A stretch of 64,000 nucleotides of DNA from Mustelus asterias (Eukaryota), in contig NC_135821.1 in the NCBI RefSeq assembly GCF_964213995.1, forward strand, positions 52,514,001 to 52,578,000, read 5' to 3'. Both the position numbers and the translations under genes were made by a program. Positions within the stretch are counted from its first letter, which is position 1, and each line of letters starts with the position of its first letter. The notes beneath the pieces were generated by a model, which saw only the letters and a list, made by a program, of their open reading frames with translations, made no database searches and was not told the DNA's origin. Shown here piece after piece: positions 1-64,000 of this stretch.

Positions 1-1656
1 ATCTAACTACAGGTTTTACCCTTCCAGGCACAGAAACATTAAATTAAACCCATTTAAAACTATACCTTATTTCTAACGTTTACCAAGTCACATATAAATC
101 CCTTAAAACTACTTTTGCTTTTCTAACAGCACAGAAGGAGGTCATTTGGCCAATTATGTCTTTGCCAGCTCTCCATAGGAGCAACTTACCTAGTGCCACT
201 GCCTGGTCAATTCCAACATTTAATGTTCCAACATTTAAGGTGAAGTGGTTGGGTGATCCCCATTGCTCAAATCAACTTGAGTAAAAATGATTCTAAAATG
301 CTTAATTTGCAAACTAATTTATCCTAAACAATATCTCAAAAAAGTTTATATCATGCAGTAGCAAGCTTACGTTAGGGAGCTCAATTTAGCTTTGCAGGAA
401 CATTATAATTTTAATTGAAACAAAATCTCTTCTACATCAAACAGGTTAACAATTTTAAAATACTACTGGCATGCTTTGATATCTTTTGGCCATTTTTCAA
501 TAGAAAGGATTTAAGGAGTTACTTCAAGTGGTGCATTTTAAATTATGGTACTATCATGAAAATTAAAAGGAATCTGAGATGATAGGTAGTTAAGATGTAC
601 TAGCTTTGATGTTGTTTTCTCAAGATTGGAAATAATGTACAATTAGTTGACTTGACTTTGTATTGTATTGATAAACATCATTTTATCATGCAGTGCTGGT
701 TCCAGGCACTTAGCAAGAAGTCCAGTAGGCCTTCCCTTATTTGGCTGTGAATAGACAGAGACAAATAAGGGACAGACACAGCCAGAAAGCTCTTTGAAAC
801 AGGAAGGCTGCAAAGGCAAGTTAGGTTTCTTAAACAGAGAACTGCAGAGAGTTTTGCTGAAGCAAAAAACTTAGATTCCCCAACCTTTCAAATCTGTCCT
901 CATTACCCACTCATAAAAATATTCACCCTTGCCCACCATTCATTTTCGACCTCCTTTTCCTTTCCCAGGCTCTTCATTGAGCATGTTGTCACCTCCCAAA
1001 TCTGCTTTTCTTTCCCATGCCTCCATGCATGAACTTTTCCAATTAGATTTCCACCATTACAACATTGACCCCAATCAAAATCACAAATAGCATCCTCTGT
1101 GACTGTGACCATGATACATTAATCCCTCCTCCAACTGGTTCCACTCTTATTCAGTCATGGCAAGTGCATCATCTGCAAAGCCTTCTCTTCCTGCATCAGT
1201 AACTCTAGGGATTTATCCTTGGCCTCCACAGATTTTCATCTACATACTGCCCCTCACCATTATCATGCAAAGACAAGGTATTAGGTTCCACATTTACACT
1301 GACAACACCCACCAGCACCACTTCTTTTGACCCCTTCCACTGCCGCTGCATTGTCAGACTACTTATGATATCTCCAGTCTTAGATGGGCTGAAATTTCCT
1401 CCAATTAACCATTGGGAAGACCAAATCCATTGCTTTTTGTACCCACCAGAAACTTCATTCAATCATCACTGATTCCATCCCCTTCCCTGACCATCTTTCC
1501 TTCCTCCTTTAAGGTTTTCCTTAACACCTACTTCTTTGACCAAACTTTTAATCACCTGCACTAATATCTCCTTCTTTGGCTTGGTGTCAGTTTTCTCTGA
1601 TTAGGTTCCTGTGGGATGTTTTACTACATTACTACACACTTGAATCCAAGTTGTTT

Positions 1657-1935
1657 TAAAGTTTATTTATTAGTAACAAGTAAGGCTTACATTAACACTG
1701 CAATTAAGTTATTGTGAAATTCCCCTAGTCGCCACAATCCGGCGCCTGTTCAGGTCAATGCACCTAACCAGCACGTCTTTCAGAATGTGGGAGGAAACCA
1801 GAGCAGCCAGAGGAAACCCACACAGACACGGGGAGAACATGCAAACTCCACACAGACAGTGACCCAAGCCAGGAATCAAACCCGGGTCCCTGGCGCTGTG
1901 AAGCAGCAGTACTAACCACTGTGCTACCATGCTGC
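1657..1935 (-). mobile_element. tRNA-derived SINE (HE1-like, long-tail variant)
   Basis: A box tagcacagtggttag, B box-like gggtttgattcc and conserved body. Same variant at 17365-17665 (+), 32104-32400 (-) and 60122-60382 (-). Confidence 0.85.
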
Positions 1936-2427
1936 ACCTTATATTAAGTCATGTAAGATGGCCCATTGATATGGGATAGTGAGGCACGCACTTTATTTTG
2001 TAATATAACATAAAAATACATTTAGCAAATTGATTCTGATCATAACAGCTGTTCTGCACTTACTTTATAGTGAAATAAAGCAACTTGTCAATTCATAATT
2101 GAACTAATCCTTCAGTGTTTGGTCAGACTGCCTTCTGAGAGATTGAAAAAGCAAGTGTCTGAGATTAAATGCAGGCTACATCTCAGAATCCATTCAGTGA
2201 TACAGCAAGTTGCTGCTTTGATGCATATACTAATTACCAAATTAAGAAATACTTGGTACTGCTAGTTAAAAAAAAGCTTATCAAAAACATGTTTGATTAA
2301 ATGGACTACAGAAAGCATATCTGGAGATCAGACTTGAATGGAGCTGAATTGTTGCATAGTAATTACACATTTTCTGGGTTAGTGATCATAGCCTTGCAAA
2401 TGTTAGCGCAACTCTCTCATACTGTGA

Positions 2428-2565
2428 AAGCTCTGACGAAGGGTCATCCAAACTTGAAACATTGGCTCTATTCTCTCTCCACAGATGCTGTCAGACCTGC
2501 TGAGATTTTCCAGCATTTTCTGTTTTTGTTTCAGATTCCAGCATCTGCAGTATTTTGCTTTTATC
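2428..2565 (+). mobile_element. Short interspersed repeat (cagatgctgtcagacctgctgag family), probably the 3' end of a second Penelope-like family
   Basis: Copies near 8515-8630, 32470-32585, 33415-33510, 39460-39575, 39750-39850, 40345-40437 and 61880-61920; several begin with CTGACGA...GAAAC. Confidence 0.65.
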
Positions 2566-2978
2566 TCTTAGAGCTTGAGGGTGTGCATGTTGCATCTAGC
2601 ACATCTCTGTCATAGTCCAGACATCACATTAAATATTACTCTTCATTACAGAGGCAAAATAGTCTTAAAGATAAGAAAGACAGTCTTGACCTAAACTGTA
2701 AACTGTAAAAGCATGTCCATCTAACAATTAAACATTGATTGGTTTGTGATTGTTTTTACTTCATTCGCAGGATGTGAGAGTCACTGGTAAAGCCAGCATT
2801 TATTGCCCATCCCAAATTTCCCTTGAGAAGATTGTGGTGAGCTACCTTCTTGAGAACTGAGTGCTTTTTTAGGCCATTTCAAAAGACAGTGAAGAGTCAA
2901 CTACATTGTTGTGGGTCTGGAATCACACATAGGCCAGATCAGGTAATGGCAGCAGATTTCTTTCTCTAAATGAAATTA

Positions 2979-4347
2979 TGTGGAGATGCCAGCATTGGAC
3001 TGGGGTGGGCACAGTAAGAAGCCTGACAACGCCAGGTTAAAGTCCAACAGGTTTATTTGGTATCATGAGCTTTCAGAGCGCTGCTCCTTCATCAGGTGAG
3101 TGGAGAGTTGGGTTCACAACAGGGCATATATAGGCAAAGATTCAATTGAAAGACAATGGTTGGAATGCGAGTCTTTACAGGTAATCAAGTCTTTACAGGT
3201 ACAGACAAAGCGAGTGGAGAGAGGTTTAATCATAGTTTAAAGAGATGTGAATTGTCTCAAGCCAGGACAGTTAGTAGGATTTTGCAAGCCCAGGCCAAAT
3301 GGTAGGGGTTACAGGTAGTGTGACATGAACCCAAAATCCCGGTTGATGCCGTCCTCATGTGTGCGGAACTTGGCTATCAGTTTCTGCTCGGCGATTCTGC
3401 ATTGTCGTGTGTCTTGAAGGACGCCTTGGAGAACACTTACCTGAAGATCGGAGGCTGAATGCCCTCGACTGCTGAAATGTTCCCCGACAGGAAGGGAACA
3501 CTCCTGCCTGGTGATTGTCGAGCGGTGTCTGTTCATCGATTGTCGTAGCGTCTGCATGGTCTCGCCAATGTAGCATGCCTCAGGACATCCTTTCCTGCAG
3601 CGTATCAGGTAGACAATGTTGGCTGAGTCACATGAGTATATACATGTACCTGGTGGATGGTGTTCTCACTTGTGATGATGGCATCCGTGTCGATGATCCG
3701 GCATGCTTTGCAGAGGTTGCTGTGGCAGGATTGTGTGGTGTTGTGGTCGCTGTTCTCCTGAAGGCTGGGTAGTTTTCTGTGAACAATGGTCTGTTTGAGG
3801 TTGTGTGGTTGTTTGTAGGGGTGTGGGGATGGCCTTGGCAAGATGTTTGTCTTCATCGATAACATGTTGAAGGCTCCGAAGAAGATGTCGTAGCTTCTCT
3901 GCTCCAGGGAAGTACTGAACGACAAAGGCTACTCTGTCGATCGTGTCCCGTGTTTGCCTTCTGAGGAGATTGGTGTGGTTTTTCACTGTGGTACGTCGGA
4001 ACTGTCGATCGATGAGTCGAGCACCATATCCTGTTCTTATGAGGGCATCTTTCAGCGTTTGTAGCTGTCTGTTGCGTTCCTCCTCATCTGAGCAGATCCT
4101 CTATATACGGAGGGCTTGTCAATAGGGATGGCTTCCTTAACATGTTTAGGGTGGAAGCTGGAGAAGTGGAGAATTGCGAGGTTTTCTGTGGGCTTGCAGA
4201 GCAGTGAAGTACTGAGGTTACCGTTCTTGACAAAGATGCGTGTGTCCAAGAATGCAACCGATTCTGGAGAGTAGTCCATGGTGAGTCTGATGGTGGAATG
4301 GAACTTGTTGATGTCATCATGTAGTTGTTTCCATGATTCTTCGCCGT
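2979..4347 (-). mobile_element. 5'-truncated Penelope-like element
   Basis: Frameshifted RT-thumb and GIY-YIG fragments (ORFs 3309-4320) nearly identical to the 53-56 kb copy, with the same 3' UTR and terminus. Confidence 0.88.
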
Positions 4348-5584
4348 GAAATTTGGAAAGATTTTTTCCTCTGAGGGTTGTGGGTCTGAGGCACTCTTTT
4401 TCCCTGAGAGTGATGGAGGCTGGGTTCGTGAATATTTTTAAGGCAGAAGTCGATACGATTCTTGACTTACGAGGGAGTCAAAGGGTATTGGAGATAGCCA
4501 AGATATAAACATTGAGACCACCATCAGATTAGCCATGAATGGCAGAGTAGACTCGAGGGGCCAAATGGCCCACTGCTCCTAATTTGTATGTATCTTTTGG
4601 TTATTAGACTAATTGCAATGCATCTGCATGTCTCAATGTTGTTTACTGTTAGTTTCCTTTTAGTTGCCAGACTACATTCTCCCTAAAGATCCAGTTGCAT
4701 ATTCTATTCAATCACATTTGATTCCGAGGGTCTGTTTGTATATTTATACAGCAGCAAACTGCACTGCCATATACCATCATAAATTGGCGGTGCCACAACT
4801 TACCAATCAATGGTTTACGTTCTTCTGCCAATATTGATACCCACGGGGTCATCATGGCACTTGAGACTCCAGGTGGCCTTTCTCAAAGGAATCTGGCAGC
4901 AACATTCTTTATATTAATGAGCTAATGCCTTGCCCTCTGGCACAGAAGTGTACTGATGCTGTACCACACCAATTCCACACAGTGCCAACTTAATGCCACA
5001 GCAACCCATATGTTATTCTCTGATGGACCACAGTCCTTGCACTAATGCTGTGTTTGGGAAAGTATATTAAGTGTTCACTAAACTTTGCTTCTTACTGAGG
5101 GTTCAGTAAATCTCCTGTAACTGAGGAAGCTCGACTTCTTTACAGCCCTTACTTCAGCTGTCATTTTGTTTGAGCTTTGTTGTGAAATTTAGAGTTGGCA
5201 GCCAAAACAATTCCTCTGATCGTGTGTGGCTTCTCGAACAGAAGCTTCAGGAAGCCTCTGGGCGGGGGAAGCCACAAAGACAACAGCAAACAGAAAGTGA
5301 GCCATTTCTTAAATTGCAGCTGAGGCACCCTTGAGAAGACTTAGAAATGTACAGGCCCACTGCATCGCAGGATACTGTTCATAAGATCATGAGAAAAGGA
5401 GCAGGAATAGGCCATTCAGCCCATCAAATCTGCTGTATGTGCTATTCAATAGAATCATGGCTAATCTGATTGTGCCCCCGCTATAACCTTTGACTCCCTT
5501 GTCAGTCATAAATTCTGTCTAACTCAGCTTTGAATATATTCAATGATCCATAGCTCATTGGGGAAGAGAATTCTAAAGATTTAC

Positions 5585-6012
5585 CGAATAGACTGGGACT
5601 TTTTTCTCTGGAGCGTAGGAGGCTGAGGGGTGACCTTATAGAGGTCTATAAAATAATGAGGGGCATAGATCAGCTAGATAGTCAATATCTTTTCCCAGAG
5701 GTAGGGGAGTCTAAAACTAGAGGGCATAGGTTTATGAGAGGGGAGAGATACAAAAGTGTCCAGAGGGGCAATTTTTTCACAGAGGGTGGTGAGTGTCTGG
5801 AACAAGCTGCCAGAGGTAGTAGTAGAGGCGGGTACAACTTTACCTTTTAAAAAGCATTTAGATAGTTACATGGGTACGATGGGTATAGAGGGATATGGGC
5901 CAAATGCGGGCAATTGGGTTTAGCTTAGGGGTTTTAAAAGAAATAAGGGCGGCATGGACAAGTTGGGCCGAAGGGCCTGTTTCCATGCTGCAAACCTCTA
6001 TGACTCTATGAC
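5585..6012 (+). mobile_element. CR1 LINE 3' fragment
   Basis: LERRRLRGDLIEVYKIMRG...SKTRGH; ctctatga repeat tail. Confidence 0.8.
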
Positions 6013-9000
6013 ATTAATGAACATGTGGATTTTTAGGACATTCGGGTAACTTCATGACCACCATTACTGATACTAGCATTTTATTTTCATTTCAATTGAA
6101 TTAAATTCCCTGCTGAGGTGGTGGGATTTGTGCAATTCTCAATATCCATTGGTCCAGCCCTCTGCATTACCGGACCAGTGATATAATCACTCTGCTACCA
6201 TATCCATTTTACTCCACAACAATTAGACCTTATGTCGTTACTGGAACAGAGATGTATTTTGTAGCAAATTCATAAATTCTAGCTTACAAGGGACGATGGT
6301 AAATCAGTGCATCAGCTGCATTACCAAGATAATGCTATTTTGTTATCCTTTGTTGAAAGGAGAATGGCCCATACCGCTCCCAACAAGTTAACTGCAGGTA
6401 CAAGAAAAGTTTCAGTTGGCAGTCAAAATATCTCCTCTTTCACATCGAAAATATCGATGCATTTCGAAATTTGGCCCCAGAAGGGGTTCAAGTTAACCCC
6501 ATAACCTAAAACACTGGAGGTACAAATTGAGTAGACTTGGACTGAAAGCCCCTCTTCCTCACCTCGGGTTTTTGTCTCACTTTGCCTAACATAACGGAGT
6601 AAGATAAGGTTAGATGAAGAGGGGGCAGGTGGAGGCTCCTGTGACACATAAAAATACCAGCAATGGACCTGGAGGGAAGAAGGGGGGAGGGGGGGTTGGG
6701 TGGCGAATGGCATGTTTCTGCGCTGTAAATGCTTTCTGATGTGACTCAATGAATGTTATAAACAGCCTCCAATCTCCATAGTGGGTTTAGTTTGAAACGT
6801 CAGTTCCTGTGTTTGGTCTTCAGCCCGTTTTGTAATCCAGCCCTCACTACCTCCTTGCTGATCCGAAGCCTCCACACGGACGTGGAGTTCTCTCCCTCTG
6901 ACACCATCTCGCAGCAAGTTTCATCAGCTAAGGTATGGAATTCATACAACGGAAAGTGAAATCTCTACCGCTAATAATCCTGCCATTCCCTTAGCGAGGA
7001 GTTACTGAGTGAAGCTTACTTTCCTTATTTGCCGATGGAGTACGGTCTATACTCGAAATATTGATTAATTCTGAGTAAAATATAACGACATATTTTCAGT
7101 TGATTTTTTAAATAATTTTTTGGAGGGGCGGAATGTTCTTTTCGATAAAAGTCGATAAAACTGACGAACGGATTTCTTGAAATGTTACTGAAATTACTTA
7201 ATTTCTGAAATGCTGTAATCTAATAATTACCTGTAGCGCGTTTTATATTTATGGGGTTGTTTTTTAAGGGGTCGTTTTCATTGGCGTGGATTCACAATAC
7301 CTCACTTGTCTGAAATTGGACACTTGAAGTCGCCCAGTGTCTGCTCAGTTGGTTCTAGTCATTTATAATACTTCTCTCAGCACCAGATTCACATTAACAA
7401 GTGGGGAAACAAGACAAAGTTTTTCCCATTACTCGGGGGGTGGAATGGCACCCTTGATGTATGCGATCAGAAATAACCCTTTAAAGGGCGCGACTTAAGG
7501 CAATTTTACTGCCATTATTGGACAGAACTTAAACTGACTGCAGATCAGGTTTATTCATGCGTTTAGTTCTTTTTTTCTGCTGTAAAGTAACTAGTGACTC
7601 CGGCATTCGTGTTTGATAAACAACTCAGGCTGCGCCTTGCTCTGTTTCTATTTCTGTCCTTAGACACATTTGTAACTAACCGAGCAGCTGGGTGCCTCGA
7701 CATGAAATTAAATATAATTAAAATTACATACCCTTGTTTCACCTTCACCCAAACAGGACGAGAATTGGCAGTGTCCTCACCAAATGTTGCAGATTTAAAA
7801 GCTATTCTAATCAATGTTCATTGTTTCCTTAGTTGTAGACAGGCTTGTTTAGCAGGAAGTTTAATGTTAGGGGGGATGTAGCAAAACTTCATCTTTAATA
7901 TCGAAACATTTCCAATATTAATAAATTAGGCTTAGAAAAACCTTTGTTTAGGATACAATATGTAGTATGAATGTACCTTTTCATCAGCCTCCAACCTTTT
8001 AAAGTCTCGGAAACACTAGCAGGCCCCCCTAGGAGCCTGTAGCTGTAGTAATATGTCCTTTTCGTTCCTGGCAAAATGAATTCAAACTTGACTTGATTGC
8101 TGAAAGCCTGGAAATGCAGACTAAGGCAAGACAGATGTTTCAATTGGCGTTAAGATAAACCTTTTCAAAGGGAGAGTGCCACCAGACCTTGACATGTTCA
8201 TCATCAAGAGATTTAGATCAAGTATTTCGCCCCAAAAATGAATGTTTCCTTTTCCGTTCCATTTATTTCTATTGGACTGACAATAATCCATTCGTTGACC
8301 GCATGTATTTCCCGGAGGTGGACAGCTCCCAGTCCACCTGACTTTCAATTTAAACAACTGACTCTCATCTGTGACTTACACATGTATAATTTCTAAATAG
8401 TGTGTTGCTGTTCTAAGCTGAGTAAAGATATAAAAAGCTGGCTTTCATTCATTTGCACTGGCAAAGAATAGCCGAGTGTTCATTTGTTATTTATAACAAG
8501 TTTAAAAATTACTGATAAAGGCAAAATACTGCGGATGCTGGAATCTGAAACAAAAACATAAAATGCTGCAAAATCTCAGCAGTCTGACAGCATCTGAGGA
8601 GAGAGAATAGAGCCAACGTTTCGAGTCAGTTCGGATCATCCTGACTTCATGTAATTCTCGGCAAGGATCTGCCTTGTGCATTTCTCCAGTTGCAGTTCTA
8701 TATTCACGCATTTTTGCTTGACGACATGTGAATATTTATAGATTTCCATGGAATGAAATCCGCCCCGTTGGTATTTTTACCGTTCTATTTTCATCCAGAG
8801 TGAGGGATAGATAGCAGCATGGTCAACATTGCAAAGATCCGGCCATTCTTGTAGATTTGATATGTTGCATAGCCTTTTAAAAAAATCTCAGCTCTCACTT
8901 TTCCAACCCGTTTCGTAAAGTTTCCTTAGAAAATCTTTAGGTAAATCGTAAATTGGAATATGTAAAATGTTTCTGGCGGTTTATTGTGACAATGTTCCCG

Positions 9001-9468
9001 CATGTTTTGTCTCTTCCCGCATGTTTTGTCTCTTCTCGACCTTTCCACTTACGCATATGAGTTAATTATTATAAATACTGTAAGTATGTCTTTGTAATGT
9101 AATTGATGGTCTGCAGCGCGCTTTGCAAGTTTAGTTAATTATTCAGGCTGGATCCAAACCGCAAGCTTCAGGCACTCAGCCCGTGAATAAAACGACCTCT
9201 TGGAAGGGGATCTCACACTTCAGGCTTTAGAGTGTTTGGTACCTGCTTTCAATTATCCTGCTATATTCCTCATGACTTTACAATGATATTAAAATTGCTG
9301 CAGTAATAAGGTCACCCTTTGTTGTATATGTTAAATTTATTGTTAAGAAGAGGGGATGAAAAATATCGCATAATCAGAGGGGAGACGGCAGGAGTTTAAT
9401 TCTGTGGAGCTTTTCCTTGGTGGGAATCCAATCTCAAAATCCGCCTCATGCTTAAACTCGGATCTTCT

Positions 9469-11213
9469 CAGACGACGGGGTGTCAGTTTAGTCTGGGTTG
9501 CCAGGGAACTTTGCAGAGAAAAGCTAACTACTTAACTGGTCGAAGAAAAAATATTTTAAAAGCGTCACAGTTCAAAATAATTGTGTGCAAGGCCGCGGCG
9601 GTTTATTTTTCCTCCCAGCATTAATCATGAGGCTATCAGGGGAGAAAATGCAGGGGTGGGGAATCGATGTGAATCCCACAAGCAGAGTAGACAAATGTGG
9701 GCATCAGTGGCTTCCTTCGTACTGTAAACCCACTACCATCACATTTGGGTCTCTTTTGTCACTGTAAATGCAGTAATGAGATTACTGCATATCTTGGGCA
9801 GTTTTCCTCCAGGTCACTATTATTTCTGGGTCCTCTCCTATTTGTAACTCGTGATATTGTGGCAAGCGACATTCATTTTTTTATTATTACCCGAGGCCAG
9901 AGTTGAACCCGGGTCCCTGGTACTGTGAGGCAGCAGTGCTAACCACTGTGCCACAGTGCCACCCTTATAACTTCTAATGAATTAACAAAACCAACTGTTA
10001 AAAAAAATTGCAATTTATTCCATTACTTCACTGCATGTGTGTAGGATCTCTTTTAATCACTGTTGAGGGTTTGATGTCATGGGCCTGGCAGATTCAGCTG
10101 TTGTTTCCTCTATTAAAAGATCTCTATTTTGAGATTAAGTGTTCCAGCATCTGTGATCCCTGATAAGAAAGCCACCCGACAATCACTTTGATTTGCAACT
10201 TTTTGGGTAATGGAGACTATCAATATTTGGATGGATTAAAAAAAGATTTTTTTTGATATTTTACATGATTATTGTTGTTGGAATAATAAATAATAATAAT
10301 TCAGTATTGTCTGTCAAGATTTGAACTAGAAGAATCCTCTTGGGCACAATTTATTTTAACATAAATTAACCTTAAGAACAGCAAAATTAAATTGCAGATA
10401 ACTGCATTATGTGACAAGAATCTTCTTTTATAGTAGGGGAGGTGGTAGTATAGTGGTATTGTCACTGGACTAGCAATCCAGAGATCCAGGGATCTCTGCC
10501 CTGGGAACTTGGGTTCGAATCCCAGCATGACAGATGATGAAATTTGAATTCAACAAAAAGTTTGGAATTAAAAGTCTAACGATGACCTTAAAAAAAAATT
10601 GTGGATTGTCATAAAACCCCATCTGTTTCACTAATGCTCTTTAGGGAAGGAATCTGCCATTCTTACCTGGTCTGGCCTACATGTGACTCCAGATCCCCAA
10701 CAATTGACTCTTAAAATGTCCTCTGAAATGGCCTGGCAAGCCATTCTGTTCAAGGCAATTAGGAATGAACAATAAATGCCTACCCCATGAACAAATAATA
10801 AAAAAATGAATGTCGCTTGCCAAGATATCACGAGCTACAAATAGGAGAGGACCCAGAAATAATAGTGACCTGGAGGAAAACTGCCCAAGATATGTAGTAA
10901 TCTCATTACTGCATTTACAGTGACAAAAGAGACCCAAATGTGATGGTAGTGGGTTTACAGTACGAAGGAAGCCACTGATGCCCACATTTGTCTACTCTGC
11001 TTGTGGGATTCACATCGATTCCCCACCCCTGCATTTTCTCCCCTGATAGCCTCATGATCAATGCTGGGAGGAAAAATAAACCGCTGCGGCCTTGCACACA
11101 ATTATTTTGAACTGTGACACTTTTTTAATATTTTTTCTTCGACCAGTTAAGTAGTTAGCTTTTCTCTGCAAAGTTCCCTGGCAACCCAGACTAAACTGAC
11201 AACCCATCGTCTG
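9469..11213. repeat. Long inverted duplication (arms about 9469-9888 and 10794-11213)
   Basis: Near-identical mirrored ORFs (9585-9767 + vs 10915-11097 -; 9697-9906 + vs 10677-10985 -). Confidence 0.95.
10436..10790 (+). mobile_element. Second tRNA-derived SINE family
   Basis: tagtggtattgtcactggactag...gggttcgaatcc...tttagggaaggaatctgcc. Other copies at 61455-61785 and 63905-64000 (+), with a fragment at 2760-2975 (-). Confidence 0.7.
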
Positions 11214-12925
11214 TGTGGAGTTTGCCCATTCTCTCCATGTCTGCGTGGGTTTCCTACGGGTGCACCAGTTTCCTCCCACATCCGAAGATGTGCGGGTTAG
11301 GTGGATTGGCCATGCTAAATTGCCCCTTAGTGTCAGGGGGATTAGCAGGGTTTATGGAGACAGGTAGGGTAGGATTGTTGTCGGTGCAGACTCGATGGGC
11401 TGAATGGCCTCTTTCTGTACTGTAGGGATTCTATGATTCCATGAAATTAAATACAGATGAGGAAGACCATTTGCCCTACCTTACATCATCTCAGCAGAAG
11501 GTTCCCATGGTCCCTCCATTCTGTACATAATTGCTGCTTAAATATTTCCGGTATTTTGCTTCTACCATTCCATCTGGCATTCCCATTAGAAATTGTGATT
11601 ATTGTTTGTTTGACCTTTGTCCTACATTTAAGATGTGATTTATATTGAATTTTGTTTCCAGATTTAAAATTTTCCATATCACATCCTCACATCCTATCTA
11701 ATCTATTTCTGTAACATTGTCAGAGCTGTCTCCTCAAAGATGCTAAAACCCAAGTTTCCCTCTTCTTTCCTCACAACTCAAACCTTTGACACCAAGATCC
11801 GCCTTTTGCCTTCAGGACTTGAATCCAGCTGGCTCAAAGACCAGCTTGTACACAATATTCAGAATGTGGTTTACCAGAGAGCTGTACAATCACAGCATAA
11901 CTTCCTCTGCTTGCACCCTACTGGTTTGACTTGTTGTTCAGCATTCAGCTTGTTCTTTGACCCAGTGCTGCATTGGTCAGGTAGTAAATCTATTATACAT
12001 GTCTTTCAACATCATCCTTCCCTCCATCACATTAATGGAGAATATCTGTCATTCATTCTCTTTCATTGCACAGTTCTTCACACTTTTATATAACAAACTT
12101 AATCTGCCCACTTATTTAGTTGGGAAATTTTGTATTTCATAAACATAAAATTTCCCAACTGCATGTAAAATGGATCCAGCTTAAATTTTATGTTTCACCA
12201 CATCTGCCACTAAGAATGCATATTGGGAAATTGCACATCTCCAACTGGTAATTTTTCTTCCATGTACTTTGGATGTACAGTTTCCTGATATGCAGTCATA
12301 GTATACTCAGTTAGGTGAAGGGGACTTCCAAAATAGAATTTTACCTATGCCTTTGTACATATAAAGATTAGTGACTTCAGTTCAGATCTTTTCTATGCTT
12401 GACTAAACATCTTGCGGCTTTTGAAATTGGCCAACATAAATGTAGCCTTTCAATAGCCTGACAATAATCAATCCATGATAAACATCCAGTTAGCAAGGCA
12501 AAAAATAAATGCTCCTTTTCTGTCTGGTGCAACTGAAGTAAATGCTAAATATCACAACTCAATATAAGTTGACTGTTAAGATATTTTAGATAGTTAACTG
12601 ATAGTGAACAATCTGTATTATTATGAATCTTAACTCTTTTTCAGCATTTTCTGTCGAAAGTTGTAGTCCTTTTCTCAAAAATAGAAACTTGTGGAACAAT
12701 AGAATTTAACTTTTTAACTATTCACGTATCCAAGTGTGTAATTTTAATATTCAATAAAATCTTAATTTTGATTCACAAGGATTTCATTTCAGAAAAAATG
12801 CAAGGTGTGGTTTACTTCAACTTATTTAAAAATGGTTGTTATAAGGGGTGGAATTGTGAAATACAGATAAAATTAAAATTATTAAATTTATACTTTCAGA
12901 TTGGATTGCGTCAGTAAAACACACA

Positions 12926-14112
12926 ATGGCACCAAAGAAGAAAAACACCAAGAAAAACAAGATTGAAAAGAATGAATTACCAAAAATAAGCATTGTTGAG
13001 GACACAACCATCGACATTGATCAGCTAAACCATCTGAACACTCTCTATGATAGTGGATCAAATGGGTTTCGATGCACAGCCTCAGAAGTCTCCAATCCCA
13101 ATCATGGTGCCTTTCTCTTGGAGGAAATCAGCAGGATGCGCCAGGAGAGACTCTTCTCCGATCTCACACTATCCACTAAGAACAAATCCTTTGATGTCCA
13201 TAAAGTGGTGATGGCTGCTTGTAGCGATTATTTCCGTAACATGTTGAAGAAAGATCCATCCATTCACTGTGTAGATGTTAATGATGCGTCACCTTTGGGT
13301 TTGACCACTGCCTTAACCTATGCCTACACAGGGACACTCAGCTTGTCTCTTTATACCATTGGATGCACCATTGCCACTGCCACCCAATTCCAAATGTCTA
13401 CTTTGATTAACATATGCACCGACTTCCTCATTCAAGAAATTAACGTGGAAAATTGCATGTATATCTCGAACATCGCTGGGACATATGGGCTGAACCAGGT
13501 TAAAGAGTCAGCAAAGAAATTCATCCGTGAAAATTTCTTGGAGTTTTCAGAAAATGATCAATTCATGAAGCTGACTTACGATCAAATAAGTGATTTGTTA
13601 ATGGATGACAGCCTACAACTGCCCTCTGAGCTCACTGCATTCCAAATTGCTATGAAGTGGTTGCATTTTGACCCGAAAAGGGTGAAGCATGCAGCTGATC
13701 TGTTGAGTAATATCAGATTTGGCACCATTTCAGCTCATGATCTAGTCAGTTATGTTCAACCTATCCCATGTATGATGCAAGATCCAGATTGCCATCGGCT
13801 CCTAGTTAATGCCATGAACTACCATCTCCTGCCTCATCAACAGAACTCAATGCAGTCTAGAAGAACAAAGCTCAGGGGAGGACAGAAGGTCCTGCTGACT
13901 GTAGGTGGTCGACCAGCTTTGACTGAGAGGGCTTTGAGCAGAGAAATCTTATACAGAGATCCTGAAAATGGATGGAACAAACTTGCAGAAATGCCAGCCA
14001 AAAGCTTCAATCAATGTGTAGTCGTGATGGATGGCTTTTTATACGTGGCTGGTGGCGAGGATCAGAATGATGCCCGAAACCAAGCTAAGCATGCCGTCAG
14101 CAGTTTAAACAG
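12926..14112 (+). CDS. Kelch-like protein 31-like (possibly the klhl43 paralog), coding exon 1 (BTB, BACK, start of Kelch repeats)
   Basis: ORF MAPKKK...[12 protein letters not shown]...[17 protein letters not shown] closely matches recalled KLHL31. Acceptor tttcag ends at 12899, upstream of the ATG. Donor AG|gtaac at 14112, phase 2. Confidence 0.93.
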
Positions 14113-15304
14113 GTAACATAGACCAATTGTTCTGTGGGATGTGCTGGTATATAATGACTTCAAACACAGAAAAAATAGCTGTGTGAACAATCCAAGGTCT
14201 ATTTTTTTATCAGGGATATGTCCTAGTTTTTACAATAAAATGACTTGAATTTAACTTGAATTTATTTAGTGACTTTCGTGTCCTCAGGACATTCCAAAAT
14301 GCTTCACAGCCAATGTAGTACTTTTGAAGCATAGTCACTGTTGTGATATGGTAAAATATTGCAGCCAATTTCTTGCACAATAAGATTCCATCAACAGCAT
14401 TGAGATAAGTGATTAGATGATCTGTTGTTGGTCATATCACATCAGGTTTTAGTGTCAAGACCCTGTGGGTGATAAAATGTTCAAATCCTTTCTTTATATC
14501 TCTGAAACCTTATTTTATCCAAAGTGGTCATATTCCTAGATGACCATTAGCTGTTCTCCCTTTCTGAGGGAGAGAGCTGACTGGTGGCAACTTAATCTAA
14601 GGATCAGCACATCTCAGGTAAGGGGCGAGGTTGAGAAGGCAGGCCTTCATGAATAACCTCACCAGTATGGGAATTGAACCTGCACTTTTGGCAACATTCT
14701 GCATCATAAACCAGCTGTCTAGCCAATTGAGCTAAACCAATCCCCTTTCATCTACAATTCAGACAAATGAGATCACAGTCCCTATTTCTGTTAGGTGATT
14801 TCTAGCGCTTTGTGACAATGCTTTGGAATTTGGATCTGATTGAAGGCAAAAAGATAGCACTGCTACTCCTTGATAAGTGTTTCAGGTGAAGCCAGTTCAA
14901 GATGTCTCAGTTCAAGGAGCATGAGAGCCCATCCAAACTTATCTGTCTTGGTTGTGTGAACTTTCTTTGTTTCCAATCAGGCTACTATATAATGTTCCAC
15001 ATAGAGGCCAGATGAGGGACTGGTGACATTCACAGTTGAATCAGTCTTGACAAACTAGCATCCTCTTGCTTCCAGCAGGTATGATGTCATTATTAATTAT
15101 TCATGATGCAGAGCATCCCATTCCCTAGCTAAATTTAAATGTACAATGATGAGTATGGGCATAAAATTGGCACATGTAAACTTTTTCCAAGTGGTATCTT
15201 TTTACCATTCCCCCTTCCCCTACAGCTGCTGTATTGTATGAATCATACACGCTGACCAATTTCCATTAACTTTCCAAGTGATCATACTTCATGTCAGCCT
15301 AGGT

Positions 15305-16049
15305 CAGGCTTGTCCAGAGTATGACTTGCAAAGTTCGTGTATGCAGCCCCCGGAGCAGGTTTTCCAAATGCCAGTCAAATAAATAAATTTGAATGGAAGG
15401 TTTTGCATGGAGCTGCTCCTCCAATCACAGGCCATTTATCTCCCACTTTTGCTGCGAATAAGCTTACTAGTGAGCTGATCAGCAGAAAATATGGGGCAGA
15501 AAAAGTCTGTGATTTGAGAAGCAGTGCCAGGAAGCATGGCCCAGGGAGCAAAGGTGCCAGTGAGCAGAGGTACTAGGTCATGTGGACCTGGAAGCAGACG
15601 TGCCAGGTCATGTGTACCAGGGAGCAGAGGTGCCGGGTCATGTGTACCAGGGAGCAGGGGTACCAGGTAATGTGTACCAGGGAGCAGGGATACCGGGTCA
15701 TGTGTACCACAGGGCAGAGGTCCTGGGCAGCATGGCCCAGGGAGTGGAGGAGCTGGGGAGCATGGCCCAGGGAGTGGGGGTGCAGGAGAACATGGCCCAT
15801 GGAGCAGAGGTACTGGGGAGCAGGGCCCAGGGAGCAAAGGTGCTGGGGAGCAGGGCCCAGGGAGTGAAGGTGCCGGGGAGTGCAACCAGGAGGGGCTGAG
15901 GAGTGTGGTACAGGGAGCAGAGGCATTGCAGAGCTTGGCTCAGTTGTCCAGAGCTAGTCCCAGGTGGGATGGAATGGGACCGGAGGCATCCAAAGTGGGA
16001 AAAATTTTGATATGTGGCCCTCGCCACATGAAAAGGTTCGATAAGCCTG
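15305..16049. mobile_element. hAT-like non-autonomous element carrying a 30-bp minisatellite
   Basis: Termini caggcttgtcca / tcgataagcctg with subterminal gcagccc/ggccc; left flank gcctaggt resembles a Charlie target site. Confidence 0.45.
15530..15925. repeat. 30-bp-unit minisatellite
   Basis: About 13 degenerate copies of ccagggagcagaggtgccgggtcatgtgta / ccagggagtggaggagctggggagcatggc. Confidence 0.9.
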
Positions 16050-17364
16050 GCTTGGTCAGTGAATTTGTAGAAATTGGACCATGTAGGGTATTCAATTCTG
16101 GTACTTGATATCCAGCTGGGTCAGAAGCAGGAAATCTGGCTAATTGTGCTCACTGGGGCTCCAGGAGAACTGAGCCAACTGTAGAACCTCAATGGGCACA
16201 ATCGGGCTCCATCAAAACATATTACTAGTGAGCAGAAAAATAATTGTATCTTTTGTTATGCTGAACATTGTCAAAGATTGAAACGTTCAGCAGTTGAGGG
16301 CAGGCCCATCTGAAATCAAATCACTTTAAGTTTTAACTCACTGGCTCACAGGTTACATTATTCTCACAGCACTTTGCTATTCTTGCATAACAAATAGCTC
16401 CTGAGGCATAGCAGGAGCCACAACTGAATTCATCTGTACATGTATGCATCTTTTTGATTAAAAGAGATAATAATATATCTAGGATAATTGAATAACCATT
16501 CCGTCATTGTGTAAGTACTGTTGAATGGGTGATAGAATTGGAGTGAGTTTTTTTAATGCTACATAAGAACAGACAATTTCTTAAACAGTTATAGAGCTGA
16601 AAAAAATCAGACTTGAATATGGATTTTTATGTAATGGGGAAGAATGATAGTGGAGGCTTGATATTAAAACAACACTGGTTATTAAAAATGTGTCCATTGT
16701 ATCAAAGTAATTTTTAAGTCTTTTAAAATATTCAAAAAAAAATGTGGCGGTCATTGGGAGAAAGTTTCTAGACTGATCAAGATTATCCAAATATTTTAAG
16801 TTTAGTAGTTGTTACTATTTTACAATGCCATACCTAGATTTGTTCACTTACACGTGCTCCTCTTAAATAATGAGTTTCTTTCAAATATAGCACATCACAA
16901 GTGTGATACTCTCTCATTATGGTTATGTTACTAAGTACAGCAAACACCTGCATTTGTCTGTTACACACAATTTGGGTTGTATTTATGTTAGATTAAAAAT
17001 CTGATGGAACAATGAAAAAATGCAGAATTGGGATTAATCTGTGCCTTTCAAATCCTCAGGACGTCCCAAAGAACTTCATTATTGACTGAAGGAAACTCAG
17101 GCCTTTCAAGTCTTTTGGGGATTTTTGAAAAGTTCCTAAATATCTCAAAAATTTCCTGCTACCCTATTGCAATCCATTGGGACACAATCTTGTGCTTTTG
17201 TGAGAAATGAATTCAGTCTGAGTATCTCTTTTTATTAAAAAATGTTATTTAAGAGTTAATATAGACAGGTTCATTTTACAGTATTATAAACTTCAATCTA
17301 ATAATTCACCCATCATCGAGAAGCAGTAGACTCCAGGGGAGCAGGAACTTTCAGTTTTGGGGTT

Positions 17365-17665
17365 TCATGGTAGCACAGTGGTTAGCACTGCTCTTTCACA
17401 GTGACCCAAGTCGGGTTCGGTTCCCAGCTTGGGTCACTGTCTGTGTGGAGTCTGCACGTTCTCTGTGTTTGTGTGGGTTTCCTCCAGGTGCTCCAGTTTC
17501 CTCCCACAGTTCGAAAAGACGTGCTGGTTAGGTACATTGGCCATGCTAAATTCTCCCTCAGTGTACTCAAACAGGCACCGCCGGACTGTGGCAACTAGGG
17601 GATTTTCACAGTAACTTCATTGCAGTGTTAATGTAAGCCTACTTGTGACACTAATAAATAAACTT
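17365..17665 (+). mobile_element. tRNA-derived SINE (HE1-like)
   Basis: ggtagcacagtggttagcactg...gggttcggttcc...tgtgtggagtctgcacgttctc. Confidence 0.85.
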
Positions 17666-18782
17666 AAATTTAATATTCGCAAGGATTTTGTTTGCAAAAA
17701 TTGAAATTGAGATGGAAACAATAATTTGTGAACTAATAAAAATCTTGATTCTCACTGAAGTTGTGTTATACATATAACTGTGGTTCTTAACCAGGTTGAT
17801 TCAATTGGTAGCATCCCTCTGGGTCAAAAGGTATGTGAGTTTGTACTTCAGTCCTGATTTGAACACAGGCTTTGGCTCCACTGCAGAACTTAAGGAGTGC
17901 TACAATATTGGAGGTGCCATCTTTCAGGTAGATGTTAAAGATCCCATGGTGTTATTTCAGAATGAAAGGAACTTCTCTCTGGTCTCCTGGCCAACATTTA
18001 TACTTCAATCAACACAAAAAAAACAGATAATGTGGTTATTTTCATATTGCCATTCTTGTGACCTTGCTGTGCACAGTTTAGTTGCTGCATTCCTTCCAAG
18101 AGTAACTTCACTTCTAAAGTTCTTAATTGGTCATGTTGAGCTTTTGGTCATCTTGAGATTATAAAGGCACTATATAAAGCTAAGGATTTCTCCAGAGATA
18201 TGACAAAGCACAGTATAATGTCAACGTTTTCATAATCACTAAAAGGTCTTACTCACTTTAAATTCTCGGTTGCATTCCATGATAATTTCAAAAGTAATAT
18301 TTTTCCAATTAGAAACCTGAGTGAAGAGGCAAGTCCCTTAGTGTGAGACATCATTCGAGTTGTAAGGAGTAATAAAGTAAAAGGGAAGACTTACATTTCT
18401 ACAGCACTTTTCATGACCTTAGCATCTCCCAAAATATTTTACAGCCAATGAAATACTTTTGTGACATGTGGTCACTGGTCTAATATAGGACAGGAAACAT
18501 CAGATAAATTAAGTGGTAATTAGGTTATAACAGAAAATCTCCTTGATTTTCCATTGATGTCGTGTCTGGGACTAACTGATAAGAGATCAATTGCTATGAT
18601 AGTCAACAACTCCATTGTCTTTGTATAATGCAACTACCAGAGCGGCAGAACAGATGAACCCTTGTCTTTGTCGTGTAGCAATTCTCATGTAAAATGCAAA
18701 TCTTATGAAATGATGAAGTTGTCACCTTGATGTGGTATTTTCGAAACTGAAAGATATATATTTCAAAAATGGTGTTTTTCAG

Positions 18783-19515
18783 ATATGATCCTCGTTTCAA
18801 CACTTGGTTTCATTTGGCCAGTATGCTCCAGAGGCGAACCCACTTCAGCATGTGCACTTACAACGGTCTTATTTTCGCCATCGGAGGTCGGAATCCAGAA
18901 GGTCCTCTCGCATCCATGGAATGTTACATCCCCTCCACTAATCAGTGGCAATTGAAGGCTCGGATGGAGGTTGCACGCTGTTGCCATGCTTCTGCACTCA
19001 GTGACGGCAAGATCCTGGTAACTGGCGGCTATATCAACAATGGCTATTCTCGCACAGTGTGTGCCTATGATCCTACGATAGACACTTGGAAAGACCATGT
19101 CAGTTTGAGTACCCCCAGAGGCTGGCATTGTGCAGTCACCTTTGGTGACTATAGCTACGTGATGGGCGGCAGTCAGCTTGGGCCGCAAGGTGAGCGAGTC
19201 GATGTGATAACAGTTGAACGCTACAATGCTTACACTGGCCAATGGAACTACGTGGCTCCTCTAGCCATCGGTGTAAGTACAGCTGGTGCAACAACCCTGA
19301 ATGACAGAATCTATTTGGTTGGAGGTTGGAATGAAAGTGCAAAGAAGTACAAGAGCTGCATCCAGGCCTACAATCCAGATCTGAATGAATGGACTGAGGA
19401 GGATGAGCTGCCGGAGGCTACAGTGGGCGTCTCGTGCTGCGCCATTATGTTACCAAACAACAAACTTCGGGAGTCCAGAGCCAGCTCAGTGGCATCTGCA
19501 GCAATCAGTATCTAA
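18783..19515 (+). CDS. Kelch-like protein 31-like, last coding exon (Kelch repeats)
   Basis: Acceptor tttttcag|A TAT GAT CCT matches phase 2. YDPRFNTW...[15 protein letters not shown] resembles the KLHL31 C-terminus. Joined CDS is 1920 nt = 639 aa + stop. Confidence 0.93.
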
Positions 19516-22500
19516 TGAGCAACATATTTTAAATTAAATTAAACTCCTTATACAGCCAGATTCAAAATTCAAACCCTAGTATTACTACCCAATTCGTTCT
19601 TTACTGCATAGAGGCCTTGCCGGAATATTTCATCTCACAATGTCTGGCAAAACTCACCAATTGGTTTCACGATAGCTAGGTACCTCTGTCTCATAAAGGT
19701 GGAAATCTTGACGAAAGTGCTTGACAAATCTTTTTATTTCCCCAAAATTCTAACCTGGTTGAAATGCAAACTCTTTGTCTCATTCCCATTCATTTCAGGT
19801 GGGTTTGGTGGTGAGAATGGAAAATATGGTGAGAAGGCCAAAGTCACATTTCACAATGGAATTATACTCCCCACATCTCAATGATGCGTTCACGGCGGCG
19901 TGGTGTCAGAATAACACGAGGCACGACTGGTCTCAGAAGGCAGGCACCTGGCGACGAATATTCGGTGAAGAGCTCGGAGGTGAACGCAGCATCCCAGATT
20001 GATGCCTGGGGGCTTCATGAAGAAAGTTTCCTGGCGTGCTTGCCGAGACAACCTTTAAACATGGCGCTCAAATCATTGAAGTGCTGTTGATGGCGGGGCA
20101 GGCAAATCAAAGCCCCCCCTGCTCTTACTCACGAGCAATAAAAGTTTTGTCAAATATTTTCCATGAAGATAATTGCCTCTTGAACATGAGTGCAAATCAC
20201 AAAGACACATCTATATCGTCATTCAACTAAATCGAATTGTTCACTGGATTCAGCGTTCTCCAAGACTCAGCTACCCGAATGACACTTTCTATCAACTATT
20301 TGGATTATATAGAAATCTATTTGATTCCTTTCTGATTTAGATGCTCTGAAGAATGAAATCAGTTATGTTTCTCAAATTCAGATTCAGTAAAGTTACATCA
20401 ATGTTGACCAGTCAGAGAAGAAGAGACAACAAAATGGAGAATGGCTTCTATAAAAACACCAATTTTATAACATTACTAATTCTCCTCCCCTTTAGTATCA
20501 TCTCTTGAGAGAGAGTGAATGTTGTTTGCAAAAGGTAAGAGACGTTTTGGTTGATTAGTAGTGTCCGCGCTTCACCTAAAAGTAGCTGAAGAGGCTTGCT
20601 AAACACTTGACACCGTGTTTTGGACAACTTCGTCAAAAGGAGTCACAATAAACTAAAGGGATTTTCCAGTTCCATTTCACAAAGTATGAAGTGGAAGTTC
20701 AACAAATTTAACAAACCAGTTGTCAGAATGAATTTCGAGTCTTACCAAAAGGCAAATATTAAAACAAAAGCCATCAGCATTTTGGTATTAGCTGTATGAA
20801 GGTGAAAGTACAATTCTTACAAATTACTGTGTTGCAGTTACCAAAGCAAGAAAAGGGAAAAGTTATGATTATGAAGAGTACTAGTACTAAAATTTGTGAT
20901 AAATTGAAGTTATAAAAAGAGGTAGCAGCAAATGAGGGGATTTCGTAATTCTGTAATTAGCTTGAAAGCACTGACGAATATGAAGTGAAATATGATTCAT
21001 GTTGTCCTGTGTTTTCAGTTTTAGAAATTGTCTTTCCAAATTTTGAGAAGATTTATGTCTTTACCTTCTACCTTTTTGTTAAATTTTAAAAGGAATCTGA
21101 TGTTTCAAGTTGTTGTTGAAAACCAATTCAAAGTTATATTTATTAAAAACTAAAACAACTTATCCAAGTCACCGAGTAGAAGGATGTGGGAGGACTGAGG
21201 GGACATAGATCCCGAAATTATAACCCCAACTTCCTTTCTCCACAAACTTCAGCTGCTGAATGCTTGCAACATTTTATTTCAAATCTCCAGCATCTGCAGT
21301 ATTTTAATATTTTTTATATATATGTGGGAGGGCAGGAGGGAGACAGGAGAACCCAAATGATCAATGTTTAATTGTTTTCAAAAATCAACATCCAAAACAT
21401 AGAATTCCACCTTAATTAGCTGCTACATTTTGAAACTTGAAAATATGGTTCATTGCATAGCAATAATAATGGGGCGAAGCTCTGGAGGTTCTATCCTTTG
21501 GCAGAACTAAAATGAAATGTAGCAATAGGACAATATAGCAATGTATAAGGATAGTTCAGAACACAAAGCACGAGAATGGAAATGGAGGTGGAGGAAGGAG
21601 GAGAAAAGAATGTACATTTTTAGCAGTCTTGCAGCCATAATGGACCTGGCCAAGACTGAGACAAGTCACAAGAAAAATACTTCATGGTGGTTCTGTGCTG
21701 CAAATGAGGTATGTGACTTTTGAGCTCATTCAAAGTAATTGCTTAAATACGTGGCGAGAAAAAGCACCCTCATGCTGCAAATTAAAGTTACATGAATGGT
21801 TCACAGCTAAACTATTAGACAGAGTGCTCTGCAAAATAGAGAAGAGACACAAATTGGTCAAAGTCACTATGTCCCAAAGGTGTTAAAGCAGCGGTGTTAA
21901 TACATGTCTCTTCATTTTCCCAATGGAATAACAGCTTGGAGAGAAAATCTAAATTGAAAAGTATTTTATTGAAGCTCATTTTAAACAAGACCTGAAGAAA
22001 GTATGGCTGAAAGCACGGTGGATACTTTGAAACACAAAAAAAAATATTGTATCATTTAACTCAAAACTTGGAATAGAACTCAATTTATATTAACTGAGAT
22101 ATAATTTTGTAAACTGGATCTCAGAAGCAGAGGCTGGTCAAAATTGTGCTCATGGCGAAAATACTTTTCTACAGGTCTTAATAAATGTTGAGAGGCTTTA
22201 CTGAGGGTGACAGTGAAAGCAATGGAATCTTGAGTAATTTTAAGATGTTGCAGTTAAAATGTTTCAGTCAATGTAAGAGAATATGAAAGGTCACTGACAG
22301 GTTAAAGATGGATTCCTTAATGATTAAAGCTGACTCCCAGCGTTTTATGTTAAAACAAAAGCAACTGTTGGCACTTTTTTAAAAAGTTACAAATATTCAA
22401 AAATAACCTAGCATTATCTATTGTGGGCACAAAGCAAATGACAGTGATGAATGAATATCAGTATGGATCATTGAAACCGTGTGTGGTTAATCACGCAAAC

Positions 22501-25073
22501 GCTTCTCCAACTTAGCTTAATTAGATTTTAGATAAAGTACATAGCTTCCAATTTATATAATGGAAAGTGCCCAGAGAACATAGATTTCTCTGGAATTAAA
22601 CTGGAGAAATGTGATACATGAGGTGGTGGGTGAGGGAATGGTAAAAGGTGATGGCGAAGAATGTTGGAAAGTACTCTTCTTTAAATGGCCAGCCAATGAC
22701 ATTCAGTTACAAACTCAGCTTAACACAGAACCATTCTTTGCTCTAAGCTTTAGGCAGCCGTCAAGAGCTGGACAAAAAATGCAGACAATCATTTAAATAA
22801 AAAGGAAAAGCAGTTCACACAACTTGGATCACAAAGGGATTGAATGGTATTGATTCAAAAAAATATTACTGCTGTGAACTTGCCATCTGGAATACTGGAT
22901 AAATGACTATTCTCAGCAACGGGCTTCAGACTGTTAAACATACTAGTTCTAATGCTATAATGGATTTGCAATTTACCATTCCTGCCATAAGCAGGAGACA
23001 AAAGGCATTTAATAATACTGTACCCATACGTGACATGACTAATATGGGGCAAAAAGCACAGAACAACATGACTGAAGCCTGATCAAAGCAGAACTAATTT
23101 TTCAATTTTAGAATTCAAACAAGGTTTAGAAACAAGGTTTCTATGCAACAGAACAGGATAAGAATGGTGAGAAAGAAATTTCTAGGATTTCCCCTGCAAG
23201 AGTTCTCTAACAAGGTTGAATGGAATGGTACAATACATTCAGATTAAGTTGCATTTATTTGAACTCCATTTCCAGATGAGCGTGAGAGACGTACGCACGC
23301 GCACACAGTGAGTTAATACCTTGTATAACATGTTGACAGGCTGGCAGCTAAAGTTAGAGTGTTTTTGAAGGATAGATAAAGTAATAAAAAGGGCTGTTTG
23401 ATTTAAAACAAAATTGCATTCGTCATATGAAAATTACAGAAATGTGTCAGGTTCCTTGCATACTCACCGTCATGAGAAGATTTGAATTACTATTTATGTG
23501 TGAATAAAAATATATAAATAGTAAATATGGTGCATTTATTGTGTTTGTCATAAATCTGGTGCATTTATTGTCTGTCGCTATCTTACAATCATAAGGGTTT
23601 CACACAATGTAATTAAATATCCCTAAGGTAGTTTAATCAACCAACACATTGAAATGAAAACATTCTACGTAATTCTTTGAAACTGGAGATGCAAAAATGA
23701 ATCAGAATTGTTACATCAACAAAAACAAAAAGTGCTAGAAGCCCTCAGCAGGTCAGGGAACGTTTATCGATAGAATGACATTAACATTTTGATTGTGGAC
23801 CCTTTGTCAAAATTGGAAAAAAATACTGATAAATATCTCTTTTAAAATTAAAAAAGGGAAAACATTTCAAAACACCAGACTGTTCAAGTGCAAACTAGGT
23901 CATCGTTAGAAGTGATAATGAGACAAAAGGAGACATTATATTAAACCAAGTAAAGACACAAACAGAAGATATATAGGAATGGAAACACTGAAATCTGGAG
24001 ATGTAGAGCCAGTTCCAGCAGTTCAGGAACCTGGTAGAAGAGGGGGTAAAACAGCCCGGCATCAAGAGTGCAGACTGTCTGGACAGAGAGAATGTTCTGA
24101 TGCATCGTCTCCATCCCAGCCTCTTCCCTCATTCTTGGAAACAGTCATCCTTGGGGTGGAGACTCTCAATCCAAACACATAGCTGATGAGGAAGTCTGCA
24201 TCATTGGAATTTACTAGCTTTACTATGTTCCTTCTCCTCCGGTATTTTTCTCCTTCCTCCATAACTTTGTTCAATTCATTCTTGAATGCTGCTCATCGGT
24301 CATATCTTCAATTAAGACAACATTCAGAGTGGGATACTACAACTAACCACTTGGAGTGGTCCCAATCAACTTTTCACTTGGATCACTCGGTAGAAGATAA
24401 GACGCCAGCTATAATGCTTTTCACTGCAGAATTGACAAAACTTTCCTGAGCATGAATTCATGGTGCACAGCTTTCCACAACAAAAACACAAACAGGAAAT
24501 CACATATGCAAAGCCCAAGATTTCTTTCTCCTGATGGGTGACACTGTGTTGAGAATGCACAATTGGAAAGTTTAATCTGGTGTTCAGAATTACATCTGAA
24601 GAATCAGCATTTGGCTGAAATATTGATTATCGCACAAGAAAGCAGACAAGGTAAAACGTAATAAAAAAAGGAATGGGAAGATTTTAGGGCAAATATAGGT
24701 CTATAATGGGGTGATTCACATCAATAAGCTCTTGTTCCATTCAAGCATCAAGATGCTTGAGTTTGCAGATAGGTGGAGTACACAACAAATAGCAACATCA
24801 CAAATGGCCTACATTCATTAAAATGTGGGAAACTCATCACTGGACAAACAACAGATCAGTACAGAGTCAGAATGTGATGTAAACCCACAGAACAAGTTTG
24901 AAATGATCTTTCAGATATTTTAGGAATAAAGTATATTTGTGCAAAAAGAAATACAATTGACAAGTGTCTTTCTGCCTAAACGAAATTTACAATGATGAGG
25001 TAACTACCACTAGACTGAAACAGAATAGGGTTCTGGATCAGGTTATTGTATTACTGATAGTTACAAAACATTT

Positions 25074-25103
25074 TTATTTTCCTGGAAGAATGATACCATC
25101 ATA
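25074..25103 (-). CDS. RPL11: RPL11 exon 6 (last coding exon)
   Basis: tttgcag|YDGIILPGK*; total CDS 537 nt = 178 aa + stop. Confidence 0.95.
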   Translation of the reverse strand, partial: YDGIILPGK

Positions 25104-25220
25104 CTGCAAAAAAAAGAAAAGCAAATCATTAGAAAATGCAATGTCTTTTAACAAATTTCAGGTTACATCAATATCTACACAACATTTGATGGCCGAGGGA
25201 CACTATGGAAGTAAAGGTAC

Positions 25221-25331
25221 CTTCTGTTGAAACCAACGCATGGCCTCCTCCTTGTTGATCCTGTGTTTGGCTCCAATGCGACCACGTTTACGCTTCTTGT
25301 CAGCAATGCTGAAGCCTGGTCTTCCCAGAAC
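25221..25331 (-). CDS. RPL11: RPL11 exon 5
   Basis: [37 protein letters not shown]; 111 nt; ag/gt boundaries. Confidence 0.97.
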
Positions 25332-25571
25332 CTATAAAATTGAGAAGAGGAGGAAAGGAGTCATAACTAAAGCAGTGGGGGGGGGGGAACAAAGGAAAAA
25401 TCTTTCATCTCCAGTACCAAAGTTTAAAATTTCTAGGCTATTGGAGAAAACTACAAATGGGTCACACTTTACTTAAACAATAGAATCCCTGCAGTGCAGA
25501 AGGAGGCCACTCAGCTCATTGAGTCTGCACTGACTCTCCGAAAGAGCATCTTATCTTACTCACAGCCACTG

Positions 25572-26248
25572 CCCCCCCCCCACCACCACCACCCAATCCC
25601 CCCCACCCACCACCCAATCCCCCCCCACCCAATCCCCCCCCACCACCCAATCCCCCCCCCCCACCCAATCCCCCCCACCCACCCAATCCCCCCACCACCC
25701 AATCCCCCCCCCACCCACCACCCAATCCCCCCCCACCCACCACCCAATCCCCCCCCACCACCACCACCCAATCCCCCCCCACCCACCACCCAATCCCCCC
25801 CCACCACCACCACCCAATCCCCCCCCCCACCACCACCCAATCCCCCCCCCCACCACCACCCAATCCCCCCCCCACCACCACCCAATCCCCCCCACCACCA
25901 CCACCCAATCCCCCCCCACCACCACCACCCAATCCACCACCACCCAATCCCCCCCCACCACCACCACCCAATCCCCCCCCACCACCACCACCCAATCCCC
26001 CCCCCACCACCACCACCCAATCCCCCCCACCACCCAATCCCCCCCCCCACCACCCAATCCCCCCCCCACCACCACCACCCAATCCCCCCCCACCACCACC
26101 ACCCAATCCCCCCCCCACCACCACCACCCAATCCCCCCCCCACCCAATCTCCCCCCCCCACCACCCAATCCCTCCCCCCACCACCCAATCCCTCCCCCCA
26201 CCCAACCACCCAATCCCCCCACCCCACCACCACCACCACCCAATCCCC
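25572..26248. repeat. C-rich low-complexity tandem array (ccacccaatcccccc)n
   Basis: Directly visible; lies inside a minus-strand SINE (about 25480-26485). Confidence 0.95.
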
Positions 26249-27504
26249 GTAACCCTGTGCATTTACCATGGCTAATCCACCAAACCTACACATCTTTTTT
26301 GGACACTAAGGGTCAACACAGCATAGCCAATCCACCTAACCTGCACATCTCTGGACTGTGGGAGTAAACCAGAGCACCTGGAGGAAACGCACACACAGGG
26401 AGAACGTGCAAACTCCTCACACACAGTCACCCAAGGCCAGAATTGAACCTGGGTCCCTGGCGCTGTGATGCAGCAGTGCTAAACTAAACCAACATCAATG
26501 TCTTCAGATGGCAAATAGAGCAGTGAGGAAGGATTAATCTAGTGAGGCAAGGGAGGGGCAAAAATTCGCAAACGTGAAGTTAAGAATGCAGATACTAAAG
26601 GGGAAAAATAGTACAAAGGTTGGTGGGAAGGGCTGAAAGGGAAAAAGCACACAAGAAATAATAATAGAAAGGGAAAGGGATTTCAACTTATAACACTATA
26701 ATACTTTCAAGATAGGTAGTAAAGTGAAGCTGTGTGGCCAATTAATTAAGGAGATAATTACAACCACCAAAAAGTTTATAATGGATGATTCTCAAACAAA
26801 ATTTGTCTCAAAGTAATTACCATAATGGGTGTACATTATAGATCAAATAATGTAGAACATTTCAGGAGGACAGAACAGTTGGCAGAATGATCATTTTGAA
26901 GCGAAGAAGAGATTTAGCAGCGCAGATACATAGATCTTTATGAGCTGTGGGTATATAAAAACATCATTTCCAGGGGAAAGATACGATGGCTCACTAGAAT
27001 CAGTTCCGTTTGAAGAACATGTTTTCTATCACGTTTTATTAGAATATGGAATGACTTACAGGATTAATTGCCAAGACAGAGACTAGTATTTTATTTTAAA
27101 ACCTGGAGAAATGTTTGAAGAAATAGAACACAGAACAAAAAGGCAAAGTGTAATTGGAGTAGATAGTCCTAGTTGAAGAGCTAGCACTGGAACAGGTGAG
27201 TGGGATCAAATGGCCTCCGATGCTGCACTTCCAGTATTTCAATTTTCACTCAGTAATACTCAGTGTCACCAAGGGAACACTTGCAGCACATTTTACCTTC
27301 ATCATGGTTCTTAGCTGGCTTTGAACCACCATTCACACAGCCGGCCGAACAATATGATACTAAATCCAGCTGACTCCGCTTTCCATCATTAGGAATGGAA
27401 AGCATGTTATTTAGAAGCAGATTACCCCAGCTTTCAGAGAGAGAAAGTTTGAAGTTTGGTTTTTGGTCAGTGCTAAGCTAGCTGATCCAGGCCAGGTCAC
27501 TGTG

Positions 27505-27806
27505 AGTGGCACAGTGGTTAGCACTGCTGCTTCACAACTCCAGGAACCTGAGTTCAATTCCCAGTTTGGATCACTATCTGTGTGGAGTTTGCACGTTCTC
27601 CCTGTGTCAGCAAGGGTTTCCTCCGGTTTCCTCTCACAGTCCAAAGATGTGCAGGTGAGGTGCATTGGCCATGCTAAATTGCCTCTTAGTGTCCCGGGAT
27701 GGACAGGTTAGAAGGATTAGTGGGGTAAATATGTGGGGTTACGGGGATAGGGCCTGGGTGGGATTGTTGTTGGTGTGGACTCGGATGGGCCGAACGGCCT
27801 CCTTCT
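27505..27806 (+). mobile_element. tRNA-derived SINE (HE1-like)
   Basis: A/B boxes, conserved body and CR1-like tail. Confidence 0.85.
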
Positions 27807-28015
27807 ACACAGTAAGAAGTTTAACAACACCAGGTTAAAGTCCAACAGGTTTATTTGGTAGCAAAAGCCACACAAGCTTTCGGAGCCTTAAGCCTCTCAG
27901 GCTCCGAAAGCTTGTGTGGCTTTTGCTACCAAATAAACCTGTTGGACTTTAACCTGGTGTTGTTAAACTTCTTACTGTGTTTACCCCAGTCCAATGCCGG
28001 CATCTCCACATCATG
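27807..28015. mobile_element. Palindromic Penelope 3'-end mini-element
   Basis: Perfect 82-bp inverted arms (27807-27888 / 27899-27980) with a 10-nt loop; sequence equals the Penelope 3' terminus; inserted in a SINE tail. Confidence 0.85.
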
Positions 28016-28709
28016 ACTCCCTGCACAGCAGGGATTCTATGATTAGTAATGGTAAATGATCCCCTTCATGATCACTATTAAGTTATTCATGCTGATGTGC
28101 ACATAATTGGATATCAACTGAAACACAGATGCATTGATCCACTGAGCAAATCGTCCACCACCTGTGCCACAGTACAGAAAACAGACTTAAAGTGAAACAA
28201 TACTGCACATTTAAGAACAGGTATGCATTTATCAAATCCAGAGAGTGTTTAATTAATCCAGTAATACGAGAGCAGCAACCATAACCTAACAGAGAGTGAA
28301 AAGAACACACACAGGAAGTAACCACCACATAGAAGAACAGGTGAAAAGTGGATCCGCTGGCATTAACCACCATCTAGAAGAGTGAGTACGTTCAGTCTGT
28401 GGCTTTAGAGTGGAGCAGCCATGTTCACTTACCTGGCAATCGGAGAGGCAGCGAACCATCCAGCTACTCAGAACTGAGTGTAAAAGGAAAGTGAAAAACA
28501 AATAGTGACACCACAGGAAAAATCATAAGTTCATAGGTTGGCAAGAAACTGCTGTTAGAGACGGTCTTTAAAAGTTACTGTAAATTAGAAAAGCATATTA
28601 TTTTTAAAGAAGTAGCTATACCTGGATTTAAATGAGAAGTGCCTGTAATAAGGGGATGTTAGGGTGATCCAAAGTAAAATAAAGTTAACTTTACTTCCTC
28701 TACGTTAAC

Positions 28710-31180
28710 AAATGGCAGGGTAGTTCAGTTGGGTGAAATGCCTGTCCTGTAATATGTGAGAGTAATGGATGCTACTGGTGTCCTCGACGACCGTATGTGC
28801 AGGAAGTGCTGTCAGCTGGGTCTCCGAGCTTGAGCGGCGGCTGGAGTCACTGTGGCACATCTGTGAGACTGGGAGCTACGTGGATAGTAAATTCAGAGAG
28901 GTGGTCACACTGCAGCTTAGGGGCCTGGTGGCAGTGGGGGAGTGGGGGGGGGGGGGGATGGGTGATGTAGAAGAGAACCAGACAGGTAGTGCAGGTGCTC
29001 ACTGGGGTCCTGCTCACAAATGCGTTTTCTGTTTTGGAAGCTGGTGAGGGCACTGGTTCGTCAGAGGAGTGCAGTCAGAGCCAAGTTTGGGACATCACAA
29101 GTGGCTTGGCTGTACAGGATAGGAAGATGAAAGAAAGAACAATAGTGATAGGGGATTTGTTAGTTAGGGGAACAGTCAGGCATTTCTGTGGTCATAGACA
29201 TGACTCCAGGATGGTATGTTGCCCCCTGGTGTCAGGGTCAAGGATGTCAACAAGCAACTACAGGACATTCTTCTGGGGGAAGGTGAAAAGCCAGAGGGTC
29301 ATGGCCCACATCGGTACCAATGGCTTAAGTCGGAAGGGGGATGTGATCCTGCAATCAGAATTTAGGGAGCTAGGTAGAAAATTAGCAAACAAGACCTCAA
29401 ATGTAGTAATCTCTGGCTTACTCTCGGTGCCTCATGCAAGTGAGTACAGAATTAGGAGGACAAGACAGATGAATGCATGGTTGGAAAGATGGTGCAGGAA
29501 GGAGGGTTTTAGATTTCTGTGACACTGGGACTGGCTTTGAGGGAGATGGCACCTGTACAAGTCAGATGGGTGGCAGCTGAACTAGAAGGGTTCAAAATTG
29601 ATAAGGAGGAAGTGTTGGATAGACTGTCGGTACTGAAAGTTGACAAGACACTAGGAGCAGATGAGATGCATCCAAGAATATTGAAGGAAGTGAGTGTGGA
29701 AATTGCAGGGGCACTGGCCATAATCTTTCAGTCCTCCCGAGACTCAGAGGAGGTGCCAGAGGACTAGAGAATTGCAGATATTACGGTCTTTTTCAAAAAA
29801 AGTTGTAAAGATAAGCCCAACAAGTACAGACCAGTTTAACAGCAGTGATGGGGAAGCTTCTGGAAACAATTATTCAGGATAGAATTTGCAGTCACATGAA
29901 AAAATGTGGCTTGATTAGGAAAAGCCAGCATGGATTTCTAAAGGAGAAATTGTGTTTAACTAACATGCTCGAGTTTTTTGAAGAGATAACAGAAAGAGTC
30001 AATAAGGAAAATGCTGTTGATGTGGTGAAAATAGACTTTCAAAAGGCATTTGATACAGTGCCACACAAAAAACTTGAGAGATAAGTTATAGCTCATGGAA
30101 TAAAAGGGACAGTAGCAATGTCGGTGTAAAATTGGCTGAGTAATAGGAAACCGAGAGTAATGGTTATTTGAAGGAGGAAGGATTGTAGCGGAGTTCCCCA
30201 GGGGTCAGTATTGGTGTGCAGGGGACAATTTCAAAGTCTGCGGATGACACGAAAACCGGAAGCGTAAACCATGAGGAGGATAGTGTAGAATTTCAAAAGA
30301 ACATAGACAAGCTAGTGGAGTGGGCAGATAGGTGGCAGATAAAGTTCAATATGGAGAAGTGTGAGGTGATGCACTTTGGTCGGAAGAACATGGACAGACA
30401 ATAAAAATTGTGCCCCTTATTTGATAAGGAGGTGCAGGAGCAGAGGGACCTGGATATATATGTGCATAGATCATTGAAGGTAGCAGGTGGAGAGAGCAAT
30501 TAATAAAGCATAATAAAGGGCATAAGGTACAAGAACTTATGGAGGATACTAGACCTTAGTTGGAGTATTGTCCACAGTTCTGGGCACCACACTATAAGAA
30601 GAATGTGAATGCAGTGGAGAAAATGTTTACAAGGATGGTTCCAGGGATGAGAAATTTAGATACGAGGATAGATTGGGACTGGTCTCCTTGGAGAGATAGT
30701 GGCTAAGCGGAGATTTGATAGAGATGTTCAAAATCATGAGGGGGCTGGACAGAGTAGATAGGGAGAAACTATTCCCGCTCATAAAAGAATCGAGAATGAG
30801 AGGACATAGATTCAGTGATTTGCAAAAGCAATTGTGATGCAAAGAAAAAACCTTTTCATATAACGGCCCAAGACCAGAAAAGTCAACAGACTTTACATGG
30901 TCTGCCCCTGCCAGCTACGATTCCCATGACAGGCAATACAGGAAAATTTTGCCCAACAAGTGGTACGAGTATGGAATGCACTGCCTAGAAGTGTGGTGGA
31001 GGCAGGTTCAATTGAGGCATTCAAGAGAGCATCAGATGTTTATCTGAACAAAAACAATGTCCAAGGATACAGGGTAAAGGGAGGAGAATGGCACTGAGTC
31101 ATAATGCTCATTTGGAGAGTTGGTGCAGATATGATGGACCGAATGGTCTCCTTTTGCATCATAATAATTCTGTGATTCTT
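28710..31180 (+). mobile_element. Degenerate CR1-clade LINE (ORF1 zinc finger/esterase plus ORF2 RT) in RPL11 intron 4
   Basis: VSELERRLESLW; esterase-like IVIGD..VRG and HIGTN; RT fragments GADEMHPRILKE, SQHGF, DFQKAFDTVPH, ADDTK, WQIKFN. The endonuclease region appears deleted near 29570. Confidence 0.88.
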
Positions 31181-32103
31181 TGAAGAGAATCTCTTACCAT
31201 GCATTATCAGTATTACTTGCCCATCACATTTTGTCCTCTCCCCTTCCCAAGTCCACAGAGCCATTCCAAGAGACAGCAAGTAACAACGATCAGAGGCATC
31301 ACGATCAAACACACCCTGTTCTCCCAATACATCTTCACACTTATCAACTGAAGTTACAACTATTAGCAGCAGGAATCCTAGGCTTTTAGGGGAAGCTGGT
31401 TCAGAATTAATCCTTTATCTGTGCTGAGTTAGCTTAAGGCATTAACAGGGGGTACATCACTCAGTACCCCTATTATAGGGAAGAGTGGGGGAGAGTTTTT
31501 TAAAAAACCAACGCTCCTACTCTTTATTACTACCCCAGAAAGTGCACGATCAGTGAGAATATGAGTCAGATCAGCTGCTAGGAAACCTTCAAAAGCCTGC
31601 CAACACTCAGACTGGAGTAAAACAGGAAGAATGGCCGGCGGCAATATGCCAGAAGTTGACCAGTGCTCGAAGAGTACATGAGTAAGCAGATTCAAGAAAA
31701 AAATACTGCCTTAGAATGGTGCCATGGAATTCTAGTTTTGAAGCTCGAATCATGCTATGGTCTCAATACACTAAATGGCTTGTATAATTATTTCATTTCA
31801 GAATCGGAGGTCACACACAGAACCTATACTGCATTTTGTAATTTGTAAAATTAGAGCATGAGCATCATTGACCGAGAATTATAAAATTATATAGGGTTGG
31901 GATAAATTAAAATTTATACAGCTTCTTCACTATATAGGGCTTGTGCACAACTTAGTCTAGTACTCAAACATCAGAACACCTAGATAAGTAACTAGGTTGA
32001 CTGAATATCTCAACTATTATACTGGTGCAGAATGGCAGCTACTGGAAATGTATTTAAAAATTGCTTCAGATTTATTTTTGATTGCAGTCAACTTACTTTA
32101 AAG

Positions 32104-32400
32104 TAAAGTTTATTTATTAGTCACAAGTAGGCTCACATTAACACTGCAATAAAGTTACTGTGAAAATCCCCTAGTCGCCACACTCCGGCGTCTGTTCGGG
32201 TGCAAGGAGGGAGAATTTAACATGGCCAATGCACCTAACTAGCACGTCGTTCGGACTGTGGGAGGAAACCGGAGCACCCAGAGGAAACCCACGCAGACAC
32301 GGGGAGAATGTGCAAACTCCACACAGACAGTGACCCAAGCTGGGAATCGAATCCGCGTCCCTGGCGCTGTGAGGCAGTAGTGCTAACCACTGTGCTGCCC
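32104..32400 (-). mobile_element. tRNA-derived SINE (HE1-like)
   Basis: Near-identical to 1657-1935. Confidence 0.85.
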
Positions 32401-32729
32401 TTTTATAGACTTCTACTTACTTTTATTGACAGCAGGGCTTTGTGAACTGGGAACGGAAGAATTTGTAAAAGCAAATTACTGCAGATGCTGTACATCTGGA
32501 ATAGAAACAGAAAGTGCTGGAAAAAACTCAGCAGGTCTGGCTGCATCAGTGGAGAGATAAACAGAGTTGATGTTTTGAGTCCAATATAACTTTACTTTGG
32601 TACTCAGACACAGATGTTTCGGTCTGGGATCAACACATGCAAAAAAAAATAGGTGTGGCTAGAAAAATATCCCGAGGAGACAAATAGTTTTGAGCAACAT
32701 ATTTAAAATATGTTCACCTAACTATTCTA

Positions 32730-32924
<195 letters not shown>

Positions 32925-33140
32925 TCATCAAAAAGAGCTTCATCCACTGTCTCACTTTCACAACAGATAGTCAGTAATCAAATCCAGGTTAATTCTAAGA
33001 AACATCTATTTAAATTTCTCCTGAAGCTGTAAAAGCAAACCTAGCTACTTTGATAAATGACATTATTCTACTCCTTCGAAGTTGCACTCAAAGTCTCAAC
33101 TCAGTGGTGATGGCGGTGGGCAAAGAGCTAGTCGGGGAAA

Positions 33141-33952
33141 TTGCTCCCTCAGCACAGCACTGGAGTGTTAATTTTGATTTGTGCATTGAGCAATTTCCCC
33201 TACCAGCTCATTGCCCACCGCCATCACCACCGCCATCACCACCGCCATCACCACCGCCCCCATTCCATTCTTCCAAACTGCATATTAAAAATGCAATTGT
33301 GACAACTTCACTTGAGGTTATAACTTTTCCCAGGTGGTCAATATTAATAGATGTAAAGAATTAAGGAACACATAAAAATGGCTCCGACAACAGGGAATTG
33401 ATCTGACACACTGACTTTGTTTTTTTCTCTCCACTGTTGCTGCCTGACCTGCTGAGTACTTCCAGCACTTTTATTTCAGATTACAGCATCTGTGGTACAT
33501 ATTTTGCTTTTGTGTTAAAGTTACAGGAATTAGGCATTTTCCCCATTCATGTGACTTATGGTATAGTTTCCATAATGATTGGATAGTGGAATTACAGTAG
33601 CATTAGTAACGTTGGAAAAACAGCAGCCAATTTGTGCACAAAAAGCTGATAAAGATCAGATGATCTGTTTCCCTGATGTTGATTTAAGAATAAATATTGG
33701 CCAGAGCAACACACTCTCCTCCTCCGCTTTGAAATAGCGCCACGGATCTGTTCTGTCCTCCTGAGGGGACAGGTGAAACCTCAGTTTAACGCTCATCAAT
33801 AAGATAGCACCTCCGAACAGGTTGCTGCTCCCTCAGTACAGCACTGGAGAGTTAATTTTGACTTGTGCATTGAGCAATTTCCCCTACCAGCTCATTGTCC
33901 ACCACCATAACCATTGCCCCCATTCCATTCTTCCAAACTGCATATTAAAAAT
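33141..33952. repeat. Direct duplication of ~130 bp (33141-33292 and 33826-33952) in RPL11 intron 3
   Basis: tgctccctcag..cagcactggag..ttaattttga...ccattccattcttccaaactgcatattaaaaat occurs twice. Confidence 0.9.
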
Positions 33953-34046
33953 CCAACCAAAGACAGTGTAAGAAAAAGGACAAAAGCACTTTTAAAAAAT
34001 AAGGTTCACCCACACAAAACAGAAAGGGAAAAGCTTATTACTTCTA

Positions 34047-34256
<210 letters not shown>

Positions 34257-34259
34257 TCA

Positions 34260-34430
<171 letters not shown>

Positions 34431-35342
34431 CTAAAATAAGGGATTACCTTAGAAACCAAGATATATTTTGCTGACATTACGAGGTGTTAATGGACCGTGC
34501 TTTATATCAAAAATGGCTAAATCATGGCTATGGCTTAAAACCACTGTTGGAGTTTTAAATGGACTGAATAGCAGCATTCTTTTAAAAAAGTGACTTAAAA
34601 CAACAGCTGTTAAGACGGCCAAACATTTGCATCACTGTTATCTTACCAATACCAAACACAATGGAGTTAGCCTGTCCAGGAAAATGCCATCAGAAATAAT
34701 CAACTTGGAGGAGTGTGAATGTACCAACTCCTGTCACATTCACAAAACATCCAGGCAATTACTTGTGTACTGAACTGGATGTGGACAAACACTAGGCATA
34801 ATCCTTTTAGTCAATGGACTCTGGCTGAGAAAGGAATTAACCAACTATAATCTATTCAAGTCTAAACCATGTAACTGGAATCAGCTTGCTATGATCACAT
34901 TTGGGTAACTGCTCAATTGGTGAGGAGATCACGTGATGAGCCCACTAACCCTCTTTGTTTGAAGAAACTGCTTTTTCTCCAGGCCTCAGAACAGATGTAG
35001 AAGAAACACTGAAAAGATAGGACTCTTGAGTGGGGCACTCTTTCTCTCTACCCAGCTTGCAAGTTTAACACGCCTGTTATTCACTGCAGGCAATGTTTAC
35101 AAGAACTACCTCAGCAGCTGTTGTCTCCAGAAGAACAGATAAATCATCTGTCAATGTCGTTAAACAGTCATAACGCGGAATCCTGCGGGGCCATCGAGCC
35201 TAGCCTGAAACCAGTCAAGTCGTCAGCCTACAAGGTCCATATATCACTAACTTTTATTAGATTTTAAAATATTCTTAATATATCATCCCACTTTGTAAGT
35301 TGTATGTGTTGGCGAGAACCCTTGAGTGTATGGGTATTTGAA

Positions 35343-35667
35343 GGGCGGCACAGTAGCACAACTGTTTCACAGCTCCAGGGACTCGGGTTCGATTCCCGGC
35401 TTGGATCACTGTCTGTGTGGAGTTTGCACATTCTCCCCGTGTCTGCGTGGGTTTCCTCCGGGTGCTCCGGTTTCCTCCCACAGTCCAAAGATCCGCGGGT
35501 TAAGTTGATTGGCTATGCTAAATTGCCCCTTAGTGTCCCGAGATGAGTAGCTTAGAGGGATTAGCGGGTAAACATGTAGGGATACGGGAATAGGGCCTGG
35601 GTGGGATTGTGCTCGGTGCAGACTTGATGGGCTGAATGGCCTCTTTCTGCACTGTAGGGTTTCTATG
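35343..35667 (+). mobile_element. tRNA-derived SINE (HE1-like)
   Basis: gggcggcacag...gggttcgattcccggcttgg...tail ctgcactgtaggg. Confidence 0.85.
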
Positions 35668-37387
35668 AAGGTCAGAGTGTTTCATTATTTAATTTGGATT
35701 AGGTCTTAAGTACAATAAATACTGTTATTTTAAAAACCTACAAAGGAAACCTGTCTCTGTGTCTTTGACAATCATAGCATGTAAATAGTTAAACACTGAC
35801 TTAACTGGCAAGCATACCATTTTTATAATTCTGTTGCAATCAAACAAGGAATGAGAAAAGACGAGCCATTCACCTTATCTGGTTGTAACAGAGGTTTAGA
35901 GTTGACTATTGTCAATTACATTTTCTTTTCACTCTCCCCCTCAAAAATTATTTGCCAGACAAATTTTCCTTCTGTACTCTCCCCCAAGAGCAGTTACAAT
36001 AGTGCTGACACTGGGATTATGGTAAGCATTACAATAGATGTGCGAGATCTCCTTTAACCTTGCAGTACAAATGCAAATGCTACCTTGTCTCAAACCAGAG
36101 TAGTCATTTTGAATTATTTAATAATGAAGAATGTAGTACTGGTTATTACAGGCACATCATTGCTGGAGAGAGCAAAATGTGCCTTTTTCCCCTATTGAGT
36201 CCTGGTACTAGAACACAAAATAAATCTAACAAACAGCATTGCAACTGTAGTTTCCTAGTTCCACATTTTAGCAATCTGCCAAAATTTGGGAATCGGCCTT
36301 TACTCAGAACATTAGTAGCCAGAATTCCATGCCCGGTTCCAAATTATACATCCTTTTGGTGGCATTGTAATAATAATCTATCATAGCAATTTCAATCAAT
36401 TGAAGTCAAAGTTTGCAAAAGGATTTTACTTCTGTATGCTACTGAAGGCATCAGATTAAAAATCCTACAATCATCACACTTCTCCCACAATAAATTATTT
36501 TATGCATCTGTGGTCAGCTGAAATGGATAAAAACTACTTCCACTGATTTTCGACAACCCAAATCACATTATTTCAAGTTGTGAACTTTCTTCAACATTAA
36601 ACTCTCAGCTCACCAGAAGATGCTAGAAATGAGCTAGCTATACTGATAACTTTCAATTTTTATATAAGTTTGAATTGAATTTATGTTAAGCATTACTGAA
36701 CACTGCCGTGTGAAGACAGCTACTAATTCTGATGAAACAGGATTTTGGCTTCAAACTTCAATGGGGTTTTGGTGCAGCAGCACTAAAACAGGAACTATAT
36801 TCCAAGCCCTAATGAACAAGAAGGTGACCATTTAGTCCATCAAACCAGATACTTGTGGCACTCAACCATGAAATGTCCTTAATATATTTGCTGCTAAACA
36901 TCAACATTTAAGCAAGAAGTTAAAAAACATATAGTTTAAATCTCTGTCCTCAGGTCCTTCCAGACCAAATTCCTTTGAACTAATAAATGATTGCTACCTC
37001 CTAAATTATCTAATACACCTCAAATTCTTCTCACCAAACATACACCCTTCTCTCTGAACCAGAGAACTTAAGCTCCTCTAATCTTTCTGCAATCATGAAC
37101 ATTAGCCAAATCCAGCAGCTACCTTGTTTGATTGCATATTTTGATGCAGTATACAACTATATTAAAATACAAATCACTCCTGCTTTTGTGGCCTGCACCT
37201 TATTTAAGTTTGTGAGATCAAAATAACCAGAAATTGAATCATTTGCTTTAAATGCATCAGTTTTGTTTTAGGAAAATCAAATCTGCTCCTGATCCAAATA
37301 TTTAAAAAATCAATTTGAGAAAAATCAGGTCACATCAAAGTGTGCGTGTGTGGGCGTATGGGGGGGGGGGGGGGGGGGGGGGGGAGA

Positions 37388-37421
<34 letters not shown>

Positions 37422-37844
37422 GACATAGTTTTACACAGAGGAGGACCACAACAGAAATACAAGAGGACACTGATAAACTTGCAAAACAGGCAAATGAAGT
37501 TCACAGATAAATATGAGGTAATATATTTTGGTAGGAAGGTGCAAATCTAGGTACAGTAGAGGAACAAAGGGATTTTGGGGGGGGGGGGAAGAGTTTGCAC
37601 ATTCTCCCCATGTCTCATGTGTTTCCTCCGGGTGCTCCAGTTTCCTCCCACAATACAAAGATGTGCAGGTTAGGTTGATTGGCTATGTTAAATTGTCCCT
37701 TGGTATCCCAAGATGTGTAGGTTAGGGGGATTAGTGGAGTAAATAGGGAGCTCAAGTCTGGGTAAGATGCTCTTTCGGAAAGTCGGTGCAGACTCAATGG
37801 GCAGAATGGCCTGCTTCTGCACTGTAGCGATTCTATGATTCCAG

Positions 37845-38360
37845 AGGCACTGAAGAGGTGCAGACAAAATTTACAAGGATAATACCAGAAATGCATGAGT
37901 GTAATAATATATCCATCAGAAAAAGATTGATGGTCCTCTTTTTTCTTGAAACAAGGTGGCGGAGGGGTGACCTAATAGAGGCATTTACAATTATGAAAGG
38001 TTTTGTTGGAGTGGGTACAGGGAAAATGTTTCCTCACGTGGGGTGGAACATTACTCGTGGCCATATGTGGCATATATTCGTAGAATATAATCACCAAGAA
38101 ATCCAATAAGGAATTCAGAATAAACGTATTTACCCAAAGAGTGGTGAGAATATGGAACTTGCTATCACAAGGGAGTGTTTGAAGCAAAAAAGTTTTGACT
38201 AATTTAATGGGAAGCTGAACAAACATTTGAGGGAGAAGGGAATAGATGTTTATGATGATCGATTTAGTAAAATGGGAGGTGACTCGAATGCAGCATAAGC
38301 ACCAGCATATGGACTGGATGAGCCAAATGGCCTGTTTATGTGCTGTACATCCTGTGTAAT
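37845..38360 (+). mobile_element. CR1 LINE 3' fragment
   Basis: RGDLIEAFTIMKG...TRGH motif. Confidence 0.7.
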
Positions 38361-38953
38361 GATTGCTCCCTTGTTTTAGTATCCTCTATAATCTGACAAC
38401 TATTTCTAACATACAAGCTCTCGTGAACCTCCCATGTAGATTACAGAGAGGTTCAAGCCTGAAACTCTGCAGTACTCCTCCACCCAATGACCTTTCACTG
38501 TCAGGCACTGCACTAAAGAGGCATTCCTCGTCCTACTTTTAAACCAACTTCTTATCCAGTCCACAGCAACTTGCATTTATACAGCGCACTTAACGTGATA
38601 AACCATCACATACATTAATGCGGGATTCCCCCCCAAAAAGGCAAAAGATGCACTTAGTTGTTTTTTTTTCGTTTTAAAATAAACTGTCGTTCCGAATTTT
38701 AAAAAGCAGGGAAACAAGGAAACTGACAAGTTTAGGAAACCACAGACAAAAAAAAATCAAAATATTGACGTCTCAGCATCTTGTGTGTTATCCGCAGCCT
38801 AATTTGGTCACCATAAGCTTCTGGCTGAGCGGCTTTCATCTCCACATATAAATAAAACTCAGTGCGAGCAATGATATTTTTTGCCTCAAATCGGGATCCC
38901 GGGTGAGTCATAAAGCAAACAGATTGTATTTAAACCTCTCCCCTTTTGCTTAC

Positions 38954-38959
38954 CGCCAT
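38954..38959 (-). CDS. RPL11: 60S ribosomal protein L11, coding exon 1 (ATG GCG)
   Basis: ccaacATGGCG|gtaag; same 6-nt first coding exon as vertebrate RPL11, preceded by a pyrimidine tract. Confidence 0.85.
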
Positions 38960-39080
38960 GTTGGTGGAGGAGACAAGGCAACTCTTCAGATCAGGACATA
39001 CTGAAGGCCGCAGTCACCCTGGAGATGGAGCAAGAGGTTCCTGGCTGCACAACCTGACCACTTAGCGCCACCTTGCCAAC
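38955..39080 (-). promoter_or_regulatory. RPL11 promoter / 5' TOP-like pyrimidine tract
   Basis: Minus strand reads gccttgtctcctccaccaacATGGCGG: a polypyrimidine tract just before the ATG, typical of ribosomal-protein start sites. AACATGGCGG is YY1-like. Confidence 0.55.
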
Positions 39081-39239
39081 GCCAGAAAAGTACATCCTCC
39101 TCAACGCATCATCTATTGCCTTTATTTAGTGAAAAACTTCAAAAATTAGGAAATGCTGACCAACGATTTCCTCAAAAATGGGACTAGCATTGGAAGAAAA
39201 CGAGCAAAAGCCAAATTGGGATAAAAATTGGTTAGAAAT

Positions 39240-39445
39240 CTCACAACACCAGGTTAAAGTCCAACAGGTTTATTTGGAATCATAAGCTTTTGGAGTGCAG
39301 GCCTGGAGTGCAGGTTGACACTCACCTGATGAAGGAGCTGTGCTCCGAAAGCTCGTGATTCCAAATAAACCTGTTGGACTTTAACCTGGTGTTGTGAGAC
39401 TTCTTACTGTGCCCACCCCAGTCCAATGCCAGCATCTCCACATCA
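39240..39445. mobile_element. Fold-back Penelope 3'-end mini-element upstream of RPL11
   Basis: Inverted arms of caacaccaggttaaagtccaacaggtttatttgg; contains a hammerhead-like motif. Confidence 0.8.
39322..39358 (+). ncRNA. Minimal type I hammerhead ribozyme-like motif
   Basis: tcac-CTGATGA-A-GGAGC tgt GCTCC-GAAA-GC-TC-gtga: core boxes, stem II and stem I (tcac/gtga). Confidence 0.7.
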
Positions 39446-39884
39446 GGGATAAAAGATAAATTATTGCTGGAATCTGAAACAAAAACAGAAAATGTTGGAA
39501 AATCTCTGCTGGTCTGACAGCATCTGTGGAAAGAGAATAGAGCCAACATTTTGAGTCAAGATGACCTTTCGTCATGGATAAAAGTATGGGAGGCACACAA
39601 AATTTATTTTCTCTGGGAGCCTGACTATATGTCTCAGCCACTCTTGACAAATTTAATCTCTTCATGTGCTATCTAGCATTTCAAAATATAACGATCACAA
39701 TTAATTGTATTTCTTTAAATTTCTTCCAGACAGTATTTTTATATCTTATCTGAAAAAGAGTCATGTGGACTCGAAATGTTAACTCTGTTTCTCTCTCCAC
39801 CGATGCTGTCAGACCTGCTGAGTTTTTAAAACATTGTCTGTTTTTATTTGTTAGATTGCTGCCAGTTTTGCTGATTTAAAAAAA

Positions 39885-41530
39885 ATTCATTTATGGAATG
39901 TGGTGATCACTAGTTAGGCCAGCATTTATTGCCCATCCTTAATTGCCCATCCTTAATTGTCCTTGAGAAGATGGTGGTGGAACTACCTTCTTGAACCGCT
40001 GCAATCCCTGTGGTGTAGGTACACCTACTATGCTGTTAGGGAGGGAGTTCCAGTATTTTGACCCAACAACAGTGAAGGAACAGTGATATATTTCCAAGTC
40101 AGGATGGTGATTGAGTGGGAGGGAAACTTCCAAGTGGTGGTGTTCCCATGTGTCTGCTGCCCTTGTCCTTCTAGATGATAGTGGTTGTGGGTTTGTAAGG
40201 TGTTGTTTAAGGAGCCTTGGTGAGTTCCTACAATGATTCTTGTAGATTGCACACACTACTGCCATTGCGCATTGACGATGGATGGAGTGAATGTTTGTGG
40301 ATAGGATGCCAATCAAGCAGGCTGCTTTGTCCTGGATGATGTTGAGAAAATGCTGGAAAATCTCAGCAGGTCTGGCAGCATCTGTAAGGAGAGAAAAGAG
40401 CTGACATTTTGAGTCCAGATGACCCTTTGTCAAAGCTTCTTGAGTGTTGTTGGAGCTGCACTCATCAAGGCTAGTGGAGAGTATTCCATCACACTCCTGG
40501 CTTGTGTCTTGTAGATGGTGGAAAGGCTTTGGGGATTCAGGAAGTGAGTTACTCACCACAGGATTCCTAGCCTCTGACCTTATCTTGTAGGACACAGTAA
40601 GAGTTTTAACAACACCAGGTTAAAGTCCAACAGGTTTATTTGGGAGCAAATACCATTAGCTTTCGGAGCGCTGCTCCTTCATCAGATGGAGTGGAGGCAC
40701 AGTATTTGTATGTCTAGTCAAGTTCAGTTTGTGGTCAGTGTTGATAGTGGGGGATTCAGCAATGGTAATGCCATTGAATGTCATGGGGAAATGGTTAGAT
40801 TCTCTCTTGTTGAAGATAGTCATTGTCTGGCATTTGTGTGGCACAAATGTTACCTGCCACTTATCAGCCCAAATCTAAATTTTGTCCAGGTCTTGCTGCA
40901 TTTGGATATGGACTGCTTCAGTATCTGAGGAGTCACAAATGGTGCTAAATGTTGTGTAATCACTTGTGAATATCCCCACTTTTGACCTACTGATGGAAGG
41001 AAGTTAACTGATGAAGCAATTGAAGCAACTGTTGAGCCAGGACACGACCCTGTGGAACTCCTGCAATAATGTCCTGAAACTGAGATGAATAACCTCCAAT
41101 AATCATATCCATCTTCCTATATGTGTGGCCTAACTCCGACCAGCAGAGAGTTTTCCCCCGATTCCCATTCATTCCAGTTTTCAATGGCTCCTTGATGCCA
41201 CAGCTCTTTTGTCAATGTTTGAACCAAGGCTGTAATGAGGTGAGGAGCTGAGTGACCCTAGTGGAACCTAAACTAAACATCTGTGAGCAGGTTATTGCTG
41301 AGCAAGTGCCACTTGATAGCACTGTTGATAACTCCTTCCATCACTTTGCTGATAACCAAGAGTAGACTGATGGGGTGGTAATTAGCCGGGTTGGATTTGT
41401 CCTGCTTTTTCTGTACAGGACATACCTGTGCAGTTTTCCATATTGCCAGGTAGATGTCAGTGTTGTAGCTGTAATGGAACAACTGGGCGAGGGGCACAGC
41501 GAGTTCTGGAGTACAGAACTATTGCTGGAA
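39885..41530 (-). mobile_element. Degenerate CR1/L2-group LINE RT region (continues at 42535-42975)
   Basis: ANYHPISLLLVISKVMEGVIN and AGVPQG fragments; interrupted by several Penelope-derived inserts. Confidence 0.8.
40653..40689 (-). ncRNA. Minimal hammerhead ribozyme-like motif
   Basis: ccat-CTGATGA-A-GGAGC agc GCTCC-GAAA-GC-TA-atgg; stem I changed to ccat/atgg. Confidence 0.68.
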
Positions 41531-41540
41531 TGTTGTCAAA

Positions 41541-42533
41541 GTAAGAAGTTTAACAACACCAGGTTAAAGTCCAACAGGTTTATTTGGTAGCAAAAGCCAC
41601 ACAAGCTTTCGAGGCTCTGAGCCCCTTCTTCAGGTGAGTGGGAATTCTGTTCACAAACAGAACTTATAAAGACACAGACTCAATTTACATGAATAATGGT
41701 TGGAATGCGAATACTTACAACTAATCCAGTCTTTAAGAAACAAAACAATGGGAGTGGAGAGAGCATCAAGACAGGTTAAAAAGATGTGTATTGTCTCCAG
41801 ACAAGACAGCCAGTGAAACTCTGCAGGTCCACGCAACTGTGGGAGTTACAAATAGTGTGACATAAACCCAATATCCCGGTTGAGGCCGTCCGCGTGTGTG
41901 CGGAACTTGGCTATCAGTTTCTGCTCAGCGACTCTGCGCTGTCGTGTGTCGCGAAGGCCGCCTTGGAGAACGCTTACCCGAATATCAGAGGCCGAATGCC
42001 CGTGACTGCTGAAGTGCTCCCCAACAGGAAGAGAACAGTCTTGCCTGGTGATTGTCGAGCGGTGTTCATTCATCCGTTGTCGCAGTGTCTGCATAGTTTC
42101 CCCAATGTACCATGCCTCAGGACATCCTTTCTTGCAGCGTATCAGGTAGACAACGTTGGCCGAGTTGCAAGAGTATGTACCGTGTACCTGGTGGATGGTG
42201 TTCTCACGTGAGATGATGGCATCTGTGTCGATGATCCAGCACGTCTTGCAGAGGTTGCTGTGGCAGGGTTGTGTGGTGTCTTGGTCACTGTTCTCCTGAA
42301 GGCTGGGTAGTTTGCTGCGGACAATGGTCTGTTTGAGGTTGTGCGGTTGTTTGAAGGCAAGAAGTGGGGGTGTGGGGATGGCCTTGGCGAGATGTTCGTC
42401 TTCATCAATGACATGTTGAAGGCTCCGGAGGAGATGCCGTAGCTTCTCCGCTCCGGGGAAGTACTGGACAACGAAGGGTACTCTGTCCACCGTGTCCCGT
42501 TACCCCAGTCCAACGCCGGCATCTCCACATCAT
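41541..42533 (-). mobile_element. Truncated Penelope-like element with intact GIY-YIG segment and inverted terminus
   Basis: ORF 41846-42490 (NVVYLIRC..C...WYIGET...R..EH...GLN). TSD atgttgtcaaag on both sides. Inserted into a LINE remnant. Confidence 0.9.
41600..41636 (-). ncRNA. Minimal hammerhead ribozyme-like motif
   Basis: cac-CTGAAGA-A-GGGGCT cag AGCCTC-GAAA-GC-TT-gtg. Confidence 0.65.
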
Positions 42534-42980
42534 GTTGTCAAAGGCCATAGCCTTTGTGGCATCCAATGCCTTTAACCATTTCTTGATATCACTTAGAGTG
42601 AATAGAATTGGCTGAAGACTGGCATCTGTGATGCTGGGACCTCAGGAGGAGGCCATGATGGATCATCCACTCAGCACTTCAATCTGATGATTGTTGCAAA
42701 TGCTTATCTTTTGCAATAATATGCTGAACTCCCTCATCATTGAGGATGGGGATATTTATGGAGCTTCCTCCTCCAGTGAGTTGTTTGATTGTCCACCACC
42801 ATTCAGGACTGCAGACCTTAGATCTGATCCATTGTTTGTGGAATCACTTAGCTCTGTCTATCACTTGCTGTCTATGCTGTTTGACATGCAAGTAGTCCTG
42901 TGATGTAGTTTCACCAGTTTGACACCTCATTTTTAGATATGCCTGATGTTGCTCCTGGCATGCCCTCTGGCACTCTTCTT

Positions 42981-43260
42981 TGATGTGGAGATGCCGGCGT
43001 TGGACTGGGGTAAACACAGTAAGAAGTTTAACAACACCAGGTTAAAGTCCAACAGGTTTATTTGGTAGCAAAAGCCACAAGCTTTCGGAGCCTTAAGCCC
43101 CTTCTTCAGGTGAGTGCCACTCACTTCACCTGAAGAAGGGGCTTAAGGCTCCGAAAGCTTGTGTGGCTTTTGCTACCAAATAAACCTGTTGGACTTTAAC
43201 CTAGTGTTGTTAAACTTCTTACTGTGTTTACCCCAGTCCAACACCGGCATCTCCACCTCA
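42981..43260. mobile_element. Palindromic Penelope mini-element with two back-to-back hammerhead-like motifs
   Basis: Near-perfect ~133-bp inverted arms, each with CTGAAGA-A-GGGGC..GCTCC-GAAA-GCTT. Confidence 0.85.
43076..43163. ncRNA. Two divergent hammerhead-like motifs (43076-43112 minus, 43127-43163 plus)
   Basis: cac-CTGAAGA-A-GGGGC ttaag GCTCC-GAAA-GC-TT-gtg on each strand. Confidence 0.65.
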
Positions 43261-44771
43261 TTTTTTAACCCCTTACTTCTCTCTCTGAGAATTTCTCACT
43301 GGGTTTTTTCTCTCTATTAACTCTAGTTTTCTCTCCTCTGTCCTCTCCACAGGTTGCCGGATCGCAGCCTGTTTGACTGTCTCTCTCTTTGTCTCTCTCT
43401 GTCTCTCTCTCTCTCTGTCTCTGTCTCTCTCTCTCTCTCTCTCTCTTTGTCTGTCTGTCTGTCTCTCTCTCTCTGTTAACCCTTTGAGTCCTGCTCTAAG
43501 TCCATCTGGGACTCTCACTACTCTCCTGACCCCCTCCTCCTTGGGGACTTCTCGCTTTCTTTTTTATTTTCTAACACCCCTTAGCATAACCTCACCGTTG
43601 TGCCAACCTTTTATTTGAGTCTCGTCACCTGATGGTGCGGCTCCCCGTGGGCGCGGCTCTCTCTGGCTCTGGTCCTGGACTGATCCGGGGTCTTTTTCAC
43701 CCCGGTCCTCCATATTAGGTGCCAAAACTCCTCACGTCTTCTATGGCCCTCAGTAACACTGTGCCCTACAACCCCTCGCAAGACAACTTAGGGTCCTGAT
43801 GGCCTGACAGAGGCTCCTCTAACTAATTGGGGTGGTCAATATGAAAACATACTCACCCCCACTTAGGAGTCCTGTCCTGCCGCCTGAAGCCAGTGACATC
43901 ACCCGGCTCCGCAGCACTAAATTGTAGATGGGGGTTTCCTCTCGAGGCTATGTATTTGCTCAGACGTAAGCTAAATACAAAGATTCAAAATGCAGAATAC
44001 TGATGTTGAAGATGGGACTTTGTTTAACCAAAAGATCGAACGGGAGAATGATATGAGGAAGCCCTGCACTCAAGGTATAGAATGCGAACAGCCGGGTATC
44101 AGTCTGAAGAACAATGCCCCTGTGAAGGCAATTATAGATTCCCAAAATCATATTGCCCATACTTCCGGTGGGCATTATCCAGTAAACATTAACACAAATC
44201 AGTCAATAATCATCCTGTCGTTAACTCCAGCCAATAACAATACACATCATGACCTAATGGGATTTCATTTGTTATTAAATACGGACGTTTCCTCCCTTCC
44301 ATTGCCCAGGAATATGGGACGCTGGACAGTGAAATGATTCCCACTGAATTGACCCCATGTGATTCTCATCTGACCCTGAGAAATTCTTCATGTCTGCTCG
44401 CCACCTGCATTATCTCTCGGAGTTGTATGACCCTGTTCGTAAGGCTGGCATTGGTAGCCATCTTGTTCCCAACCACTGCTGATAACATTACTGCGTTCAG
44501 TGAATCTATTGATTCTTCCCTCTCCCTGTATTTTGTCACTGACTGAAGTTTCACAAAATGTAACCAAAAGCAAAACACATCCATCTTGTAAATTCAAAAT
44601 ACATGTTTTAAATGAGAAAGATTTGTTAATCATACAGAGCTGTCTTCTATGGCAACAGCCCTGGTTGTCTTATGTTCCCATAGTCCAAGATCATTCATGC
44701 TAAAGTTAGTATCATGTCAGTGTTCCTAAATTTATGGTTATATGTTTATTAGCCTAATTAGCCCCCCTACA
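43261..44771 (-). mobile_element. ERV-like 5' LTR (43923-44771) plus leader fragment
   Basis: Minus strand starts TGTAGGGGGG and ends CCCCCATCTACA, followed by a degenerate PBS-like attttagtgctgcggagccggg, a donor-like ggtgagt and a GA-rich tract. Confidence 0.5.
43370..43475. repeat. (CT)n/(CTGT)n microsatellite
   Basis: Directly visible. Confidence 0.9.
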
Positions 44772-46358
44772 TAAGGGACATACTTTGGAAGGAGGCATGA
44801 GGGACATTGGGGGCTGGGTGGAGGCATGGGAGAGACATAAGAAGGACCTTTTGAAGTTACTTTCAAAAGGTTCCCTCATGCAGACCATGGCTCATAACAC
44901 CTCTGAGGTGTTGTGAAACACACTTCTTTGAAAAGCTGACCGGACCCCATGAATATTGCAGAGGACTAAGACATGTCTATTCCCACGGTGGAGCCAGGCA
45001 GGCTGAGAATGCAGGGTGAGGGCTCATATACTAATCCAGCTTGCACGCTTAAAAAGCACCCATAAAAATCAGAAACTCCGGGAATGGGATTGCAAATCTC
45101 AGAATCTGGACACGCCACCATTTTCAAAGGTCTCCCAAGTGATTCCAACTGGGCAAAAATCTAGTCCGTTGACTCCTTGCTGAGGTGTCCTTCCAAAAGG
45201 CACTAACTGACCTTTGTTAGTTTACCCAAATGACCACTATTTATGTTTGAGGATTGACAATAAAGAACTCAACACCTTCAGGAGCAAAGAACTGGAAGTA
45301 AAGAAAGCTTTATGCTATAAGCCATTTCTCCCTCCTTCCTCTACCTCACCCCCAACTTGGTTAAATACTCTGTGGTCACTCACTGTTTAGATTCCCATAT
45401 GGTGAATTGTCACTTAGGCTTTGGTCTGTTGGCACGTGTGAAATTGTTCATTCCTTTTAGATGAGAGAACACAAAAAAAATGAAAGGATGTAAAAAGAAA
45501 GGATGTAAAGAATATTTGCAGTCCAGCTCCTGCTGCCGAAAGCAGAGCAATATAGATGTAGGAACCTCTGTCAATAGACAAGGAGATTATGACATTGAAT
45601 TTTGAGGTGGGAAAATTGGATAGCTTAATAGTTAATGTGTAGTTGTATCCTCTCCCTGAGTCTTACTCATTGTGTTGTGGCCATTTGCTGATTTCCAATC
45701 TGAGTGAATTTACAGAACACAAAAGTTTTTAATATATCTATAGCTTGATTGACAATAAGTAAAAAGCTACAAGAACAGAAAGAAAAACTGAATATAAACA
45801 TATAGTGAGGTTCACATGACATTACACACAAGGTCAATCTGCTACCTGTGACAATGCTGATGATAAACCAATTATGTTAGGATCTTCTGCCTAGCAATTT
45901 TTAACATCATTCAAGAAATTCTTAAAAAGGATTGGCAAGTTTTTTTCCCTTTTCTGTGTTTTATTATGGTTTGTTTTGTCTATATTAAATCTATAAAACC
46001 TGAAGAGATATTATAAACTCAGGAAGAACAGTTATTGTGATATGTTTTAAATAAAAAAATCAAGAATACAGAAATAAATCAAATTTCTTGAAATTGGAGC
46101 TATATGTTTGTGCTAACAGAGAAAGAGGATGGTCTGGCCTAAATAAACCCCTCCCCTTCAGTTGATTGAGCTCCCTGGGCATAGAAAATGTACAGCAATG
46201 ACCTAGAGGCTTCCAAGTCAGAAAATTATACCAATCAGCTTTTCTTAAAGAACTGCTGCTCACCCTTCAATTGGTCCTGGAAGTACTACAATTGGGTGAA
46301 GGTGGAGATGCAGCAGAATATTCATGTGTGGGATCCTATTCTGCCAGTCAGGCTCCAG

Positions 46359-47615
46359 TATTCTTCTTAAGTTTAAGGTCTTCCACTGCCTCCCTGAATT
46401 TTCCCCAATTCTGAACCACCACTGGGATTAGTACAGTGCACAAGTGCTCTTCAAATGTGAACCTCAACAGTGAGACAAACTTGTTCCCTGGCTGGTTTTT
46501 AGGCAACTCACTGAAGCAATAGACCTTGTTGCAGCTTTGCAAAAGGCCACTTTACATTGTGACATTATTCAAATAAAGTCCGGCTGCAAAATACTCTATG
46601 TTTCACACCACATTTCTTGAAACTGTCCAGACCTGCTTAAGAACTGGAGATAGCAAAGGCAGGTCTCCTCAAGCACACTCAAATTAATGTATCTTGGGTT
46701 GAATAATTGGTTCTCTGGTAAATTCCAATTTAGTACAAGATGCCTATGGCGCAAATGCAACTGCCTTTTACCCCTCTTCCTGAATTGCTTCCCCACTCAG
46801 ATAAAGATTGCTGCTGCCCTAATTGGCTTATGCTCATTGTGGCGGTTTGGATACATCATGTAGGATAAAAAGGTAATGGTGTTGTTGCTCCTGTAACCAC
46901 AGGCAGCCACACCAGTTGCCACTGGCTTCAGAGTGTTTTGTTTAATCATTATTTGAGCAGTAAGCATCACTGGAAAAGACCAGCATTTATTGTCCATCCT
47001 TCATCACCCTAAGAAGGTATTGGTCGGCCTTCTTCTTAACCAGTACAGTCTACACACTTTGTTAGTATTTTTTCAGTGAAGCAAAGGTACTAACGATAGA
47101 TTCCCTCTGTCATGCCCAGGTATAATTATAGTGATTTGTCAAGTTGGACCTGAAGGTATTACTGAGAGTGCACAAAGCCCATATTATTTTGGCTGAACTT
47201 TGTTCTGCGGCAGGAGTAATGGAGTCTTCCACAAATGTGGAAGGTAATACAGCACTCAAAACTGTCCAAAAAGCCATCACTCGCTATCTGTTGGCAATCT
47301 AATTTCAGGAACATGCATTAAGCAGGTCTGGACAGTTTCAAGAAGTGTGGTGTGAAACATAGAGAATTTTGCAGCTGGACTTCATTTGAATAATGTCACA
47401 ATGTAAAGTGACCTTTTGCAAAGCTGCAACAAGGCCTACTGCTTCAGTAAGTTGCCTAAAAACTGGCCAGGGAACAAATTTGTCTCACAGTTGAGGTTCA
47501 CATTTGAAGAGCGCTTGAGCGCTGTCCTAATGCCTATGGAACAATATCCCAGTGGTGGTTCAGAATTGGGGAAAATTCAGGGAGGCAGTGGAAGACCTTA
47601 AACTTAAGAAGAATA
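46359..47615. repeat. Long inverted repeat (arms 46359-46640 and 47318-47615)
   Basis: Mirrored ORFs 46348-46542 - and 47416-47601 +; arms align with scattered substitutions and one indel. Confidence 0.93.
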
Positions 47616-47759
47616 AGAAAATAAAATCTACCTATTACTTAGCTGGACTAGTTTGCTTACATAGCAGCTGTAATCCACTGTATGTGAAATGCTTTGGGGC
47701 ATTTCTGAGTAATGTGATGATGTGCTTTTAAATGTTTTTTGATTTTTATCTTTCTGTTA

Positions 47760-47765
47760 TTTATT
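47760..47765 (-). promoter_or_regulatory. Candidate poly(A) signal of the cGAS-like gene
   Basis: AATAAA on the minus strand ~240 nt after the stop codon. Confidence 0.4.
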
Positions 47766-48001
47766 CCTGCTCTACTTCTCTTTCTTTCCATGGTAAATAA
47801 TTAGAATATTGGACAAGAAAAGTAACCCATCATGAATCATCATCTTGAAGAAAGGAAAAATATGGGGAGAGAAGAAAAAGATTTACTGGAAGGCAATAGC
47901 ATTTAAAAAAATTAAAACACAGGTCTGATAGTCGGAGTGAATCCCATGCAGCATCATAATGTGAGTAGTTCATCAAAGCCAACACATCACTAACAAGGTA
48001 T

Positions 48002-48455
48002 TTAAAAGGTTTTGACAAAAAATACAAGGATTAATAAGATCATAGAAAATGCTGCTAGTTTAACTAATAGGTTCTGACTCTGAGGTACAAGTGCTTCCTG
48101 CTGGTGTTCCTCGGGAGGTGCAAATGCCGGAATTTGATTTGCTTTTTGCTCCTTTAGGATCTTCAACAGGAATTTTAAATTCTTTGGTGCAAAATGCGTG
48201 GAGTCAAATAAATTGCAGGTAGCCACGAAGAAGTGTTTTAGCTCTGCCTTTTCTACGTGTTCAATGAAATCATCTAGGAAATTGAGAAAGCATATGTCCA
48301 CCTTGGAGGCAGACCATTGGTCATCTTTGGGTCTTCGGACCATTGAATGGAAATAAGCAGTCTTTACACAATAGGAGTTGAGTTTAGATAGCTCCTTTGG
48401 GTACTGTTCTTTCAGGACATGAACAAGATACTTCATGAGTCTGAGACAGCTTTTC
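48002..48455 (-). CDS. cGAS-like, last exon (Mab-21 helical lobe plus hydrophobic C-terminal extension)
   Basis: ctccag|G KSCLRLMKYL...SYCVKTAYFH...W...CF...HFFVATCNLF...IPAF, then APPEEHQQEALVPQSQNLLVKLAAFSMILLILVFFVKTF*. The four exons join in frame (1056 nt). Confidence 0.93.
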
Positions 48456-49547
48456 CTGGAGGAAAGAAATAGGACAGACGAAAAATAATAAATTCAGCAC
48501 TTCCACATCTGTGGCACTTGTAGAAAAATACCGCACAATAGATAGAGAAAATAATGAAAATAAATTGGTAATCTAAAATGAAGCGTATTTAAAGTTAGCA
48601 AGTAAGGGCTGAGCATAACTTGGGAAACCTGACATTAAATATTACTTTACAATCTTTTATTTTTCTATATGCACCAGGAAAGCAAACCAAAAATAAAAGC
48701 ATGGGCCATATCATTGTCAAACATATCTTACATTGTTTTCTTTGTTACCGATAAATATGAAAAATAACTGGGGAATGCTAGTAAACTGCAATTAATTTTG
48801 ATGTTCAGCTATACAAGAAAAAGTTTGACCAGAGCATAGGAGTGCTCTAAAATATATGCAGCAATGATGGATCATTGGTTTGCATTACAATTACACAGAC
48901 ACGCACACACATACAGGTTACATTATAGATATAAAACGCAAGTCTTTTCTCAAATCATTTTTATTACACTGTACACCAAATATTGTTTCTGGTGCAACAG
49001 GAAAACAAAAATGGAAGAAAACGATTACATCAGTAGATGCTTATGACCTCTGCTCTTGCTTACGATAGCTTCAGATTCAATTGTCCCAATGCTTTCCTGG
49101 AAGGCTTCATATCTTCCACCCACTGCATACTGCAGCTCATCTCAAGTTCTGCTGCTGATACCCTAATTCGAACCACGTCCCATTAATCCATTACCCCTGT
49201 GCTTGCTGATCTATGCAATGTCCCAAATTTAAAATGTCCATTCTTATGTTGAAATCCCTGGTCCCTCCCCCCCCCCCCCCCCTCTCTGTACGCTGCTCCA
49301 CCCTACAATCCACCAAAAACTCTCTATTGCCCCTTAGTGTCCTAAGATGTGTAGGTTAGATGGATTAGCCATGGTAAATGTGTGGGGTAATGGGGATAGG
49401 TGGGGGAGAGGGCCTGGATGCAACCTTACCGTCAGAGAGAGTCGGTGCAGACTTAATGGGCTGAATGGCCTACTCCTACACTGTAGGGAGTCTATGATTC
49501 TATTCTCCAATTCTGGCTCTCTAGTATACCCTGACTCTCTTTATCCC

Positions 49548-49718
49548 AGTAAGAAGTTTAACAACACCAGGTTAAAGTCCAATAGGTTTATTTGGTAGCA
49601 AATGCCACTAGCTTTCGGAACAGGCTGTCCCTTCGTCAGGTGGAGTGGAGACTTTAACCTGGTGTTGTTAAACTTCTTACTGTGTTTACCCCAGTCCAAC
49701 GCCGGCATCTCCAGATCA
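49548..49718. mobile_element. Fold-back Penelope 3'-end mini-element in cGAS-like intron 4
   Basis: Same terminal sequence in both orientations; TSD tctctttatccca / tctctttattcca. Confidence 0.8.
49605..49643 (-). ncRNA. Minimal hammerhead ribozyme-like motif
   Basis: ccac-CTGACGA-A-GGGAC agcct GTTCC-GAAA-GC-TA-gtgg. Confidence 0.68.
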
Positions 49719-49854
49719 TCTCTTTATTCCATCATTGCAACTATGCTGTCTACATTCTAAACTCTGGAATTTCTTCCTTGAACATCTAAACCCCTCTCTC
49801 CTCCTTTAAGACTCCTCTTCAACCAGGCTTTTGGTCACCTGTCCTCATACGGGC

Positions 49855-51470
49855 TCCATGAGCAAAGCTAATACAATGTTATTGTTTATTGTAGGGGGAG
49901 CTGAATATAAGACCAGTGAGGTTATTCTTCAGTTTTGCAGGGCATTAGTGAGACCACATACAGGTTATCGTGTACATCATTGGTCTCCTTATTTAAGTAA
50001 AGATTTAAATCCATTGGAAGTAGTTCAGAAGGCTTATGAGATGAATACCTGGAATGTCTTATTCCAGGGTTGGTCGTATGAGGAAAAACTCAATAGGCTA
50101 GGCTTCTTTCCTTTGGAATTTAAATGAGTAAGAAATGACTTGATTGAAATATGTAACATCCTGAGGAGACTTGACAGGATGGATGTGGAAAGGATGTTTT
50201 CTCTTGTGAGAGAATCTAGAAGTAGGGGCCACTATTTAAAAATAATGGTGTCACCCATTTAAGTCAGTGATGAGGATTTTGTTTTTCTCTGAGGGTTCTG
50301 AGACTCTGGAATTCTCTTCCTCAAAAGGCAACGGGTGGGACCTTGAGCCCACTCTCACCGTCCGTGAGATTGCCAGCAGGAGCTCAAGATGCAACGAAAC
50401 CCGGAAGTCGCTGATCTCGCCGGCAAGATCACGACTTTCAATTGTCGCTGCCCTTTGCTGGCAATGGAATCAGCTTCACACTTATTGTGAACATGAACCT
50501 GATTTAAATACATTTTTATAGATTTACATTTCATTAACCTGCCCCCATGCCGTTTATTGAGCCCCCCACTGTATTTCCAAACCTCGCCGACGTGAGGTTT
50601 ACAACAGGTTCACCCAGATATGAACCTGTTGTGGGGACCCCCATGGGGGGCATAAAGGTGAGTATAGCCTCTGGGGGAGAGGGACATAGCCAGGCTGTGG
50701 CCTGCCAATGCCCCCGGGCACAGGATGACTCTGCCAAGTTGCCTGTCAGAGCCAACCTGTGCTGGGGGCAGTGCCAGGAGTGGACCCCGGTGGGAGCCTT
50801 ATGCGTTGGGAAGAGGAGGGGATGCCAGCATTGACTGTGAGTTGGGGGGATCCAATGTTCGACGGTGGTGGGGGGGGTGCTGGCACTGACTGTTGGGGGA
50901 GGGGGAGAGATATCGACTCCGATCAGGGGGGTGGGGAGGAGGTGCCAAGTCCGATCAGTGGGGTGGGGGATTGAATGCTGACTCCGATCATTGGGAGTGG
51001 GGGAGAAGTGCCGAGTCCAATCAGGGGTTTGGGGGGAAGCCCCCGAGGCATACTGGGGGGAGGACCATTCATGTTCTGATCAGGGTGCCCTTTAAACATG
51101 GCGCCCCAATCTCAGTGCAGCTGGGCCTGTCTGGTGTGTTTAGGTCCCGCCTCTTTACATGATGGCATTAAACTTGCCCACCTGTTTTTTCTGACAGGGT
51201 GTGCTAAGATCTGGAGAGAAAAACAACATGTTTCTCTGGGGGGAAAACACGCTGTTTTTCTTGCCAGAACCAGCACTCTACCAAATTCTGGTAAGACCAC
51301 CCCAGTGTTTAAATATCTTCAAGGCAGAAGTAGATAGATGTTTGATAAGCAAGGGAGTGAAGGGTTGGCAGGAATGTAGGATTGAGGTTACAGTCAGATC
51401 AGCCATGATCTTACTGAATCGCAGAGCAGGCTTGAGGGGCTGAGTGGCTCCTGCTTCATATGTTCGTACG
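49855..51470 (+). mobile_element. CR1 LINE 3' fragment interrupted by a ~1-kb GC-rich insertion (about 50332-51302, possibly a non-autonomous DNA element)
   Basis: ALVRPH..Y....WSPY...LE.VQ...SYEEKL. The LINE sequence resumes near 51305. The insert has imperfect termini gggtgggacctt / aagaccaccc. Confidence 0.6.
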
Positions 51471-51552
51471 TCAATTTTTGTTTGATAACAGTCCTAGGAC
51501 ATTCAACTATGTTAGAGCTGCTGTATAAATGTAGTTTGTTGCTGTTGTTCAC

Positions 51553-51652
51553 CTGCAGCAGCGAACTGCTCCCTTCTCACAGCAGTTCTTCATGGCACCA
51601 TGGTTCATCAATAAACTTTTTTCAACGTGAGAGAAGGAAATACGCCAGGTCT
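51553..51652 (-). CDS. cGAS-like, exon 4 (zinc thumb)
   Basis: ttgcag|[34 protein letters not shown]|gtgaa; H-x5-CC-x6-C zinc ribbon; 100 nt; missing from the ORF track. Confidence 0.93.
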
Positions 51653-51871
51653 CTGCAACAACACAACATTGATCAGGAAGAGAAAAGCATACAGGTTGTG
51701 ATTGAAATGTCTCTTAAAGATCCGATTTTGTGGGGATTTTCTTGTTTTATGCCTTAAGTTATGCACAGAAGTAAAACTGAATGAACGACACAAGCTACAC
51801 CTGATATTAGGTACTTTATAATATTTGAATGGTTCCAGTACTTTTATCTGAAGCATCGGCCATCAACATAC

Positions 51872-52144
51872 CTTTCAACTCTTCTGCCAATGCCCTCCTG
51901 CGTGGGTGCTTTGGCACAAAGTAAAATGGCTGATGTTTCAAATCCCCCTTTGTTTTTTTACTGAGCCACTCCTCAATATTCATGCCATCGTCGGTACAAT
52001 TTGGCCACTTCTGAAAAACCTCCAAACCAAGAACAATATCAATGGAAATATTCTGCTTTCTTTCACTGTTCCACAGGAGCAGGGTGACAGCAGGGCTTCC
52101 CTGGGTTTTCCTCTGTAATTTCACACTCCACTTCTTATGGCAAC
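51872..52144 (-). CDS. cGAS-like, exon 3
   Basis: GSPAVTLL...ISIDIVLGLE...WP...WLSKK...PFYFVPKH; D319-equivalent present; 273 nt, phase 1 to phase 1, ag/gt. Confidence 0.93.
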
Positions 52145-53862
52145 CTATTCAACCAGAGGTACACACAGAATAAGCGGATATGATGACAGAACCAGAGCAA
52201 ACTGTTCATTTTGATTAATTTTGCCCACTCTTTTCTTCCCCTTCTTTTCCTGACTCATCGCCCTCCAATGTTTTGCTAAAGGGACCATTCCCCTTACATG
52301 AACGAGGAATATCCTTGTCAACAACCAATTCTATCCTCACCTGATGTCTTAGTACATGATGTGGAGATGCCGGCATTGGACTGGGGTAGGCACAGTAAGA
52401 AGTCTCACAACACCAGGTTAAAGTCCAACAGGTTTATTTGGTAGCATGAACTTTTGGAGTGCTGCTCCTTCATCAGGTGAGTGGAGAGTTGGGTTCACAA
52501 ACAGGGCATATAGAGACACAGACTCAATTGCAAGATAATGTTTGGAATGCGAGTCTTAACAGGTAATCAAGTCATTACAGTTTTAGACAATGCAAGTGGA
52601 GAAAGGGTTAAGCACAGGTTAAAGAAGTATGAATTGTCTCAAGCTAGGAAAGATTTTGCAAGCCTAGGCAAGTCGTGGGGGTTACAGGTAGTGTGACATG
52701 AACCCAAGATCCAAGTTGAGGCCATCCTCATGTGTGCGGAACTTGGCTATCAGTTTCTGCTCGGCGGCAATTCTGCGTTGTCGTGTGTCTTGAAGGCCGC
52801 CTTGGAGAATGCTTACCCGAAGATCGGAGGCTGAATGTCCTCGACTGCTGAAGTGTTCCCCGACAGGAAGAGAACACTCCTGCCTGGTGATTGTCGAGGG
52901 TGTCCATTCATCCGTTGTCATAGCGTCTGCATGGTCTTACCAATGTACCATGCCTCGGGACATCCTTTCCTGCAGCATATCAAGTAGACAACGTTTGCCG
53001 AGTTGCAAAAGTATGTACCGTGTACCTGATGGATGGTGTTCGCACGTGAGACGATGGCATCCGTGTCGATGATCTGGCACATCTTGCGGAGGTTGCTGTG
53101 GCAGGGTTGTTTGGTGTTGTGGTCACTGTTCTCCTGAAGGCTGGGTAGTTTGCTGCGAACAATGGTCTGTTTGAGGTTGCGCGGTTGTTTGAAGGCAAGT
53201 AGTGGGGGTGTGGGGATGGCCTTGGCGAGATATTCATCTTCATCGATGACATGTTGAAGGCTCCGAAGAAGATGTCATAGCCTCTCAGCTCCAGGGAAGC
53301 ACTGGACAATGAAGGGTACTCTGTTCGCCGTGTCCCATGTTTGTCTTCTGAGGAGGTCGGTGCAGTTTTTCACTGTGGCGCATCGGAACTGTCGATCGAT
53401 GAGTCGAGCGTCATATCCTGTTCTTACAAGGGCATCTTTCAGCGTCTGTAGGTGTCTGTTGCGATCCTCCTCACTTGAGCAGATTCTGTGTATACGGAGG
53501 GCTTGTCCATAAGGGATGGCTTCTTTAATGTGTTTAGGATGGAAACTGGAGAAGTACCACTGCAAGAAAGTCCATTGTCAACTTGTCAAACTATACCCTT
53601 CAACCAGATGAAATTGAAGTTCTCAGCTGAGGGCTCAATTTCTGCCCCACCACCAAAATGGATCCCATCAGTCTTGTGGCGGACACAGAGGAATTCATCA
53701 GGCGAATGAAGCTCCGGGTGTTCTTCCGCAAACCCCAAGAGGCCAACAGCGGACCCAATGAGACAGCCAATGAACTGGAACAGCCGACAGATCCGCGGTG
53801 CATAACCAAAGAAGAAAGAGTGGAATTGGACCCCTCCAGAAGGCCGCTGCCCTCGACTCAAC

Positions 53863-55449
53863 ATGTATGCCCAAGCCATCAGGAGATGCGTCAATTCATC
53901 AGCCGCACTCACAAGACAGTCCCGAACGTCACCCAAGCACAACGCAATGCCATCCGCGCTCTCAAGACCAACCCCAACATTGTCATCAAACCAGCAGACA
54001 AAAGGAGGGGTCACCGTCATACTGAACAGAACAGATTACTGCAAAGAGTACCAACAACTGAACAACCAGGAACACTACAGACAGTTACCCGCAGATCCGA
54101 AAAAAGAACACACCCGCCAACTCAACAAACTGATGAAGACATTTGATCCAGACCTTCAGAGCACTCTCCATGCTCTAATCCCACGTACTCCCCGCGTTGG
54201 AGATCTCTACTGCCTCCCGAAGATACACAAGGCCAACACACCCGGCCATCCTATTGTATCAGGCAATGGGACCCTGTGTAAGAACCCCTCCGGCTACGTT
54301 GAGGGCATCCTGAAACCAATTGTACAAAGAACCCCCAGCTTCTGTCGTGACACTACAGACTTCTTACAGAAACTCAGCACCCATGAAGCAGTTGAACCAG
54401 GAACACTCCTCGTCACAATGGATGTCTTGGCACTCTACACCAGGATCCTCCACAACGATGGCATTGCTGCAACTGCCTCAGTACTCAATGCTAACAACTG
54501 CCAATCTCCAGACGCAATTCTACAACTCATCCGCTTCATCCTGGACCACAACATATTCATCTTCAACAATCAGTTCTTCATCCAGACACACGGAACAGTC
54601 ATGGGAACCAAGTTCACACCTCAATGTGCCAACATCTTCATTCACAGGTTCGAACAAGACCTCTTCACCACACAGGACCTTCAACCGACGCTATGCACTA
54701 GATACACCGATGACATTTTCTTCCTTTGGACTCACGGCAAAGAAACACTGAAACAACTACATGATGATATCAACAAGTTCCATTCCACCATCAGACTCAC
54801 CATAGACTACTCTCCAGAATCAGTTGCATTCTTGGACACACGCATCTCCATCAAGGACGGTCAGCTCAGCACTTCACTGTACCACAAGCCCATGGATAAC
54901 CTCACGATGCTCCACTTCTCCAGCTTCCACCTTAAACACGATAAAGAAGCCATCCCCAATGGACAAGCCCTCCGTATACAAAGGATCTGCTCAGATGAGG
55001 AGGATAGCAACAGACACCTGCAGACGCTGAAAGATGTCCTTTTAAGAACAAGATATGGCACTCGACTCATCGATCGACAGTTCCGACGCGCCACAGCAAA
55101 AAACCGCACCGACCTCCTCAGAAGACAAACACGGGACACAGCCAACAGAGTACCCTTTGTCGTCCAATACTTCCCCGGAGAGAAGAAGCTACGACATCTT
55201 CTTCGGAGCCTTCAACATGTCATCGATGAAGACAAACATCTCGCCAAGGCCATCCTCACACCCCCACTACTTGCCTTCAAAGAACCGCACAACCTCAAAC
55301 AGACCATTGTCCGCAGCAAACTACCCAGCCTTCAGGACCACAACACTAGACAATCCTGCCACAGCAACCTCTGCAAGGCATGCCAGATCATCGACACGGA
55401 TGCCATCATCTCACATGAGAACACCATCCATCAGGTACGCAGTACATAG
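53863..55449 (+). pseudogene. Degenerate Penelope reverse transcriptase ORF
   Basis: 528-aa ORF with Penelope-type RT and thumb; frameshifted at the N-terminus and stopped before the GIY-YIG domain. Confidence 0.85.
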
Positions 55450-55955
55450 TCTTGTGACTTGGCCAACATTGTCTACCTGATATGCTGCAGGAAAGGATGT
55501 CCCGAGGCATGGCACATTGGCAAGACCATGCAGACGCTACAACAACGGATGAATGGACACCCTCGACAATCACCAGGCAAGAGTGTTCCCTTCCTGTCGG
55601 GGAACACTTCAGCAGTTGAGGACATTCGGCCTCTGATCTTCGGGTAAGCGGCCTTCAAGACACACGACAATGCAGAATCGCCGAGCAGAAACTGATAGCC
55701 AAGTTCTGCACACATGAGGGTGGCCTCAACCTGGATCTTGGGTTCATGTCACACTACCTGTAACCCCCACGACTTGCCTGGGCTCGCAAAATCTTACTAA
55801 CTGTCCTGGCTTGAGACAATTCACACCTCTTTAACCTGTGCTCAACCCTCTTTCCACTCGCATTGTCTATACCTGTTAAGACTCACATTCCAACCATTAT
55901 CTTGCAATTGAGTCTCTGTCTATATATGCCATGTTTGTGAACCCAACTTTCCACT

Positions 55956-55989
55956 CAGCTGATGAAGGAGCAGCATCCGAAAGCTCCTG
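55956..55989 (+). ncRNA. Minimal hammerhead-like motif in a Penelope 3' UTR
   Basis: cag-CTGATGA-A-GGA gcagca TCC-GAAA-GC-TC-ctg; stem I cag/ctg. Confidence 0.55.
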
Positions 55990-56134
55990 CTGCCAAATAA
56001 ACCTGTTGGACTTTAACCTGGTGTTGTGAGACTGATATCTTAGCACAGACAGTTTCCATGAAGAATCACTGAACAGTGATCGGTTTATCGGTGGGGAATA
56101 TTGCTGATCACACATTCCCTAGTCTGGTCATTTT

Positions 56135-57170
56135 TTAATACATTCATGGAATGTGCGCATTGCTGGCTAGACCAAAATTTTTTGTCCATCTCTAATTGCC
56201 ATTGAGATGTTGGTGGTAATCTGCCTTCTTGAAGCGTTGAGGTCCATGTAGTGTAGGTACACCCACAATGTTTTAAGGGAGGAAGTTCAAGGATTTTGAC
56301 TCAGCAACAGTGAAGGAATGGCAATATATTTCCAAATCAGGGTGGGGTATGGCTTGGAGGGGAATGTCCAGGTGGTGGTGTTCCCATGTGTCTACTGCCT
56401 TTTTCCTTCTAGATAGTAGCGTTGTGAGTTTGGCAGCAGCTGTCTGAGGAGCCTTGGTGAGTTCCAGCAGGGCATTTTATAGATGGTACACACTGTTGCC
56501 ACTGTGCATCGGTAGTGGACAGAGTGAATGATGTGGATGGGGTTGCAATCAAGCAGACTGTCTTGTTCTGGATGGTGTTGAGCTTCTTGAGTGTTGATAT
56601 AGAATATAAAATAGATTTAGAATCCTTACAGTGCAGAAGGAGGCCATTCAGCCCATCGAGTCTGCACCAACAACAATCCCACCTCGGCCCTATCCCCTTA
56701 ACCCGACATATTTACCCCACTATTCCCTCTAACCTATGCATCCCGGGACACTAAGGGGCAATTTAGCATGGCTAATGCACCTAACCCGCATATCTTTGGA
56801 CTGTGGGAGGAAACTGGAGCATCCAGAGGAAACCCACGCAGACACGAGGGGAATGTGCAAACTCCACACAGACAGCGACCCAAGCCGGGAATCGAACCCA
56901 GGTCCCTGGAGCTGTGAGACAGCAGTGCTAACCACTGTGCCACCGTGCGCTCGTCTAGGCAAGTGGAGAGTATTCCATCACACTCCAGACTTGTGCCCTG
57001 GAGATGGTGGACAGGCTTTTGGGAGTCAAGAGGGGGGTTACTCACCATAGGATTCCTAGCCATGACCTTCTCTTGTAGCCACGGCATTTATATGTCTAAT
57101 GCAGTTCAGTTTCTGGTCAAGGGTACCAGCTAGGATGTTGATAGTTGAGGATTCAGTGGTGGTAATGCTT
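56135..57170 (-). mobile_element. LINE 3' fragment (same family as 39885-41530), split by a SINE
   Basis: Shares ccaggtggtggtgttcccatgtgtct...ggagagtattccatcacactcc with the 40-kb copy. Confidence 0.7.
56615..56948 (-). mobile_element. tRNA-derived SINE (HE1-like)
   Basis: Full-length reverse copy. Confidence 0.85.
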
Positions 57171-57172
57171 TT

Positions 57173-58570
57173 TGTTAGGTCCCGGATCAGAACCCCAAGG
57201 TGTATTGTGAAGCCAGACTAGACCCAACAGTTTTTCTATTTTGGCAGGAAAGAATGCTTCATTCCAAGAGTAATCTCACCGACAAATTAAGGATCTTTCA
57301 CCAAAGCAAGCTTTATTCATAATACAGTTTAAGTATAACTCTATCAAAATTAAGTAGCTTCATTTTAAAAATTGAACAATCTTTAAACATGAAAATTAAC
57401 AACTCTAATTTCTAATGATTATCTCAGTTCCACATAAGCAACATTCTTCTGACAGACTTAAAACCCACTTTAAATATAGTTAGCAATCACAATTATACTT
57501 GATATAATGAGTATAGACAGCCTTGGAGTTTTCAGAGAGATATAGAACTTTCAGGAGCCTGCAAAACTCTCCTAACTTCAACCAGAACAACCAAGCTCCC
57601 ACTCCTTTGATCAAAAGCCTGTTCTTTTTCTGCTACAGATCCAGGACTGCACATAAACCACAACATTGCATGACTCTGTCAACCACTCTAATCTGAAATA
57701 CCAGGGGAACTTAAGTAAACAAAAGTCCATTAACTCCACTTAACATAACCACTTGCAAGGTTGAAATGAATAATTATTCTGCTCTTCCAGTATCTGAGCT
57801 GTAATCCTCCAGACATACTGACTATCTGTAGAAAAAAGCTGAACTTTAAAACATTCTCCTGAAACAGGGCAGCACGGTGACACAGTGGTTAGCAGTGCTG
57901 ACTCACAGTGCCAGGGTTTTGTGTTCGAATTATGGCTTGAGTCACTGTCTGTGTGGAGTTTGTACATTCTCCCCGTGTCTGCTTGGGTTTCCTCCGGATG
58001 CTCCGGTTTCCTCCCACAGTCCAAAGATGTGCAGGTTAGGTGGATTGGCCATGCTAAATTGCCCCTTAGTGTCAGGGGGCCTAGCTAGGGCAAATGCATG
58101 GGGTTATGGGGATAGGTCCTGGGTGGGATTGTGGTCGGTACAGACTCGATGGGCAGTATGGCCTCCTTCTGCATTATTTGATTCCATGATAAAAAAACAC
58201 ACTATATATATTTGCACACTTTCATTACACCTCCCCCTTTTAAAAAATGAATGAATGTGAAAAAATTTCTAAAGTCTTCAATTTTCTCCCCATAAAGCCA
58301 TAGTTTTTTCCTCTATAAGACATATATATTATTAAGCAAGCAAAGTTAAACAGTAGTATAGTCCAGTTCAGTCTTCCTTTTGAAATGTTGAATGTTCTAT
58401 CCTTTTACATCAAAGTCATAATAAAGCATCTGCAATCACATTCTCTCTTCCTGCCGCATGTATAATCTTCAAATTAAATGGTTGTAATAATAAACTCCAT
58501 CGAAACAGATTTGGATTTATATCCTTAAACATATTCCAGAAATTTCAATGGATTATGGTCGGTGTAAATA
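57173..58570 (-). mobile_element. Gypsy (Gmr1-like) remnant: RNase H end, PPT and 3' LTR (57173-58229)
   Basis: Minus strand YTDHNPLKFLE, then a frameshift, then NPNLFRWSLLLQPFNLKIIHAAGRENVIADAL; PPT aaaagggggagg at 58230-58241; LTR TGTAA...TAACA with an internal SINE. Confidence 0.78.
57867..58190 (+). mobile_element. tRNA-derived SINE (HE1-like) inside the Gypsy LTR
   Basis: gggcagcacggtgacacagtggttagc start and conserved body. Confidence 0.85.
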
Positions 58571-60121
58571 ATTGCCTACTATAGGATGGAGTTTGACCCT
58601 CCCCCTCACTGTCTGCATGCCTCCAATTTACCTGGAACCTCATGATATGAAACTTGTCTGTGGGACAGCCATGCACACCATCTGTGCCCTTGCCCCTTCC
58701 TGCAACAGGCGTACACCATGCTTCCAATGATTACTCCTGCTCCAGGTTCAGTGCTCTTCTGCATAGTCTAATTTCACTAACCTCGGACTGTGAGGTCCAC
58801 ATTGTCCCTGGACTGCCTGTCATCTGTGTTTCCATTTTGCAGCAGGAATGTCTGCACTCTCTGACCCCTGTCTGCCAGCTCCTTAACCTTGAGTCTTGAG
58901 ATGGTTCCCATTTCCAAAGAGGATTAAGGACAAGAGTGACCCTCCCAAACCACACCAGCCCAAATTCTAAGTCCTCGTGCGAACCATCCCGAATGTGACA
59001 CATCAACAAGCCCCATCCCATATCCTGGAGTTCTGCGTGCAACCCCTTCCAGTAAATAATGTGTTATCCCTTTGATCCTCTTGTTTGGCAACATTTCATG
59101 CAGACTTGTCAGGGTCTAACTTCCCATCCCTCAGTCTTCCCTCTGCGTTCCATTATACATCATCCTTATCCACCTCCTTGACCCTCTGCTTGCCACCCTT
59201 GCACAACCCACATTGCCCTCCCCTTGTATTTGCCCTCCACCCTACTTTCCTTGCACAGCCCTCCTTCTACATTGCCTCCCTTGTCTTCAACACAACCCCC
59301 CCCATACCTCGTACCCCACCCTGATCGAGCTTTGGTCTGTTGAAGTGGTGGTTGCATGAGTCCCGCAGCACAATGCTGTCCAGGCAGGCAGGTGTGTGGT
59401 ACTGGGAGCAGAAGGCCCTGCACCTCCAACCCCAGGCACAGTACTGATCTGAATCAGTGAAACTGGAGGGTCCCATGAGTCTAGCAGCGCAGTGTTGTCC
59501 AGACAGACCAACTGAGGGCACAATCAGTTTGCCCCAGCAGAGTGGTGTTCTAATCAGCAGGAACAGAGCCACGCAATGGCAGGTAGGCTGTGGATGTTGC
59601 ATTCAACTCGAAGTCTTGAGTGAACTGGGGCCTGCCTTCTGCGTATCACACCTTATCAAAATGGGTTTGAAGCTGATATGATATCCTACTGGCATGATGC
59701 TGCTTTAAAGAGTATTCATGAGATGCAAATGGCCATCATGTCACCAAGCAGCAGGAGAACAAACCGCCATGGGGAGAATTTCAAACTGTTGTTACGTCAG
59801 TGGGTTTCCGACTTTTCAACGGCCACTGGATTCTCCACTCCCGCCCACTATCAGACCGTCCACTGGCTGAATGGGAGAATTCTATCCTGTGTGATGGGAA
59901 CCTCCTGTCGTGTCACAAGGTTGAATCCAAATGCTGCTTATCACTTGCATTTCTTATCAGGCAACTGATGTGTCATGTACAACTGAGCTATTCCATTTCC
60001 AGCATGAATTATGCTTTTTTGTTGGTATAGTGCAGCATAAACGACAGCAATCAGATGATTATACATTTCTGGTTAGAGGAATGGTGACCTACCAACATGG
60101 AGTCAAATGGAAAATAACTTT

Positions 60122-60382
60122 TAAAGTTTATTTATTAGTCACAAGTAAGGCTTACATTGACACTGCAATGAAGTTACTGTGAAATTCCCCTAGTCGCCAC
60201 ACACCGGCGCCTGTTCGGATCGATGCACCTAACCAGCACGTCTTTCAGACTGTGGGAGGAAACCGGAGCACCCGGAGGAAACCCACGCAGACACGGGGAG
60301 AACGCGCAAACTCCACACAGACAGTGACCCAAGCAGGGGTCCCTGGTGCTGTGAGGCAGCAGTGCTAACCACTGTGCCGTCC
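60122..60382 (-). mobile_element. tRNA-derived SINE (HE1-like)
   Basis: Near-identical to 1657-1935. Confidence 0.85.
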
Positions 60383-60866
60383 CTTCTTTGAGTGTAAAAA
60401 TTTCATTTTTTGACGATTATTTTTTCTTATCTTGTCTAATCTCTGAGATCTAAGTTTTGATAGCAGACAGGAGGAACAGATTATCTGTTTCTATGCCTCT
60501 GCCAAGGCTGGACTGAGCCAACCACTAGAACGTACACAAGAAAGGGTCAGAGGCCTATTTTCCTTCTGTTTTTCCAGAGAACATACCCTCTGTTCTGAAG
60601 GACACCACTGTGGGAGATGTTGGGCACAAGCACACCCCTCACTACTCATCAACACTTTGCGTTCATACTCCAATAAACTGAACTATTGCAACACCCCAAG
60701 AATAAAAAATAAGTAATTGAATTGTGTTGCATTGTAAGGCTTGCAGAAAGAAATTGACTTGGTGTTAAAAGGAACTGATTATAATCCCTTCTTTGTTTCA
60801 AATACACTCTGATAAAATGTTATTTAAAAAGAAATCTTTTATATATTTTCTATTTTGTAAACTAAC

Positions 60867-61095
60867 CTTTGTACGAAGTCCTGAGAAACTGTTTTATTAG
60901 CGTTCGCAGTTCTTCAATCATTTTCAATGGTGATATTGTTTCACAATCATCAAGTAAGAACAGTTTCAGGTCATTCCTCGGCATTCTACTAACAGACAAC
61001 TTGTAGAAGAGCCCAGAAAAGCCATCCACTTCTGCCCACTTGATTCTAGGTAGCGGTATGGTCAGCATGACATCAAATTCATCAGGGGAAGATAT
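60867..61095 (-). CDS. cGAS (MB21D1)-like nucleotidyltransferase, exon equivalent to human exon 2
   Basis: cccag|ISSPDEFDVMLTIPLPRIK...RTSYK G|gttag; matches human cGAS ISAPNEFDVMFKLEVPRI including catalytic E225/D227; 229 nt. Confidence 0.92.
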
Positions 61096-61454
61096 CTGGG
61101 AACAACCAAACAGAAAAGTGGAATGAAAAACATTTTCCTCTTCTCATGGTGACTAGGATCTTTAATGAATATTTTCAGCCAGATTCAAATTAGTTCCTGA
61201 TCAATGAAATTGGCTATAATTCAGCATTGAACTTCGTTGAGATTGAGTGATGTCTAAGATTGCATTAATTTACAACAGGGTGCTTTTTGATGCAGTGAAA
61301 CAAGTTGGTGGAACAGTGCAGAAAGACTCAAACTTCATCTGGAACTTTTAAATGTCAATGGATGCAAATGGGGAAAAATAAAAATTACTTGCCCCACCCT
61401 GTCTCATTGCACACAAATCACAATTCTTCAATTTTGATAAAAAGATAACTAATT

Positions 61455-61785
61455 AGGGGAGATGGTGCCGTAATGGTATTGCCACTGGTCTAGTGATCCC
61501 ACGATAATACACTGGGACCAGGATTCAAATCCCACCATGACAGATGGTGACATTTGCATCCAATAAATATCTGGAATTAATGATGACCATGAAACCATTG
61601 TCGATTGTTGTAAAAGCCCACCTGATTCACTAATGTTCTTTAGGGAAGGAAATCTGCCATCCTTACCTGGTCTGACATACATGTGACTCCAGACCGATTG
61701 CAATTGGTTAGCAAATCTTTCGAGAGCAATTAGAGATGGGCAGTAAACGCTGGCCCAGTCAGTGATGCCCACATCCCATGAATGA
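61455..61785 (+). mobile_element. Second tRNA-derived SINE family
   Basis: Aligns with 10436-10790. Confidence 0.7.
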
Positions 61786-63080
61786 ATTTTAAAAATTATC
61801 TTCTTGAATAGCTCAGTTCATGAAGGCAGCATGTACTTGGGCCAAACAGACCATTAGACTCCATCACAATAAGAACAAAGAATACGGCAAAATCTCAGCA
61901 GGTCTGGCAGCATCTGTAAGGATGTCCAATTCTTTTTCTTTGTTGTATATACTGATCCCAGTGACAGTAGAGATACCACAATTGGATAGGAAAAAAATCT
62001 GCCAGAATTCTCTGTCCTGGTGCCAATGTACACATTTGGGGATATTGGGTAAGGTCACAATCAGAAATTGGATGTGATTCCTCAACAGTTGAATAACACA
62101 CTACTTTTAACCATTTAGGATCAATGTAAAGAATGGCGGCTTGGGTGATATTTGAAGATGCTTGCAGACTTCAGCCATGGTGGAAGTACCACCTTTAAGG
62201 AGAAGGATATTTAAAGTTGTTAAAAGAAATTGCTCTATTTAATAGAATCTCAAGACATTGACAGATCAAAGGTTTTTCATTAAAGTTATTTTTTCAGCTT
62301 CATTAGCATCTGCTCACTTGCACCTTTCCCAGCAATCAGAGTAAATAAATAACGTGTTGTAGATGTTACTCTATCGGTGTAAGGGCTTCCTCAATGTTTG
62401 AATGGATAAATATGTCACATAGCCAAACACCAGGATATCCCAGGTTCAGTCCCAGGTCTGAAGGTATTGATCAATCTCATCCAGAGCGGTGATCTGATGC
62501 TACAATTTGTCTCAATGTTAGGCAGAGAAAATAATTTAGTCAGGGTTTCTGTTACTGATTGGTATCTAGTGAATATTATTAGAAAGGACACATATGTTTT
62601 AACATCAGGTTAGGCTTGGCTATGATCAAGGAACGTTACAGCACAGAAAAAGCCCATTTGGTCTATTATTCCTTTTCCAGCCCTTTGAAAAAGCTATCCA
62701 CTTTTTTCCACTCCCCTGTTCATTTTCCTTTGGCCTGCTAATTTTCCTTTTCAAGTGTATATCCAATTCCATTTTGAAAGATATCATTGAAATCTCTTTC
62801 ACCAGCCTTTCAGGCAGTGCAGTCATTTGTAACCATAACAATTTCTGCACAATTTTTCTTTCCTCATCTCCCCTCCTGTTCTTTTAACCTTAATGTTCTC
62901 CAACTACCAACACTCTTTACTTAGGCTATCAAAACCTTTCATCATTTTGAACAGCCCTATTATCTTTCTCTGCTTCATAAAGAGAAAAGTCCCAGCTTCT
63001 CTCATCTTTTCATGCAACCAAAATCCTGTGACATTACACATTGCTGAATATGCAGTATGTGTTCTCACCTATCTGCTATT

Positions 63081-63480
63081 CTTGTCCTTCTAGATGTGGG
63101 TTTGGAAGGTGCTGCCTAAGGAACCTTGGTGAGTTCCATCTACAAGATGCACTGCAGGAACTTACCAAGGTTCCTTAGGCAGCATCTTCCAAACCCATGA
63201 CCACTACCATCTAGAAGGACAAGGGCAGCAGAAATCTGGGAACACCGCCACCTGTAGGTTTCCCCCCCAAATCACACACCATCCTGACTTTGTAATATAC
63301 CGCTGTCCCTACACATCACTGGGTCAAAATCCTGGAATTCCCCCCCAACCACATCCCCCCATCCCAGCAGCACTATGGGTGTACCTACACCTCAGGGACT
63401 GCAGCAGTTCAAGAATGCCATCACCTCATCAAGTAGAGCTGGACATAAATGCTGGTCTAACCAGCAACCCCTACATTCCA
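63081..63480 (+). mobile_element. LINE 3' fragment with an inverted duplication at its 5' end
   Basis: Reverse complement of the 39.9-40.3 kb LINE tail; 63081-63137 is an inverted copy of 63157-63224. Confidence 0.7.
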
Positions 63481-64000
63481 TAACTGAATAAACAAAAACA
63501 TGAGGAAAATGGTACTGGTACAGTTCACTGCCATAAAAAAAATAGGGGCAATTAGCAGCTAAAAATCTTTGGCTGGAATGTTACGGTCATTCACGCTGGT
63601 GGGATTTTCCCATCCCGCTGCAGTAAACGGAGATTTGGCTGGTCGCTGCAGCGGGAGCATGGCGTGAAAGGCCAATAGGATCGTGCCCAAATTCAAATTT
63701 CAATTTTTCACCTATCCAGCAGCTGTGCAGGATTTCTTCACTGTGTTGTTAAAAGGATCGCTATAACTTAGTTAATTCTTATTAATGCTGAAAAAACAAT
63801 GAAGCTATGGGGAGAAAAAAGCATTAATCACCAATTGGCAGTACTGAGTGGTCCATCAGAAGTAGTGCAGCCATGTTATTGTGCAGGATTTTTATTACCA
63901 TATTAGGGGAGACGATGGCCTAGTGGTATTATCGCTAGACTATTAATCCAGAAACTCAGCTAACATCCTGGGGACCCAGGTTTGAACCCCGCCAGGGCAG

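What the first reader, a model, noticed from the sequence alone, without database searches (positions are those of the whole stretch)
48002..48121. cGAS-like protein with a C-terminal transmembrane-like tail: candidate membrane-anchored cGAS
Seen: after IPAF, which aligns with human FPVF (only three residues before the human stop), the frame continues 39 aa: a polar linker APPEEHQQEALVPQSQN, then LLVKLAAFSMILLILVFFVKTF*. This is a ~19-aa hydrophobic stretch flanked by lysines at the extreme C-terminus. Established: canonical vertebrate cGAS is soluble, and the membrane-bound Mab-21-fold relatives I know (e.g. MiD49/51) are anchored at the N-terminus and lack the zinc thumb. Inference: a tail-anchored cGAS on ER, mitochondrial outer membrane or peroxisome with its catalytic domain in the cytosol would be an organelle-localised nucleic-acid sensor that I do not recognise as described.
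Basis: partly seen in the sequence, partly recalled or inferred. Interest (0 to 1): 0.9.

Follow-up and report, generated by a model that had tools for sequence, protein, structure and literature searches.

The report
Membrane-anchored sister copy of cGAS
This shark gene is an ancient second copy of the DNA sensor cGAS; its protein ends in a hydrophobic tail, kept in relatives from sharks and bony fish to crocodile and platypus, that is predicted to anchor it in an internal membrane (likely the ER, beside its partner STING), where it would work as a local rather than a free-floating sensor.

Summary
The tail is real. It is in frame in exon 5 of an intact five-exon gene (P0001, 459 aa), and RNA-like contigs cover it. 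It is not a recent stop loss. The gene is not canonical cGAS: that copy, without a tail, lies on another chromosome. Both copies follow an EEF1A gene in duplicated blocks, so they are likely whole-genome-duplication ohnologs. The window gene belongs to a jawed-vertebrate clade that, by inference, holds teleost cGASb/cGASL. In that clade 129 of 146 proteins end in a linker, one hydrophobic helix and a few residues, against 0 of 24 canonical proteins. Lamprey and amphioxus relatives lack it. The clade mostly lacks the basic N-terminus but keeps the catalytic triad (134 of 137) and zinc thumb (128 of 137). Best reading: a tail-anchored, probably ER-bound, high-threshold cyclic-dinucleotide synthase for nucleic acid near membranes. 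Main rival: a membrane-bound brake on STING; killifish cGASb made no cGAMP, and lizard and platypus copies keep the tail but lose catalytic residues. The clade is known in fish; I found no mention of its anchor, but key primary papers were unavailable. Localisation and activity are untested.

The parts
48002..48455 (-). Exon 5 coding part (residues 309-459 and stop): Mab-21 C-terminal helices, linker and tail
   Evidence: AG acceptor; translation equals P0001; Pfam PF20266 at 308-409; covered by contigs of runs X7 and X1
48071..48121 (-). Polar linker, residues 421-437, between the cGAS fold and the hydrophobic helix
   Evidence: low pLDDT (63-72) at 421-440
48014..48070 (-). Predicted transmembrane helix, residues 438-456 (apolar core 442-456)
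   Evidence: KD19 2.82; helix 435-458 in the model; similar segment in 129 of 146 clade proteins
48002..48013 (-). Three residues after the helix (KTF, net +1) and TAA stop
47760..47765 (-). First AATAAA after the stop; candidate polyadenylation signal (contigs run past it, so use is not shown)
51553..51652 (-). Exon 4: WRISFS motif and zinc thumb (H293, C299, C300, C308)
   Evidence: exon 3-4 joint in a contig of run X2
51872..52144 (-). Exon 3: third catalytic acid D220 and basic DNA-contact residues
60867..61095 (-). Exon 2: catalytic E114 and D116, and R125 and R145 (mouse R222 and R241 positions). Exon 1 lies outside the window at G000:C21:52581898-52582221
12860..19515 (+). Neighbouring BTB-BACK-Kelch gene (KLHL31-like; name recalled); synteny marker with a 66% identical paralogue on C5

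Best explanation
This gene is the shark member of an ancient cGAS sister clade (likely a whole-genome-duplication copy, and likely the clade called cGASb/cGASL in bony fish); its protein keeps a complete cGAS active site and is predicted to be held by one C-terminal helix in the ER membrane, facing the cytosol, where it would make a cyclic dinucleotide only when nucleic acid gathers at that membrane and would pass it to nearby STING. Steps: (1) shown: gene structure, tail, paralogy, conservation of tail and active-site residues; (2) predicted: post-translational tail-anchor insertion with the enzyme in the cytosol; (3) predicted: ER or ER-derived membrane rather than mitochondrion or peroxisome; (4) inferred: a high activation threshold, because the long basic N-terminus and some basic surface residues are missing and the protein is tethered; (5) inferred, untested: local signalling to STING at membrane-proximal nucleic acid, for example viral factories or ruptured micronuclei.
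For: Tail: 129 of 146 clade proteins against 0 of 24 canonical ones. Helix hydrophobicity median 2.52; at most 10 residues after it in 126 of 129; net charge after it 0 or +1 in 116 of 129; no hydrophobic segment in the first 70 aa in any of 146. High hydrophobicity with low tail charge favours the ER (PMC5450235 passages). Paralogy: the two-clade split has 100/100 support and a shark-only duplication is rejected, p-AU 1e-6. Both copies lie just downstream of an EEF1A gene on the same strand; KLHL31-like, KCNQ and GAS2-domain genes also occur on both C21 and C5. Enzyme: triad intact in 134 of 137 and zinc ligands in 128 of 137; fold matches cGAS, target TM-score 0.88-0.95. N-terminus: median 59 aa and net 0 (n=136) against 183.5 aa and +19.5 (n=24); mouse K240 position is Lys in 24 of 24 canonical proteins and mostly non-basic in the clade. 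A review reports STING-dependent signalling by overexpressed zebrafish cGASa/b (PMC7582293 passage).
Against: Full-length N-tagged killifish cGASb gave no measurable 2'3'-cGAMP in HEK293T cells, and the paper cites minimal activity for zebrafish cGASb (PMC13694710 passages). Grass carp cGASb/cGASL are reported to inhibit interferon through STING or MAVS (citing passages and titles). Lizard and platypus members keep the tail but lose catalytic and zinc residues. Ten turtle proteins and the lungfish protein keep the active site but lack the tail, so enzyme and anchor can be separated. A related organism's contig shows A444E at the start of the helix. No dedicated TM predictor was available. No localisation or activity data exist for the shark protein. 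The ER rule was trained on mammalian proteins.
Confidence: 0.5

Rival explanations
1. Membrane-bound brake: the protein is tail-anchored beside STING (or MAVS) and dampens interferon signalling by binding them, or by taking up DNA or canonical cGAS in weak complexes; catalysis is minor.
For: No cGAMP from killifish cGASb. Grass carp cGASb is said to compete with cGASa for STING, and cGASL to bind STING/TBK1 and to degrade MAVS (citing passages and titles). Lizard and platypus copies keep the anchor without the triad or zinc thumb.
Against: The triad is intact in 134 of 137 clade proteins spanning shark, coelacanth, sturgeon, teleost, crocodile and turtle; true pseudo-enzyme branches lost it. 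Tail-less grouper cGAS is reported both as an inhibitor and as an activator, so such cell assays are weak evidence.
Confidence: 0.3
2. The anchor is real and the enzyme active, but it sits on the mitochondrial outer membrane or on peroxisomes and senses released mitochondrial DNA or acts with MAVS.
For: Basic residues follow the helix in shark and coelacanth (+1 to +2). A paper title links grass carp cGASL to MAVS degradation.
Against: Median hydrophobicity 2.52 and charge of +1 or less in 122 of 129 tails; passages of PMC5450235 assign this pattern to the ER and a high positive charge to peroxisomes.
Confidence: 0.13
3. The tail is not a membrane anchor but an amphipathic or degradation signal, or is skipped in the main transcript, and the protein is soluble.
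For: Tail absent from 17 of 146 clade proteins, some of them partial gene models. Tail sequence is poorly conserved between lineages.
Against: Hydrophobicity and terminal position are conserved while the sequence drifts, as expected of an anchor. Contigs of X7 and X1 run through tail, stop and 3' flank without a gap and stop at the splice acceptor.
Confidence: 0.05
4. Recent stop-codon loss or assembly error in this shark's canonical cGAS.
For: None found.
Against: Near-identical tail in Heptranchias; canonical copy present on C5; zero differences over 785 bases in a contig of run X7; tail across jawed vertebrates.
Confidence: 0.01

Closest known systems
Canonical vertebrate cGAS (MB21D1/CGAS; teleost cGASa)
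   Same: Mab-21 fold, GS motif, E/D/D triad, H-C-C-C zinc thumb and nucleosome-anchor arginine R241 position; five matching exon blocks.
   Different: Separate paralogous clade; short neutral N-terminus instead of a long basic one; C-terminal linker and hydrophobic helix; mouse K240 position not Lys. Canonical cGAS reaches the plasma membrane only electrostatically, through its N-terminus (PMC9496985 passages).
Teleost cGASb / cGAS-like (cGASL)
   Same: Zebrafish XP_003200687 and grass carp 'cGAS-like protein' entries fall in the same clade and carry the tail. That these are the literature's cGASb/cGASL is inferred from names, lengths and exclusion; I did not see those papers' sequences.
   Different: The passages I read treat them as fish homologues and do not mention a transmembrane segment (the word is absent from the main text of PMC13694710). 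Here the clade extends to sharks, coelacanth, lungfish, reptiles and platypus.
OAS1 p46 (prenylated isoform)
   Same: A related nucleotidyltransferase sensor sent to endomembranes by its C-terminus, which improves access to viral replication sites (PMC8357416 abstract): the closest working analogy.
   Different: Lipid anchor on a splice isoform, RNA ligand, RNase L output; here a predicted helix on a separate gene.
TREX1
   Same: C-terminal single-pass ER anchor with the enzyme in the cytosol; ER association matters for micronuclear DNA (PMC11373327 passages).
   Different: A DNase that limits cGAS; unrelated fold.
MiD49/51 and ITPRIP-type Mab-21 proteins
   Same: Same cGLR superfamily (PMC10732462 passage); membrane-bound (recalled).
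   Different: N-terminal anchors and no zinc thumb (recalled, not tested); the window protein's closest solved structures are all cGAS.

Membership tests
cGAS family (Mab-21 NTase with zinc thumb) | Mab-21 NTase and C-terminal domains; cGAS fold | tested here: met
   Pfam PF03281 and PF20266; Foldseek top hits all cGAS, E about 1e-33
cGAS family (Mab-21 NTase with zinc thumb) | GS motif and E/D/D catalytic triad | tested here: met
   G101, S102, E114, D116, D220 align to mouse G198, S199, E211, D213, D307 (roles of these residues recalled)
cGAS family (Mab-21 NTase with zinc thumb) | Zinc thumb H-C-C-C | tested here: met
   H293, C299, C300, C308
cGAS family (Mab-21 NTase with zinc thumb) | DNA-activated synthesis of 2'3'-cGAMP | not testable with these tools
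   Killifish cGASb negative in one cell assay; zebrafish cGASb reported weak or active at second hand
Canonical CGAS orthologue | Groups with mammalian and turtle CGAS in the tree | tested here: not met
   P0058 on C5 groups there and P0001 does not. With outgroups, forcing the shark tail genes next to the canonical clade was not formally rejected, p-AU 0.055
Canonical CGAS orthologue | Long basic N-terminal region and soluble C-terminus | tested here: not met
   49 aa, net -1; hydrophobic tail
cGASb/cGASL clade | One clade with the zebrafish and grass carp cGAS-like proteins | tested here: met
cGASb/cGASL clade | Sequence identity of my clade members with the clones named cGASb/cGASL in print | tested here: inconclusive
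   Primary papers not held; inferred from database names and lengths
Tail-anchored proteins | One hydrophobic helix near the C-terminus with a short tail and no signal peptide | tested here: met
   Kyte-Doolittle scan only: 2.82, three residues after, none elsewhere; helix in the model
Tail-anchored proteins | Integral membrane insertion with the N-terminus in the cytosol | not testable with these tools
   Needs fractionation and protease protection
Whole-genome-duplication ohnolog pair | Paralogues in duplicated blocks with several other paralogue pairs; split before sharks and bony fish parted | tested here: met
   EEF1A, KLHL31-like, KCNQ and GAS2-domain genes on both C5 and C21; both clades hold sharks and bony vertebrates. 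Four marker families, one genome; a large segmental duplication is not excluded

The most novel reading that the evidence does not exclude
The ancestor of jawed vertebrates had a two-armed cGAS system: a soluble cGAS and a tail-anchored ohnolog that surveys the ER surface and makes its own cyclic-dinucleotide signal, possibly from another ligand or as another product, for neighbouring STING. The anchored arm survives in some sharks, coelacanth, most bony fish and crocodiles; it split in amniotes into a soluble enzyme (turtles) and an anchored pseudo-enzyme (lizards, platypus), and was lost in birds and therian mammals. The puzzling results on fish cGASb would follow from its overlooked anchor.
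Probability: 0.3. Interest if true: 0.88.

Novelty: new variant of a known kind. Interest (0 to 1): 0.7.

Why it matters
Where cGAS sits in the cell, and how place separates self from foreign DNA, is still debated (PMC9496985 passage). A natural cGAS fixed to a membrane by a helix and kept for the whole history of jawed vertebrates would be a ready-made test of what location does to sensing. It can be tested at once in zebrafish, killifish or carp, which have the gene. It would also reinterpret the fish cGASb/cGASL literature (low activity, binding to STING and MAVS) and correct annotation: NCBI names this paralogue 'cyclic GMP-AMP synthase' and the canonical C5 copy 'cGAS-like'.

Tried and rejected
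Stop loss, assembly error and shark-only duplication: rejected. My first exon borders for exons 2 and 3 were wrong and were corrected. Mouse-residue labels near 333-342 and 420-429 were off by one and were corrected. The careful tree did not finish; the quick tree was used, and a careful tree on 25 rows followed with six long-branch rows left out (three invertebrates, lamprey, platypus, Leptobrachium). The AU test with outgroups did not reject placing the shark tail genes beside the canonical clade (p 0.055). Sequencing runs: no RNA holder listed on record; the RNA nature of X1, X2 and X4 is the tool's guess and X7's kind is unknown; 4 of 10 listed runs were laid; the exon 4-5 joint was not among the rows shown, and many rows were cut. 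Liu 2020 (PMID 32285982) and Xu 2021 (PMID 34403683) were not held; Zhou 2019 and 2021 were not tried. The scan's earlier findings gave nothing. No complex was predicted: no STING sequence was on hand, and a cGAS dimer would pass by likeness to solved structures. No DeepTMHMM or Phobius was available. Supplements were searched only for PMC13694710 (one file not searched); unseen supplements and figures of the fish papers may mark the TM segment.

Full report
OBSERVATION. The minus-strand frame 48493-48002 ends ...IPAF, then 39 residues and TAA. Five exons with GT-AG borders translate exactly to database protein P0001 plus stop: exon 1 outside the window at G000:C21:52581898-52582221, then window 61095-60867, 52144-51872, 51652-51553 and 48455-48002. 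P0001 has 459 aa and is labelled 'cyclic GMP-AMP synthase [Mustelus asterias]'. The 19-residue window 438-456 has mean hydropathy 2.82; nothing in residues 1-420 exceeds 0.66. AlphaFold2 with an 84-sequence alignment gives mean pLDDT 87, a low-confidence linker and a confident helix 435-458. The fold matches solved cGAS, as does the sequence (E about 1e-80).

EXPRESSION. No listed run is on record as RNA. Of four runs laid, a contig of X7 covers 47674-48458 with no difference, a contig of X1 covers 47827-48458 with 13 differences, and one of X2 covers 48036-48454. None of the four covers 48462-49125 in the intron, and an X2 contig joins exon 3 to exon 4. This looks like spliced transcript that includes the tail, but RNA status is a guess, the exon 4-5 joint was not shown, and many rows were cut. 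Among the X1 differences shown are L450I and A444E in the helix region; the second is against my reading.

IT IS A PARALOGUE. Exon 5 has one other match in the genome, on C5. That gene (P0058, 635 aa) ends four residues after the equivalent Phe. Trees of the core without the tail split jawed-vertebrate proteins into two clades, each holding sharks, coelacanth, sturgeon, gar, teleosts and tetrapods (split 100/100, 25 rows, six long-branch rows left out; the quick tree on whole proteins gave the same split). P0058 groups with rodent and turtle cGAS (names). A shark-only duplication is rejected (p-AU 1e-6). With outgroups, forcing the two shark tail genes beside the canonical clade was not formally rejected (p 0.055). 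Synteny: an EEF1A exon lies about 5 kb upstream of the C5 gene and a paralogous exon (84% identical) about 14 kb upstream of the window gene, each on the same strand as its cGAS. A KLHL31-like pair (66% identical; name recalled), KCNQ genes and GAS2-domain genes also occur on both C21 and C5. I infer ohnologs of an early vertebrate genome duplication; this rests on four marker families in one genome.

THE TAIL IS A CLADE TRAIT. I pooled the 170 proteins listed by three searches (5 of 5, best 120 of 420, best 120 of 217). Of these, 146 fall in the window's clade and 24 outside it. A window of 1.6 or more in the last 60 residues occurs in 129 of 146 and 0 of 24. Teleosts dominate the 146, so these are not independent counts; by lineage the tail is seen in two sharks, coelacanth, sturgeon, gar, teleosts, crocodile, softshell turtle and lizards, and a later search added platypus. 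The 17 without it are ten turtle proteins, lungfish, an alligator model with a different end, a sawshark fragment and four teleost models. Among 139 further representatives, three called canonical by BLAST score and one uncalled had a hydrophobic end: a frog gene model, a low-quality gecko model, an unnamed fragment clustering with a cyprinid entry, and P0260. Lamprey, amphioxus and hemichordate relatives have no such tail, so it was probably gained on the stem of the clade. No bird, amphibian or therian member appeared in the listed hits; this is absence from lists, not mapped loss. Few sharks and no rays gave a member; a catshark entry is partial and changes frame.

ANATOMY AND MECHANISM. 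In the 129 tails, hydropathy has median 2.52, the linker median 37 aa, at most 10 residues follow the helix in 126, and their net charge is -1 in 6, 0 in 70, +1 in 46, +2 in 5 and higher in 2. None of 146 has a hydrophobic segment in the first 70 residues. That is the tail-anchor pattern. Passages of PMC5450235 say a hydrophobic helix with low tail charge favours the ER and that peroxisomal tails are highly positive, so the ER, where STING sits, is my prediction. The catalytic triad is intact in 134 of 137 proteins that cover all nine sites tested and the zinc ligands in 128 of 137; mouse R364 and Y421 positions are R in 143 and Y in 145 of 146 (numbering, roles recalled). The nucleosome anchor R241 (role in PMC8365253 passages) is R or K in 140 of 146. 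By contrast the N-terminus is short and neutral (median 59 aa, net 0, 2 of 136 at +10 or more) against long and basic (183.5 aa, +19.5, 24 of 24), and the K240 position is Lys in 24 of 24 canonical proteins but mostly non-basic in the clade; the crocodile protein does have a long basic N-terminus. I infer an enzyme that bulk cytosolic DNA activates poorly and that fires when nucleic acid is concentrated at its membrane. Long retention of the active site is my reason for ranking 'local enzyme' (0.5) above 'brake' (0.3).

RESULTS AGAINST. N-tagged full-length killifish cGASb made no measurable 2'3'-cGAMP in HEK293T cells and did not activate immune genes according to the text, although the legend lists p 0.000988 for IFNb against vector, direction not seen (PMC13694710 passages and supplement passages). 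Grass carp cGASb/cGASL are described as inhibitors acting on STING or MAVS (seen only as citing passages and titles in PMC9945316, PMC11264591 and PMC7582293). In amniotes the clade seems to have split again: one copy keeps the active site (tail in crocodile, lost in turtles), the other keeps the tail and decays (softshell turtle partly; lizards E-E-N/S; platypus E-S-R and no zinc thumb). Anchor and catalysis can therefore each be useful without the other.

COMPARISON AND NOVELTY. It is a member of the cGAS family by fold, triad and zinc thumb, but not the orthologue of mammalian CGAS. It most likely is the clade called cGASb/cGASL in fish. It would work like OAS1 p46 (PMC8357416, abstract only) or TREX1 (PMC11373327 passages) in using the C-terminus to reach membranes. 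Searches of the held library (listings and abstract starts) showed no paper on a tail-anchored cGAS paralogue or on this clade outside teleosts; 'tail-anchored cGAS' and 'transmembrane cGAS' had no occurrence in any of the nine papers listed. Passages of PMC9980059 and PMC10732462, 10.1101/693333 and PMC6981698 do not describe it. The grouper paper found no TM segment, in a 575-aa protein whose length fits the canonical clade. The primary cGASb papers were not held and may note the segment, and automatic database annotation may flag it. Verdict: new variant of a known kind; interest 0.7.

Noticed in passing
P0345, P0289 (platypus), P0125-P0128 (softshell turtle, lizards): An amniote sub-branch keeps the hydrophobic tail but loses catalytic acids and zinc ligands, while a sister turtle copy keeps the active site and loses the tail; the softshell turtle has both kinds.
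   Followed up: partly
G000:C21:52596567-52596821 (locus L004): An EEF1A paralogue lies about 14 kb upstream of the window gene on the same strand, mirroring the EEF1A-cGAS pair on C5; five EEF1A-like exons were found in the genome.
   Followed up: partly
window 12860-19515, + strand: BTB-BACK-Kelch gene, 66% identical to a copy on C5; KLHL31-like by recall, which of the two paralogues it is was not tested.
   Followed up: partly
P0244 (Leptobrachium), P0337 (unnamed, clusters with a cyprinid fragment): Proteins of the canonical clade with a hydrophobic C-terminal extension; could be independent gains or faulty gene models.
   Followed up: no
P0001 and P0058 database names: NCBI calls the tailed paralogue 'cyclic GMP-AMP synthase' and the canonical copy 'cGAS-like', the reverse of their orthology.
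   Followed up: yes
P0315 (catshark), P0003 (sawshark): Other shark members are partial, with a frame change or an early end, and no ray member was listed; the paralogue may be decaying or unannotated in many cartilaginous fish.
   Followed up: partly
window 47674, run X7 record 24: A 1461-base contig matches 47674-48458 exactly; its other 676 bases were not placed in the rows shown.
   Followed up: no
window 41846-42537, 52918-55480: Reverse-transcriptase and endonuclease-like frames of retrotransposons (Penelope-like by recall) lie in introns of the gene and downstream of it; many short repeats fill introns 3 and 4.
   Followed up: no
P0058 residues about 85-250: The canonical shark cGAS has a tandem 13-residue repeat in its basic N-terminus.
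   Followed up: no
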